A stretch of DNA of 61,259 bases, the filler included, from Asterionella formosa (Eukaryota): the NCBI GenBank assembly GCA_002256025.1. It is 12 parts of 12 records of this genome, joined end to end, with 100 filler letters (N's around TTAATTAATTAA, not from the genome) between each part and the next. Parts side by side here need not be neighbours in the genome. Positions count along the whole stretch, not along the records: positions 10,268 to 15,293 come from NKIB01013253.1; 11 more parts are not named here. One strand, written 5' to 3'. Below, piece after piece: positions 1 to 61,259 of this stretch. The first letter of the stretch is position 1; each line of letters begins with the position of its first letter. The translations under genes were made by a program, and so were the position numbers. A model generated the notes under the pieces. It was not told where the DNA came from and did not search any database. It saw nothing but the letters and a program-made list of their open reading frames with translations.

Positions 1-1
1 G

Positions 2-715
2 CTGACCTAGACGCAAAACATCACTGCGATGCTTGTTGCACATGTAGACATTAATGACACGGAAGTATGTGTTTATGCAGGTCACAGCATCTGGAGGGGT
101 TGACTTTGCCTGTGCCTTATTCTTTTTCGCCTTTTTTACAGGAGGGTTCACTTCCTCTTGTTCAAACTGAGGATCGACCAAAGACTCATGTGGCTGCACT
201 GCTGTTGCCTCTTGAACTTTTTCGTTCCTTTCATCATTATCATCTTCGCAATCTTCATCGACTTTGAATTCCTCATCATTAATTGATGAATCTTCGTGAT
301 TATCATTATCACTATCCAATTCAATGTCTGATTCATTGACAATGAAAGATCTAGGGTATATCCTCTGTGACAAGCTTTCTCTCTTCAAAAGTCGAGCAAT
401 CAAAGCAACAGTGAAAGCCTTCTTCGCATTTTTGTATCCAGAAACTTTGTATCTGACGCAAATTTTTCGGAGAACCTTGACCGAGATCTGCTTCATTGCA
501 ACACCTTTGATGAAAATCACCTTTGTCCTTTCACTATCAAGCACAAAGTCATCAGGAAGTATGAGGGAGTCAACAAATCGATCGACTTCAGTATCTGTAG
601 CAAGAGACTGCATTGTATCGTTGAAGGTGGTGGGTCGATCTTGACATACAGTGGTCTCCACATCAACAGTTGTTGTTTGCGTTTGTGTGACTGGTTCCAT
701 ACTATGCGGTTCCAT
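2..715 (-). CDS. 3'-truncated ORF (at least 238 aa), probable accessory DNA-binding ORF of a PIF/Harbinger-like element
   Basis: Absent from the ORF track because it runs off the contig. Manual translation from ATG 715 is open to the edge: MEPHSMEPV...VKVLRKICVRYKVSGYKNAKK (basic, SAP-like), an acidic tract, KKAKKNK (NLS-like), ...TYFRVINVYM. The family call is by resemblance only. Confidence 0.5.
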   Translation of the reverse strand, partial: MEPHSMEPVTQTQTTTVDVETTVCQDRPTTFNDTMQSLATDTEVDRFVDSLILPDDFVLDSERTKVIFIKGVAMKQISVKVLRKICVRYKVSGYKNAKKAFTVALIARLLKRESLSQRIYPRSFIVNESDIELDSDNDNHEDSSINDEEFKVDEDCEDDNDERNEKVQEATAVQPHESLVDPQFEQEEVNPPVKKAKKNKAQAKSTPPDAVTCINTYFRVINVYMCNKHRSDVLRLGQ

Positions 716-781
716 TTGCCTTGCTTGTAGTATCTTCAGGGAGATTCAAATGACTGATCTGTAGTAACAAATACAAAAAAA

Positions 782-818
782 GGTATCAATTTTGTATCAA
801 TGATACAAAATTGATACC
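782..818. repeat. 37-bp palindrome (18-bp perfect stem, 1-nt loop)
   Basis: GGTATCAATTTTGTATCA-A-TGATACAAAATTGATACC. Confidence 0.9.
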
Positions 819-1014
819 ATCAAGTTACCGTTGCTGATACCGTGTTTTGATACCAACCGTCACTTTTTGCCCGCAACCCGGAAATGATACAGCAAATTCG
901 GAATGATAAGAAGGACCCTTATAATAGACCTACGTAGATTTTTATCGGTTCTACAGGATAGCGCGCATTTTTCCAATAAATATTAAAATGATCATTATCT
1001 CCGTAAAGTGGAAA

Positions 1015-2198
1015 ATGAGAAAGTTCCTCAGCTTGGAAGAAAAATGTGACATCATGGATGAAGCATGGGAACTCCCCAGCAACATTAAGTCATTTGGCAC
1101 ATAACTATGGCATCAATGCCAGCAATATTCGGCGCTGGAAAACTAACTTCATGCTATTTATGATCATTATACCAATGTAGAAGGTTCATTGTCGGATGAG
1201 GGTCATTTGCTACTAAAGAAAAAGACGTTTCATTTAGGCAAGTCATTACGCAATGATAGTGCCGCTCAGCTGAATTTGCTGCAATTCATCATGGTGATGA
1301 TCGCGTTTGTTCAATCATGTTGCTTGCTGCCGAGTTGAAGCGTTTGTTGGGACAAGATGTTAGTTTGAGCATTGTGCCACAGCATGTAGCTCGTTGGTGC
1401 ACATCACAAAACATCATGAATCATCGTATCACCCACATGGCACAAAACACCAGTTATGTACTGAGTGCCAGTCAGGAGTATCTCCAGTACTTAAACAAGA
1501 TGCAGTTTCTTGACAGGGTTGTATCATTGTACAAGTATTGTAAATATAGATGAAACAAACATTTATTTCAACATGTCAGGCAGTCTCATGCAAGCTGATA
1601 AAGGTGTGCAAACCATTATTTTATGCACCAATGGCAGCAGCATGCATTGCACAAAGTAGTTGGGAGTTTCAATGTCTGGAGAGAAGCTTGCTCCTCTTGT
1701 TGTCTTCAAAGGAGTACCTGATGCCAGGATCCAAAGGGAATGCAACAATCAACAGTTTGCCTATCCTCAGGAAATGGTTTATTGTTTGTCAGGCAAAGGC
1801 ATGGGTTGATGAGTTGATGTTTATGCTTTGGATTTTGGAAATTTGGAAACCATGGAGGACAGCAATCAGCCATGATTCTCAACCAAGCTACCTGCTAATT
1901 GACGAGTTTCAGGTGTGTTTGATGGCAACAAGCCTCAATGCAATTAAGGACTGTGGAACTGCTATGGATTTCGTTTGTGGTTACACCTCCAAACTTCAAG
2001 TTTTGGACATTAGTGGTAAACAAGCCCTTTAAAGTGTTTGTTAGGAATGGCAATGAGGACTGGATGGTCGACCATCTTCATGGCACAAAGGTGAAGCAAC
2101 AGGACGTTGCTCAGTGGGTCTGGACAGCTTGGGAGAAGCTCTCTCAATCCACCATTTTAAACACTTGGAATTCAGTCAGTTACATTGCAAGCAATTGA
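1015..2198 (+). pseudogene. Degenerate pogo/Tigger-like (DDE_1) transposase
   Basis: Frameshifted pieces: N-terminal HTH (MRKFLSLEEKCDIMDEAW...NIRRWK), IVNIDETNIYF, GEKLAPLVVFKG, LLIDEFQ, CGYTSKLQVLD, VNKPFK. Homologous to 35860-36580. Confidence 0.85.
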
Positions 2199-3842
2199 CG
2201 ACTTTATTTTAGTCAAAAAGTGTAGCATTTGACTAGAAATATAACTTTATCATCTGTTTATGTATGATCTAATGTATTTTATTGATTTTTAGAAGAAATT
2301 CCATTAGCATCAATATGAAATAGCTCAAGTCTCAATTTTCGAGTCGATTTTTCGTGTTGCAGCTATTAGAACCATAATCGATGTGAATCACTAAATATAC
2401 TAAAAGAAATGATTCTAGAGTCTATTAATGGTTCTACAATGTTATAACATATATTATAGAATGCATTTCTATAGCTTTATTGGGAGCTGCTACAAAAATC
2501 TACTCCTGGCTGGCCTTGAATATCGTCCATCAAGTGGAATGATGCCATTCCAGCCTTTCAAATGATGCTCTTCTTTCTTCTCATCATTGAATTTTCATGT
2601 AATTCATACAGCTCTATTACCTGCATGAACCTGTCGATATACATCTAAGCCGCGACGCCACTTTTCGAAATTTGTTCTACGTAGGAGTGTTAATTATGTG
2701 GTACTTCACATGAATTAATGCCGCTCTTCCCGGAGAAAAGGTTACTTTTAACGGTTTCGTGTGAAGTTTTAACGGTTTCATGTGAAGATTTCACAAAAAA
2801 CTTTGAACTCGAGACTGAATTAGTCGATGCTTCAAATAATTCATTTCAAAGTTCAACTAAGACCCTGCTCTTGTGGCTAATTCATTTACGACATGCATCT
2901 TCCTTTGTGAAATAGTAAGGATATTTGTGGTGTCTTAATTCATGCTACCAGGTACAGTTTATGGTTGTGCACTTCACGTAAATAATATTTACTGTTTTGC
3001 TGAACAAGATTACTTATCGTGGTTTCATGTGATAGCTGGTGGCTCACAATCATACAATTATTTCCAAGGCAGGACTAGTTGATTTTACAACAAAACATTT
3101 TAAAAGTTCAAGATAAATTTTTTAGAGGATAAATCATTGCGAAAGACGACTTCACTACTAATTGTTTGATTGCAATCTGCCCTGAATTGATTGAGAAAAA
3201 CGGAACGAAATGGATCTCGAGAAATATCGCGACATGATTCGTGAGGATGCAAATAACAACCAACCCTAATGAGGACAAAACAGGTACAGAACGAAACATT
3301 AAATATTGAATTTGAAATGCTAAACTAAATATCTATTCGAATTAGTGTGTGTTATCGACTGCAAATCTTCGGAGTGCTATTGGGCATGAATTGATGGAGA
3401 AAATCGAAGCGATGTGGTTGTCGGCAAGTGGGTGCATGAAGCATATCAACAATCATCCTTACCATCGATATGGTCAGCATCTAATATGAATTCTCTTATT
3501 CTTTTACATAAACTATATTTCGTATGAATTCTGAAGATACAAAATATATGGATAACATACCTGGTGTATTGTGAATATGTCTGGATTGGCATCATGATGC
3601 TGAGTGTGTTGACCTCAGCTAATGAATAGTAGGTATGGTACCTGGGGCCAGGTACCGGTCGGTATACAAGGCCTACTCAGGGCTACTATGATACATACTA
3701 CCAGGGGAGTACCTGTTACCTGGTACCTTGTACCTTGGGTCTTTTGACGTTGCACTCAGACATACTAACAAATAGCTTTACTGTATGGTACCACCAGGTA
3801 GTCCTGGCTGGTAGGTACCAGGTCATCGTTACAAGTGTGAGA

Positions 3843-4019
3843 CTGTAGGTTTGCCCTACCAGTATTTCCGTCTTTCCCTTCTTGTTACAATAGGAATTAT
3901 TTCGTTCGTACTGAGAAACTGTACTCATTTCTACGTGCATACTGTAGAACTGTAGGCTTGCACTACCAGCATTGCTTCCCGTATTTCCCTTATTACAATA
4001 GAATATGGCGTTCGTACTG
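3843..4019. repeat. Degenerate direct repeat of about 70 bp (3843-3912 and 3949-4019)
   Basis: Both copies read ACTGTAGG.TTGC.CTACCAG.ATT...CCGT.TTTCCCTT...TTACAATAG...CGTTCGTACTG. Confidence 0.7.
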
Positions 4020-5037
4020 TGAATATCGTCTGTAAATAAAAAATCATTAAAATATGATCAAGGGTATCGTACGCTAAGTGGCACAGGATTTTCGTATATA
4101 TGATGGTTTTGGATCAAAAATATGATCAAGGTATCTTGTATCTATGATGATTTACTAAAATGTTACCGACCTTGAAGTATAATGATAATAGGAGCATTAT
4201 CATCACACAATGTATATAAACTGATCAACAACATTTCCCATCAATATCATAAACCTTCTCATATTATTTTCACTTCTCGTGATCGCCCGATGTAAATTAT
4301 AACTACAACGTATCCTAAAACCAGCTCAACTCTATGCTATAATGTGAATTGTTTCATCGTAAATCTATCGTAAACATGATCATAATTCTAATCACAAGCA
4401 TTGTTCAAAATAGATTGAAATGGATCGTAATTTAACTATCAAGTTAAGCAATGCTATCTATTAATCTACATGCCAGCGACCCAACGTTTCTCTCTCTACT
4501 CGGCTCAATGTATATTCCTTTCTTGCTCTTTCTTCCTCTGATCTGAATCGTGTGCGAGGCAGTGCCTTACTGATGCTGCGTCTCTTTCCCTGCTGTAAGT
4601 GTCATTCTGAACTTGCCGACTATTCCGTTGTTTGATTGCTTTTATTGTCCTATGCATGCAGTTACAGTTACAATGAGAAGAAATGGTTTGTTAGCTAGTC
4701 ATGTTACATTGACACAAGAACACGCAATTCCATCGTATCCTCTTGCTTCACTTACCACAAATCAATGCAACTGATGCACAAGTCTGTAATAGTAACTTGT
4801 CAGTAAATTCTTGAATAAGTAAGTTTCGGGTATCCAATGTTGTGGAATAAAACTTACCGGTTCATTTTTGTCATCTTAACTTTGAGAGAATATAAACGTT
4901 TTGTTAGTTTTGTTCCAACATAAGTGAATAGGTCCAACGAGCGACAAGAGCACTTGCGCAATTTGGTTTTGTTTTACATTGGTGCTCCCCAACAAGCGAA
5001 ACGAGCTGTTGAATCAACTGAGAAAAAAGGAAATGTG

Positions 5038-5137
5038 NNNNNNNNNNNNNNNNNNNNNNNNNNNNNNNNNNNNNNNNNNNNTTAATTAATTAANNNNNNN
5101 NNNNNNNNNNNNNNNNNNNNNNNNNNNNNNNNNNNNN
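5038..5137. other. Artificial contig spacer N44-TTAATTAATTAA-N44 (also 10168-10267, 15294-15393, 20416-20515, 25535-25634, 30648-30747, 35760-35859, 40864-40963, 45965-46064, 51065-51164, 56163-56262)
   Basis: Eleven identical 100-nt spacers with a six-frame stop core; the flanking contig lengths decrease monotonically. Confidence 0.98.
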
Positions 5138-5265
5138 TGAAAAGCATCATCCATCACAGCAACAATCAACCACATATACCGCGGTAGTATGTATATCATA
5201 CGTACATTGTCGATGATTATATCATCGATACCATTGCCAATTCAGCATCTACTCTCAGTGGCCCC

Positions 5266-8200
5266 ATGAACCCCAAATTGTTGAACGAACAGTTGCTCTA
5301 CTCACCATCAGATTATCCAAGTCGAAGGAAACATGAAACCATTAGTTTCTCGAAATCAAGAAATGGAGGAAGAGACGACGCGGATGATGATGACAAAAAC
5401 GATGAAATGAGCGTCATTAGTTTATTGTCGGGGTTTTCCGGCGGTTCTTCTGACATGTATAACTATGGAGGCTTGATGCGCTTCAACCGTACCGGTCTTC
5501 TCTACGGCCGAAGCAGAGAAGTGAGTATCCTATTGGATGCTTTTGCACGTGTCACGACTGGACCTTCTGAAGTGGTTCTTCTTACAGGCGAAGCAGGCGC
5601 TGGAAAGAGCAAAGTCGCTGAATCCCTTCGAGGCCCTGTGACTTCGATCGAGTCTAATGGTTACTTCGTCGCTGGAAAGTATGATCAGCTTAGGCTGGAC
5701 GAACCCTTTAGTGCGATTGTGAACGCGTTCAACGACTTGGCTGAAATCATAAGTCTCACCGAAGGTTCCCAGTCGCGAAGAAACAGCATTAAGGAAGCTC
5801 TCGGTGATGAAGCTTATTTGCTTTGCAAATTAATACCGAACATTTCTTATTTACTTGGACAAAAGAAAAATCCAGCGGAGCAGGAGGTGGGGGGTAACAT
5901 GATGAACGTTGTTTCCAAATTGACTCTGGCCTTTCGAAGATTCGTAGGCGTTATTGCCACTAAAGAGAGCCCATTGTGTATATTCCTTGACGACATTCAA
6001 TGGGCAGATCAAGCATCCATGCAAGTGATTCGAGGCCTCATTACAGATATTAGGAGTAAACATATTCTTCTAGTGTTCGCCTATCGAGATAATGATTTGA
6101 TCACGGCAAAAATGGACGAGTTCTTTCAATGTTCTGAGGATGAGCAAATGTTGCATTTGACCAACATCTCACTTGGTAATCTTGACGTTGAGTCAGTTCA
6201 TGACTTGATTCAAGATCAATTGGAAATGACAGCTTCTGAAGAATCTATGATATTATGCGACTGCATATGGAAGAAGACTTTAGGAAATCCTTTCTTTGTA
6301 CTTGAATTTCTGGATGAGTTACTCGGCAGGGGATTCATGGTTCGAACCGATTCATCGTGGTTGATTGATTTAGCGAAAATTCAAACCGAGACCAATGTGT
6401 CTTCCAATGTTGTCAATATGATCTCTGAACAGATGAAACGGCTACATCCCCATGTCCGAGCTGTTCTAACATATGCCGCATTTCTTGGCTTTCAGTTTCG
6501 ACGCGATGTACTGGAAGCCATTGTGATCTCTGAACACGTATCGTCCAGTTTGATGTTAATTCTATTTGATGTTGATAATGCAGAGATCAAGGGCCAAATA
6601 ACACAAGATCAATACCATGACAGGGTTTCCAAAATCCTGGATGCTGCAACTACCGAAGGTATCATCGAAAAATGCGATGATTCTGGAATCAAAATGAAGT
6701 TTGTGCATGACTGCCCTCAGACAGTTCTTTATAATTCCATTCCCGAAGGAAGGGAACGGGCAATGATACATTTGACAATTGGTAGTCATATAAGGAAGAT
6801 GCTGCTACCAAAATGTAATGATTTTCTATTTCATGTTGTGCACCATCTAAATAATGCATCGCCATACCTGGTTGAGGAAGGTGATCGTGTTGACTTGTCA
6901 CGACTCAACCTTGATGCAGCAAAGTTAGCAGCGAACGAGAAATCTGCGTTTTTGAGCGCCTCCGAGTATTTGCGATATGGTATCGAGCTTCTTGATGCAG
7001 ACACCATGTGGAACAAACACTATGATCTTTGTCTGAGACTGTTTAGCCTCTCTGCAGAGATTGGTTATTGCATTGGAGACTTTGCACATAGCGATATAAT
7101 GGCCAAAAGCATCGTGGTGAATGCACGAACCATCGAAGATAAAGCATCTGCCTACTATACGAAGATCGATGCACTGAATGCGCAAGCCATGCCAATGCGG
7201 TCAATTGACAAATGTTTCTCAATTCTACAGGAACTGGGAGTGAAAGTGACAAGAAATCCAACAATATTCGCCCTTCTCTGCTCAATTGCCAAGACTAAGA
7301 AAATGCTTCATGGGAAATCAGATAATTTTATTCTTTCACTACCCCTTCTCGAAGAAAATGCACAATCAATTATGATCACAACCGTCCTCTCCAAAATTTG
7401 CACTGCGGCCTATTTTCTCGGGGAAGCGAAATTGTATGTGTTCGCTATTCAACGACTTTTTCAAATGCTGCTACAGAAAGGTATTTCATCTGTGTCACCG
7501 TTTGTGATTGCTGGTTATGGTATGTTGGAATCAAAGCTGGGAAATTCAGAGAGTGCATATCGGTTTGGCATGCTTGCACTCAAACTGCTGGACAAACAAA
7601 GTTGTAAAAAGTACTTCTGTATGACTCTGGTAACTTCATGGGTTTTCAATTTACATTGGAAAAGATCTTTAACCGACGCTGCCGACGCATTCAGACAAGC
7701 CCATGTTGTTGGAGCAGCTCAAGGTGACATGGAGAATTCGTCAATTGCAGCTTTCAACTACATTTGTACGTCACTTTGCTGTGGGCGTGGTTTGCAAAGC
7801 CTGGAACACGACTGCAAAGTGTTGTGTGAAAGCATGCAAATATTTAAGCAAGACTCTTCCTTGGATAAAACAGTACAATTCTGGTGGACAATCCTGTCGC
7901 TCATTGGAGGTGATCATGACTACCACCCAATTCTGCAGCAAAGTGGAAGGGATGAAGCTGCAATATTGAAAAGGGCTGTATCACCCTACACTGAGTATCT
8001 ATTAATTATGTGCAGGATATCCAAACTTATAACTGCACTTCACCTTGGATCTCTAGCAACTGCCAACGACATGATAGTAGCGATTGAAAAGGTCAGCAAG
8101 CGGTTCAAGTTTCATTGGATTTTCCTGATCTACAAGTTCTATTCCGGGCTTACCTTCTTTGCTTTGGCATCGACTTCAATGCTGCAAAGTCGCACAAGTT

Positions 8201-8556
8201 ATCGACGGCAAGGTGAAAACGTCCTAAGGTACATGAGGAAGCAGAGTAACAGCGGATGTGTTACTGCAACATTATTTGTTGCTCACTTGGAAGCAGAGCA
8301 AATAGGTTTAATATCACGCGATACAAACAAGGTTTTGCAAGCAAACGAGCATGCCATTCACATCTCAACTAACTACGGTTTCATAAACTATGAAGGACTT
8401 GCAAATGAACGAGCGTATTTTGCGTTGCATGCACTTGGTTTTGATTCTCGACCATTTTTTGAACGTGCTATCGCATGTTACAAAGATTGGGGTGCGGAAC
8501 AGAAGGTGCATATCCTCGAAAGCAACTTTAACTGTAAGGTACTTTGCACCAAATGA
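5266..8556 (+). CDS. AAA_16/STAND-type ATPase with helical TPR-like C-terminal region (COG3899-like, lacking the Ser/Thr kinase and GAF-histidine kinase domains)
   Basis: 1096-aa intronless ORF: LYGRSREV, Walker A GEAGAGKS, GYFVAGKYDQ, Walker B FLDDIQWAD, TLGNPFFV, FVHD, HHLN, C-terminal YKDWGAEQKVHIL. Confidence 0.85.
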   Translation: MNPKLLNEQLLYSPSDYPSRRKHETISFSKSRNGGRDDADDDDKNDEMSVISLLSGFSGGSSDMYNYGGLMRFNRTGLLYGRSREVSILLDAFARVTTGPSEVVLLTGEAGAGKSKVAESLRGPVTSIESNGYFVAGKYDQLRLDEPFSAIVNAFNDLAEIISLTEGSQSRRNSIKEALGDEAYLLCKLIPNISYLLGQKKNPAEQEVGGNMMNVVSKLTLAFRRFVGVIATKESPLCIFLDDIQWADQASMQVIRGLITDIRSKHILLVFAYRDNDLITAKMDEFFQCSEDEQMLHLTNISLGNLDVESVHDLIQDQLEMTASEESMILCDCIWKKTLGNPFFVLEFLDELLGRGFMVRTDSSWLIDLAKIQTETNVSSNVVNMISEQMKRLHPHVRAVLTYAAFLGFQFRRDVLEAIVISEHVSSSLMLILFDVDNAEIKGQITQDQYHDRVSKILDAATTEGIIEKCDDSGIKMKFVHDCPQTVLYNSIPEGRERAMIHLTIGSHIRKMLLPKCNDFLFHVVHHLNNASPYLVEEGDRVDLSRLNLDAAKLAANEKSAFLSASEYLRYGIELLDADTMWNKHYDLCLRLFSLSAEIGYCIGDFAHSDIMAKSIVVNARTIEDKASAYYTKIDALNAQAMPMRSIDKCFSILQELGVKVTRNPTIFALLCSIAKTKKMLHGKSDNFILSLPLLEENAQSIMITTVLSKICTAAYFLGEAKLYVFAIQRLFQMLLQKGISSVSPFVIAGYGMLESKLGNSESAYRFGMLALKLLDKQSCKKYFCMTLVTSWVFNLHWKRSLTDAADAFRQAHVVGAAQGDMENSSIAAFNYICTSLCCGRGLQSLEHDCKVLCESMQIFKQDSSLDKTVQFWWTILSLIGGDHDYHPILQQSGRDEAAILKRAVSPYTEYLLIMCRISKLITALHLGSLATANDMIVAIEKVSKRFKFHWIFLIYKFYSGLTFFALASTSMLQSRTSYRRQGENVLRYMRKQSNSGCVTATLFVAHLEAEQIGLISRDTNKVLQANEHAIHISTNYGFINYEGLANERAYFALHALGFDSRPFFERAIACYKDWGAEQKVHILESNFNCKVLCTK

Positions 8557-8756
8557 TGAATGGGGGTGCGGTGATGATTTCAGAATAGTCTTTGCTCTGT
8601 TATTGTTAAGGAGTACTACTCTAATATATATTCATCAATTTTCGAGGTAATAATGATATGTACTATGAGGCCTAGAATAAATGCACACAAGGAAAGAGGG
8701 CACCTCTTGTGAAATATGAAAATGTAGTACCAGAAATTATGTTATATGCTCCTTTC

Positions 8757-10166
8757 TTAGACGGGACATTGAGACCTTGTATAGCACTGCTTTTGGCATG
8801 TTTGATAAACAAAGGGATGATTCCTTCCTGTTGCGTCAGTTTTCGAGTAATCGATCAGGGGACAAAACTTGTTCATGTTATTCCTGCCAATAAACGAGCA
8901 TACCTGAGTCTTCCATTTCGTTGGACTTATGCCGACTCCTGTGAACAAAAACGTCATGGTTGGTAGATTATTGCAAGTCTTGACAAATGACAATGTCGAG
9001 GGGCATCCGAAACCTGCGATCCGGACTTGATCCAGCTGAGTACAACCAGCATATAGTGGCTGGATTGTGGTCGCCGCAGGAGGAGGAAGGGGAGCAGCAG
9101 TAGGGGGAGAAGTTGGAGCAAACGAAGGGGAAGAGGTGGGAGCAAAAGTAGGAGGTGGGGTTGGAGCAAGCGAAGGGAAATAGGTGGGAGCAACAGTAGG
9201 GAAAGGGGTTGGAGAGTTAGTGGGGGATCTTGTTGCAGCAACAGTAGGGGGAGGAGTTGGAGACTTCGTGGGAAACGGTGTCACAGCAACAGTGGTTGGG
9301 GCAGATGTTGGGGCCGCAGCTACGATTTTAGCAGTGCTCCCCTCACTATTGGTTCCAGTGGCACCGGCCAACTTGATTATAAGAATCATGTTTTTCTCTT
9401 GTGGGCCGACTTCAATCGAAATGCCCGTGGGGTATTCTGTCGCACCAGCATAGCCCTTGGTGTTGGGCTCTGGTAAGACCTTTCCACTGTTGAGGTAGAC
9501 ACCATTGTTATCAATCTTATATGCTTGAGTGGCTCCTAAGGTATCGGAAACGGGGCGTTGACGGAACGCATCAGTGCGGTCACCCTTGTTGACATTCCTT
9601 TCCATGTCGAATTTTCCGTCGCCCTGGACCAAAGCTACACGGTAATGAATGCGGCAAGTGCCACCGCCACAAACACCTTCTGTTTGATATCCAATTACAC
9701 CCACACCAAGATCATCGGACTCATCAATATGCCAAATAGCAATACCAGAACGATCCTTGTTCGGTGAATCCAGGTGATGGGCTAATTTAGCATCGTATCC
9801 ACATGGGTATCTGTTTTCCACCAAGAAGAATTCCCCAGGTTTCATATTGTAGGCAATCTTGTAAATGGTGTCGCCGTCGCAAGCTGCAAGGATTTTGACA
9901 TTGGTTTCAGCCGCAAGGACGTTCACTATATTGACCCAACCAAGCTGCATCTTTGCCCAAGCTGACATGAGAGGTGGGTAGAGTTGATCTCCATACCAGC
10001 CCCACATATTCGCTGTAAAGAAAGGAAGCAGAAGATGCTTCTTGTTAGCACACGAATTGTTGCCATCTGCAACCATTTCACGAAAGTAATCAATACAATA
10101 CGTACCCATAAGACACCAAGTTCCAATACCAGCTCCTCCAACTGTATCGTACAAATCAGGAAGTCC
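8757..10166 (-). CDS. 5'-truncated M6-family (immune inhibitor A-like) metalloprotease with Pro/Thr linker and Cys-rich C-terminal module; probable intron 10013-10105
   Basis: The contig edge reads GLPDLYDT (the segment that follows HExxH in M6 proteases), then GIGTWCLM-A-NMWG after splicing, SAWAKMQLGWV, EFFLVENR, GIAIWHIDE, VALVQGDG, then PT/PS repeats. HExxH itself lies beyond the contig end. Confidence 0.8.
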   Translation of the reverse strand, partial: GLPDLYDTVGGAGIGTWCLMGTYCIDYFREMVADGNNSCANKKHLLLPFFTANMWGWYGDQLYPPLMSAWAKMQLGWVNIVNVLAAETNVKILAACDGDTIYKIAYNMKPGEFFLVENRYPCGYDAKLAHHLDSPNKDRSGIAIWHIDESDDLGVGVIGYQTEGVCGGGTCRIHYRVALVQGDGKFDMERNVNKGDRTDAFRQRPVSDTLGATQAYKIDNNGVYLNSGKVLPEPNTKGYAGATEYPTGISIEVGPQEKNMILIIKLAGATGTNSEGSTAKIVAAAPTSAPTTVAVTPFPTKSPTPPPTVAATRSPTNSPTPFPTVAPTYFPSLAPTPPPTFAPTSSPSFAPTSPPTAAPLPPPAATTIQPLYAGCTQLDQVRIAGFGCPSTLSFVKTCNNLPTMTFLFTGVGISPTKWKTQVCSFIGRNNMNKFCPLIDYSKTDATGRNHPFVYQTCQKQCYTRSQCPV

Positions 10167-10361
10167 CNNNNNNNNNNNNNNNNNNNNNNNNNNNNNNNNN
10201 NNNNNNNNNNNTTAATTAATTAANNNNNNNNNNNNNNNNNNNNNNNNNNNNNNNNNNNNNNNNNNNNAACGATCCCTTTTCACTAAGGATTACAAAAGTA
10301 GTAGCAAGTGGTATTTTGAACCCAATCATCAGAAAATGGTTGGTGTAGCCATCATGTGCAC

Positions 10362-11273
10362 TTACAATCCACTGAGGTAGCTACCAAATGGACCTCCACG
10401 AGCTTTAGCTGGAGGCGTTGGGACAATGGTAGGAGTAGTATGGACCTTACCTGGCAAGGAATTGAGGTAGCTAGACCCAAAGACAGATCCACTAGTAGCA
10501 GCGACAGGAGCAGCAATAGCAGCAGGTTTGACTGTAACAACAGGAGTAGAATGGACTTTTCCTGGCAAGGAACTGAGGTAACCAGATCCAAAGGCAGAAC
10601 CTTTTGCAGGCGGTGCTGCAGCGGCAGCCGTGACTACAACCACAGGCGATGAGAAAGTCTTCCCTGGCAAGGAACTGAGATAGCTAGTTCCAAAACCAGA
10701 ACCACTTGCAGGAGTAGAAGGCTTGGCCGCAACAACAGGAGTGGAAAACGTCTTGCCTGGCAACGAGCTCAGATAGCTAGCGCCAAATCCAGCTCCAGTG
10801 GCAGGAGCGGCGGGCTTCGCTGCAATGACAGGAGTCGAGTGGACCTTTCCTGGCAAGGAGCTGAGATAACCAGTGCCAAATCCAGTTCCGCCGGTGGAGG
10901 TCGAGACTGGGGCGACAGGCGTTGCAGTGAAATCAGGGGTAGAAAATGTCTTTCCTGGCAAGGAGCTGAGATAGTTTGCTCCAAACGTGGAGCCACTAGC
11001 AGCTGGGGCAGCAGGGGCCACTGGCTTGACCTCGATAACAGGAGTTGAATGGATCTTCCCAGGCAAAGAACTGAGATAGCCAGCGCCAAAGGCAGCTCCT
11101 TGAGCAGGAGCGCTAGCTTTAGGTGGCCCTGAGATGCTGTTGAGATAAGATGAAAGCGCCGTGGGCTGATTGACAGAGCCAAATCTTGTCGCAATCTGAT
11201 GAACAGTGCAAGTCTGGAAGGCCAATGAACCTGTTGCGAGTAGTAGAACAAGGGCAGCGGACGCTTTCATCAT
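10362..11273 (-). CDS. Low-complexity repeat protein with signal peptide and ASAF-like plastid motif; 7 FGxxYL(S/N)SLPGKxx(S/T)(T/S)P repeats
   Basis: MMKASAALVLLLATGSLA|FQ... (Phe at +1), then A/P/S/T/G-rich spacers separating conserved repeats; ends FGSYLSGL*. About 303 aa. Confidence 0.85.
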   Translation of the reverse strand: MMKASAALVLLLATGSLAFQTCTVHQIATRFGSVNQPTALSSYLNSISGPPKASAPAQGAAFGAGYLSSLPGKIHSTPVIEVKPVAPAAPAASGSTFGANYLSSLPGKTFSTPDFTATPVAPVSTSTGGTGFGTGYLSSLPGKVHSTPVIAAKPAAPATGAGFGASYLSSLPGKTFSTPVVAAKPSTPASGSGFGTSYLSSLPGKTFSSPVVVVTAAAAAPPAKGSAFGSGYLSSLPGKVHSTPVVTVKPAAIAAPVAATSGSVFGSSYLNSLPGKVHTTPTIVPTPPAKARGGPFGSYLSGL

Positions 11274-12199
11274 GATCAGCAAGTTAGAACTAACGATCGA
11301 GACGGATGTATGTCCTTCGATAAATTAGCTACATTATGATATTCTTCCTTTCTCGTTGAACTCATCTGCATCAACCACTTCGTCTCGCCTAAGTACATAC
11401 TGATTCCGCGGTATGCCGGTACCGGTAGTTCAATTGACGTACTTCACTCTACTGACCGTACATAAACATATTCGAGTATAGATATGCTGATGGGAATAAT
11501 AATGATACACAATCGTCGTCACCGTCACTGCAACAACTGACTTTGTTCATTCCTACATACACAGGTAGGTACAGTGATACGTAAATACAGCCAGTACTTC
11601 CTACCTGGGCGATGACGCCAACATTCGCAAGGATACAATATTTCCTGGGGGGCGAGCAAAAAAGGATTTGGTATTGCTGTGATTAAATGCCGGTTGCAGT
11701 CATTGTCACCTATTTGAGATGACGATCTTATCGTTCCAACGGATCTGTATATCGTGCCCCCAGTGAAAACTTGCTCCCTTAGCTCACCTACGTCAGCGAT
11801 CTGTAAAGTATACGTCAGAATATGAGTATGGTGCACAAAATAGTGTGATTCTGTTACCAGGCCTGGTACCAGTACCGGTAAAGCATAACGGTACGCTCAC
11901 TGCTAGAAATGCAATTCGCAAATAACAGCACGTTTCGATTGCAGTCTGCTGCCGCTCGTCTTCTTGCTGCTGGGAAAATGCATTGCTTATTAATGTACCC
12001 CTCTACATGTATAAAATCATACACCGGTGATATACCGGTACTCCTTTCAGGTTTCGTGTCACTTAACAGTCCAAGTAGTCCGTGCATAAACCAATTTTAT
12101 GTAAGACGAGAAACAAGAGAGCAAAGAAGGCAGGCACGTCATGCACTGGTTCTTAGTTCTTAGTAAAGTATGCCAGTATTAAAAAAACCAAATGGTAGG

Positions 12200-12790
12200 G
12201 TTAAGGTTTACCTCTCTTTCCTCTGATTACACACAGCCTCATGTCTCTCATAAGTTGTATTTTAGCACCTACAACATGCTTTCCCTTCAGGGGACTTGTG
12301 TCTCATAGCAAGACTTCTAGTGAAGTCACTCTAGATTTGTACAGGTCCATCACAGTAAGTCTGAAAGCCCCCATTGAGGGTGAGCCAAAATTAGTAACCT
12401 TATTGTTGTCTTGTTAGAATTGAAACCCACCACATGTGAGCAGGAAGAAGATGTTTCCAATCAATTTTGGCACAATCATTCGTGTGAGAGTAGAACTGCA
12501 CAGAGAGTATTTTATTGCAGGTCTAACCATCACTATGTATGATGCCATCACTTCATTATATTTAAGATTCCATGCTGCAATATTCTGACTCAATGACATC
12601 CCTTTCGGAATAAAAATTGAGCTTGCCTTCATCATTTTTATTCCTGTTTGGTGCACATTTTGCTCCTAGCTAGATTTCACAGACCTTCTCCAACATGCTT
12701 TTGCAGGACTACAACAAACTTCTGATACTCACTTCCCAAAGTCAATTGTATCTTCCTTGATCTTTGATTTGGTCAGGAAATGTTTACACC
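12200..12790 (-). mobile_element. Degenerate non-LTR retrotransposon (LINE) RT-distal fragment
   Basis: Interrupted pieces such as YIVMVRPAIKYSLCSSTLT and FGSPSMGAFRL resemble LINE RT C-terminal motifs (Y...P.L.Y.L; FGP..GGLGL). Boundaries approximate. Confidence 0.45.
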
Positions 12791-12932
12791 AAGAGCTGAA
12801 CAACCACATTGATTGTTCGATATGGTTTTGAAATTAAGCAATTACATTTCCATTTTAAATTCTTCGTACACCAAATTTTAAGGATGCCCCTCAACGTGGC
12901 AATTGTCGCTGGCTTGTGATGCAAGATGTGAT

Positions 12933-15017
12933 TTAAACATTCGAAAAAAGTGAAGACTGTACAGAGGGTAAAGGAGTTTCTTTGTGTTCCAAATTTGGAC
13001 AATTAACCTCAAGAGTTGGGCAAAGATGAGTTGCTTCCATTTCCCTTTTTGTCAGCGACTGCTGCTCCACCAACTTGCATGCCTTACTTTCCAATAGTGA
13101 CTGAAGGAGATTGACAAGGAGGACAACACACAGCAAGTTCATATATGCATCCAAGTCATTCAACGGTCCAATTAGCATCAAGAAAATATGTCCCACCACG
13201 ATGACTCGTCGACTCAATTTTCGCTGCCTGTATTGATAGTCACTAGGCAAGTCAGCCTCTCTGTTGGCAGCATTCTTGAGAGTGTCCAAGACCTCTCGAG
13301 CTCGTTCTTTGCCAAGCTGTTTAGTGGCATGATGTTCTCGTTCCCGACAAAGGTAGTCATCATTGAGGGCCATGCGAACCTGTTCACGACGGCGCTTCAG
13401 CCTCTCCTTGTCATATGTGTAGTATAGACCTCCAGGGAGACGATGATAACGGATCCAAGATTGAAGCATCAGAGATGCAATGAGAAGTGCACCAACAAAA
13501 TGAACATATACCGCTCTTCCTTTATCAATCATTGTAGTATCCAGAGAAGCAATGGCTTTTGGGTATAATTCCATGGCCTGCCAACACTTGGAGCCTTCAA
13601 GCAGGTCTGTTGCGTGTCTCATGATGCAACTCATAGCATCATTATCCTCAGAAAAGGGAAAATTGATCTTGCTTAAGGAACTATTGATGTCAGGAACATT
13701 CCAACCATTCTGTCGCCGGATAACAATAGATTCCAGAACAGCATCCACAATTGGCTGTTGTAGCTTTTTAGCAAGATTATTATAAATACTAGTGACAATT
13801 AAGTCCTCATGAAATTCCAATGTTGCTTGTTCGATAATCCCCATGAAGGTGTTGATGTCCCACAAATGATTTGGTAGTTTTGTGATTTGAGTTTTCATAT
13901 TACCAGTATATGTTTCCACATCGAAGAAAGTGTCGGAGGTACTATTATCTCGTATGGCAAAAAAGTCCACAAGATTTTGCACTGTTCGGTTGCCAGTTCC
14001 ACCACCAAAGAGGGAGAGAAGCTCTGTGGTACTGTAAACAGAAGACTCAAAACCATACGAAAACTCAAGTGTTGCAGGACTCTTTGGGAATCTTTGTAGA
14101 TATATGTCAAGGCGAGCAGCAGATGAATAAATAATGTTCTTGAGGGTGCTCTTCCAAGCAGATGATAAAATATTGGAACTCTCATTTATGGTTTTAGGTG
14201 AAGCATTGCACATGGGAGAAGAACATACATAAAAGCTGGAACCAATATCATCAAAGTGGACAAACCTATTTTGGTGTGTGTTGTTTCCAAAATCACCAAA
14301 AACCATCGCGTCATTATCATTACAACACCTTAAATGAAGTGTCCTTGTGCTGGAGTTGTTCAGTAGCCATTGGTGTTGGTCGTCAATGGGGTCTACCGAA
14401 TCAAAGTAGTAAATTAATTCCTGATAGTGTAGGTTGAAACCAGCAGTGTTATTTGTTTCATGAATCTGGTACATTGAATCATCGTTCTGATAGAATGTTC
14501 TTGTGGAGCAATTGTCATGCTTTGAAGTGACAACACCAGCGAACCTGATGGAACATTTCTTTTCCACTAATTTCTTGTTGGCATACCAGGACCAGGTATA
14601 CTCATGATCAAGCGCATATGATTGAAAGCCTCCAAGCAGAGGAGTGCTATATTGCTCTGCCAGGACAGCATTATTGACTGACTTCAGCCATTCAGGAATA
14701 TCGGGTGAGTTTGCAGAATATGACATGAGCTTGGGAAAGGACATTTCTGAATACCCAAGGCTGCATGTGCTTATGCTAGCTACTTCCTCCTTGTCGTCAA
14801 AGTGCCGCAGCTCTTCCTGGCTAGACCAATGAAGCCAAAGTAACCCATCCCGACTTGAATCATTGTAAGGCAGATCCGAATATTGACTTCCGCAAAGGAC
14901 ATAGAAATCGGGTGTACAGCAGGACTCCAAGAAACCATCGATCTCTCTTTTCGAGCTTGTCTCTGCATAAATGAAATCTTGGACGCCATCGGAATGAAGG
15001 ACTACAAGGAGAAACAT
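12933..15017 (-). CDS. Hypothetical membrane protein (large N-glycosylation-site-rich domain plus C-terminal hydrophobic helices)
   Basis: 694-aa ORF with many NxS/T sites and hydrophobic segments (VYVHFVGALLIASLML, VIVVGHIFLMLIG, LLCVVLLVNLL). No family recognised; start uncertain. Confidence 0.65.
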   Translation of the reverse strand: MFLLVVLHSDGVQDFIYAETSSKREIDGFLESCCTPDFYVLCGSQYSDLPYNDSSRDGLLWLHWSSQEELRHFDDKEEVASISTCSLGYSEMSFPKLMSYSANSPDIPEWLKSVNNAVLAEQYSTPLLGGFQSYALDHEYTWSWYANKKLVEKKCSIRFAGVVTSKHDNCSTRTFYQNDDSMYQIHETNNTAGFNLHYQELIYYFDSVDPIDDQHQWLLNNSSTRTLHLRCCNDNDAMVFGDFGNNTHQNRFVHFDDIGSSFYVCSSPMCNASPKTINESSNILSSAWKSTLKNIIYSSAARLDIYLQRFPKSPATLEFSYGFESSVYSTTELLSLFGGGTGNRTVQNLVDFFAIRDNSTSDTFFDVETYTGNMKTQITKLPNHLWDINTFMGIIEQATLEFHEDLIVTSIYNNLAKKLQQPIVDAVLESIVIRRQNGWNVPDINSSLSKINFPFSEDNDAMSCIMRHATDLLEGSKCWQAMELYPKAIASLDTTMIDKGRAVYVHFVGALLIASLMLQSWIRYHRLPGGLYYTYDKERLKRRREQVRMALNDDYLCREREHHATKQLGKERAREVLDTLKNAANREADLPSDYQYRQRKLSRRVIVVGHIFLMLIGPLNDLDAYMNLLCVVLLVNLLQSLLESKACKLVEQQSLTKREMEATHLCPTLEVNCPNLEHKETPLPSVQSSLFSNV

Positions 15018-15675
15018 TGTAATTCGCTGTTAGTTAGCTGTACCATGATGCATTCAGTAATAGTTGTAAAATGGCAGTAGTCAAATTGTAACAGTCGATG
15101 ATGACGATATTCGTACATTTCTTGTAACCTTGAACAGAAATCAATGAAAGAAGCACAGTCAGAAGTACGGGGCGTTCCCACTGATGGAAGAGGTATGCTT
15201 TATGCACTGGGATCTTGCTGATGGTAATGCTACTCATTGAAATGTTGAATAATGCTAATAAATGTGTTTCCAAATCGTTTTAAGTTTTTATGANNNNNNN
15301 NNNNNNNNNNNNNNNNNNNNNNNNNNNNNNNNNNNNNTTAATTAATTAANNNNNNNNNNNNNNNNNNNNNNNNNNNNNNNNNNNNNNNNNNNNTATTTCT
15401 TGGTTTTGCAACTTTTCAACCATTTCTACTTCAGAAGTGATGCATGTCTCCCACATTTCCGCCGGTATTTTCATTTATCGCATGAATTTGTTCAATCAAT
15501 GAATGAGAATCACTGATTTCTTCTTCATTATCAACGATTTCAGGAGAATGAGGAGCAAAATACGACACTGGACGATGGAACTGTGACTCTGTAGGAATAG
15601 AGTCTTCATCCGCGAAGAACAACTGTTTGGGTTTCCTCGGCTCTTGGAAAGCAATCTTTCCTTCTTTTCAATCTT

Positions 15676-15800
15676 CTGTAATTAAAAAAATCGTTAGGCC
15701 TAACAGTTTTGCTGTAAGACCCACTGCCCCCAAAATTCTCAGTATGACATACCTTTTTTTGATTGATCATACAAAAAAACTGATTAATCATACAAAAATA
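15676..15800 (+). repeat. Terminus of an unclassified dispersed repeat; inverted copy at about 31255-31343
   Basis: CTGTAA.TAAAAAA.CGTTAGGCCTAACAGTTTT.CTGTAAGACCCACTGCCCC.AAA.TTCTCAGTATGACATAC is shared between two contigs. Confidence 0.75.
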
Positions 15801-18133
15801 CTGATTGATCATACATAAGAACTAATTGATTGATTAATATTGTTGCATTGATCTTACGTATGCTTAGCATAGATCACATGCATATTATGTAACATCCAAT
15901 CGATTGCATTTGTAACATTAATAACGAAGCACATTTAGGAAACACTCATCAAATATATATATCAATTACTTTCAAATCAATAGATCATACGATATGCTTA
16001 TGATCAATACAGCACTCTCATTCTCATTATCAACTAACGTTTTGGTGTTCGATCTGAAGATAGTAATCGTGAGATCAAATCAGTTATTGATTCGATCTAA
16101 CCTTTGGAATGCTAGTAGTATCAAATAGAACTTTTAGCTTTCGATCTAACATTCATTACTACTGATCTAACTAATTTCTCTTGTTGATCAAACCTATTAT
16201 CATGTTCGATCAATGATGAACACAAATCGAATTAAATGGATTGATATTTAAAACTTAAATATTCTACTTCTGGTCACCCATACTTTCCACTGTGCATCCT
16301 CTATCAGAACGAGCACACAGTGTTCTTCAATATGCGTAGCCTGACATGTGTAAGAAAACAATCTGACAAACAATTTTGATTGACCACACCAACACGGTCA
16401 TTGATATATCAAAATTATCATCAAGACAACATAACAAAACATTTGATCAATATATCAACAATTTTGGTTAACCGATTAGATTTGGTAACTAATGTATACA
16501 AGTTCTTATGTATGCATATCCTAACGTGTCTATGCTACTAACCTAATGTACAAATTTGATTGATCATACAGACAAACCCATTGATAGATCAAAATTATCA
16601 TCAACATGTCAAAATATTTGAACAATCAATCAGTTTTTTAACGTAGTATGCTGAGTGAAATGTTAGATCTAATGGAAAATCTATTCACAGACGATCTCTG
16701 CCACTATTGTATTGGTATACTTGCTTCATTATTTTTTCTGGAGTATTATGAATCTGTTCAAATTTTTCTGATCGCTCTTTGAGTGTATTCAAAGGAGCAA
16801 ATCTTCGATTAATTTCATAAGTTTCTTCATCATCTTTTCCGAAAACATATTAAGTTGTGTAGTGTAAATGATGGTGGAAGTAAGTCATGTTTCTTGTTTG
16901 ACTGATCCTTTCCATGAAATCCATGAATTGCCATTTGGAAAGTTGTCAAAGGGCCAGAAAACTATGATGTAAAACAGTGGAAGGGAAATGCTGAGCTTTT
17001 TGCGGCGCTTGTGGAGGTGCAACTGGTGTGATGGTAACTGAGTGAAGTAATTGTTGAACAGAGCATAGTATATGAAGGACACTTGTCCCTCTATCAATGA
17101 TGACACAGACACTGGCTTTTCCAGGAGCATTCAACAATGATGAGAGCCACTTGTCGCTCTATTGATGGTAACAAAGATGCAGACAAGTTCAACTGTGAAT
17201 GCAAGAACAACACCCCAATGAAGACAAGTCGACAGTGTGTGTATGCACATGCTAAGCAGGTTTGAGGCAACAGACAGTTCCAACAAGCAAATGACCACAT
17301 GGATATCAAATTTTTCCTGTGGCAAACCACAATGATAATGATGAAGGACAATCGTGAAAGCTCCGTTGAGCATTATACATTTTTATTTCAAACATGAAAA
17401 GTATGGGTGTGATGACTCTGACTCAATATTATTTTTAAACCCTACCTCGAGCCAGGGGATCAAATGGACGAACTTTAAGGTTATGGCCCCTAAGAAGATT
17501 TCCGTTATTTGTGTGGTACTCTACACGAGTGTATAATTTTTACACCTTACTACTGGTACCGTACATCGGAGTTTAAAATCGACTGTTTCGTCAATAGTGA
17601 CTTTGCCAGTCTTTTGGTACCGAAATCTCCAATGCTGAACCAGCACTACTACACACACATCTCATACATGCAGGTACATAGATACCGGTATAATTTTTTT
17701 CTAGCGCATACTTTGAATTAAATAGCTTTCTATTTAACTGAGTTAAATTCGAATTTTCTTGGGAGTAACACTTAGACCGGTATGCCTTTTCAGGCGGTCG
17801 CACTAATCTTTTGCTTTTGTGGTATACCAGGCGTCCGTACGTACCGTTTTCCGTTGGCAAGACGACCAAAAGCGTGCCGGTGTTTAGTATCAAATAAATA
17901 CAGACGCATTGCTAGCATTAGCCCGCCAGGGCTTGCATTCCTTTTGTTCCGAAGAAGATTGCCCAGATCAACTTACCTGATACATTTTTAAATATTTGCA
18001 TACGAGCAAGGCGCGTGTGGCGAAGACTTTGTCGATAATTATGTGATCGTCTAGTACATAGCTGCATACGTGCAGGTTGTATCGAATATCCCTCCGTTTT
18101 ATTGCTTTTCGTTCATATTCGTTTCGCTCGAAG

Positions 18134-19357
18134 ATGGGTTTTTTTGAGACGAAGGCGACGAAGAAATCTAAGACGGTGCCTACTGCAGGCGTCGCCAGGG
18201 GTAAGACATCGGCACAGAAAATATCGACACAGAAAGCTGCAGCTCGCACAGCTGTATCCACATCGAAAACTGAGTTGACTGCACTTGCTCGAAACAATGC
18301 ACCTAATACTTCGAGAACAGATCCTCTTCTGGTGCAAACGAAAGACAGTGACGATAATAGCTTGTTAGAGTTTCAAAGGCGGGAACCTCAGAAAAAGATA
18401 TCGTTCTCGGCTAATACTGTTGACAAGCACGCTCAAGGTCAAGTGAAGCCACCCACACCTGTAAATTCCCGTCTCGTAAGTGCTCCATCCACTGACACTG
18501 GCGTGGAGAATATGGCTAAGTATAATGGGCCCACCCCAAAGTTTTTTTGTCGATACGAAAACCCGAGCATCGAGAGCAATCCTACAGACGACAGTGGATT
18601 TTCTTTGGTGCAAACCGGTAGCCTTCTCCGTAGTCCCGATGCATTTGTTACATCTTCGCTGGTTCAATGGAAGTTTGCTGCTGAAGAAGGGCACATCATA
18701 ATTAGAATTTTTGCTGTGCTAGGAGCATTAACAGTCATGGTAACCACTTTTCTTCCGCTGTATCTCGAGGAAGATAAAATCACCATATCCTATGTGATTA
18801 TCTCGGTCTATTCAGTCCTACTCTCAATTTTGATTGTAGCCTTGGACGGGCGATCATTTTGCGGCCGAAATCCTGTCAGTTGCCGAGCTAAGCTTCGAAA
18901 CTTGATCACACGAAACTGCAACGTATTTAAGTTGGTATTTGGGCGGTCGTTTCTATACATGTTCGTGGGAGGTCTACAATGCTCTCAAATGCAACTTATA
19001 TCGCTTTACTCGGGATGTGCCATGATAGTCATTGGGTTCATTGCTCTGATCGTCGGCTGGAATGCTTCCCAAAATCTGGCTAACTTGAAGAGTTCTTTGA
19101 CTGACGATGATTTTTTGTGGTCGGAGTTCAACAAGCATGACAGCGACGCCGATGGATTGTTAACTCCCAGTGACTTTTCAAAATTCATTTGGAGCCTTGG
19201 TCTGGACTTTGATGATGTTCATACTCTGAAGGCTTTCCTGAGCATCGATAAAGATCGTGACAAAAAGATTGATTATGTTCAATTCCGCCATTGGTGGTCT
19301 CAATGTTCCCAGTTTGTAGATGATGTGGAGGTATTACCTCGGATTTCGGAGACTTAA
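18134..19357 (+). CDS. COPI-associated (Tvp15-like) multi-pass membrane protein with C-terminal EF-hand pair
   Basis: First ATG at 18134. Disordered N-terminus, about 4 TM helices with FKLVFGRSFLYMFVGGLQ, EF loops DSDADGLLTPSDF and DKDRDKKIDYVQF. Confidence 0.75.
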   Translation: MGFFETKATKKSKTVPTAGVARGKTSAQKISTQKAAARTAVSTSKTELTALARNNAPNTSRTDPLLVQTKDSDDNSLLEFQRREPQKKISFSANTVDKHAQGQVKPPTPVNSRLVSAPSTDTGVENMAKYNGPTPKFFCRYENPSIESNPTDDSGFSLVQTGSLLRSPDAFVTSSLVQWKFAAEEGHIIIRIFAVLGALTVMVTTFLPLYLEEDKITISYVIISVYSVLLSILIVALDGRSFCGRNPVSCRAKLRNLITRNCNVFKLVFGRSFLYMFVGGLQCSQMQLISLYSGCAMIVIGFIALIVGWNASQNLANLKSSLTDDDFLWSEFNKHDSDADGLLTPSDFSKFIWSLGLDFDDVHTLKAFLSIDKDRDKKIDYVQFRHWWSQCSQFVDDVEVLPRISET

Positions 19358-19502
19358 AATCTCAGATGATGCCAGAACCTTAACAAGCAATACCAACAAG
19401 AATATGCAACTACAAAGGATTTGGCTCTTTGCGGTCCTGTTTGCACTCGTCTGAAATGTCAATTTAGTGTCCATGAAGTTTCAATATAATCTAATTGTTT
19501 CC

Positions 19503-20333
19503 TTATTTCTTAATGCCTCTAGCCAGCACCGCTTGGTTCAGCATCGTGGCATGATTTCCCATGGGTCCGCCTGGTTTTCGCTTCTCCTTTCGGATTCCCT
19601 CTACTACCCTGAAGCACTTGGGTATATGCAGATTCTCTAGATTGGATCGTATCTCGATTTCCGCAGCCTCAATAATCTTGCCGAGATTCTCCACATGGCC
19701 TGCAGAACCAACAACAACGCAAGTGGTATCAGTGTCCTTGGTCAAGCGCGCTCCCATATTTGTTTGTTCCGTGGGATCCATAGTAACTTGAATTGTGGAT
19801 CGAATGTGGTATCGAGAGCGTCCTTCAGCCACTGGTCCGACATGCACAAGATGGACACTGTTCCATTGACCCTTCGCTAGAGTTTCATCTGCGACATTTT
19901 TTTGAAGGAGAAAGACACCTGCAAAAGCTCTATCGTTCCCTTCTATTTCGTACAGATAGACGGATCCCACCGAATCATTTCTATAATATAGTTGTCTGTA
20001 TGCATCCCATACCTCATTTGCAATGGCTTCCAAAGTCCTCAGCGCATTGGCAGGAACTTCGTCCGAAGACGCAGGAACTAATGTATTGGACCATGGAGAA
20101 CGATGGGAATCTCCAACTCGATTTAATTCGCATTTGATAAAACTCCTTTTTGCCTTCGCATCAATCTCGATGTCGAGAGGGAGGGGAATGAGAGTCTTGG
20201 ATGCTTCCGCAAGGGCATCTGGTTCTGCGGCTAAGAGGTCCTTGAGGAAACCAATGATTTCAGCAGATTTCGACGGAGGAGTCTTTTGCAGGATATTCAA
20301 GCATGCCTCTATGGTAGGAGAGGGTGAATCCAT
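19503..20333 (-). CDS. CAPZB: F-actin capping protein subunit beta
   Basis: FIKCELNRVGDSHRSPWSN, LRTLEAIANEVWDAYRQLYY, GSVYLYE, WNSVHLV, HVENLGKIIEAAEIEIRSNL. Confidence 0.88.
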   Translation of the reverse strand: MDSPSPTIEACLNILQKTPPSKSAEIIGFLKDLLAAEPDALAEASKTLIPLPLDIEIDAKAKRSFIKCELNRVGDSHRSPWSNTLVPASSDEVPANALRTLEAIANEVWDAYRQLYYRNDSVGSVYLYEIEGNDRAFAGVFLLQKNVADETLAKGQWNSVHLVHVGPVAEGRSRYHIRSTIQVTMDPTEQTNMGARLTKDTDTTCVVVGSAGHVENLGKIIEAAEIEIRSNLENLHIPKCFRVVEGIRKEKRKPGGPMGNHATMLNQAVLARGIKK

Positions 20334-21074
20334 GATGGGTGGTGTGACTTGCTGTTTGTTGGTGTTGTATTGTAGTTTGAAAGGACGTGAGTTTCTTCAG
20401 TCGATCCTGATGTTANNNNNNNNNNNNNNNNNNNNNNNNNNNNNNNNNNNNNNNNNNNNTTAATTAATTAANNNNNNNNNNNNNNNNNNNNNNNNNNNNN
20501 NNNNNNNNNNNNNNNAAAACTATTCGTAAATTCACCTGCCCATTGGCATTTGCACCACAATTGCACCACCGATTGCAGCACTATTACTTAGAGAAACCAA
20601 AATTGCACCATCAGACTACCCATATTTAAAATCCGTGCTACGGCCTGCACTACCGTAGTGATATTTTCTACATAGGATCACGATCAGATTCAAATAAGAT
20701 ATGTATTTTGTTGTACCCAACGGCCGTAGGCTACCCGTTACATACATGTAATGGGACATACCGGTACTAATAAAATATTGCAAGCATTTTGTATCTTATA
20801 AATAGGTTCCTACCGGTAATGAATTTTTAATCAAGGCACTCCTTGCTGGTACTATGAAATATCATCAGATAGATGAAGACTAGTAAAGTGACGTGTTTAA
20901 GGAAGTAACTGAGGTCGAGTGCATCCGAATGTCAACTCCAGTTCTATGTTAGCTATCAATTTAGAAGACCTCTTGGTACTGTCAATTTTTGTCGCGCTTT
21001 TGAACTAGGGAATTGGGATCGAAAATAAGTTGCAATCGTTCAACATGCCAGCAATGCAGAACACAAACAATCCT

Positions 21075-24000
21075 CTATGCGGGAGAACGGTTACCGGTAG
21101 TCTGTCTCTTCATTTTGCGCTTGTTCTTATTCTTAGCATAGCTGGGCAAAAATAGATCATCACATGAAAATGTCGTCTTCCGTGAACTTGACTTTACCTT
21201 GGGTTCGCCATAAAGCAACACTTCGGGGCGAAAACAAAAAGCAGCTTGGTCAGCCTTATTGAAAGCATTGCGACTGACGTCCTTTTGAACGAAATACTCG
21301 AAAACTTCATTTTCGTTCTTGCCATGGTTAGAAACTGACGGCGAAGCTAACCCAGCACAAACCGGCACTCGATCGTTGTCAACAAGCTCACGATTATTCC
21401 TCGATTTTTTTGGAGGTATTGATGTTTCAGCGGATTCCTCCTCGAAATCTTCCTTAATTGTTTCATCTATAGCGATGTACGACGAAGCATCGAATGAACA
21501 AACTGGAGAAGGAAATTTTTGCAGTTTTTCTTGTTGTGGCGTTACAGTCAGTGACAATCGAGCCTTTGCAATAGTGGGCAACGAATATGTGCTCGAGATT
21601 TCCTCCGGTACTGGCTTGTTAACGGCATCAAGGCACTGAAAGGGAGATGAATCAACTGGATTAGTACGATTCTTTCCTTTGCAGTCATCGTCGACATGGG
21701 ATTCCATGATATCAACATCTGATGCACACTCCATGACATCATTCACAACCTGACTGTATCCACCCTGTTCTTCCTCGAAGCCATCATCCCCTTGCTCAAG
21801 TGCTGCATGGCCCTTTTCCTTCTGAAGGAAATCTGCATGATTAAGTGCTCCAGTTGCCAATATCTTTGCTACCTCGTCATTGTCAGAATCAGCATGTGAC
21901 ACATTTCGGCAAGCAGGTGCCTCAATCCACTCATTGGGCCTTCTACCAATATCGTCGATAATCTCTTCATTCAGATGTTTCATTCCAAGAGCGACTTCTT
22001 CCATAGACACAAGCTCAAGCCGATTCTCGAACTCAGAAGACCTCGCCTTGAGCTTATCTTCGTTGGACGTATCAGCCTTCCAAAGATCATCCATGAAGCG
22101 GCCATCTTTATATCTCAACAAATTCTCAACACCAAACAACTCTCCCTTACGATCTTTATCACCCTGTACTGCACGAAACATCCTAGCAGCCTTTTTGTTG
22201 CCTCCCTCTTCAACATCGCCAATAGTTTCCTGCTTCAACTGTACCTTATATATTTGCCGAATATACTTGAGCTCTTCAATAGTTCCCGAAGTCACCAAGC
22301 GGATAACCAAAACATCTCGTTGTTGTCCAATACGAAAGGCGCGATCCTGTGCTTGTTCGTCATTACTCGGATTGAACTCAACATCGAATACAATTACTAC
22401 ATTAGCTGCCGTTAGATTCAAACCGAGGCCACCTGCCCTGGTTGAGATCAGGAAGAGGAAAATATTGCCGTCCTCTTGGTATTGGTCGACCAGTGCTTGG
22501 CGACTCTTGTTAGGCGTTGACCCATCCAATCGAAGAAATGAGTAGCCTTCTGAGCGGACAAAATTTTGTATTAGATCAAGCATTTGTGTAGAATACGAAA
22601 ACAGTAGCAAACGAGAATTTCGTCGGCTGAACTCTCGCAACAGTTTTGCCAGCACCTTCATTTTCCCGGACAGCACGGTATGTTGATCCATGATTCCATC
22701 TTGGCGAATATAATCCCCCCCTGGTAGCTGGCGTAAAACTTCCTGGGGTATGGCAACTTTTGCAAAATCATAATCCTTCATAGCAGCTTTCCATGATGCT
22801 GATTGGGGGTCATATGAGTCGGGAGGACGATCAAGTTGAAGTAGAGATGGGTGGGAGCTGAGCTTCAATAGTTTATTAAGGGCGGGGAAAAGCAAACAAA
22901 AAGGACATTGCTTACAGCACTCTCTCGACTTGTGTTGCCACTTCCACAATGGAGCCATAGGATCGCAAATTTCATCTGGATCGCATGTCGCAGGATCGTA
23001 ATTAGGATTGAGTGGAATTTGCCAACAGCACTGGCATCGCTTCTTGATTTCGTCTCGCTTTCTACGCTGAAAATCCAGCTTTTCTTTTTCGCTCCGAAGG
23101 CGCTTGAATTGTTGAAAGATTGCTCTATTTACCCCACATTCACATGGAGCCTGAGCATATTTGAGAAGAACGAAGTCTGGCATCATTAGAATATGCTGAT
23201 AAAGTACCTTTTGTATAGGGGAGGGTTCACAAAACAATACGCGTTCGTCCTTCATCGGCAAGTCATCCGCAAGCACTTGTGATTTGTATCTCTTGATATA
23301 CAAAATTTTTAGTCGCTCCGTCAATTTTCTTACAACAACGTCGCCTCTTCTAATGATATCTTCACTTGCCGTTTTTGTTCTTGAATTGGAAAGAAGAAGA
23401 AAATAAGCCAGGTAAATTAATTTACTAGACATTGGAAGAAAAAAACGTACCTTGCCATCATGATCGGGGTGGCAAATTGAGACTTAAACTCTTCCCATGT
23501 TTCTAAGAAGCCAGGTGCGACAGTCTCGACACAAGACCACAACTCCTCGGGATTATTTTGCATTATTGTTCCAGTCATTCCCAATATTGGACACTGACAT
23601 GCATCTCGAAGTGACGCAAGTCCCAGGAAGCCAGCGCTCTTACGATTTTTTTGTTGATGCTGTTCGTCCACGACAATGAGCTTCCAAGGAATTGCTTTCA
23701 AGGACTCTAGGTCTTCAGAGCTAACAAGAACACCCTTGGAACATACCAAAACTTCTTCGATTCCACTTCTAAGGCGCTCCAATGCTAATGCTCTACTCCC
23801 ACCATGATATAAGGCAACTCCAAAGTGACCCCATGTATCAAACTCGTTCAACCAATTCTGTGTCACACTTGAAGGGACAATCACCAAAACCGGGAGGTAC
23901 TTGGGCCATTCAGGTTCATACAGAGGCATCACGGTCACGGTACCATTACGCAAAGCATGATTATAATCTGATTTCAATTTTACCATGTGAGTGTTCAACT

Positions 24001-25360
24001 TGTTTCGTCTTTCAGCCAATACTATGAGATCTTCGCCAGTGCCAGATTTTCCCAACATCGCCGCAAGCATCGAGATGACCTGAACTGTTTTTCCCAAACC
24101 TTCAATAGAAGTTACAAGGAGAAGAAAATTTTAGATTCCAATACGAAATCTTTTGAATAAGAGATTGTGGTATCTGAACGTACCCATGTCGTCGCCGAGA
24201 ATACAACCCTTGCCTTCTACAATTCGCCTGTGAATGAAGCGAATTCCCATTCTTTGGTAATCCTTCAAATATCGATTTATTGATGCCGGTACTTGGTGCT
24301 CACCATGAGAGTGGGCCAAAGTCAATGGTATAAGCGCTGAAGGAGGGCCTAATTTCGGGTTTTGGAATTCGGGTTTAAGTTCGCTCACTCTAACTTCTCT
24401 CGGTTTCATGGATTGATCCGATTCGATTGAAGCTTGACGGGTTCTCTTCTTAGTAAAGATCCTTTGATTATTTGGGATCGTCTCTTCGCTTAAATTATTC
24501 GGCTGAACGGTGCTTTGAAGCTTATTAACCCTCAGTGACGATGCACAGTTGGTTATTGCAACTCCTTTTCCCGGACTTGTGCCTTCATCGGAATCAGACC
24601 ACAAGGCTGCATCTTCAAGAATACGTTTATTCTTCCCTTTTGCAGTCAATTCCTTCCTTCCTTCTTTGTCGCACTTTATTTTATTTTCTTCGATGCGTTG
24701 GTACAATGCAAGAGGATTCTGGGGCATTCGTTTTACACGACGACTACGATCTACGTTTTCCGATAGCGTGACCAAATCTTCGTTGTCACTTGCTTCTTCT
24801 GAGAAGGTAGGCAAAACTGCTGCCTTGTCATTTTTTGAATAATACTTTGAAGCCGCAAGATTGGTTATTGCCGCATTGGTTATGGGTTCCTTCCAAAGCT
24901 TATCAGCAAGATCCAACAAGTCATCGTCAGAATCGAAATTCACACTTTGAAAATTCAAAGTGGACTGCCCATGCTTCTTGAAAATCTGCGAGGGCTTACT
25001 TGGAGAGCTTTGTGAGAATGTTAAATCTGATACAGCAGATCCAGGAGACGGAGGGAACTGAGCCAAGCGTCGAGGTTCCTTCTTAAACATATCTTCGTTC
25101 ATTCTGGCATTCGTGACTTTACAGTTGTCTTGTGCTGGTGCAGCACTTAATTTCTTGGACGATGCCACCCATCCATAATCTCTGATAGATTCCAGTGCAG
25201 ATTGCTTGATATCTTGAGGAGGCGACCGTTTCTGTTCGAGCGCTGTCAGCACAGTTTCACATTCCGAACCAATAGCGACATCTTTGGTCGCTCGCTTCTG
25301 TCGATGTTCTTGTTTTTCTCGTCGTCGCTTTTCTTTCTTTTGTCGAGTGAATTCCTCCAT
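21075..25360 (-). CDS. SNF2-family helicase, ERCC6L2/SWITCH2-like; introns 24100-24183 and 23380-23450; 5' end uncertain
   Basis: Splicing the GT-AG introns restores ILGDDMGLGKTVQ (motif I) and IMMARTKT. Also IVVDEQH, MTGTIMQN, SGKMKVL, FLISTRAGGLGLNLTAAN, QAQDRAFRIGQ, and subfamily-type VPASINRYL and KGELFGVENL. Confidence 0.88.
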
Positions 25361-25636
25361 ATGCTCAGTTATACTTACAGGCACCTATCCAACGAGAGCT
25401 GGGAACAAAAGAAGCACAGGACTTGCAGATTTCTTGTGTACCTGGTAGACTCCCGGTGTGTAATACTGCAATTCTCAAGTCGGTGTTGTGTGTCTGCCTT
25501 GCCTCGTCGTCGGCAGGAAGTTTGAGCAACCTCANNNNNNNNNNNNNNNNNNNNNNNNNNNNNNNNNNNNNNNNNNNNTTAATTAATTAANNNNNNNNNN
25601 NNNNNNNNNNNNNNNNNNNNNNNNNNNNNNNNNNTA

Positions 25637-26284
25637 CCGTATACTTCATTGTCCTGGACCCCCCAATGTACACTGCCGTGACTGAATTTGACTGATTTTA
25701 CTTAAGGGGGGCCCAGGACAATGAAGAGATTTCCCTTATAATGGACCTAAGTAAATTTCTTTAGTTCTACAGGATAGCGCACATTTTTCTAAGATGTATT
25801 AATATGACAATTATTTCCGTCTTGTGAAAAATGAGAGAGTTCTTCACCTCGCAAGAAAAACGCGACTTCATGTTGTTATCGGCGATCTCAATTTTCGTTG
25901 TCATTATTAGTGTTATTACTTTACTTCTTTTACGATTGTATTTTCGATGTCATTCTTAATACAGGTAGCAAGTAGCAAAGCGTCGTTCTCTATTTTCGTG
26001 GAGATAATTGGTATTTTCGTCATGGTCAAGGTTGCGACAACATCATGAAGGATTCTCCAGCTGCTCACAGCCACTACCTGTCGTCTCTTGTGTTTTGTAT
26101 GTACAAAAGAATCGCAAAATGGTAGCTAAATTATTACATACTAGTGCCTACGAGGACAAAAAGAATTATGGCACGTTACTTTGTCTATGACAAGAAAATT
26201 ATTGGGTGTTTGGTTCCACCTCGAGAAAAATGTACAGGGGGGTCCAGCAACCATAGGGGGGGTCCAGGACAATGAAGTATACGG
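25637..26284 (+). mobile_element. Complete 648-bp non-autonomous pogo-family element (internal deletion derivative) with perfect 28-bp TIRs and TA target-site duplication
   Basis: TA|CCGTATACTTCATTGTCCTGGACCCCCC...GGGGGGTCCAGGACAATGAAGTATACGG|TA. It keeps the transposase start (ATGAGAGAGTTCTTC...) homologous to 1015 and 36580. Confidence 0.92.
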
Positions 26285-26487
26285 TACTAACATTTTGAAT
26301 ACTTTATTACGGTATGAATATGTATATATTCTACGCATGGCTCTCAGCCAGCACTTTCCCTTCGCTCCACTCGTCCTCCACTCCGCCCCGGTGTAGTAAT
26401 ACCGGTAGCTACCGGGTATGGTACCGGTGCTCGTATAAGGTATTCACCAGCTAACAGTTATCAGCCATCAGCTAACCTAGACACACC

Positions 26488-27995
26488 ATGGGATCCGCAG
26501 ATGCCGCTGAGGACGGCCCCAAGCCCCGCACACAACCCCACTTGATGCCTCAAGATGCATCAACTGTCGATCCATCGAAGTTGAACGCCTTGACCCCAGA
26601 AGTGGTAAGTCAGTCTACTATCACACTATATAGTCAGTCTCCCTGCGTACAATTATTACGTAAAGCCTCCCTCACTCACACTTTCAATTCCTTCCATGTC
26701 AGATTTCCCGCCAAGCCACCATCAATATTGGAACGATTGGACACGTCGCGCACGGCAAGTCCACAGTCGTCAAGGCCATCTCCGGAGTGCAGACTGTGCG
26801 TTTCAAGAACGAGCTGGAGCGAAACATCACCATTAAGCTGGGCTATGCCAACGCCAAGATCTACAAGGGCGACCAGCTCGCCGAGAAGGGAGGCTTCTAC
26901 ACCTCTCGAGGATCGTCGCACCCAGACGTCTTTGAAGACGGAGGCGTCACGTACAGACTCAGGCGTCACTTGTCCTTTGTCGACTGCCCCGGCCACGACA
27001 TTCTCATGGCCACCATGCTCAACGGCGCTGCTGTCATGGACGCTGCGCTACTTCTGGTGGCCGGCAACGAACCATGTCCGCAACCGCAAACGTCGGAACA
27101 CTTGGCGGCGGTGGAGATTATGAGGCTGGAGCACATTATCATTCTGCAAAACAAGGTAGACTTGGTCAAGCCCGATGCTGCCCTGGCGCAGCAAGAGCAA
27201 ATCAGAAAGTTCGTGGCGGGTACTGTGGCGGACTCGGCGCCCATTTTGCCCATTAGTGCCGTCTTGAAGTACAACATTGACGCCGTTTGTGAGTACCTGG
27301 TCAGGAAAATTCCCCTCCCTCCAAGAGATTTCACCAGCGTCCCGAGATTGATTGTCATTAGATCCTTTGATGTCAATCGACCAGGACAAGACGTTAAGAA
27401 TTTGCAAGGAGGCGTCGCGGGAGGATCCATCCTACAAGGGGTGCTCCGAGTGGGAGATGAGATCGAAGTTAGGCCTGGAATTGTTACCAAGCAGGACGAC
27501 GACAAAGTTGTGTGTTCTCCCATTTACTCAAGAATCAGCAGTTTGTACGCTGAATCTAATGACCTGCAATTCGCTGTCCCTGGAGGCTTGATTGGAGTGG
27601 GGACTCGCATCGATCCGACTCTTACGCGCGCCGATCGATTGGTAGGACAAGTACTGGGATTAAAAGGGAAATTACCGGATGTTTTTTCAGAGATTGAAAT
27701 ATCATACTACCTATTGAGACGCTTATTGGGGGTAAAGACCTCAGATGGAGGGAAACAGGCAAAGGTTCAAAAGTTGAGCAAGGGAGAAATTCTCATGGTC
27801 AACATTGGATCAACAGCAACTGGTGGAAAGGTACAAGCGGTAAAGGGAGAATTGGCCAAGATTGCGTTGACCCAACCTGTGTGTACGACTGAAGGTGAAA
27901 AAATTGCTTTGAGTCGACGTGTTGACAAGCATTGGAGATTGATTGGATGGGGACAGATTCGAAAGGGATCCAAGATTGATATTGTTGGACACTAG
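26488..27995 (+). CDS. EIF2S3: Translation initiation factor eIF2 gamma subunit; intron 26605-26702
   Basis: Spliced [70 protein letters not shown]. Confidence 0.97.
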
Positions 27996-28297
27996 GTTAA
28001 TTGCTTTTCAGAAATTTAAATTACAATTATCCCACCTGGATTTCATCATGTTTTATACATTGTTGTTTACTCAATTGTAGTTGACTCATTCCGTGAAGAA
28101 GTTATGATTACAGGAACAAGTTTTGCTGGACTTTGGCTAAGAACAACAATATTCGTTGTTATTTTCTATACTCGTTTCCACCATAAGCTGTAATCAGTTC
28201 CATTTTATTCCATTTATTAGTTACGACACGCAATAGAAATATTAGATATTTAAAAAATTACATTCAATCATAAACATTTCATAAAGGCATCCAAGTC

Positions 28298-29308
28298 CTA
28301 CTTTTTCTTTTGGTCTTGATAGTATGCAGCAGTTGCACGTAATGCATCACCAATAGGAGTCGCATCAACGTTGAACTCACGGCAAAAATCATTGTCATTT
28401 ACTCCATAAGCATTGGTCCAGAATGGGAGCATCTCCTTCATTTCTTTCATAAATGTCATCCCAAGGGCAAGCACCTTGATAAGAAACACTGAAATAACTT
28501 GCATTTTGACAGGGGAGTTACTGTTGGGAGAAATGATACCTTGCGCCTCGGACGCAATGTCTCGCATGGTCATATTCTTAATGGCATGGGGACAAATCCA
28601 GAATTTTCCATACGCCTTTTCACTAATACTAGCAACATAAAGTGCATTCGCAAAATCCTTGGTATAGCAAAAGTCATGAATCACTTTATCCGTAGCAAGA
28701 GCCAAGGGCTTTTGGCCATTGACCATATTACCAAAGAATGTATCACCCAGAAAGGAGTGATGTACATAGGGGCCAAAAAAGTCAGCCCCTCCGACACAAG
28801 TCAAAGCCATGGGTTGACTGTCCATGCGAGCCTGAAACTCAGTTCGTAGTACTGCACGTATAGCGGGCTTGGACTTGAGAGAAGCTTCAATAATATTGGT
28901 GGATGGTGAAATGCCCATTCCAGGTCCGTACGCATACAAATTATCACAAAAGACAAGTGGCTTGGTCTCGGATGTGACAGCGAGCAAGTTGTCCACCACA
29001 ATGGGCCAATGTTCGGCCCAAAACTTGCGTTCGTATCTTTCAAACCCAACACAGCAATATACAAGGTCCACATCCCGAGTCAAAGACTGAACATTCTCAA
29101 GGTTCTCTACATCACCCTTCACTATCGTAACATTCGTCAATCCACGGGAAGACAAATGCGATTTTGACTGAGCACCCGATCGAGAAACAGCAAGGATTTT
29201 CCACAAGGGCTGTTCTTTGGTGATAATTTCAATGAGCTGCGTACCAATGGGTCCAGTGGAGCCAAATACAATCACTTTCTTATTCTGAGGAGTTTTTGAT
29301 GGTGTCAT
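28298..29308 (-). CDS. NAD-dependent epimerase/dehydratase-like protein (atypical SDR)
   Basis: First ATG at 29308. Rossmann motif VIVFGSTGPIG, KGDV, LVFCDNLYAYGP, ADFFGP, HDFCYTKDFA, AYGKFW. Confidence 0.82.
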   Translation of the reverse strand: MTPSKTPQNKKVIVFGSTGPIGTQLIEIITKEQPLWKILAVSRSGAQSKSHLSSRGLTNVTIVKGDVENLENVQSLTRDVDLVYCCVGFERYERKFWAEHWPIVVDNLLAVTSETKPLVFCDNLYAYGPGMGISPSTNIIEASLKSKPAIRAVLRTEFQARMDSQPMALTCVGGADFFGPYVHHSFLGDTFFGNMVNGQKPLALATDKVIHDFCYTKDFANALYVASISEKAYGKFWICPHAIKNMTMRDIASEAQGIISPNSNSPVKMQVISVFLIKVLALGMTFMKEMKEMLPFWTNAYGVNDNDFCREFNVDATPIGDALRATAAYYQDQKKK

Positions 29309-30747
29309 GATGGCTGAATTGTTCGAGAATTTTGATTTTGTGAGAAAGGATGTAAGCAAAATATTAAGATGTACACTACTGTTATTTTGCTCAAATGTAA
29401 ACCCGGTAAAGTGTTGAACATGGTGTGACTTCACCTCTTGTTCCTGGGGGTTCGTTCTGATTATTGAAGGGTATAGAAGGTCAGCCAGATACCGGTTAGT
29501 CCATCAGTTAATTCGTACATGGTACCTGGTACCAGGTACCAGGTACCAGGTACTAGGGGCGGGTACCTTCCAGCGACCTGGTACCAGTTACCAGGTACCA
29601 CTTAAAAACTGTAAGCCACCGCTACGGCGACTTTTGAACTGTAAGCCACCGCTAAACGGAGTAAACGCACGGTTTGAACTTAGTTTACAAGATACGCTAT
29701 TTATTGTCACGAACGAGTTGTTCAGATTTATATAGCGAGTAAATACTTCCGTACTTGTATTGTTGCATTGTGTACATTGTTAATTAGGTATTATCGCCCA
29801 AAGGTTGCTGTCGACGTGAAATTGCGAAAATTGGATATTTTCACGTTTACTCGATTGAGCAAGCATCACCTTTTATATACGTATTCAGGTATGAGAATAT
29901 TCCTCCGCTAGAAAACTAATTTAGTATCCTCTAAAATTTATTTAATATGACTACGACGGCATTGCGCTTTCGCTCGTGCGCCATAATAAAGAGATAATTT
30001 CATTAATGGAAAACGTCAAATAGGAATTCTTGGTGCGCCCGAATTATGAGTACAAAAATTAAATGCAAACACACAACAATCACCCATCACCCATCACAAC
30101 ACCAACACCATGACCTCGAAAGCGCCTCGACAAGGCAATGCCTTGCCTCGAAAGAAATTGTCTCCTGAAGAGTTGGTCAGTGTTCAGATTTGTCTTAACA
30201 ATGTGATTAGGGAGCTAACAATGGTGGAAAAATGCCTTATGGTGCTATTTCTAGGACAGTATCAGCTAAGCAATGCATTTTCCCTTGGATATCTGTTAAC
30301 CAAGTGAAGAATGAACTAAAACGAAGTGCTAGACTAGAAGTTAAGTATAGTACTGCTACTATGTATACTACTTCTGGTTCGTCCCTCTTTCAACCATCAA
30401 CTGCAACCATGGTGTCTACATTGACACCTGACCATTGTGGTCCTACTAAAACTCAACTCTTGAATGCTGATGGCAGCTTTGCCTTGTTATTTCCCAGCAA
30501 TCTCATTCATAATTCATATAAAATTGTCGAGGAGGAAGAAGATGACAACAATGAAGGTGTGAGTGAGCATTATGATAGTCAGTTTACAATGGGCACTTTG
30601 GCATATGAAACTGGAAACAATGGTGTGCTTACCTGGGGAAGTTTGGANNNNNNNNNNNNNNNNNNNNNNNNNNNNNNNNNNNNNNNNNNNNTTAATTAAT
30701 TAANNNNNNNNNNNNNNNNNNNNNNNNNNNNNNNNNNNNNNNNNNNN

Positions 30748-31240
30748 CCTTCATAAACAACATTTCATAAGTCTTGGGGCTGATTTCTATCAACATATTG
30801 ACAACTAAACATCAAATGTTCATAATGATATGTTCCGATATCCACTTGCCCAATGCATTGGATATTATATCTGCCGTTATGACATCGCGTGGTCTTTGTT
30901 TTGTATCAATTGTTGCAGTTATCATAACTGATTCCATCATGGTGGTGGGACTAGTTGCCTTCTCTCTCTCCATATATTCTCATTGAAAACTGTTATTGGC
31001 ACAAGCCCTGCCGTTAATAATCTTGTCTCTCACTTTAACCAAGAAATTAGGCTTTCCATCAGGCCGTGCCATTCAAGCAAGGTAAGATTGTCAATCATAG
31101 AAATTTGTTCAAATACAACTCTATCATGTCGTTACTTCATTTCTTGTTTGTACATGGCGTCCCTTCCTTTCAGGCCAAATTTCTTGAGACCTTCTGTTTC
31201 ATTCTTTGATCACATGATTGTTGCGTTCTGCTTCAGGAAC
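30748..31240 (-). mobile_element. Ty1/Copia reverse transcriptase remnant (diatom CoDi-like)
   Basis: Interrupted translation KKFGLKGRDAMYKQEMK*RHDRVVFEQI...MESLI / LVKVRDKIINGRACAN / ATSPTTMMESVMITATID...RDVITADI. Confidence 0.75.
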
Positions 31241-31346
31241 ATTTTCTTGTCGATTAATCAAAAAATAGTATGTCATACTGAGAACTTTTGGGGCAGTGGG
31301 TCTTACAGTAAAACTGTTAGGCCTAACGGTTTTTTATTTACAGGCG

Positions 31347-31655
31347 CTCCCGATAGTATGAACAAAGAAGGCATCGCTTTTAGTATCCCAACAACAAAAG
31401 ATGCATTTCCGTCGTTATTCAAATATGATTTGTACACTGGTACCGGTAGTTGGTCTCTTCCTGTGTACAAAGTAGCTTGCTTGACGTCAGCATGTTGAAG
31501 TTAGCAGTCAGCAACTGCATCTCAGTAGCTGGTCAGCAAATGAAGTCAGCAGTCAGCGAATATTTCAAAGTTTCAGCAAATCAAGTAGGCAGTTAGCAAC
31601 AAGAAGTCCGCAGTCAGCAATTTGAAGTGCGTTGGTAGTCAGCGATTCACAGTGG
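31347..31655 (+). repeat. Dispersed repeat of about 300 bp, rich in GTCAGCA units; second copy at about 57412-57720
   Basis: Shared CTCCCGATAGTAT...GAAGGCATC.CTTTTAGTATCCCAACAACAAAA...TGGTCTCTTCCT.TGTACAAAGTAGCTT...GAAGTTAGCAGTCAGCAA. Confidence 0.85.
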
Positions 31656-32051
31656 AATTTTGTGCCTACCTGCATAGATTCCTTTTCTAATTTGCTAAAT
31701 ATATAGATATAGATTGTAGATCTCAATTTTTATGCTGGTATACATTCTATAAACCAAGAAATGGTTTATGTGTCATACAACCTGGCGGCTCAGCAAATAT
31801 ATGAAAGTGCACTCTAGGAGTAGTACGTGTATGATCAATGATAATCATCTACCAGTACCCTTAGTGGATATGGTACTGGCACATAGCGGCAATCACCCAA
31901 GAAAATTTGACATGTGTATCCAGTGTGGCCGGTTTGGGTTTGCAACAAGACCTCGCAACTCGGGCCAATCAAATATCGGTAATGTATTGAACTTGACTTA
32001 TCAATATAAGCGGGCACTTACAATGGAACTTTTTGCAAAGAAGATTGTCGG

Positions 32052-32190
32052 ACGAAAATTTGAATCACAAGACTCATATTCCGATGATGACGTTTCAGCA
32101 ATTAGTGATTCTGATTCCGACATAAACCGTTGCAAAGGCCAATATAGTCGAATTTTTGAACAACAATATCTCAACTTTGACATGGTTTGA
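32052..32190 (+). repeat. Diverged dispersed repeat; second copy at about 51600-51745
   Basis: Shared core GATGATGAC.TTT..GC.ATTAGTGATTCTGATTCCGACAT...GTCGAATTTT. Confidence 0.7.
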
Positions 32191-34288
32191 AGAAGAGTAT
32201 GCAAAATACAAAGGTTATCTTCAAATAGCCTCAGAAGTTAACTTTCAGCGAGAAACTGGAGAAAGGAACTTTGGTTTTTTACTATAACAAAAAAGTGAAA
32301 TTTGCCCCGAAATTTCTGGTCTTCTACAAAGACAAACGCGATGGAGTTATACCAGGCGAGCACCGGAAAGATGCAAACCACGCGACGCGAATCGAAGGAG
32401 TCAAAGCTGAGATATTAACATAGCGACAATGCTACTATTAAGTTTTAGCTTTTAGAAATGAATCAAACAACCAAGGGTCAAGACAAGGGAAGGAGGCAGC
32501 AACCACGTGAGGTTAAACAAGTGAATAAGTCCAAGTGTGTAGCACACAATTTTTTGAATAACGATTCAGAGAACAAGCAGTCTAAAGGAGTGCCAAGTCT
32601 TTTGCAAATTATAGTCTAAAATCATCCACACTACTTCCCTCCCACGGCAAAGCACAACTCGACTGCCACAGAACCCCTGAGATTGGATCCGGATTTTGAA
32701 CCCGGATTTGGGAATGGGACACATTTATTTAGCACTGAATTCAAAAACCATTTATGCTACTTTTACTTTGTATTTCTGGCTCGCTATCCTTGTAATCTAT
32801 GGGTCGATTTTATATATTCCAGCAAAGTAAATACAAAGCTACAACACAGATAACATATGGAGAAAGACGAAACGGATGATTCAGTAATTGTGTCGAAGTT
32901 ACTTCGCATTATATACCGGTAATATAAAAATAAAATCAGGTGTGCAGAAAAGGATACATAGAACTTCAGACAATATGATATGTAGACTAGTACCTTTACT
33001 TATACATGTACCGGTAAACAAGGGTACCTGCAAGATGCGTTGAATGAAAACTTTAGTTCTGTTTTCCTTTTAGTCAAAACCGTCTTTATCTGCAACTCCC
33101 TGGTATCAAGTTTCGTGAAAACCAAGATTTGTTCTCGATTTCAGGTTGCATATTTGAATTACATAGGAATCAGCGCCAGATTGATAGAGTTCCATTTTAA
33201 ACAAAAAAAAATGATTTTTAAACCTTAATTCTATATCGTCATTGCTGAATGTAGACATGATTCTGCTCAACGTCAAAACACAAGTATAAATCAGGAGTAC
33301 GCCAACGTGTACGCTCATGGTTGGTGTTTATACATTGTTTTGAATCTACACTGCAGTATGTAGTACCGGTAGGTTTAATAAAAATCAGTACAGTACCAGA
33401 TACCGAAGTACCAGAGTACCGGTAGTACAAAATCTCGGTTCATGACGATGGAAGACAGGATGAAACTAGTGCCGATGTACCGGTAATGATTTTGCCTGCT
33501 GGTACGTGTGGTTCAAGTGTGGCTGGCGTGATTTTACAAGTCCGGAGTACTTCAGCCAATCTGGAACAGGTGAGTAAATTCAATTCAACCAATCAGAATA
33601 TGTGTAGTGATGCGGCAACGTACCCTGGAGTCCTGTTGTCGGACTGAGAATTAAGCAGCAAAACATATCAACGCAAGAATAAGTCTACGTGAACGTTTTG
33701 CACATACAAACATATGCAAAGTTGTCGTAATGGTGAAAGCTAATTTTACCTTTAACTATTTTTTTTATGTGTACGTTATGTGTCGATTAAGGTACATCAT
33801 AAAATTATTTTGGAAAAAAAAGGACCTCGCAATGTGTAACTGTGGGGCTACAACCTTGAAGATATCAGAACTCATCATTAAACCATCAGATCATGAAGGA
33901 ATGATAGTTTCTTGAAAAAAAGATTTGATATCGGTGTAGATTTCAGAACTCAGCAGCATGATCATGAAGGAATATAAATAAACCTTTCTGAGAGAATGGC
34001 TTTAGGGCTGTTCTATTCATTTTTTTCGTGTATCACGGAATTTAATTTTTTTGGAAATGTATCAGCAATGGTAACTCGATTTGAACTGAATTTCATTCAT
34101 TCCAAAAGTGTCACTGTATCACTAATTTGTGATCACATTGTATCATGGAGTAACATAGATCTTCAACGGCAACTGGCTGGCAATGATCATGTGTATACCC
34201 CTCCTGAATATAATGGTCTTGATATCAAGCAGCAACATAAAATTTAATTACCGGTTAACTATATGTTATATTAGTAACACACCATTGC

Positions 34289-35605
34289 ATGAATCATGCC
34301 ATCGCCATTTGATTTACTTGATGATAATGATGATGACAGTAGTGATCTTGATTTCTTCTTCCTCTGTCATTTAGCTAAGGAAGCAGAGGAAAAAGAACAC
34401 TCATCCAAACAACAAAGGCGACACTGTAAACGGCAGCTTCAGTGATCTGAACAACGACAACAACGAAGGCACAAGTGGCACCACGAAAGAATCTCCTGGC
34501 AATCACATGTCAAGAAACTCAATCACGAGATTGCTTTCGAGAAGACATACAGAATGTCACACAGAGCATTCAAAAAACTCACCACCATGCTGGAAATTCA
34601 GATTGCAGGGAATTATTCCAAATGTGGCACTTCTGAGCCCATAAGTTCCCGAAATTGTGGTAGCCATTGGTTTGCGATGGCTTGCTGGTGGCAGTTACAT
34701 CGACATTCGTCATGCCTACTGTTGTAGCATTGCTTCATTTTATCGATGTCGTGATTTGTTCATTTATGCTGTACTAAACTGTGAAGAACTCGAAATTATT
34801 TTTCCGAAAGAAAAAGAATAATTTTTCAAATTGGCTTCCAGCTTTGAATGCAAAAGCTCAGAGGGCATGATGAGAGGATGTGTTGGTGCTATTGACGGCC
34901 TCCTAGCCACCATCAACCGCCCGACTATAGTTGAAAGTAGCAACAACCCTGGTTCATTTTTTTCCGGTCACTACATGACGTATGGAATCAATGTCCAGGC
35001 TGTTTGTGATGCTGACTCAAGATTTATTTATTTTGGTGTGATTGCACCGGGAAAATGCAGTGACCAAGTAGCTTTTGAACGAACTTCCATTTTCAATCGA
35101 GTTGCAGCATTAAACACAGGGTTTTATCTGGTCGGCGATGCAGCTTACACATTGTCTGATGTAATGCTCTTTGTTGGCTCACAACGTGATGATCCAACAC
35201 AGGATACATTTAAATTTTTCCTTTCACAGCTGAGGATAAGAATAGAAATGGCATTTGGTCTTCTTCAGACAAAATGGTGTGTTCTAAAAAAATCTATCAA
35301 CAAGCTTGGAAACGTCTGCACACATTCTTGATTCATGTGCTCGACTTCATAACTATGTGATTTATAAGAAGATAATTGATAACGAGATTATAGATGATAA
35401 TCAAATACTTACAGAGGTAATTCCAGTCAGTTTGTCACCCCTTGGTTGGGGCTGCTTGCCAACTGTGGAACCATTGTTTATATTGCCTGGAAACTCTGTG
35501 ATGCGAGATGTGATTCTTACCAGATTGCAAACCTTGGGCTTGCATCGACCTCCTGTGAATATAGAGAGGAGAAGGAAAGAATTACATGAAATAAATTTAA
35601 TGTAG
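34289..35605 (+). pseudogene. PIF/Harbinger (DDE_Tnp_4, HARBI1-like) transposase, frameshifted
   Basis: FEKTYRMS, LRWLAGGSYIDI, GCVGAIDG, FFSGHYMTYGINVQAVCDA, YLVGDAAY, RIRIEMAFGLLQTKW, CARLHNY, spread across several frames. Confidence 0.88.
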
Positions 35606-35859
35606 ACAAAATCAATAATTTATTCATTAGTTGGATGCAAAGAAGAAATAGCCTAATACATACATGACAATACTATGCATCCATAGTATTAATAAGTAGT
35701 CTAGTGATTATAGGAATAACATATGTAACCATCAATCATATGCTTCCAAATATGTTTGTNNNNNNNNNNNNNNNNNNNNNNNNNNNNNNNNNNNNNNNNN
35801 NNNTTAATTAATTAANNNNNNNNNNNNNNNNNNNNNNNNNNNNNNNNNNNNNNNNNNNN

Positions 35860-36761
35860 TGATTGTTGAATTCTCGCTGGATCCTGGCATCAGGTACTCC
35901 TTTGAAAACAACAAGAGGAGCAAGCTTCTCTCCAGACATGGTAACACCCAACAACACTGTGCAACGCATGCTGCTACCATTGGTGCGTAAACTGATGGTT
36001 TTCGCACCTTTATCAGCTAGCGTGAGCCCGCCTGCCATATCGAAATAAATGTTTGTCTCATCTATATTTACGATACTAGCACGATGATACGACCCTTCAA
36101 GAAACTGTGCGTTTATGTACTGGAGATACTCCTGCATGACACTCAGTACATAGCGCGTGTTTTGTGCCTTGTGGGTGATACGACAATACTCAATGTTTTG
36201 GGATGTGCACCAACAAGCTACACGCTGTTGAATAACGCTCAAGCTAGCAACATGTCCCGACAAGCGCTTCAGCTCAGCAGCAAGCAACATGATCGAACAA
36301 GCGCGATCATCACCATGAAGCTGATCATACAAGAGACGAATCGCCGCAAATTCAGTTGCACTATTCTTGCTACGCGACTTGGCTGCCTAAATGAAAAGTT
36401 TGTTTTTTCAGAAGGAGACGCCCCTCATCCGACAATAAACCCATGAAAGTTAGCTTTCCAGCGCCGAATATTGCTGGCGCCAATGCCATACTTACGTGCA
36501 ACAGCCTTGATGATGCCGGGGAGTTCCCATGCTTCATCCACAATGTCGCGCTTTTCTTGCAAGGTGAAGAACTTTCTCATTTTTCACTTTTCGGAAACAG
36601 TGATCATATTAATAAATATTAGAAAAATGCGCGCCATCCTGTAGAACTAATAAAATTAACTTCGGACTAGTATAAGGGAAATCTCTTCATTGTCCTGGAA
36701 AATCAGTCAAATTCAGTCACGGCAGTGTACATTGGGGGGTCCAGGACAATGAAGTATACGG
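35860..36761 (-). mobile_element. Left end of pogo/Tigger-like DNA transposon with TIR and partial DDE_1 transposase (cut by contig end)
   Basis: TIR at 36734-36761 identical to 25637-25664, followed by TA. ATG at 36580 gives an HTH region, then after a frameshift IVNIDETNIYFDM...RCTVLLGVTMSGEKLAPLVVFKG. Confidence 0.9.
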
Positions 36762-37270
36762 TATACATATGGTGTCTGTTATTTTGAATTGTTGGTACCA
36801 GTACCAGGTAGCAGCGAAAAGTGGTCCTGCTAAACCAGGTATAACCTGGCACGATCAAGTACCAGGGTACATAGTTGGGGAATCTCCAATTTTTTACTCA
36901 AGTAAGTACACAGTAAATACGTCGTTTAGTTTCCGATTCAGTCCGGTTTGTAAAATTGAAAACGAGATGAAATCATAAATGGTCCTCATTGTGCAATTCA
37001 TTTGACAAGAAGCGCAAGCAGCGCCTTTTTGAACTCCTATAGTAGTTGAAATTACATAAGTGGTAGTACATATGGTCTATTTAGGTAAATATTCCTTGAT
37101 TGTGCTTTTTTGTTGATGTCAATTAATACATAAAGCATAAATACACAAAAGAAGCAAGTTTCTTAAGTTTTGGTGCACCTTCTACTGTCAGTTAGCTAAG
37201 TTGGAATCGAAGTTGTGTTGATGCTTGAGCAAAACTAGTGTTCATCACATATCTTTTCCTCCCTGGAAGA

Positions 37271-38620
37271 ATGAAGAAGGCAACGTCGTTACGAGAACGA
37301 TTATCTTCCTTTCGAAAGAAAAATGAGAATCCAACTGTCAGCGTAAGAATCGGTTCCAAAACAGGACCCTCAAAGCGGGAACAATCTGTCGCGACGACAA
37401 AGAAGCAGTCCTCCGTTCGTCCGATGAGAGGAGCGAGTTCGCCAAATATTGCTACGACGAGAGATGAGAATGATCATTCCCAACGCGGATCTGACAATGT
37501 TCCACAGCAAGAACAAGGGCATCGCCATTTGACCCAACAGCAAAAGAGTGACTTTAAACGCATTTCCAAGGCAGCTGCGGCATTGGATAAAGCAGGAAAT
37601 GATTTGTTTGAATTGGGCGAGTATTCGAAAGCAATGACGACCTATACGCGAGCATTAAAACTCAAGCGACGATCTCTGACGATTGGAATTGATGATGACG
37701 AAGGACACAAGGACCTTTTACTGGCTTCTGTCGCTACGTCAATAAACAACATTGGATACCTTAGGCAAAGGAGTGGTGCTAGCGCTGACGAGGCAATGGC
37801 TGCGTATCGAGACGCCTTGCAAATCAAAAAGGAAATACTAGGGAAGGATACCCTTTCCGTTGGCAAGACTCTTAACAACATTGGTTCGGTATACTTTTCC
37901 ACCAAACATTGGGATCACGCGCTAGAAGCATATTTAGAAGCTCAAAAAATTATGGTTTCCAATTTGGGAAAGGATCACATGGATGTTGCCACCGTTCTTA
38001 GCAACATTGGAGATGTTCATCTGGCGAAAGAAGAGGGGACCAAAGCTAAATTATGCTATACTGAAGCCCTTCGGATTCGCTGGACCGTCTTTGGAGACCA
38101 TGATCCCAAATGCGTCCGACTGTTGGAAAAAATTGCATCTCTTGATATGGCGGAGTCGCCAGCGAGGATGCGACGAGCAGCGAACGCAATGGACATTTTG
38201 GGTTTATGTGAAGATGACGGTGAACGACCTGTGCACGGCGAATTGCGAATTCTACGAAATGAAGTCGGTCTAGACATTCAGAATATTGAATCGATGGAGC
38301 GAAAGATGGCGTTGGACATGGTCCGCGACAAGTTGACGATCATTCGGGAAATGCGACAACTTCAACTGGAGGAAAAAGCTGAAGTCGATCATGACACTAC
38401 AGGTGCGACTAGTCCATTAACACCTGTACAACGAACAGAGGCCTTGTCATGCGTTAAGGATCGACTAGCGCGGTTACGAGAGACTCGTTCGAGGAGAGGG
38501 CAAACTCCGGATTCTGATTCGCCGAGGATGACAAATCCAAGGATTGACGCGTCAAGGTCCATGAATTTGTCAAAGCGGAACTTGGCGGAGTCAATGGAAC
38601 AAGTGTCTTGGTTCAACTGA
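37271..38620 (+). CDS. TPR-repeat protein (kinesin light chain/TPR_12-type repeats)
   Basis: VATSINNIG, VGKTLNNIG, VATVLSNIG repeats with A...Y..AL.I...LG..H spacing; first ATG at 37271. Confidence 0.85.
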   Translation: MKKATSLRERLSSFRKKNENPTVSVRIGSKTGPSKREQSVATTKKQSSVRPMRGASSPNIATTRDENDHSQRGSDNVPQQEQGHRHLTQQQKSDFKRISKAAAALDKAGNDLFELGEYSKAMTTYTRALKLKRRSLTIGIDDDEGHKDLLLASVATSINNIGYLRQRSGASADEAMAAYRDALQIKKEILGKDTLSVGKTLNNIGSVYFSTKHWDHALEAYLEAQKIMVSNLGKDHMDVATVLSNIGDVHLAKEEGTKAKLCYTEALRIRWTVFGDHDPKCVRLLEKIASLDMAESPARMRRAANAMDILGLCEDDGERPVHGELRILRNEVGLDIQNIESMERKMALDMVRDKLTIIREMRQLQLEEKAEVDHDTTGATSPLTPVQRTEALSCVKDRLARLRETRSRRGQTPDSDSPRMTNPRIDASRSMNLSKRNLAESMEQVSWFN

Positions 38621-39161
38621 TTGCACTTGGAATACGTAAATCACAATTGTTAAAAGCGAATGAATTGAAACCACTTACACAGGGCGGAGGGGGCATTGCA
38701 TTAACATGTCTTTTGTGAGGGACTGAAGCACTCAACGAGGAATGATTTAAATTACAAAAATATTCTGTACAAAATCGGTAATGAGTTGAAATACGTGCTT
38801 TCATAGAAACTCATACAAATTGATTCTTGGACACTTTTCCTTTCTGTTGTTTCGGCGACCGTTTACAGTTCAATTATGTTCGAGTCCTCTGTTAGTGCTT
38901 TTCATGTTAGAATTCTTTCTTCAAAGCAATGAAATTCATTATAAACCGCAAGGGTTTCGTTCGGGTAAGTAAACATGTAGTTTCTGGAACCATCATCCGA
39001 CGACAGTGCCGCATCGTTCCTTATATGATCACTTCTCGCTATTCCTATGTAGCAAAAAGTAATTCTGACTCCTGAAAGTAGTAAAGGATTTGCTCGCCTC
39101 GTGTATGAAAGTCAGGAGATAATACTGGACTGAAAATATTATATCTTCTTATCCTTCAATG

Positions 39162-39728
39162 TCATCCATGCCCCATGTGTTGATAAGCGTAGCATCGTAT
39201 GAAATACGTCGTAAAAGTAATACAGCCCCATAACACACCAAGAACAAAAATACCCGCGATGAGACTCACTTGGCGCATGATTATCAACGATACGCAAGAT
39301 AAAATCATAATTGGTTGAAGAGATTCTAGAAGAAACAAACATACCAGGGCAGTCACTATGATGGCTTCGCCTTGATCGAGTCGAATCCAATAGGGCATGC
39401 TCAGTAGCAGAGTAGTTAACGTCAGAGTTGCCGTGGCAATTCCCCCAAAAAACCACCATGGCAGCTTCACCTCGGGCTGTGCTTCGATGTATGGATGGAG
39501 AATGTGTAACCCTAAACACGCGATAGATAACCGCACCAAGGCGGCTTCGGACAGGGTTGGTGATGTCAAGAGGCGCCAACAAATTTCCCAACAGACTCTC
39601 ATGAATTCGAACACATGTAGCAACAGACTAATTAGAAAAGGATTCATGCATATTGTATGAAAAGTCGTACTTCTAGATTGTTGGCCTCCAGTTGAGCTTG
39701 GCGACTGATGCCGTACAATCGGCGCCAT
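39162..39728 (-). CDS. Hypothetical small multi-pass membrane protein
   Basis: About 188 aa from ATG 39728 with 4-5 hydrophobic stretches; no family recognised. Confidence 0.5.
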   Translation of the reverse strand: MAPIVRHQSPSSTGGQQSRSTTFHTICMNPFLISLLLHVFEFMRVCWEICWRLLTSPTLSEAALVRLSIACLGLHILHPYIEAQPEVKLPWWFFGGIATATLTLTTLLLSMPYWIRLDQGEAIIVTALVCLFLLESLQPIMILSCVSLIIMRQVSLIAGIFVLGVLWGCITFTTYFIRCYAYQHMGHG

Positions 39729-41698
39729 GGTATTCGCTTTGCTGTTCCGGCTAATCACCGTGGTAGGCTTTTTGCTGCTTGTTTTTCCTGACTACCGGTA
39801 ATGATAACGAATTTGAGACAAATGTGCTTCAATTCTTCGGATTTATGTAATGGCAGTATCTCGGAGTTGCAGTAAAAGACGGTTCTTACTATGACACAAA
39901 AAGCTAAATTTCTCATTTACCGCGACCTGCTTGAGGTACCAGGGATACCAGGATACCAGGATACCTGGTATCCTGATACTCCCTCTGCTGGTTGAAAGTA
40001 GTTGCTTGCGTCGATTTGCGGCGACTCAAGCAAGCGCCGACCAGCTTATGTTTTGGACGGATTGTTAGGTCGTAGCAAACATACCACATGAGTTGGTCGG
40101 CGTACTCGAAAATACTACCGCACGCGTTTTTTATGAGATACATATACCACTGTGCAGGTAGACATGAGCATTGACTACAGGAATAAACTATCATTTTTTA
40201 ATCGAGATTAACTCTTGTGTCACTCCGAGTCCCCCACTTCACACCCACTCCGCCCGTTCCGATGCCCTGGTCCCTGGTACCGGTACCTGGTACCAGGTAC
40301 CAGGTGGTACACTGTGTATCTTAGCCACTGCATGCAATTTTTTATGCTGGTACTGGCAGTAATGCATTAACGGATCAGGACCCCAGGAAAGTGCCAGCTA
40401 CCGGTATCTGGTATTGTACCGGTTCTCAGATTCCAAGAACTACTACCTGGTACCGTACCGGTAACTACAATAGAGTAGAAGGTACCCGACAGTCAAGCCG
40501 TTGACCAGCCTAAATGCTGCCTGTGGGAGTCTATCGTACATACAGGTAGACTTTTCCTCAGCACCGTTAAACAACGTTATTGAGCGGAACTCCCTCTCCG
40601 CACGAATCAAAAGGATCTACATGAATTGTCGTTCAATGTAGGATTGTACACGTTCCCTGTACTGATATGTATTCTGGAACATTATCCAGCACCTTGAAGC
40701 AAAAAAAAGGATTTGTTCTTTGCTTCACAGCCAGCATAAAATCATAAATAGAATTGTGTGCACCTCACATTTTTGTTCATTGACCTCGTCTAAACCATGA
40801 CAAACAAAGAAACCAATCGTTCCTATGACCTTGTGGAAGACACGGAAGCCGCCTATGTTGACANNNNNNNNNNNNNNNNNNNNNNNNNNNNNNNNNNNNN
40901 NNNNNNNTTAATTAATTAANNNNNNNNNNNNNNNNNNNNNNNNNNNNNNNNNNNNNNNNNNNNTTGAAAGAGCCTCCATTTGTTGATTCCCCGGATCGTA
41001 TTTGGCCGGGTCTCGGAAAATAAATGAGAACCCTTCGCACTATTTTCGGTTTTATGGGATTCACAAAAAGTCGATGTCGTTTCCTGCTTTGAGTGTGTGG
41101 CTTAATAGTTACTATTAAATTATCTAACTTACGGCTGCGAAGCTTATCATATTGTGGATGAAGGAAGTTAAAGTGGTATGCCAATCATCTCAAAACGAAA
41201 AGCACCTGATTTGCTGAAGAGACCATTCGTTTTCAGTCCCTACCGGTACACTACTAAGTTTACTATTGTTATCGTGCCAACATACCGTTATATGCATATT
41301 TTATATTTTCGACACCAAACAGGGTGTCAGAACTCATCATTTAGTGCCTCGCATGATGCCCGAAGGGTGCCCCAGTTCCCTCTCGACATGAGCAAAAAAT
41401 TGTTGAATTGTTTTCCCAAAGTACATGAATAATCACCGGGGCTTGATGTCCTGATTCTCGATTCTAACGAAAGCATACCGGTATTTCCTAAGGAATATAT
41501 TTATATAGGTTGAGGTGTTTATTTCACTTTTGTGATATGGTACTCGAATACCACTAACGGTATTTTTGGTCACGTGGATGTAAAAAAGGCGGAAAGAAAT
41601 ACTTCCTACTTCAGATACCGGGTAGGTGCTTCGGTTCTTGATCATATGTGCAGACTATTGCCTCTTGATTACAGTTGCACTAGATTACTCGCCATAGT

Positions 41699-42400
41699 CT
41701 ATTTATTTGAACTGGGTAAGTGGATCGACAAGGCATTCAAGGTTCTGGCCACATCAGCAGGCTCAGCTCCTGACAACGATGCAAGAAATGTTGTGCGGAT
41801 TGGAATACCGGTAACAGCCTCAAGCAAAGGAGTCAGCAACAAGGCGAATGTACCAGCAAGAAGAAACGCTCCAGCGGGACGCGTGGCAGCAACTATGTAG
41901 GAAAATGTCATTGTCTGATCCGTAGCTTTGCCTGCCTCAAATGCTCTTACTGCGAGCAAACCAGGATTTCGAATTACCATGGCCTTACTCTCCTCGTCTC
42001 CAAAAATTTCTTTCCATTCCTTCCGGCACCCAGCAAACTCTTTCCTGTTGAAGGCAAGTATGATAGGCATCGTTTTGACCATTCCCAGGGCTTCCTCCGC
42101 TCCATACAGCTTGGCAAGCTCATCGAAGGAGGCAAGAGCATCCTTGTCGGAAATGTCTGTAAGTCTCTTGGAGAGCTCCCCAGTTTTGGTTATCTTATAG
42201 GTAGTGCCATCAATGTCGCGGTAGGGCATCCCGATCTTCCTCCATGCAGCCGCTTTTACAGGTGTCCGGTCGGAGAACTTTGTCTTGAAGACCTTGAGTG
42301 CTTCGCTGGCCGCGCTTGACTTCTTGCCGGCTCTTTGCAGTAGGCCAGATGCGAACGAGGCAGTGACCGAAGCGAGAATGGCGAATAGTAACACCTTCAT
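41699..42400 (-). CDS. Uncharacterised protein with signal peptide (possibly plastid-targeted) and C-terminal hydrophobic helix
   Basis: MKVLLFAILASVTASF...; two related units MVKTMPIILAF and MVIRNPGLLAV; TM-like segment AFLLAGTFALLLTPLL; 233 aa. Confidence 0.7.
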   Translation of the reverse strand: MKVLLFAILASVTASFASGLLQRAGKKSSAASEALKVFKTKFSDRTPVKAAAWRKIGMPYRDIDGTTYKITKTGELSKRLTDISDKDALASFDELAKLYGAEEALGMVKTMPIILAFNRKEFAGCRKEWKEIFGDEESKAMVIRNPGLLAVRAFEAGKATDQTMTFSYIVAATRPAGAFLLAGTFALLLTPLLEAVTGIPIRTTFLASLSGAEPADVARTLNALSIHLPSSNK

Positions 42401-42444
42401 ACTAATAATAGTTGGGAGAGTACTTAGGTAACGTTTGTGTGCAT

Positions 42445-43064
42445 NNNNNNNNNNNNNNNNNNNNNNNNNNNNNNNNNNNNNNNNNNNNNNNNNNNNNNNN
42501 NNNNNNNNNNNNNNNNNNNNNNNNNNNNNNNNNNNNNNNNNNNNNNNNNNNNNNNNNNNNNNNNNNNNNNNNNNNNNNNNNNNNNNNNNNNNNNNNNNNN
42601 NNNNNNNNNNNNNNNNNNNNNNNNNNNNNNNNNNNNNNNNNNNNNNNNNNNNNNNNNNNNNNNNNNNNNNNNNNNNNNNNNNNNNNNNNNNNNNNNNNNN
42701 NNNNNNNNNNNNNNNNNNNNNNNNNNNNNNNNNNNNNNNNNNNNNNNNNNNNNNNNNNNNNNNNNNNNNNNNNNNNNNNNNNNNNNNNNNNNNNNNNNNN
42801 NNNNNNNNNNNNNNNNNNNNNNNNNNNNNNNNNNNNNNNNNNNNNNNNNNNNNNNNNNNNNNNNNNNNNNNNNNNNNNNNNNNNNNNNNNNNNNNNNNNN
42901 NNNNNNNNNNNNNNNNNNNNNNNNNNNNNNNNNNNNNNNNNNNNNNNNNNNNNNNNNNNNNNNNNNNNNNNNNNNNNNNNNNNNNNNNNNNNNNNNNNNN
43001 NNNNNNNNNNNNNNNNNNNNNNNNNNNNNNNNNNNNNNNNNNNNNNNNNNNNNNNNNNNNNNNN
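42445..43064. other. Scaffold gap of 620 N
   Basis: Run of N without the spacer core. Confidence 0.97.
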
Positions 43065-43096
43065 CAAAAGCCAGATTGTGCATTGCAAAACTCCAT

Positions 43097-45364
43097 TTAC
43101 TTCTTTTCTGTTGGATGATCCTTCCCATCAGCATGATCATCAGATCCCACTCTAACATGCACCCCAATCCCAGGTAGCAATTTGTTTTGAATGCTAGCTT
43201 GCCGACGGACCGTCGAAAAATATTTCGTGAAGCTGCTGGCCACGGCACCCACCCCATGTTGGTTGGCCTCGTTCGTAGGTGTTTGCACCGCTGGAGCACT
43301 GGCTTCGCCATAAATATCACCATAGGAATCCAAATTAACAGGAGTCTCACAAATTGGGATGTCCTTGAGCGATTGACGAACATCATGACCCTCTCCACTG
43401 TCCACTTTATAGTAGTTTACGGGTTTCAGAAGGGAATTAAAATCAATCAACGTACTTTCTAGAACATTGACGTATCGACGAGTTTGACGATGTTTGCTAG
43501 AGACGGAATATTGAATACCATTGTCCTTGATAATGTAACCAATGCCGAATCCATCGGGAACCACTGGTCCAAAACCAAATAGACGTAAGGCTGGGTTGCC
43601 ACAGTTCGATGTTGACAGAATTGTATGATTGAGTTTCTTCCAAGGACTTGACAAGAAGAATTCAGGCATATCTCGATGGTTGCGTTCCGCAATCGATTTT
43701 AATGCAAAGAGATGACGATCCACTCCCTTCCCTTGGAATGACTCCAATACCAATCTAGAATGCTCTTTTGTAGCCTTGATCAACGTCGACAATTTTTGTT
43801 CGGCTGTCGACGATGGATTCACCCATGTTTTGCAAAAGTCGGCAGCAGCTGGAGTTGATGGTCTCATGGCTTCCGTGCGTCCATGATAAAAGTGCTTAGT
43901 CAAGACTGGCTCGTACATGCATACAATCTTTCCGTAGAGTCGATAATATGCCAATAGCATGCTCATTTGGACAAACGAATCTGGACTTAAATTGTTAGCC
44001 ACAATTAAAAGCTTGCCGTACTTCTTAAACTCTAGGATCACCATATCGGATGCTACAATTTGATCTCCAAGCGACGTTTCGGCAAAATAAATTCGCTCCA
44101 AGACTTCTGTGGGAAATTCAAAACTCAATTTTTTCGGAAAGACATCTAATGTCGCATGTCCTTTCGAGTCCAAGCACGATGCGGCACGTTTGACTTCGGC
44201 GTTCACAACATGAGGGAGATGCCCATGACCATGAATCAACTTTGTAATGGACTGAGCAAAGTTGACAACAGTCTCGGCATAAATGTCACTGACAAAGCGC
44301 AAAGCTGTATGGCCATCAATGGCCGAGTGTTCAAAATTGATTCCTGACGTGCCATCTCCACAAACAATGATTTGTAGTTTGTCATACCACCGATTGCAAC
44401 ATGTTCCAATCTGGCTATCTTGTTCATCTACCTTATAGGTCCCATGCAACATATTCGACGCTGCTTTATGTACTGTTTCTGGGACGTACTCGTCCAAGAC
44501 CAATACAAAGAGGGCAGAATCTACAATATTCAAAGATTCTGCATTCCGTGACGATGCTGCAACCATAGTTCGTCTCGCCCTTGCCCATTCATTCCTTGGT
44601 AACGAAGTAAGTACTCCAAGGGCTTCTTTGGCAGAAAGCTGTGAGGATCTCGCGTTGGTGCGTATGGCATGCAAAATATCCACAATATCGGCTTCATCCA
44701 CTGCGACTGTTCCGTCTTCCCAAAGTGCCTGGAAATAATACAACTGATTCCGACACATGACAGCAACGTGCGTCGAGTCCGGATACACAGCCACGTGATC
44801 GCGCTCCTCAAGTTCGGGTAGTCGGCACGAACCAAAGAGTACCTTGAATTGATCCATGCAGAGCGCCTTTCCTTTGAAGACATCTGGCACTAGAGTTTCG
44901 TGCTTTAGCAGCGACGCCAGTTTGACCGACGCAAAGGTTAAAGATGCCGCTCGGAGAATGGGTCTCTTGGCAGTCTTGGCGTCGGGTCCCTCTTCCAGTA
45001 CGAAGAAGGGGTTGAGATTCAAAACAACCGAGTCGTCTGGCGCCAAGTAGCTGTCGTTCCAGAACTCTTCCACGTATGATCCAATCGTCCCTTCTCTAAT
45101 GCCTTCTGCTTCGTACTGCTCCAAGAGCTGTTGAAGCTCGGGACCGTCCTTCTCCATGAACTTGGCAATGATCTCCTTGGTTCGTTCTCGCTCAGTCTCA
45201 GTCTGAAGCGCCCAGAGAACCTGTGGAAGCTTCGTCATTGTCTCTTGCAGCGTTGGAATCGGAAGCCGAGGAAGATCGCCCTGCGCTTCAAACGTCACGG
45301 GCCCTCGCAGCATGATGGCTTCTTCTTCAGAGATCTGGACGTGAGATGAGGAGTCTGTTGACAT
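43097..45364 (-). CDS. Choline/carnitine acyltransferase (carnitine O-acetyltransferase-like)
   Basis: LPRLPIPTL, NRWYDK, catalytic FEHSAIDG, SPDSFVQM, GRTE, GKGVDRHL, LSTSNCG, FGPVVPDGFGIGY. Confidence 0.93.
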   Translation of the reverse strand: MSTDSSSHVQISEEEAIMLRGPVTFEAQGDLPRLPIPTLQETMTKLPQVLWALQTETERERTKEIIAKFMEKDGPELQQLLEQYEAEGIREGTIGSYVEEFWNDSYLAPDDSVVLNLNPFFVLEEGPDAKTAKRPILRAASLTFASVKLASLLKHETLVPDVFKGKALCMDQFKVLFGSCRLPELEERDHVAVYPDSTHVAVMCRNQLYYFQALWEDGTVAVDEADIVDILHAIRTNARSSQLSAKEALGVLTSLPRNEWARARRTMVAASSRNAESLNIVDSALFVLVLDEYVPETVHKAASNMLHGTYKVDEQDSQIGTCCNRWYDKLQIIVCGDGTSGINFEHSAIDGHTALRFVSDIYAETVVNFAQSITKLIHGHGHLPHVVNAEVKRAASCLDSKGHATLDVFPKKLSFEFPTEVLERIYFAETSLGDQIVASDMVILEFKKYGKLLIVANNLSPDSFVQMSMLLAYYRLYGKIVCMYEPVLTKHFYHGRTEAMRPSTPAAADFCKTWVNPSSTAEQKLSTLIKATKEHSRLVLESFQGKGVDRHLFALKSIAERNHRDMPEFFLSSPWKKLNHTILSTSNCGNPALRLFGFGPVVPDGFGIGYIIKDNGIQYSVSSKHRQTRRYVNVLESTLIDFNSLLKPVNYYKVDSGEGHDVRQSLKDIPICETPVNLDSYGDIYGEASAPAVQTPTNEANQHGVGAVASSFTKYFSTVRRQASIQNKLLPGIGVHVRVGSDDHADGKDHPTEKK

Positions 45365-46067
45365 GTTGTTGCTGTGGGTAGAGCCGATGAAAGTAGAACT
45401 GAGTTAATGTCCAAAGTTTTGCATTGTGTTGACTGTGACAGCGGAACTTTTGTGTAGGCAGAGAAGCCAAAGCAACAGAATGGCCTCATACATCATCACA
45501 CGACTCGCGTCGATTGAGATCTTTTTGACAACAGTGACACTTTCTCCGGGTTTGGGATTGTTCTGCCTACCGGGGTATACCCCTATCTATAAATAGTACC
45601 GGTAGGCATCCAGGATATTTTGTTAACTTTGTGCTATAATTGAATAATCTAACACATCAGTACTAACAACAAACAAAACAAACGACAAAAGCAACATGCC
45701 GCGCTCCAGTGGTGGCCGTCTTAAAGCAGAAATTGGAGTTGGCGGTCATGGACATTGGAATAGAGTCAACAACGAAAATCAGAATTGGTGGTAGCAGGAA
45801 TCAAGTCATCAATTATCCTTCATTATCAACATTGCTGCTGGAAAATGTGTTTTGCAGAACTTTTGTTAATACATTATTTATTGACAAATGTAGTAAACAA
45901 ACTGTTTGTGCTTTTGTAGTCTTTCCCAATATCATACCAAACATGACATTCATGTACAGCATCCNNNNNNNNNNNNNNNNNNNNNNNNNNNNNNNNNNNN
46001 NNNNNNNNTTAATTAATTAANNNNNNNNNNNNNNNNNNNNNNNNNNNNNNNNNNNNNNNNNNNNGCG

Positions 46068-47410
46068 CCAATACAAGGAAATAGGCTCTTTTTTCCAATA
46101 CAAGGTATTTCACGAAATGACCGGAATTTTTTTCCAATACAAGCAAGGTAATATTAGTTTCTCCGAAATAAGGTTTAATTTCCAATATAAGATGAACCTT
46201 GTATTGGTTACTATGCTAGTTCGCATCCACCTTGTATTGGTTAGCCAATCAACTGGAGCTGACTGTTTCCTTTCCAATCACTCAACAATTCACTGATCCT
46301 TCAATTGCATCGAAAGGAGCATTGAGACTAAGATGGTGTCTCTGATGCACTCCTGAAATGAACAGAATCACGATGATAGGTGAGAAATAATGCACAGGCA
46401 ATTTTTTGGTATGTCCAAGAAAGGCTCAGACCTAAATGCTATGGCGTAAAACAATTTCAATTCCTTAAGCATGGCACCTTACCTATTATTTTGAACAATC
46501 CCTGTTCAACTGGTGGAGATGAGTGAAACAGTGAGACAATGGTTCCCGCACATCGACGTTGTAAAGGATAAGAAATATCACTTGGAGGTATTTTTTTTGT
46601 GATCATGTCAATAAATGGGATCGACTCAGTGATGATTTCCTGTTATATATGCATATACTATGCCATAATACACAGTCAGTACAGAATAATTTGAGCGAGA
46701 ATTTTATCATATCCCAGCCAGACACATTAAAACATTACTGTATGATAATATGAAACACAAAATGACATTTTTATATGATCAATACGCATTTGCAGACACA
46801 TAGCTAGCCGAGTTTTGAAAATTTTGAAAGTATACATAACTGATTGATAATATAATTCAAAACATAACGGTTTTATCAATATGCATCGTCATACTATAGT
46901 ATGATATTGTATGTACACTTTACCAGCACAATAGAACATTACAGGGTCAACCTTGAATTGCAAAAAATTGTCACCTTGTATTGGGACTTATGACCTTGTA
47001 TTGGGATGAGACTTATTGGAACTCATGATCTTGTATTGGCATCATCATGTGACGTAGTACAGCCAAAATCCAATACAGGGGCAACCTTGAATTGCAAAAT
47101 ATTGCCACCTTGTATTGCTGGGACTTATACAGAGCCCAATACAGGGAATACCCTGTATTGGATGGTGATATTCTCAAAACAAATAAGAAACGAACACCTT
47201 GAATTGGAGTGATACCCGGATATGTTTTCACCTTGTATTGGACTTGACATTCCGACCTTTCGCCAATACAAGGTGAACTTGTATTGGAAAAATATCAAAT
47301 GACCAATACTTTGCTTCTATTCGAAAATATTGTGACATCCCATACAAGGTATGCCTGGATTTGGAGGACGAGAACTGGTCAAAAATGTAACAAATATTGC
47401 CAATACAGGG
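46068..47410. repeat. Non-coding array of about 18 CCAATACAAGG/CCTTGTATTGG motifs in both orientations, in two clusters
   Basis: Clusters at about 46068-46240 and 46974-47410; includes a longer direct repeat CAACCTTGAATTGCAAAA.ATTG.CACCTTGTATTG at about 46948 and 47082. Confidence 0.8.
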
Positions 47411-49082
47411 TACTTTAGTTTCCTGTAAAGCTGGTTGGGTTGGTTTATTAAATGGATGTCAAGAAGAGAAACAGCATGTTTCAACTTGGAATTGGAATCA
47501 GTATTGCTCGTACAAAGTTGTATTTGGAACTAGATTTAGCGAAATTACTGCAACTTGGAGATGTTCAGGAGAAGTGGGGGCTTATGATTGGACAAACGAT
47601 TCAACCAGATTCCATCAAAAATGGAAGATATGATTGTTCATAATGATGCATTTATCCATTATAGAGCTTCAAAGTTGTACATAAAAATATCTTAATTCTG
47701 TAGAATTGATTTATGTTTTAGAAGGTGGATTACAATGTTTCATTATGCATATTCGCCATCACTTACCGGCACTACATAATCTTGGTATGATTTCTACTAC
47801 GGGGTGAGATACATATATGTGCGATCTAAATAAATATATAAGGATATGCTTTACCTTATTCATGCATTCGTACATATGCCTGTATACTCCGAGGACATGG
47901 TAAACAGCTATTTCTTTGTCCAACAAAGGTCGATCGACACTTTTACCTTAATTGATCATACAAATTAATGTTCAGTCTGGTTTGTGCACACATAGAGAAA
48001 CCTTACCTCTACATGCTCACCTACAAATGGATCGTTTCAGATTCGTAAACTATCAGAAATTCGTGACAAAACGTATTATTCTACGTATAGAGGTTCAAAG
48101 CGGGAAAATAATTTTTCGATTGACGAGGTTCAAAGCAGTTTTTCCCCTGGTACCAGGTATCCAGGTAGGTATCCAGGTATCCAGGAACTAAACTGTTACG
48201 CCGCAGGACGACGCTGGTGTCTGCAAATGCCATGACTTTTGACATCATTCTGACCAAAGGGATAATATAGCCCTTTTTGAAAGTTCCCATTTAAATGCAA
48301 GGGTATAAATATTGCCCTTTTTGAAAATGCGCTTTCAGATGAGAAATCCGGCTGTGTTTTCCGCATAGGAGATGTATTTCATTGTCGTTTGCCGCGCCTT
48401 CCGTTCACATTTACTACGTAGAGCAGCAAAGTTGAGGCTGCTGACCGGTTCCTAATACCAGGTAGTACCGGTGTACAAAGGCTCTTTTCTCTACTCCCGG
48501 TACACTATAAACGACTCCGGTATGTGCAACTCTCTCGTCCGATGTGCTTTCCCGCTTAACATGAGATATATATTTACCGGTACTTACTTTCTCTTGTATT
48601 TAATTATTATAATTGATCCTACGGTATCTTGTGTGTAGAATATTTATAAATATTTGAAATGTATATGCAGATTCAACCGAGAACCGTGTTGAAATTTGGG
48701 GCAATACTTTTTCCATCTTAGTTCAATGAATTCTTTGTCGGGTCGTGCATGCTCGACCTTTCTAATAAGTGTCATCGGATAAAAGCCCCTGGTCGTCCCA
48801 GCGCGGTGCCATAGTATAATAGTCCAAAAAACAAAAGGACCAAGCAATTATCACAAAGAATGGGATTGAATTATAAATTGGGAATAATTACAACGTATAC
48901 TGAGCATACCTACTATATAACTGTGAATTGGATACCAAAGCTGCACTTACGGCAGACGACTGATGGTTCGCGAGGGAACTACATATGGACAGCAGATACA
49001 AAATGTTTCTTCATAGTTAGGGAATGCAAACCGATTACCGGCGAAAATTTTGTTTTTCCTTGTTCATATGAATGCGTTGCCG

Positions 49083-50242
49083 ATGAATAAGCTTACAAGG
49101 GTTGCCCTCGTCGCTATTCTAGCCCTTATGGGCACTGCCCCTGCATGTGGTCAAGCTCTCGGTAAGAACAAGGCTGTCGTCAAACGAGTACCTTTCCTTG
49201 GTGTGACGAAGCGACAACGCTGACTTCGTTGACACTTCTCTTTACAGTGAATTTGACCCGACTTGCGGCCATTAGGAATGCAAGAAGCGAGATCATCAGT
49301 ATCGTGAATGCAGACAAACGGATTGGCTACAAGTTCGTCCGTCTGGGATTTCATGACTGCGTCGGAGGTTGCGACGGATGTGTGGACCTTCTCAATCCGG
49401 ATAACAATGGTCTAGCTATTCCCATCGCTGAGCTTACTGACATTGTAAGGAAATATTCGATCAAGGGTATAACTCGAGCTGACATGTGGGTCCTCGCTGC
49501 TCAAACGTCGGCAGAAGTTCTCAACAGCGTGCCCTCTGTTGCCTTCCCATTCAAGTGGTACGGTCGCCCTACTTGCGATCAACGCACAAACATTGACGCT
49601 TGCAAAGCAGGCAATTGCGCTTTAGACCGGGGTCCGGATCGCAAAATGCCTTCCGGAAATTTTGATACCCATCAAGTCTTGACTTATTTTAAGGATACGT
49701 TTGGGTTTGATACCGAGGAGACTGTGACACTTATGGGTGCCCACGCTATCGGAAAGGTCAACCGAATCAACTCAGGCTATGCCGGTGATGGTTGGTCTAG
49801 CACCCCAACTGTCTTGAATAACTCCTACTATGCTCAGCTGATTGGCCTAGGCAGTACCACGTCTGAACTAGTCCAAAGGACTCCACAATGGCGACGAGCT
49901 GAAATTGACAACACGGATTTTGTTGACGTTAACGGAAATCCTGTTCCAACTCGACACCAGTGGAATTTTACGAACCTTTTCATGCTTAACGCAGATATAG
50001 CCATGGTTCGCAATTTCACGGGAAGAATCTCAGCGGACGGAGAAGTAAGTTGCACATTTCGTGGAAACACACGCTGTCCCATTGCTAGGGAAACGTTTCA
50101 ATTCATGGCCAAGTACCGAAACAACAACACGTTGTGGGTTGAAAAGTTTAGCAAAGTTTTCACCTCCATGTTGGAATTTCCTTACAGGACTGGGGCTGGG
50201 TGTGCTGCAAGGCTTTGTTTCATTGCAAATCTCTTTCAGTAA
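49083..50242 (+). CDS. Secreted heme peroxidase (non-animal peroxidase superfamily); intron 49162-49247
   Basis: Exon 1 encodes signal peptide MNKLTRVALVAILALMGTAPACGQAL and a GTAAG...TTTACAG intron joins it in frame. Distal RLGFHDCVGGCDGC, TRADMW, proximal LMGAHAIG, MLNADIAM. Confidence 0.9.
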
Positions 50243-53229
50243 ATTAAACAGGGACGAAAGGCTTGCAATAGTTGAGTTAACTTTTTTGGACTCAAATAGG
50301 CCAGGAATGAAACATGAACATGTTTGACTTTAAAACAGTTGACAAAATGGGATCAATCTATTCTACATGGTTAATGTCGTAATTTTCTTTACCATTATTA
50401 GCATTTTCTTATTACCGGTATATACTATTCATTTGTGTGTAGGTAAATCATGATGTTTGAAATCACTCCACGTCGTTCCGCTTTGTGTTATTATTGTACC
50501 GGTAGATAATTTTGTTTACAATTGTCAGCAAAAGTCACAAAGAGAACCGGTAATCACAACGCGAAAAAAACCAGCACAGTCGTTTGTCAATGCAATACTA
50601 CACATTATGCATGTGAAATGATATTCGGCAAATTACCGGTAGTGTGTTTTCTTGACGACAGGCGCTGAGGAAACTACCTGCAGTTTCTTTTTAAGACATG
50701 GCAACATCGGCAGCAAACAGATAATCGTTGATACCTACAACACCCCTGCCTACATCATCTTCTATTCCAGAGTTTTAAAAACGTATCCAATATTCAAAGT
50801 AATTCCAAAGTTGGTGACAACAAGTGGGGTGACAAGAAACATATAGACACCTGAACAGATTGCATTTTAGCGTAAATTTCCAAGAATCCATGAATCCGTC
50901 GAGAACGAGAAGAAATGTGGACATTATAAAGGCATTCTTCCTCCTTCCCATTATCATTCATCATATAAATTCAATGAGCGATTGGAACATAAATATCAGT
51001 GCTAGTTCTCGTTTTGTCTTTCCTCCAACCAGGGGACAGGTTTCACCTCATCCAAAGGCGTATTNNNNNNNNNNNNNNNNNNNNNNNNNNNNNNNNNNNN
51101 NNNNNNNNTTAATTAATTAANNNNNNNNNNNNNNNNNNNNNNNNNNNNNNNNNNNNNNNNNNNNTCGCCTCAGAACCGATGCCAGAGTGAAGATGGCTTT
51201 GGTATTGAATGATTGAACCATCATTAATTGTTCGTCAACACCCGGAATGAGGAGTTCGTGCTCTTCACATCAGTAATAGACAGCTCTACAATACCGGTAG
51301 CATACCGTATAATCAGAGTGTTTTAATTTGGTTCAGGGGACACCGCAAGAAGCATGCTGTGATCATCTAGATAAACTACATGGTAGTCTACTGGTACCGC
51401 CTGGTCCCGGTATATCGGGTTTACCGATTTTACTGGTTCTGGTACCAGGTACCGTACCTGGTTTTAGTCAATTCTATAGGGTGGTATCTATCCTTGTACC
51501 AGGTACCAGGTACCAGGTCCTCCTGGTACCTGGTATCTGGTGGAGGACAACCGGTTTCAATAATACCATGTTGTGATCAGCCGATGAAAGATTTCAATGA
51601 CTAATATTTTTAGCACAAGCCTAGCATTCTGATGATGACATTTTGGCGATTAGTGATTCTGATTCCGACATTTTGGAGACTGCTGAAAAGGCTGATTTTG
51701 TCGAATTTTCAGACAATGATAGTTCAATGTTGGCAGGGTTTGTAATTTGAATTTTCAACATTAGAATCACTTTGGTTTAGTATTAGTAGCTATGTACTAA
51801 GTCAACTAATTTATTTGACTAGGGTTTGCTGGCATCATGAATCTAATTGACATTTATGATTGTTTCACTAAAATCAAATGCATAAATAGATTATCAAATG
51901 AACTGATCCTATACTAATTGACTACATTGCAGCAGCACATCCCTCAAATCCAATTCTTCTAAAGGTATTGGTGATGGTTTAATTGAGACTCTAGCCTATG
52001 CCATTTCTAACCAGGCGCCACTGCAATGTGGTGCCTTTGCACCTTGGCATTATCCACATTAGCAACCATGTGCTCCTCCCAGCAGTATCCCCCCATGTAA
52101 TGCATCCTTTAAGGGCTTATTCGCTGAAAAATACTTTCATTGCATAAAAGTGTCCGAAACTGCACAATGAGTTAGTAAGGGGAATTCGTGTCTATTTAAG
52201 TGGTGCGAAATTTCTAGTAGTGGAAACAATAAGGAATTCAATGTTGTATGTCTACAGGAATGTCTGTATTTAACTTCAAAATGAACCACTCAAGATTCCA
52301 TAGAGATATTAACAAGGACAATTAATATGTACATGATTGTACATACATAATTATACATTGAGATATTTTCTTGCATTTTGAGATATTGCGCCCTCTCCGA
52401 GATTTCTATCGCTCAAGTTTTCTCATATATTTATACAGAAGATAGAAATAAATATCTAATAGAAGTTTTCAATTCACTGCGGACTCAACGATGTCTCGTT
52501 TTTGACCATATCCCCAAAATTGAGAAACGACAACGAATACAAATTCTAGCAGCCATTTCAATTTTTGTTGTCAATACTAGTGCAAAATTTTTATTGAACG
52601 ATTATTCCCACTATCTTAGGCGAGATACATGTACGAATGGCAATAGCTCATTGTTAATTTTCAATGAGAAATTCATTCCGATAAGTTCACCATGGTCAAG
52701 ACAAGATGGTTAATCATTGATCTACATACATAAGGAAATACAAATCAAAAATACTTACTATGTATGTGAAACATATATAATATTATGGTATAATTATTAG
52801 TATAAGTTGCACTGTGACCAGTAGTCCTACATATGCAAAGGTTTAGATAGTACACAACATGACATACCAGTACCAGTACCTGGTACTCTAGCTACTAAAC
52901 TACTGTAGATAGAGCTGTACAGACAATCTTCACATAGTATCCTAAGTACTAAATGCATGCATTGAGCATTCTCTAAACATAGTAACAACAGCATGTAGGC
53001 ATGACAATATGTTGCAGCAATTACCAGTGTGTCACGAAAAAACCCGATTTACAGTTGATTTCAATGATAATACAAAAATAGTTTACATTTTTCGATATTC
53101 GTTTTTATTTTTCGAAACAAAAGAGTCATTTAAAATCTAGATATGAAAAATTTCAATCATTAATAGAAACCATTTTTGATTTGCCAGATATTTAGTCAAA
53201 AAAAGTAAAACACCACCTTCCTGGACTAA

Positions 53230-54407
53230 CTCATTGTATCCTTATTAACTCCGACGTCCAACACTTGTAGTCTAGAAGTGTAGTCCTGGAGAATGTAATC
53301 AGACTCAGTAGCAGTGCCGAAATTTTAATTGTATCGACACAACATGCAACTACCTTGTGGACATAAAATCATTCATAAGAAGAATGTGAGTAGGCTTGCC
53401 GCCTTTTCCCAAAGCAAATGGATGCCAAACTTTTTTCGATCTATCGTAAGGATATGTTTGTAACAACCTAAGCTTTGGGTTCAAAAGCATATTTAATCCC
53501 AACCGGAAAAGTTGTTGCTTGTTTTGAAGTAAAAGCAATATGTCCATCCCTTGTTCCTGGTGCTGTAAACACAATGAATGGTGGCAAATTCTCACCACTC
53601 ATTGTCACCCCTAACAACACAGCACAATGATTCGAATTTCTTGTTGTTCGAAGCCCAATGTTCCTTTTGCCATGGTTCTCCAAAGTACTTGATCCAAACA
53701 TGTAAAAATTGAAGCTTGTCTCATCAATATTGACAATATTTCCAGAAAGTAAATTCGAACGCAGCAATTTGAATTTTGATGTAGGCAACAAAATTCCGAA
53801 TCTTCTCCTCCTCCAGCCTTGTATTTTGGGCAACATGAGTCACACTTCAGATGACAATATCCTTACGGGCAAACCAGCGCTTGATCCGTTTTTCAAGTGC
53901 CTTCAGATACAGATTTGCGTTCCCAGGTTGCTTCCTCTTAACATCAACACTTAGCATCCTAGTAGTGCATGCCCTATCTTGAAGTCGAAGCGGGTCGAAT
54001 AGAGTCTTCAAGCCTTCAAAGTCAGCAGCTCGTGTCCACAGAAAATGATTTGATTGGCTAACCTCAATTTCTATCACGATCCAAGTCATATAACCTACAC
54101 CAATTATTACAATCATAGAATTGGGTACACAAGTGTAAACACTCTATGAATTACTATTGAACCCTTGAAAAATTAGAGCGCACCAGCATTGCACCGAAGA
54201 TGGAAATTCAAATGATCCTAGAAACCTATTGAACCTACAACAGTTTCTCTTTTAAGATTTTATGTTTTAGACTATGGAGAAAACAGCGGTGAAGTTGGTT
54301 TATTCATAATGTTTGGCGATCAAAAAGGGGCGGTGTCTTGTACCCCCTCTAAATAAAATCAATCGTGGCTGTGTAAATTGAGGAGTACAGGACACCGGGT
54401 TTTACGG
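53230..54407 (-). mobile_element. Highly degenerate second pogo/DDE_1 family element
   Basis: IVNIDETSFNFYM...CAVLLGVTMSGENLPPFIVF, ILLMNDF, YTSRLQVLDVG; probable terminus CCGTAAAACCCGGTGTCCTGTACTCC at 54407-54382. Confidence 0.75.
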
Positions 54408-56794
54408 TGTATGGCTAGATGCAAATTTTGAGGACATCGGGTAGGCTCATGTAGACCTAGGATAAACGATAACCCTAAATTTTCTATTAAAATATTTATG
54501 GTGCAAAAATTCTTGTTATTTTGCCATGACAATGGTTATTACCAACCGTCGCTTTTCTTTGTTCCTTGCTGTGATCTCACGGATCCATCGCTGGTTCGAG
54601 CATTGTAGACGCTTGGACTAATAGAATGCGTCAATGGATCCACGAGGGCACTCATTCCCATTGAGTTTTGAGCGATATTAACATTGGTATTGCGACAAGC
54701 ACCAGCAAACAACTTGCTATTAAGGGCGAAATAAACAGGACGTTTAGTCTCAAATGAAGCATTTGACCCGGATATGTATGATAAACCTCAAAACTAGGGA
54801 AGATAATAAATGCTAAAATATAATTAATAACATACAAAATTAAGTGGAAAGATTGGCTAGCTACTAAGTTCAATGATGTAGCTCTATTGCGAATCCTGTG
54901 TGGTGGAGCAGCACAACGCTTGAGTCCACCTTTGTGCACTTTGCAACAAGTATATCAAAGTATGTATGGCAAATAATGAAGACCAAAATGAAATAAATTT
55001 GAGATAGATTCACCTGCTTCCTATTCTTTTCTCTGAAGATGTTCATGAATAGAAAGTATAGTGGTAGATCAAATATGTTGAGCATACTCAAGTTCAGAGT
55101 ATAGATTTTTGCATGGAGACATGTTCCTGTTCCAACCAACAATAATGAAGAACTCATGTTTCCAATAACATCAGAAATTCATGCATGTATCCTTGATCAT
55201 TTCAAGGCATTCGTGTTGACACGCAAATCAATTAACCCTCACTTCCAAGACACTCTAATCAATTGTCTAACCTCAAATTACTTCCAATCTTGATTTGCCT
55301 TCTTCCTGTCCAATCTGTCAATGGATGGTATTCTTCTTGCAATTTTTGTTGAAACTTGTAGGTATCTTTCTCCTATCCTTGTAATTTTATTGAAACTTGT
55401 AGACATCATTCACCTTGGCAAGCTTTTGACAAGTCTGATAAATTGTTGCGTCATATTTGGATGTGCACTTTGGATTTATGCTGACAGGCAAGGATTTATT
55501 TCTGTGCCTTGACTTGTTTGTCTCGTTCTTGTTATTCTCCTTCCTTTCTATTTTTTCTTTTGTCACTGACAAGCAATTTCAAGTATCCAACAAGCCCATG
55601 GAACAATTGGTAATAACTGTCACGAAAAAAGGCCAGGACTCAATGACGAAGGCATTGCTGGTTGTTTCTTTTAATTTGCTAGGAATTGATTGTGAGGATA
55701 AAATAATGGCAAATGGAGGAAGTCATCATGGTGAGTGAGTGAAGTGATTGAGAGCGAGATTGTGGCTGAGCGTATATGTCCAGAGAGTCATGATGATTGA
55801 ATGTTAATGAGACAATAGTATATTCAGGCATGTTTTTTAAAATTTTATTAAAAGAGTAAATGAACATCAAATATTCGACTCTACTTTTATGTATGCCAAT
55901 CAAATATTTGGTGATGCAACATTTCCATCATACGACAAGCTACGGGGGCTTAACCCGATGTACTTTGGTGGTACACCAGCCTAGCGGTATAATAAAAAGA
56001 AACAGATCGAGAAGCGATGTGCTTTGATCATGTCTTACTACGTGTTTGTCAGTTGTAACACTCACGAAGGAAGTTGAACTGAAGCTTTTGTTTGCACCAA
56101 CAATTTAATATCATTAAACATCGCTTCTTTGAGGCTTAATAGTCTACCAGAAGTTCCCCGAANNNNNNNNNNNNNNNNNNNNNNNNNNNNNNNNNNNNNN
56201 NNNNNNTTAATTAATTAANNNNNNNNNNNNNNNNNNNNNNNNNNNNNNNNNNNNNNNNNNNNGTGCCTATGCATTGACAAGAGCATGTTCATTAGGCAAT
56301 GCATAGCATGGACAGCTCGCATCCCTCTGGTTGTTGTCAATCGATGGAATCACGGCTGATTGGAGAGTTTTTACGTCTATAAATTATATCCATGTTAGAT
56401 AAACTGTTATATATGTTCAAATATTTGGTCAGTGGAGGAGAATACTGGATATACCAGTACTTGGTAGATTCTACGGAATGCCACTCTCAGAGTAAACCAG
56501 CTGTACACAATGTAAGATGAGAACTCAAAACTTTGGATAATCCGTGCTTTTCACTTTCTTTTCCGATCGCCACTGTTGAGCTAAATTAACGAAAGTTCGA
56601 CGTCCAATCGGTTGAGAACTAACAGTATGACTCCATCCGGTATATGCACAAGATACATTCTGGAGCTTAAGAAATAGAAAATGAATGATTTTTCATAACA
56701 AAACGTTTTTTTATAGCGTCAGTGGGTCAATGCAGTTTTTTACTGGTAGCAGGTACCCTGTTAGAACGAACAGGTGGTACCAGGGTACCTGGTA

Positions 56795-56890
56795 CCAGCA
56801 AGTTGCGGTAATTTTACTGAAAATAAAGATTTAGCTCTCTTTATCCCAGATTAAAATGTTAGTTTAAGCAAAATGACCGCAACTTGCAGG
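56795..56890. mobile_element. 96-bp hairpin MITE-like element flanked by TA
   Basis: TA|CCAGCAAGTTGCGGTAATTTTACT...AGCAAAATGACCGCAACTTGCAGG|TA; the inverted symmetry extends into the flanks (56784-56901). Confidence 0.65.
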
Positions 56891-57179
56891 TACCAGGTAC
56901 CAGGAAGGTCCGATAATCAGCGCACATAGCATACAGGTTGCTCGTTTTCTGTTCATCGATTCACGTACGAGAAAAATGAAGGGGTATACACCCCAAAAAT
57001 TGTCGATCCCCTAAAGTTTGCGCCACTCTGATATTCTTTAAATAGTCGTTTGCGTAGACGTTAAGCCGTTACTCGTTTTATTGTCAAAATGAACTTGAAG
57101 TCAGCAGTCAGTAAGTTGAAGTCAGCAGTCAGCAAAAGAAGTAGTAGTAAGCGATTTTTTCAAAATTTCAGCAAGTCAG

Positions 57180-57378
57180 GTCAGCAGTCAGCAGTCAGCA
57201 GTCAGCAGTCAGTAGTCAGTAGTCAGTAGTCAGTTGTCAGTAGTCAGTAGTCAGTAGTCAGTAGTAGTCAGTAGTAGTCAGTAGTAGTCAGTAGTAGTCA
57301 GTAGTAGTCAGTAGTAGTCAGTAGTAGTCAGTAGTACCTGGTAGTCAGTAGTACCTGGTAGTCAGTAGTACCTGGTAG
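57180..57378 (+). repeat. Compound micro/minisatellite
   Basis: (GTCAGCA)n, then (GTCAGTA)n, then (GTCAGTAGTA)n, then units carrying CCTGGTA. Confidence 0.95.
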
Positions 57379-58160
57379 ACGGAGTACCAGGTACCAGGTA
57401 CGTCTATGTTACTCCCGATAGTATAGTATGAATGTTGAAGGCATCACTTTTAGTATCCCAACAACAAAAAGAGGATGCGTTTCCATCGCTATTCTAATAT
57501 GAAAAGTAGACACGATTTGTACACCGGTAACGGTAGCTGGTCTCTTCCTATGTACAAAGTAGCTTCTTTGATGTCAGCATATTGAAGTTAGCAGTCAGCA
57601 AGCAAAGTCAGCAGTCAGCGAATCTTTCAAATTTTCAGCAAATCAAGTCAGCAGTTAGCAGTTAGCAACAAGAAGTCCACAGTCAGCAAGCTGAAGTTGG
57701 TAGTCGGCGATTCTGCGGTGAAAGGTGGCAACGCGTTTCCGTTTGAAAGTTTATAACGGTTACAGGTAATGTAAATAAATTGAAATAATTTGAGATATTC
57801 GTCATTTCGGAATTGGTGAGCCAGACAGACTTCCAATGAAGTAGGTTGAAACCGCTACATGGAATTTTTTGTGTATAGTGCGCGCAATTCGCTGAATACC
57901 AGACCTTCCAGGTGAGCAATCCTGCACATCGATACAGATGAATATAGGGTTAGGGATACTTCAAATATATCAGAACTCAATTATGAGAGAACTCGACTAA
58001 CACCTATTATATACTTTAATGTCAACTTAGGAAACAAGTTGTATAAAAGGATTAATTAATAAGCTCATATATTCAACAAATACTAGCTACTACTTTTAGT
58101 TAGATACTTCACTTTGAATTTTAAACAAATTCAAAAAAATCCAATTAGATAAAAAAAAAC

Positions 58161-59270
58161 ATGGCAATCTATTCAAGGGTTCCTGTCATTCCTTTGATCA
58201 AAGATTACAATGTATTTATTGAATATCAAGATTAAGACATTCAGAGTTGCTTCAACCAGTGGAAGGTTAGAATTGTTTGATCAAGATATGATTGATGGAA
58301 GCTCTGTGAAAGCATTGTTGATTGGAGTGAATCAATTTCGTGACATGGCTAGAACATGTGCCTTTGGCCCTGCAGATACCTTTTCCTACTTTAAAAGGTG
58401 TTTGACCGGCATTGCCTTACCGGATTGGTTGAATGTGGAAGTACACCCAGAAGATCAATCCTACTACTGATAGTTTTGATTAAGCGATGGTTTTATGGTT
58501 AGATGATCGCTTACCAAACGAAAGTTTTCAACGTCAACGCCAATGGATGCTAGCTACGCTACTTATCTAAACCTTTTTCTATGTTGGTAATGGATTTCGG
58601 AGCTCGCATTAAAAACTTTGAACAGGCTACTTCAACTAATGCCTCATCCAGAAGATCAAAACGGATTGTCAAAAGAAGATATGCGGATTATCATCATCTG
58701 TTCTATGCCCGATGAGTGGCAACAAGGGTTTGAATCGAATCATGCTAAAACTTCAAGCCAATCGATTCGCTCAGTTCTCGCTTACTTCGAGAGTCAACAG
58801 TCGTTTAAAGATCGAAACAAGCACCTTCCCAAGAACAGTTTTCAAACAATCACGCAAAATTGTCTTCATATCGCTGAAGGCAATCTTGTGATGCGTCAAG
58901 AAAACGAGCATGTCAGGCGTCAATTATACAACGATAATTTTACTCCAAGTGGTTGTGGAAGAGCGCGTGCTATTGTCAACGCAGCCGGTCGCAAATGGGA
59001 TCATCAGCCAACTGTTTGTCATCAAGCTCTACAAGCCAGTTGTACGTACCATGATTATCTTTGCCCTTGCCCAGTTCATCCTGAAGGTACACATACTTGG
59101 GGCAATTATTTTCAGAATCCTCATGCTCAAGGTGGTTGAGCAGGTCGCATGGCTGATCATAATAATGGACGTGGAGGAGGACATTTTGGTGGTCATGGAG
59201 TTGGCTCACATAGCAATCCTACAGAAAGCTACCATACTGACACATCGAAGACAGGAGAATACACAGTTTC
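58161..59270 (+). pseudogene. Ty3/Gypsy-type gag remnant
   Basis: FKRCLTGIALPDW, QRQWM, KPFSMLVMDFGARIKTLNRLLQLMP, SMPDEWQQGF, degenerate knuckle CPVHPEGTHTWGNYFQNP; contains stops and frameshifts. Confidence 0.65.
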
Positions 59271-59279
59271 ACCAGTCCA

Positions 59280-60260
59280 GATCCGCTCACACATTAAAGG
59301 TTATCATTACAAAACATATTTCAGGAAAAAACACAAGATAGACTATATGGCAGAATCATACATTGACTGGCATAGTCTAAAATCAGCCGTCAACAAACAA
59401 ACAACAGGGTTGAAAACAATGATAACAAAGCACATACATGGCTGGTTACCCACAGGTGCCCGAAGTAAACTTATTAACAATGGGGAGGACTCCTGCCCAC
59501 AATGCAAGTTCCAAGAAACCAATGAACACATCATCACATGGAGAAGTCCCAAAGTACGGTATACTATGGGAATCAGGCTGTCAGTAATGGCAAATGCTAT
59601 CCAGAAAACACGATCAGGCACAAAAGTGACACCAGTATGGTTAGATTATATCAGACCTACGATCAGGCACAAAAGTGACACCAGTATGGTTAGATTATAT
59701 CAGACCTTTGATGTCACAGAATGAAACGCCTTTCACACCCCACTTTGTACCGCGTACTTCGGGGGGAAAAAAGATCATCTATCAATCGCTTAAACATCAG
59801 GGCGCATTGTGCAAGGAACTCACTCTTCGGGGGTATTTGGTAAAGTGTTGGAACAAGGCAGCAAAGAGTTCCAACATCGACGAAAACATGGCAACAGGAA
59901 AACTACATGAATTGAGGGTACCCTCAGCTATTACAAATCTATGGATGCATGGTTGTCCACAGATCATGGACAGACAGAAACGAAATTCCATCACAACGTC
60001 ACCCTCAAAATAGCACAATCTGATCTGAATCAGCAAATTACACAATACTACCAGCATAAAGAAGAAATATGCAGATGTGATTCCCATGTCTTCTCAATCT
60101 CACTACAGGATCTGCTTGACTCCCAACTCAACCAAAAAACAAGGTTTCTGGAAAGATCAAAAAACATATTTCACGCATCCAAACAGCAGTCACAAAAGTG
60201 ACAGGAATCTATATACACGTTTTTCTCAAGGAATACAGTACAGGAGACAGGAACTCCAAC
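59280..60260 (+). mobile_element. 3' part of a non-LTR retrotransposon ORF (zinc-finger region), degenerate
   Basis: IDWHSL...KHIHGWLPTG...CPQCKFQETNEHI, QGAL..ELTLRGYLVKCW, LWMHG, RNEIHH-like segment; frameshifted. Confidence 0.7.
59610..59707 (+). repeat. Exact 49-bp tandem duplication
   Basis: ACGATCAGGCACAAAAGTGACACCAGTATGGTTAGATTATATCAGACCT twice. Confidence 0.97.
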
Positions 60261-61259
60261 ACCAGCAATCCGTCAAAACTCTCGTGTGTGGCCTTCAAGA
60301 ACCCACTACAAACAATCCACACTACAAATCCAATTCCCAAGCTGACATGCACCACTCAGCTACATGGAAAGGACCCAAGATCGCAGCTACCGGAAGTGTT
60401 TTTTACCAATACTTCTACTCGAGGAGTGACCACCAACACATCTTCCACCGCCCCACCTCACTAGGAGCCTTGAAGCGCAATAACGCCAAATCTAGAAATA
60501 GGATAGGATAACGGCGCTATAAAATGAATGAAATATAACTAATATACTTTATGATTGATAAATTGATCTTTCTTCTATGATGTATTGATAACACTTGTGT
60601 ACATATTTTATCGTATTTTATTATCATTGTGTTATTTTAACATGATCATATTTTGATTAGAATTAAATCATAAACATTTTATCAATTCATCATAGTTTTA
60701 TGATCAATGAATCATAGTGGTGTGATAGACATTATTCAATATTAGGTATCATATTTTGGTGATGTATGTATCAAAATAACCCTATAACGATGCAGATCTC
60801 AGTTGGGTTCAGCTTTTTTCGTCTTTTCTGTATTATTTCGCTTTTCAATTGTGTGATGGAAAAGTTATTACCTTTGTAAGTACTACAATGCATGTGTCTC
60901 AACTGAAACTCCTCTTTTTTGCTTCGTTTCTAACCAAAAAACAAAACTTTTTCTATTTCTCATTTGATGCTACTTATTACATTGCATGTCTTTCTTTGGT
61001 CGCTCCAAACATCATGTTCAATTTTCATTGAAAATCTATGTTAGAATCATTCTCGTGTGTTACACGCTTGTTTTACCATTTCTATGTATTTTACCGTTTT
61101 TCTGGCTGTGATGCTAAAATGGGCAATTTCTTTGCCGTAAAATTCGATGTGCTCCATATTGCCCGTAAATAGAAATTACTCAAGAAATTACTTTAAGCCT
61201 AAAAATTACTTCGAAGTAACCGAATGGCAAGATGACAGCTGGAGCGGGAATTGCCTTCT

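Follow-up and report, generated by a model that had tools for sequence, protein, structure and literature searches.

The locus described here bears on the question of which protein condenses Rubisco in most diatoms. To our knowledge, PYCO1, the Rubisco linker of Phaeodactylum tricornutum, is restricted to some pennates. It is the sole diatom linker listed in the accessible part of a 2026 review, which also describes it as specific for diatom Rubisco (PMC13655443). PYCO1 has a pI of 10.03, repeats of about 80 aa and a KWSPRGGS sticker (PMC10288592), which acts on the small subunit and in which the Trp is essential (PMC13655443, PMC10288592).

Diatom Pyrenoid Component 2 (DPC2; Pfam PF25195) of Thalassiosira pseudonana was first described by Nam et al. 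in 2024 as an abundant protein of the pyrenoid matrix that forms a hub in affinity-purification MS, with a link to Rubisco (bioRxiv 10.1101/2023.10.26.564148). As far as the accessible text of that preprint goes, T. pseudonana is without a classical repeat linker and DPC2 is the lead candidate, with no mechanism given. The contact of DPC2 with Rubisco may be indirect. A literature search on pyrenoid and diatom linkers returned DPC2 only from Nam et al. and no later DPC2 study, and a search with the motif strings of the protein described below gave no biological match.

We analyzed a stretch of DNA of 61,259 nucleotides from Asterionella formosa (GCA_002256025.1), referred to here as the window. 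A preliminary description had proposed that it encodes a probably plastid-targeted sticker-and-spacer protein, a candidate for a new condensate or pyrenoid linker.

A Complete, Intron-Free Gene

The window consists of 12 contig-sized pieces, each about 5 kb, with joints of the form N44-TTAATTAATTAA-N44. Because separate pieces were joined, the real gene context is limited to 10268..15293. This region contains an intact ORF without introns, which encodes the protein that we named P0001:

10362..11273, minus strand: CDS of the window protein P0001, complete, single-exon, 303 aa plus stop
10301..11325, minus strand: putative mRNA of ~1.0 kb, span of near-full-length RNA-library contigs

The CDS is colinear with the RNA-library contigs, with no joint seen, and with metagenome contig L001, which is 97% identical. 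The gene is present in contigs from all four RNA libraries, and is near full length and unbroken in two of them. The X3 contig (1016 nt) covers 10301-11314, and the X8 contig (1062 nt), which has adaptor-like loose ends, covers 10301-11325; these spans give only a weak hint of the mRNA ends, as true transcript ends are not readable from contigs. None of the contigs from the four libraries compared covers 11326-11700. The gene may thus be transcribed, with which the contigs are consistent without being proof. As a separate observation, 33-37-nt contigs in X7 show a very high word depth over the motif-coding parts, for which paralogues or other organisms are a possible source.

Nine Motif Copies, Seven of Them in Extended Units

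A regex search for YL.[SG][LI] identified nine motifs in P0001, at residues 43, 66, 101, 136, 167, 198, 232, 269 and 299. Seven of the nine belong to FG..YL[SN]SLPGK units (regex), which start at residues 62, 97, 132, 163, 194, 228 and 265, giving unit-to-unit spacings of 35, 35, 31, 31, 34 and 37 aa. The ORF, the SLA|F site, the nine motifs, the seven units 31-37 aa apart and the FGSYLSGL* ending were therefore all found as claimed in the preliminary description. The repeats are as follows:

10986..11090, minus strand: repeat 1 (aa 62-96), FGAGYLSSLPGKIHSTPV plus spacer
10881..10985, minus strand: repeat 2 (aa 97-131), FGANYLSSLPGKTFSTPD plus spacer
10788..10880, minus strand: repeat 3 (aa 132-162), FGTGYLSSLPGKVHSTPV plus spacer
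10695..10787, minus strand: repeat 4 (aa 163-193), FGASYLSSLPGKTFSTPV plus spacer
10593..10694, minus strand: repeat 5 (aa 194-227), FGTSYLSSLPGKTFSSPV plus spacer
10482..10592, minus strand: repeat 6 (aa 228-264), FGSGYLSSLPGKVHSTPV plus spacer
10389..10481, minus strand: repeat 7 (aa 265-295), FGSSYLNSLPGKVHTTPT plus spacer
10365..10388, minus strand: C-terminal half-motif (aa 296-303), FGSYLSGL-COOH

Repeat 3 lies inside a tandem array (10657-10889) with a period of 93 nt. The motif core of P0001 is phi-G-x-x-Y-L-S-S-L-P-G-K, and the extended consensus of the subfamily reads Y-L-(S/D)-(G/S)-L-P-G-K-T-F-x-T-P-V-phi. The unit tails are, in order, IH, TF, VH, TF, TF, VH and VH, each followed by (S/T)(T/S)P, and the spacers between motif copies are 13-21 residues of A/P/S/T/G. 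An FG(S/N)YLxGL* ending is common to the relatives P0002, P0003, P0006, P0007 and P0024. Among 20000 residue shuffles of mature P0001, the 12-residue unit had no match, and YL.[SG][LI] occurred in 20000 shuffles with a mean of 0.012 and a maximum of 2, compared with the nine copies observed.

The motif is under selection, because the invariant residues carry synonymous codon differences and the motif is retained by the relatives. Ten amino-acid columns do not vary among the seven units; in these, 71 of the 210 codon pairs differ synonymously, and the Gly preceding Lys is encoded by all four codons. Mean pairwise identity among the repeats is 77% in the 18-aa cores versus 45% in the spacers, which bears out the earlier claim of selection on the motif. 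Between P0001 and L001, the cores contain 4 synonymous changes and 1 non-synonymous change, and the rest of the CDS 6 and 8, respectively. Across 41 instances in nine relatives, Y and the L following it are conserved in 41/41, L(+4), G and K in 40/41 each, and P in 36/41. The number of full units per protein (regex) is 3 in P0007, 4 in both P0002 and P0003, 7 in P0001 and 15 in P0024, and overall copy number among the relatives ranges from about 3 to 16.

The tail position is F in 33/41 instances and H in 6/41, the latter only in P0001 and its close relative P0007. The two repeat subtypes (xH-ST and TF-ST) proposed earlier therefore do not stand as written: judged from this distribution, the xH tail is a lineage-specific variant, and the TF form is ancestral.

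A Basic, Disordered Protein with a Diatom-Type Presequence

The presence of F or L right after the signal-peptide cleavage site is the diatom plastid-import signature. The N-terminus of P0001 reads MMKASAALVLLLATGSLA|F, i.e., SLA|F at a cleavage site that was set by eye using the -3/-1 rule, and AF2 predicts a helix at residues 3-20.

11220..11273, minus strand: signal peptide (aa 1-18), MMKASAALVLLLATGSLA, with predicted cleavage before F19 read from the sequence
11124..11219, minus strand: conserved N-terminal module (aa 19-50), FQTCTVHQIATRFGSVNQPTALSSYLNSISGP, with transit-peptide-like composition and containing a degenerate motif 0

By eye, P0001 thus has the bipartite presequence feature of DPC2 (a signal peptide, then F/L at +1), and a small-x-small|F/L site is present in all 23 relatives' N-termini inspected, with F (15) or L (8) at +1. 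The 30 residues past the cleavage site are free of acidic residues. The N-terminal module can be aligned to P0002, P0003 and P0024, and also to the N-termini of the differently built P0004, P0011 and P0015. These features agree with the plastid-type presequence described earlier and suggest plastid import of P0001.

A, S, G, P and T together make up 63% of P0001, which contains only two acidic residues (one D and one E), a single Cys and no Trp; the mature protein, of about 28 kDa, has a pI of 10.04. In the AF2 model, the mean pLDDT is 45.6 and 224 of the 303 residues are below 50; no helix or strand is predicted at the motifs, and no secondary structure past residue 32. No Pfam domain was detected at or above the cut-off. 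The acidic count, the lack of a recognisable folded domain and the disordered sticker-and-spacer build are thus in line with the preliminary description. A profile search of PDB sequences yielded only chance-level matches (best E 0.044, heliorhodopsin). The subfamily is small, because a profile search of 1.84 billion representatives yielded only 14 proteins at E <= 0.001 and the ESM Atlas gave no usable match for the family.

FLIPPer-type criteria for linkers are at least three repeats, a largely disordered chain and a pI >8 (accessible part of bioRxiv 10.64898/2026.07.16.738900). With seven repeats, 224/303 residues with pLDDT <50 and a pI of 10.04, P0001 falls into this class, which is functional and not based on homology.

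P0001 Is Probably Connected to DPC2 through Its Closest Relatives

True DPC2 was represented by P0019 (224 bits to PF25195 at a cut-off of 70; 87% identity with an entry under the name Skeletonema menzelii) and P0025 (313 bits), not by the T. pseudonana sequence. P0001 itself scored 21.2 bits against PF25195 (E 4.1e-4), below the gathering cut-off of 70 bits. In phmmer comparisons with four DPC2-type proteins, its bias-corrected scores were -1.3 to -14.2 bits, and these were matched by 1, 30, 35 and 0 of 500 shuffles. As these comparisons are not significant, we rejected P0001 as a direct DPC2 member.

The closest relatives, P0002 and P0003 (49% identity; E 1.7e-32 and 8.3e-30), are colinear with P0001 from the signal peptide through the C-terminus. 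Their matches to PF25195 (E 3.1e-10 and 7.5e-12; 40.8 and 46 bits) are also below the cut-off of 70, and their phmmer scores against the same four proteins were above those of 500/500 composition shuffles. An hhalign comparison of the P0001 subfamily profile (A1) with that of true DPC2 (A4) gave a probability of 94.9% and an E of 4.2e-8 over 76 columns, and BLASTP of P0001 against P0019 an E of 4e-6. P0024, another S-type relative, had no DPC2 match. The link between P0001 and DPC2 is thus transitive, because the direct phmmer comparison of P0001 is not significant.

The P0001 subfamily and the DPC2-type proteins have in common the presequence type, with a signal peptide followed by F in both P0001 and DPC2, and the motif register G-phi-x-S-Y-L-D/S-x-L-P. 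Both P0001 and DPC2 contain long disordered A/S/G/P/T-rich sequences with many motif copies, the DPC2 consensus being G-x-G-phi-x-S-Y-L-D-x-L(P) (derived from 148 instances across 16 proteins). In P0001, 9/9 copies retain Y-L and L(+4), and the phi-G prefix is kept; every copy has Ser or Asn in place of the Asp(+2) of the DPC2 motif. The P0001 motif is also extended by LPGK(T/V)(F/H)(S/T)TPV, its last copy is the exact C-terminus, and the Cys-containing segment of P0019/P0025 is missing. Whereas the DPC2-type proteins P0010, P0017-P0019, P0021 and P0023 have a pI of 4.05-5.1 and motif spacings of 18-25 aa, P0001 has a pI of about 10 and a regular spacing of 31-37 aa. Because charge and spacing differ, the physics of P0001 is unlike that of T. 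pseudonana DPC2, the only member that has been localised.

From these comparisons, we read P0001 as lying in, or at the edge of, the DPC2-like superfamily. With 21 bits versus 70, a basic versus an acidic charge and the extended motif YL(S/D)xLPGKTFxTPV, it would therefore constitute a new branch that is divergent, basic and regularly spaced. The idea of an unrelated new protein is thus not supported as first put forward: the DPC2-like superfamily is known, has an existing Pfam model and was flagged as a linker candidate by its discoverers, and what was previously undescribed is the basic, regularly spaced subfamily. The suggested pyrenoid connection gains indirect support, since relatives of P0001 match the Pfam DPC2 model.

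The Motif Is Present in Other Protein Architectures

P0004, P0011 and P0013 contain the shared N-terminal module and one or two motifs, after which come an acidic spacer and a C-terminal half of hydrophobic/helical character; for a protein of the P0004 type, AF2 placed long helices at 246-448 in a model of low confidence (mean pLDDT 40.6). In P0078, DPC2 (112.5 bits) occurs together with a DPC1 motif (30.3 bits, cut-off 27) and a hydrophobic segment. Moreover, the motif is combined with an I29-like domain in P0017, P0021 and P0023, and with PterinBD-DUF4346 in P0048. This spread across predicted architectures is what a general code for docking or addressing would produce.

Discussion

We favour, with moderate confidence, the view that P0001 is a plastid-imported multivalent scaffold of the pyrenoid matrix, belonging to a divergent basic DPC2-like branch, and that it most likely bridges Rubisco. 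The nuclear-encoded protein would enter the plastid stroma via its diatom-type bipartite presequence. There, the basic, intrinsically disordered mature chain would present eight to nine short linear motifs. Each of these would act as a weak sticker and dock, by its aromatic and Leu side chains and its Lys, on a component of the pyrenoid matrix, with Rubisco as the most probable partner. A single chain could then bridge several holoenzymes and thereby help to condense the matrix or to organise it, in the manner of EPYC1, CsLinker and PYCO1. Residence in the pyrenoid and contact with Rubisco are suggested by analogy with the T. pseudonana DPC2 data, and from the architecture of P0001 we infer the cross-linking.

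P0001 and PYCO1 are both plastid-targeted (P0001 by prediction) and mostly disordered, with tandem repeats, aromatic stickers and nearly the same pI (10.04 and 10.03). They also have a G-x-G-Y context of Tyr in common (GTGYNP in PYCO1, FGTGYL in repeat 3 of P0001), which is a matter of four residues only. However, the repeats of P0001 are 31-37 aa long compared with about 80 aa, no sequence relation is detectable, and P0001, which is without Trp, does not have the KWSPRGGS motif; the absence of a PYCO1-type KWSP motif had been correctly noted before.

The EPYC1-type Rubisco-binding motif is a Trp-containing basic helix; P0001 contains no Trp and no predicted helix at its motif. EPYC1, CsLinker and SUPA1 are green-lineage linkers with 5-6 stickers, at least three repeats, disorder and a pI >8 (accessible parts of PMC13655443 and bioRxiv 10.64898/2026.07.16.738900). 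P0001, with 7-9 stickers, follows the same sticker-and-spacer logic, but the sequences are unrelated, their stickers are predicted helices about 40-60 aa apart as far as those sources go, whereas P0001 has a shorter spacing and no AF2 helix, and they act on green-type Rubisco, diatom Rubisco being of the red-type form ID.

In Chlamydomonas, one Rubisco-binding motif is common to the linker and to membrane and starch tethers, according to the accessible text of two sources (bioRxiv 10.1101/2023.10.26.564148; PMC10288592). Similarly, the diatom motif forms the array of a pure repeat protein and recurs as 1-3 copies in P0004, P0011, P0013 and P0078, which have hydrophobic or coiled C-terminal halves, and it is often the exact C-terminus. 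It differs in being unrelated in sequence and without Trp, and its binding to Rubisco is putative. A bolder proposal, which we regard as doubtful, is that Y-L-(D/S)-x-L(-P) would correspond in diatoms to the Chlamydomonas motif and serve as a general pyrenoid sticker and address code of the acidic DPC2-type proteins, the membrane or coiled-coil tethers (P0004/P0011/P0013 type and P0078) and the basic P0001 subfamily, the last being the actual Rubisco-condensing linker in diatoms without PYCO1.

Less probable than a Rubisco-bridging scaffold, yet a serious possibility, is that P0001 is plastid- or pyrenoid-associated and disordered but does not cross-link Rubisco, its motifs binding another partner (candidates are PyShell, the pyrenoid-penetrating thylakoid, acidic DPC2-type proteins and CbbX) or serving as the address tag of a client or adaptor. 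The one motif recurs in many architectures (I29-like, DPC1 plus hydrophobic segment, PterinBD-DUF4346, hydrophobic/helical C-terminal half), the opposite charge (pI about 10 versus about 4) would let the P0001 subfamily pair with DPC2-type proteins, and DPC2 itself is only a candidate in the accessible text of Nam et al. (bioRxiv 10.1101/2023.10.26.564148). For a pure client, however, one or two motifs would be enough, whereas the natural valency is about 3 to 16 copies; moreover, P0001 looks like the known Rubisco linkers, as far as these are described in PMC13655443, in that its motifs are numerous and regularly spaced, its charge is basic and it has no other domain.

Convergence with DPC2 is possible because the core motif is short (about 6-10 residues) and the sequence is of low complexity. 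In that case, P0001 would be a disordered protein restricted to one lineage and with an unrelated function, e.g., self-association via FG/Tyr stickers without a specific partner; this would agree with the small subfamily and with a direct comparison to DPC2-type proteins that is not significant once bias-corrected. We consider this improbable, as the intermediates P0002 and P0003 significantly connect both sides, the hhalign probability is high, and motif register and presequence type are common to both. Still less probable is a secreted or cell-surface mucin-like protein (frustule or mucilage) with only an ER signal, O-glycosylated A/P/S/T spacers and a structural motif: a signal peptide and a Pro/Ser/Thr/Ala-rich, Lys-containing low-complexity sequence would suit it, but F or L follows the predicted cleavage site in 23/23 family N-termini, the next 30 residues of P0001 hold no acidic residue, there is only one Cys, and relatives match the pyrenoid family DPC2.

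P0001, as a candidate Rubisco-bridging scaffold, offers a DPC2 relative whose basic sticker-and-spacer build is clean and minimal, and its motif, about 20 residues long, is sharply defined. Its relatives provide a natural valency series of about 3, 4, 7 and 16 copies as well as motif-bearing putative tethers, and because of these three assets, the linker hypothesis is directly testable. If it is true, it would define the sticker code used by the pyrenoids of the red lineage, which account for a large part of CO2 fixation in the ocean, and pyrenoid engineering would gain an extra part.

Gene model and contigs representing the gene

The candidate linker (P0001, the window protein) is encoded on the minus strand. 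The following features of the window are relevant here.

10362..11273, minus strand: ORF of the window protein, 303 codons, unbroken
12933..15017, minus strand: sole further long ORF of the same contig, 694 aa, with hydrophobic segments close to the C-terminus
8757..10109, minus strand: PT-rich ORF on a different contig, 450 aa, reaching a joint
5038-5137, 10168-10267, 15294-15393 and so on, 11 in all: joints between pieces, each N44 + TTAATTAATTAA + N44
42445-43064: gap of 620 N within one piece

The window is built of 12 pieces, each ~5.0-5.1 kb long, and TTAATTAATTAA at the 11 joints is a six-frame stop linker. Genes flanking a joint are therefore not genomic neighbours, and the real context of the gene is limited to 10268..15293. 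Pfam searches at E <= 1e-5 gave no match for the 694-aa ORF or for the 450-aa ORF, the latter of which encodes a long Pro/Thr/Ser/Ala-rich region with PTxxPT repeats, followed by a Cys-rich C-terminal part. Elsewhere, the window contains usual eukaryotic nuclear genes, such as those for F-actin capping protein beta, eIF2 gamma, an SNF2 helicase and a carnitine acyltransferase.

The stretch, or part of it, is present in 20 public runs from 15 studies, and ten of these runs are RNA libraries. Contigs were compared from four RNA libraries, whose labels are algae, lake-water, freshwater and estuary, and the gene was represented in all four. Two of the contigs are near full length: that of run X3 (1016 nt) spans 10301-11314, and that of run X8 (1062 nt, with adaptor-like ends) spans 10301-11325. 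Both are colinear with the genome without a joint, which fits an unspliced mRNA of ~1.0 kb, RNA-library contigs of this kind being no strict proof of transcription. In run X7, a small poly(A) library, contigs of 33-37 nt cover the motif-coding parts within 10412-10795, with 90-95% identity and a word depth of up to ~3e4; they may stem from a highly expressed paralogue or from another organism sharing motif-coding sequence.

The metagenome contig L001 contains a version of the gene with 97% identity (19 of 912 nucleotides differ). The copy is colinear except for an in-frame TGA at codon 129 (L001:440-442; GGA in the window), which may reflect either an error of sequencing or assembly or a null allele.

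Repeat architecture and disorder

The N-terminus of the window protein is MMKASAALVLLLATGSLA followed by FQ, with the predicted cleavage site between them. A regular-expression search identified nine YL.[SG][LI] motifs. Seven of them are part of FG..YL[SN]SLPGK units, whose first residues are 62, 97, 132, 163, 194, 228 and 265, giving successive spacings of 35, 35, 31, 31, 34 and 37 aa. At residue 43 there is a degenerate copy, SSYLNSIS, and the last copy, FGSYLSGL, forms the exact C-terminus. The mature protein has seven full and two partial stickers, with spacers of 13-21 residues. The 12-residue unit did not occur in any of 20000 shuffles of the mature sequence, and the loose 5-residue motif occurred on average 0.012 times per shuffle, against the nine observed.

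Ala, Ser, Gly, Pro and Thr together account for 63% of the composition; Asp and Glu occur once each, Trp is absent, and the pI of the mature protein is 10.04. The Pfam search returned no family at or above its cut-off. AlphaFold2, run with an 8-sequence alignment, gave a mean pLDDT of 45.6. The only secondary structure predicted is the helix of the signal peptide (residues 3-20) and a short one at residues 24-32. The preliminary description, i.e. a signal peptide ending in SLA before Phe, nine motifs, seven units 31-37 aa apart, the C-terminal FGSYLSGL, two acidic residues and no recognisable folded domain, was correct on all points that could be checked.

Selection on the motif

Ten amino-acid columns do not vary over the seven units; of the 210 codon pairs at these positions, 71 show synonymous differences, and for the Gly of PGK all four codons are in use. 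These differences indicate conservation of the motif at the protein level rather than similarity left by recent duplication or conversion of the repeats. Among the repeats, pairwise identity averages 77% in the 18-aa cores and 45% in the spacers. Between the window gene and L001, the cores differ by four synonymous changes and by one non-synonymous change that falls on a variable x position, and the rest of the CDS by six synonymous and eight non-synonymous changes. The L001 counts are small, yet they point in the same direction, towards constraint on the cores at the protein level. The earlier proposal that selection acts on the motif is therefore upheld.

Relatives and the link to DPC2

Three related proteins were found by a word-indexed search, and 14 at E <= 0.001 when a profile was searched against 1.84 billion representatives; a metagenome scan added P0024 (632 aa). 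The relatives P0002, P0003, P0005-P0009 and P0024 have a common signal peptide and N-terminal module (RxGxRNQxTA..YL(D/N)SIS), contain the FGxxYLSSLPGK-type unit, and end in FG(S/N)YLxGL wherever the end is present. From 41 motif instances in nine proteins, the subfamily consensus is Y-L-(S/D)-(G/S)-L-P-G-K-T-F-(S/T)-T-P-V-(F/V/I), with Y and L retained in 41/41, and G and K in 40/41. By the strict regular expression, P0007 has three full units, P0002 and P0003 four each, the window protein seven, and P0024 15 plus degenerate copies. The final 80 residues of P0007 are almost identical to those of the window protein and, among the nine proteins, only these two have the VH/IH unit tail, the usual form being TF.

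In Pfam, the window protein matches a single family, PF25195 (Diatom Pyrenoid Component 2, DPC2), with 21.2 bits (E 4.1e-4), well under the cut-off of 70. Its colinear relatives P0002 and P0003 score 40.8 bits (E 3.1e-10) and 46 bits (E 7.5e-12), respectively. True members of PF25195 were reached via P0010 and P0019 (P0019, 224 bits; P0025, 313; P0021, 84.8), and the label Skeletonema menzelii is attached to a cluster that shares 87% identity with P0019. In the true DPC2 proteins, the motif G-(A/P)-G-(I/M/V)-x-S-Y-L-D-(A/S)-(L/V)-(P/S/G/A) (consensus of 148 instances from 16 proteins) is arrayed mostly at intervals of 18-25 aa.

Alignment of the subfamily profile with the DPC2 profile (hhalign) gave a probability of 94.9% and an E of 4.2e-8; it extends over 76 columns and keeps the motifs in register. 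Against four DPC2-type proteins, P0002 and P0003 scored 10-36 bits, reached by 0/500 shuffles, whereas the bias-corrected scores of the window protein were -1.3 to -14.2 bits, reached by 1, 30, 35 and 0 of 500 shuffles. The link between the window protein and DPC2 is thus transitive. A search of P0024 for DPC2 gave no match. The gene is therefore assigned to a DPC2-like superfamily, outside Pfam's DPC2 family.

The window protein also differs from DPC2 in charge (pI 10 versus ~4 for the DPC2 type), in having Ser for the core Asp, in the extension of the motif by LPGK-T/V-F/H-S/T-T-P-V, in its regular spacing of 31-37 aa, and in lacking the Cys-containing segment.

Targeting

Under ASAFind-type rules, proteins imported across the envelope of the diatom plastid are recognised by an aromatic residue or Leu in the +1 position. 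By eye, all 23 family N-termini inspected have a hydrophobic signal sequence and a small-x-small site, followed by Phe (15) or Leu (8). In the window protein, the 30 residues past the cleavage site include no acidic residue. Conservation of this stretch across the subfamily, even in differently built proteins, is unusual, and the stretch may therefore have a role beyond that of a transit peptide.

In the DPC2-type proteins P0018, P0020, P0022, P0050, P0062, P0064 and P0010, the first motif starts right at the predicted cleavage site, e.g. S/FSYLESL (slash, cleavage), where the +1 Phe of the import signature doubles as the first motif residue.

Proposed role

According to Nam et al. (bioRxiv 10.1101/2023.10.26.564148), DPC2-mEGFP is confined to the T. 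pseudonana pyrenoid matrix; DPC2 is abundant and, together with RbcS, forms the hub of the affinity-purification network, and the authors regard it as a strong candidate for matrix assembly. They also report a repeat of ~60 aa in none of the pyrenoid proteins. A search of the later literature found no characterisation of DPC2, and the motif strings did not occur in biological papers in the literature searched.

The window protein has the repeats, disorder and pI described by the linker criteria quoted in an Ulva preprint (at least 3 repeats, largely disordered, pI above 8; bioRxiv 10.64898/2026.07.16.738900). PYCO1 of Phaeodactylum tricornutum is the only diatom linker named in a 2026 review (PMC13655443). 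Its pI, given as 10.03 in PMC10288592, matches that of the window protein, but the latter has neither Trp nor the KWSP sticker, its repeats are shorter, and its likeness to the PYCO1 Tyr motif is confined to the four residues G-x-G-Y. Its sequence is unrelated to EPYC1, CsLinker and SUPA1, and no helix is predicted.

We consider there to be an even chance that the window protein would be imported into the plastid, where its motifs would bind Rubisco, making it a candidate multivalent scaffold of the pyrenoid matrix. The pyrenoid link is drawn from one localised, distantly related protein, DPC2. It is possible, with a lower probability, that the protein binds another pyrenoid partner or serves as an adaptor or client. 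An unrelated role, with low complexity convergent with DPC2, is improbable; the negative scores of the window protein speak for it, and the in-register profile alignment against it. A secreted, mucin-like protein, a reading favoured by the signal peptide and opposed by the Phe or Leu at +1, is very improbable.

Other architectures carrying the motif

Besides the candidate matrix scaffold, a second architecture (P0004, P0011 and P0013; P0009 and P0015 partial) combines the subfamily's signal peptide and N-terminal module with 1-3 SYLDxLPGK motifs. In P0004, P0011 and P0013, these are followed by an acidic spacer rich in Glu, Val and Pro, by a hydrophobic segment rich in Gly (FTAGVxGGVAGFAxAGP) and by long helices predicted over ~200 aa (AlphaFold2, low confidence). 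This type matched no Pfam family, and may be a motif-bearing membrane tether.

DPC2-type motif arrays are also fused to I29-like domains and to PterinBD-DUF4346. P0078 contains a DPC1 motif (PF25193, 30.3 bits; cut-off 27), a hydrophobic segment, a DPC2 region scoring 112.5 bits and a coiled-coil-like C-terminal tail, and two "diatom pyrenoid component" modules are thus present within one chain. Moving among architectures, and often C-terminal, the motif behaves like a docking code.
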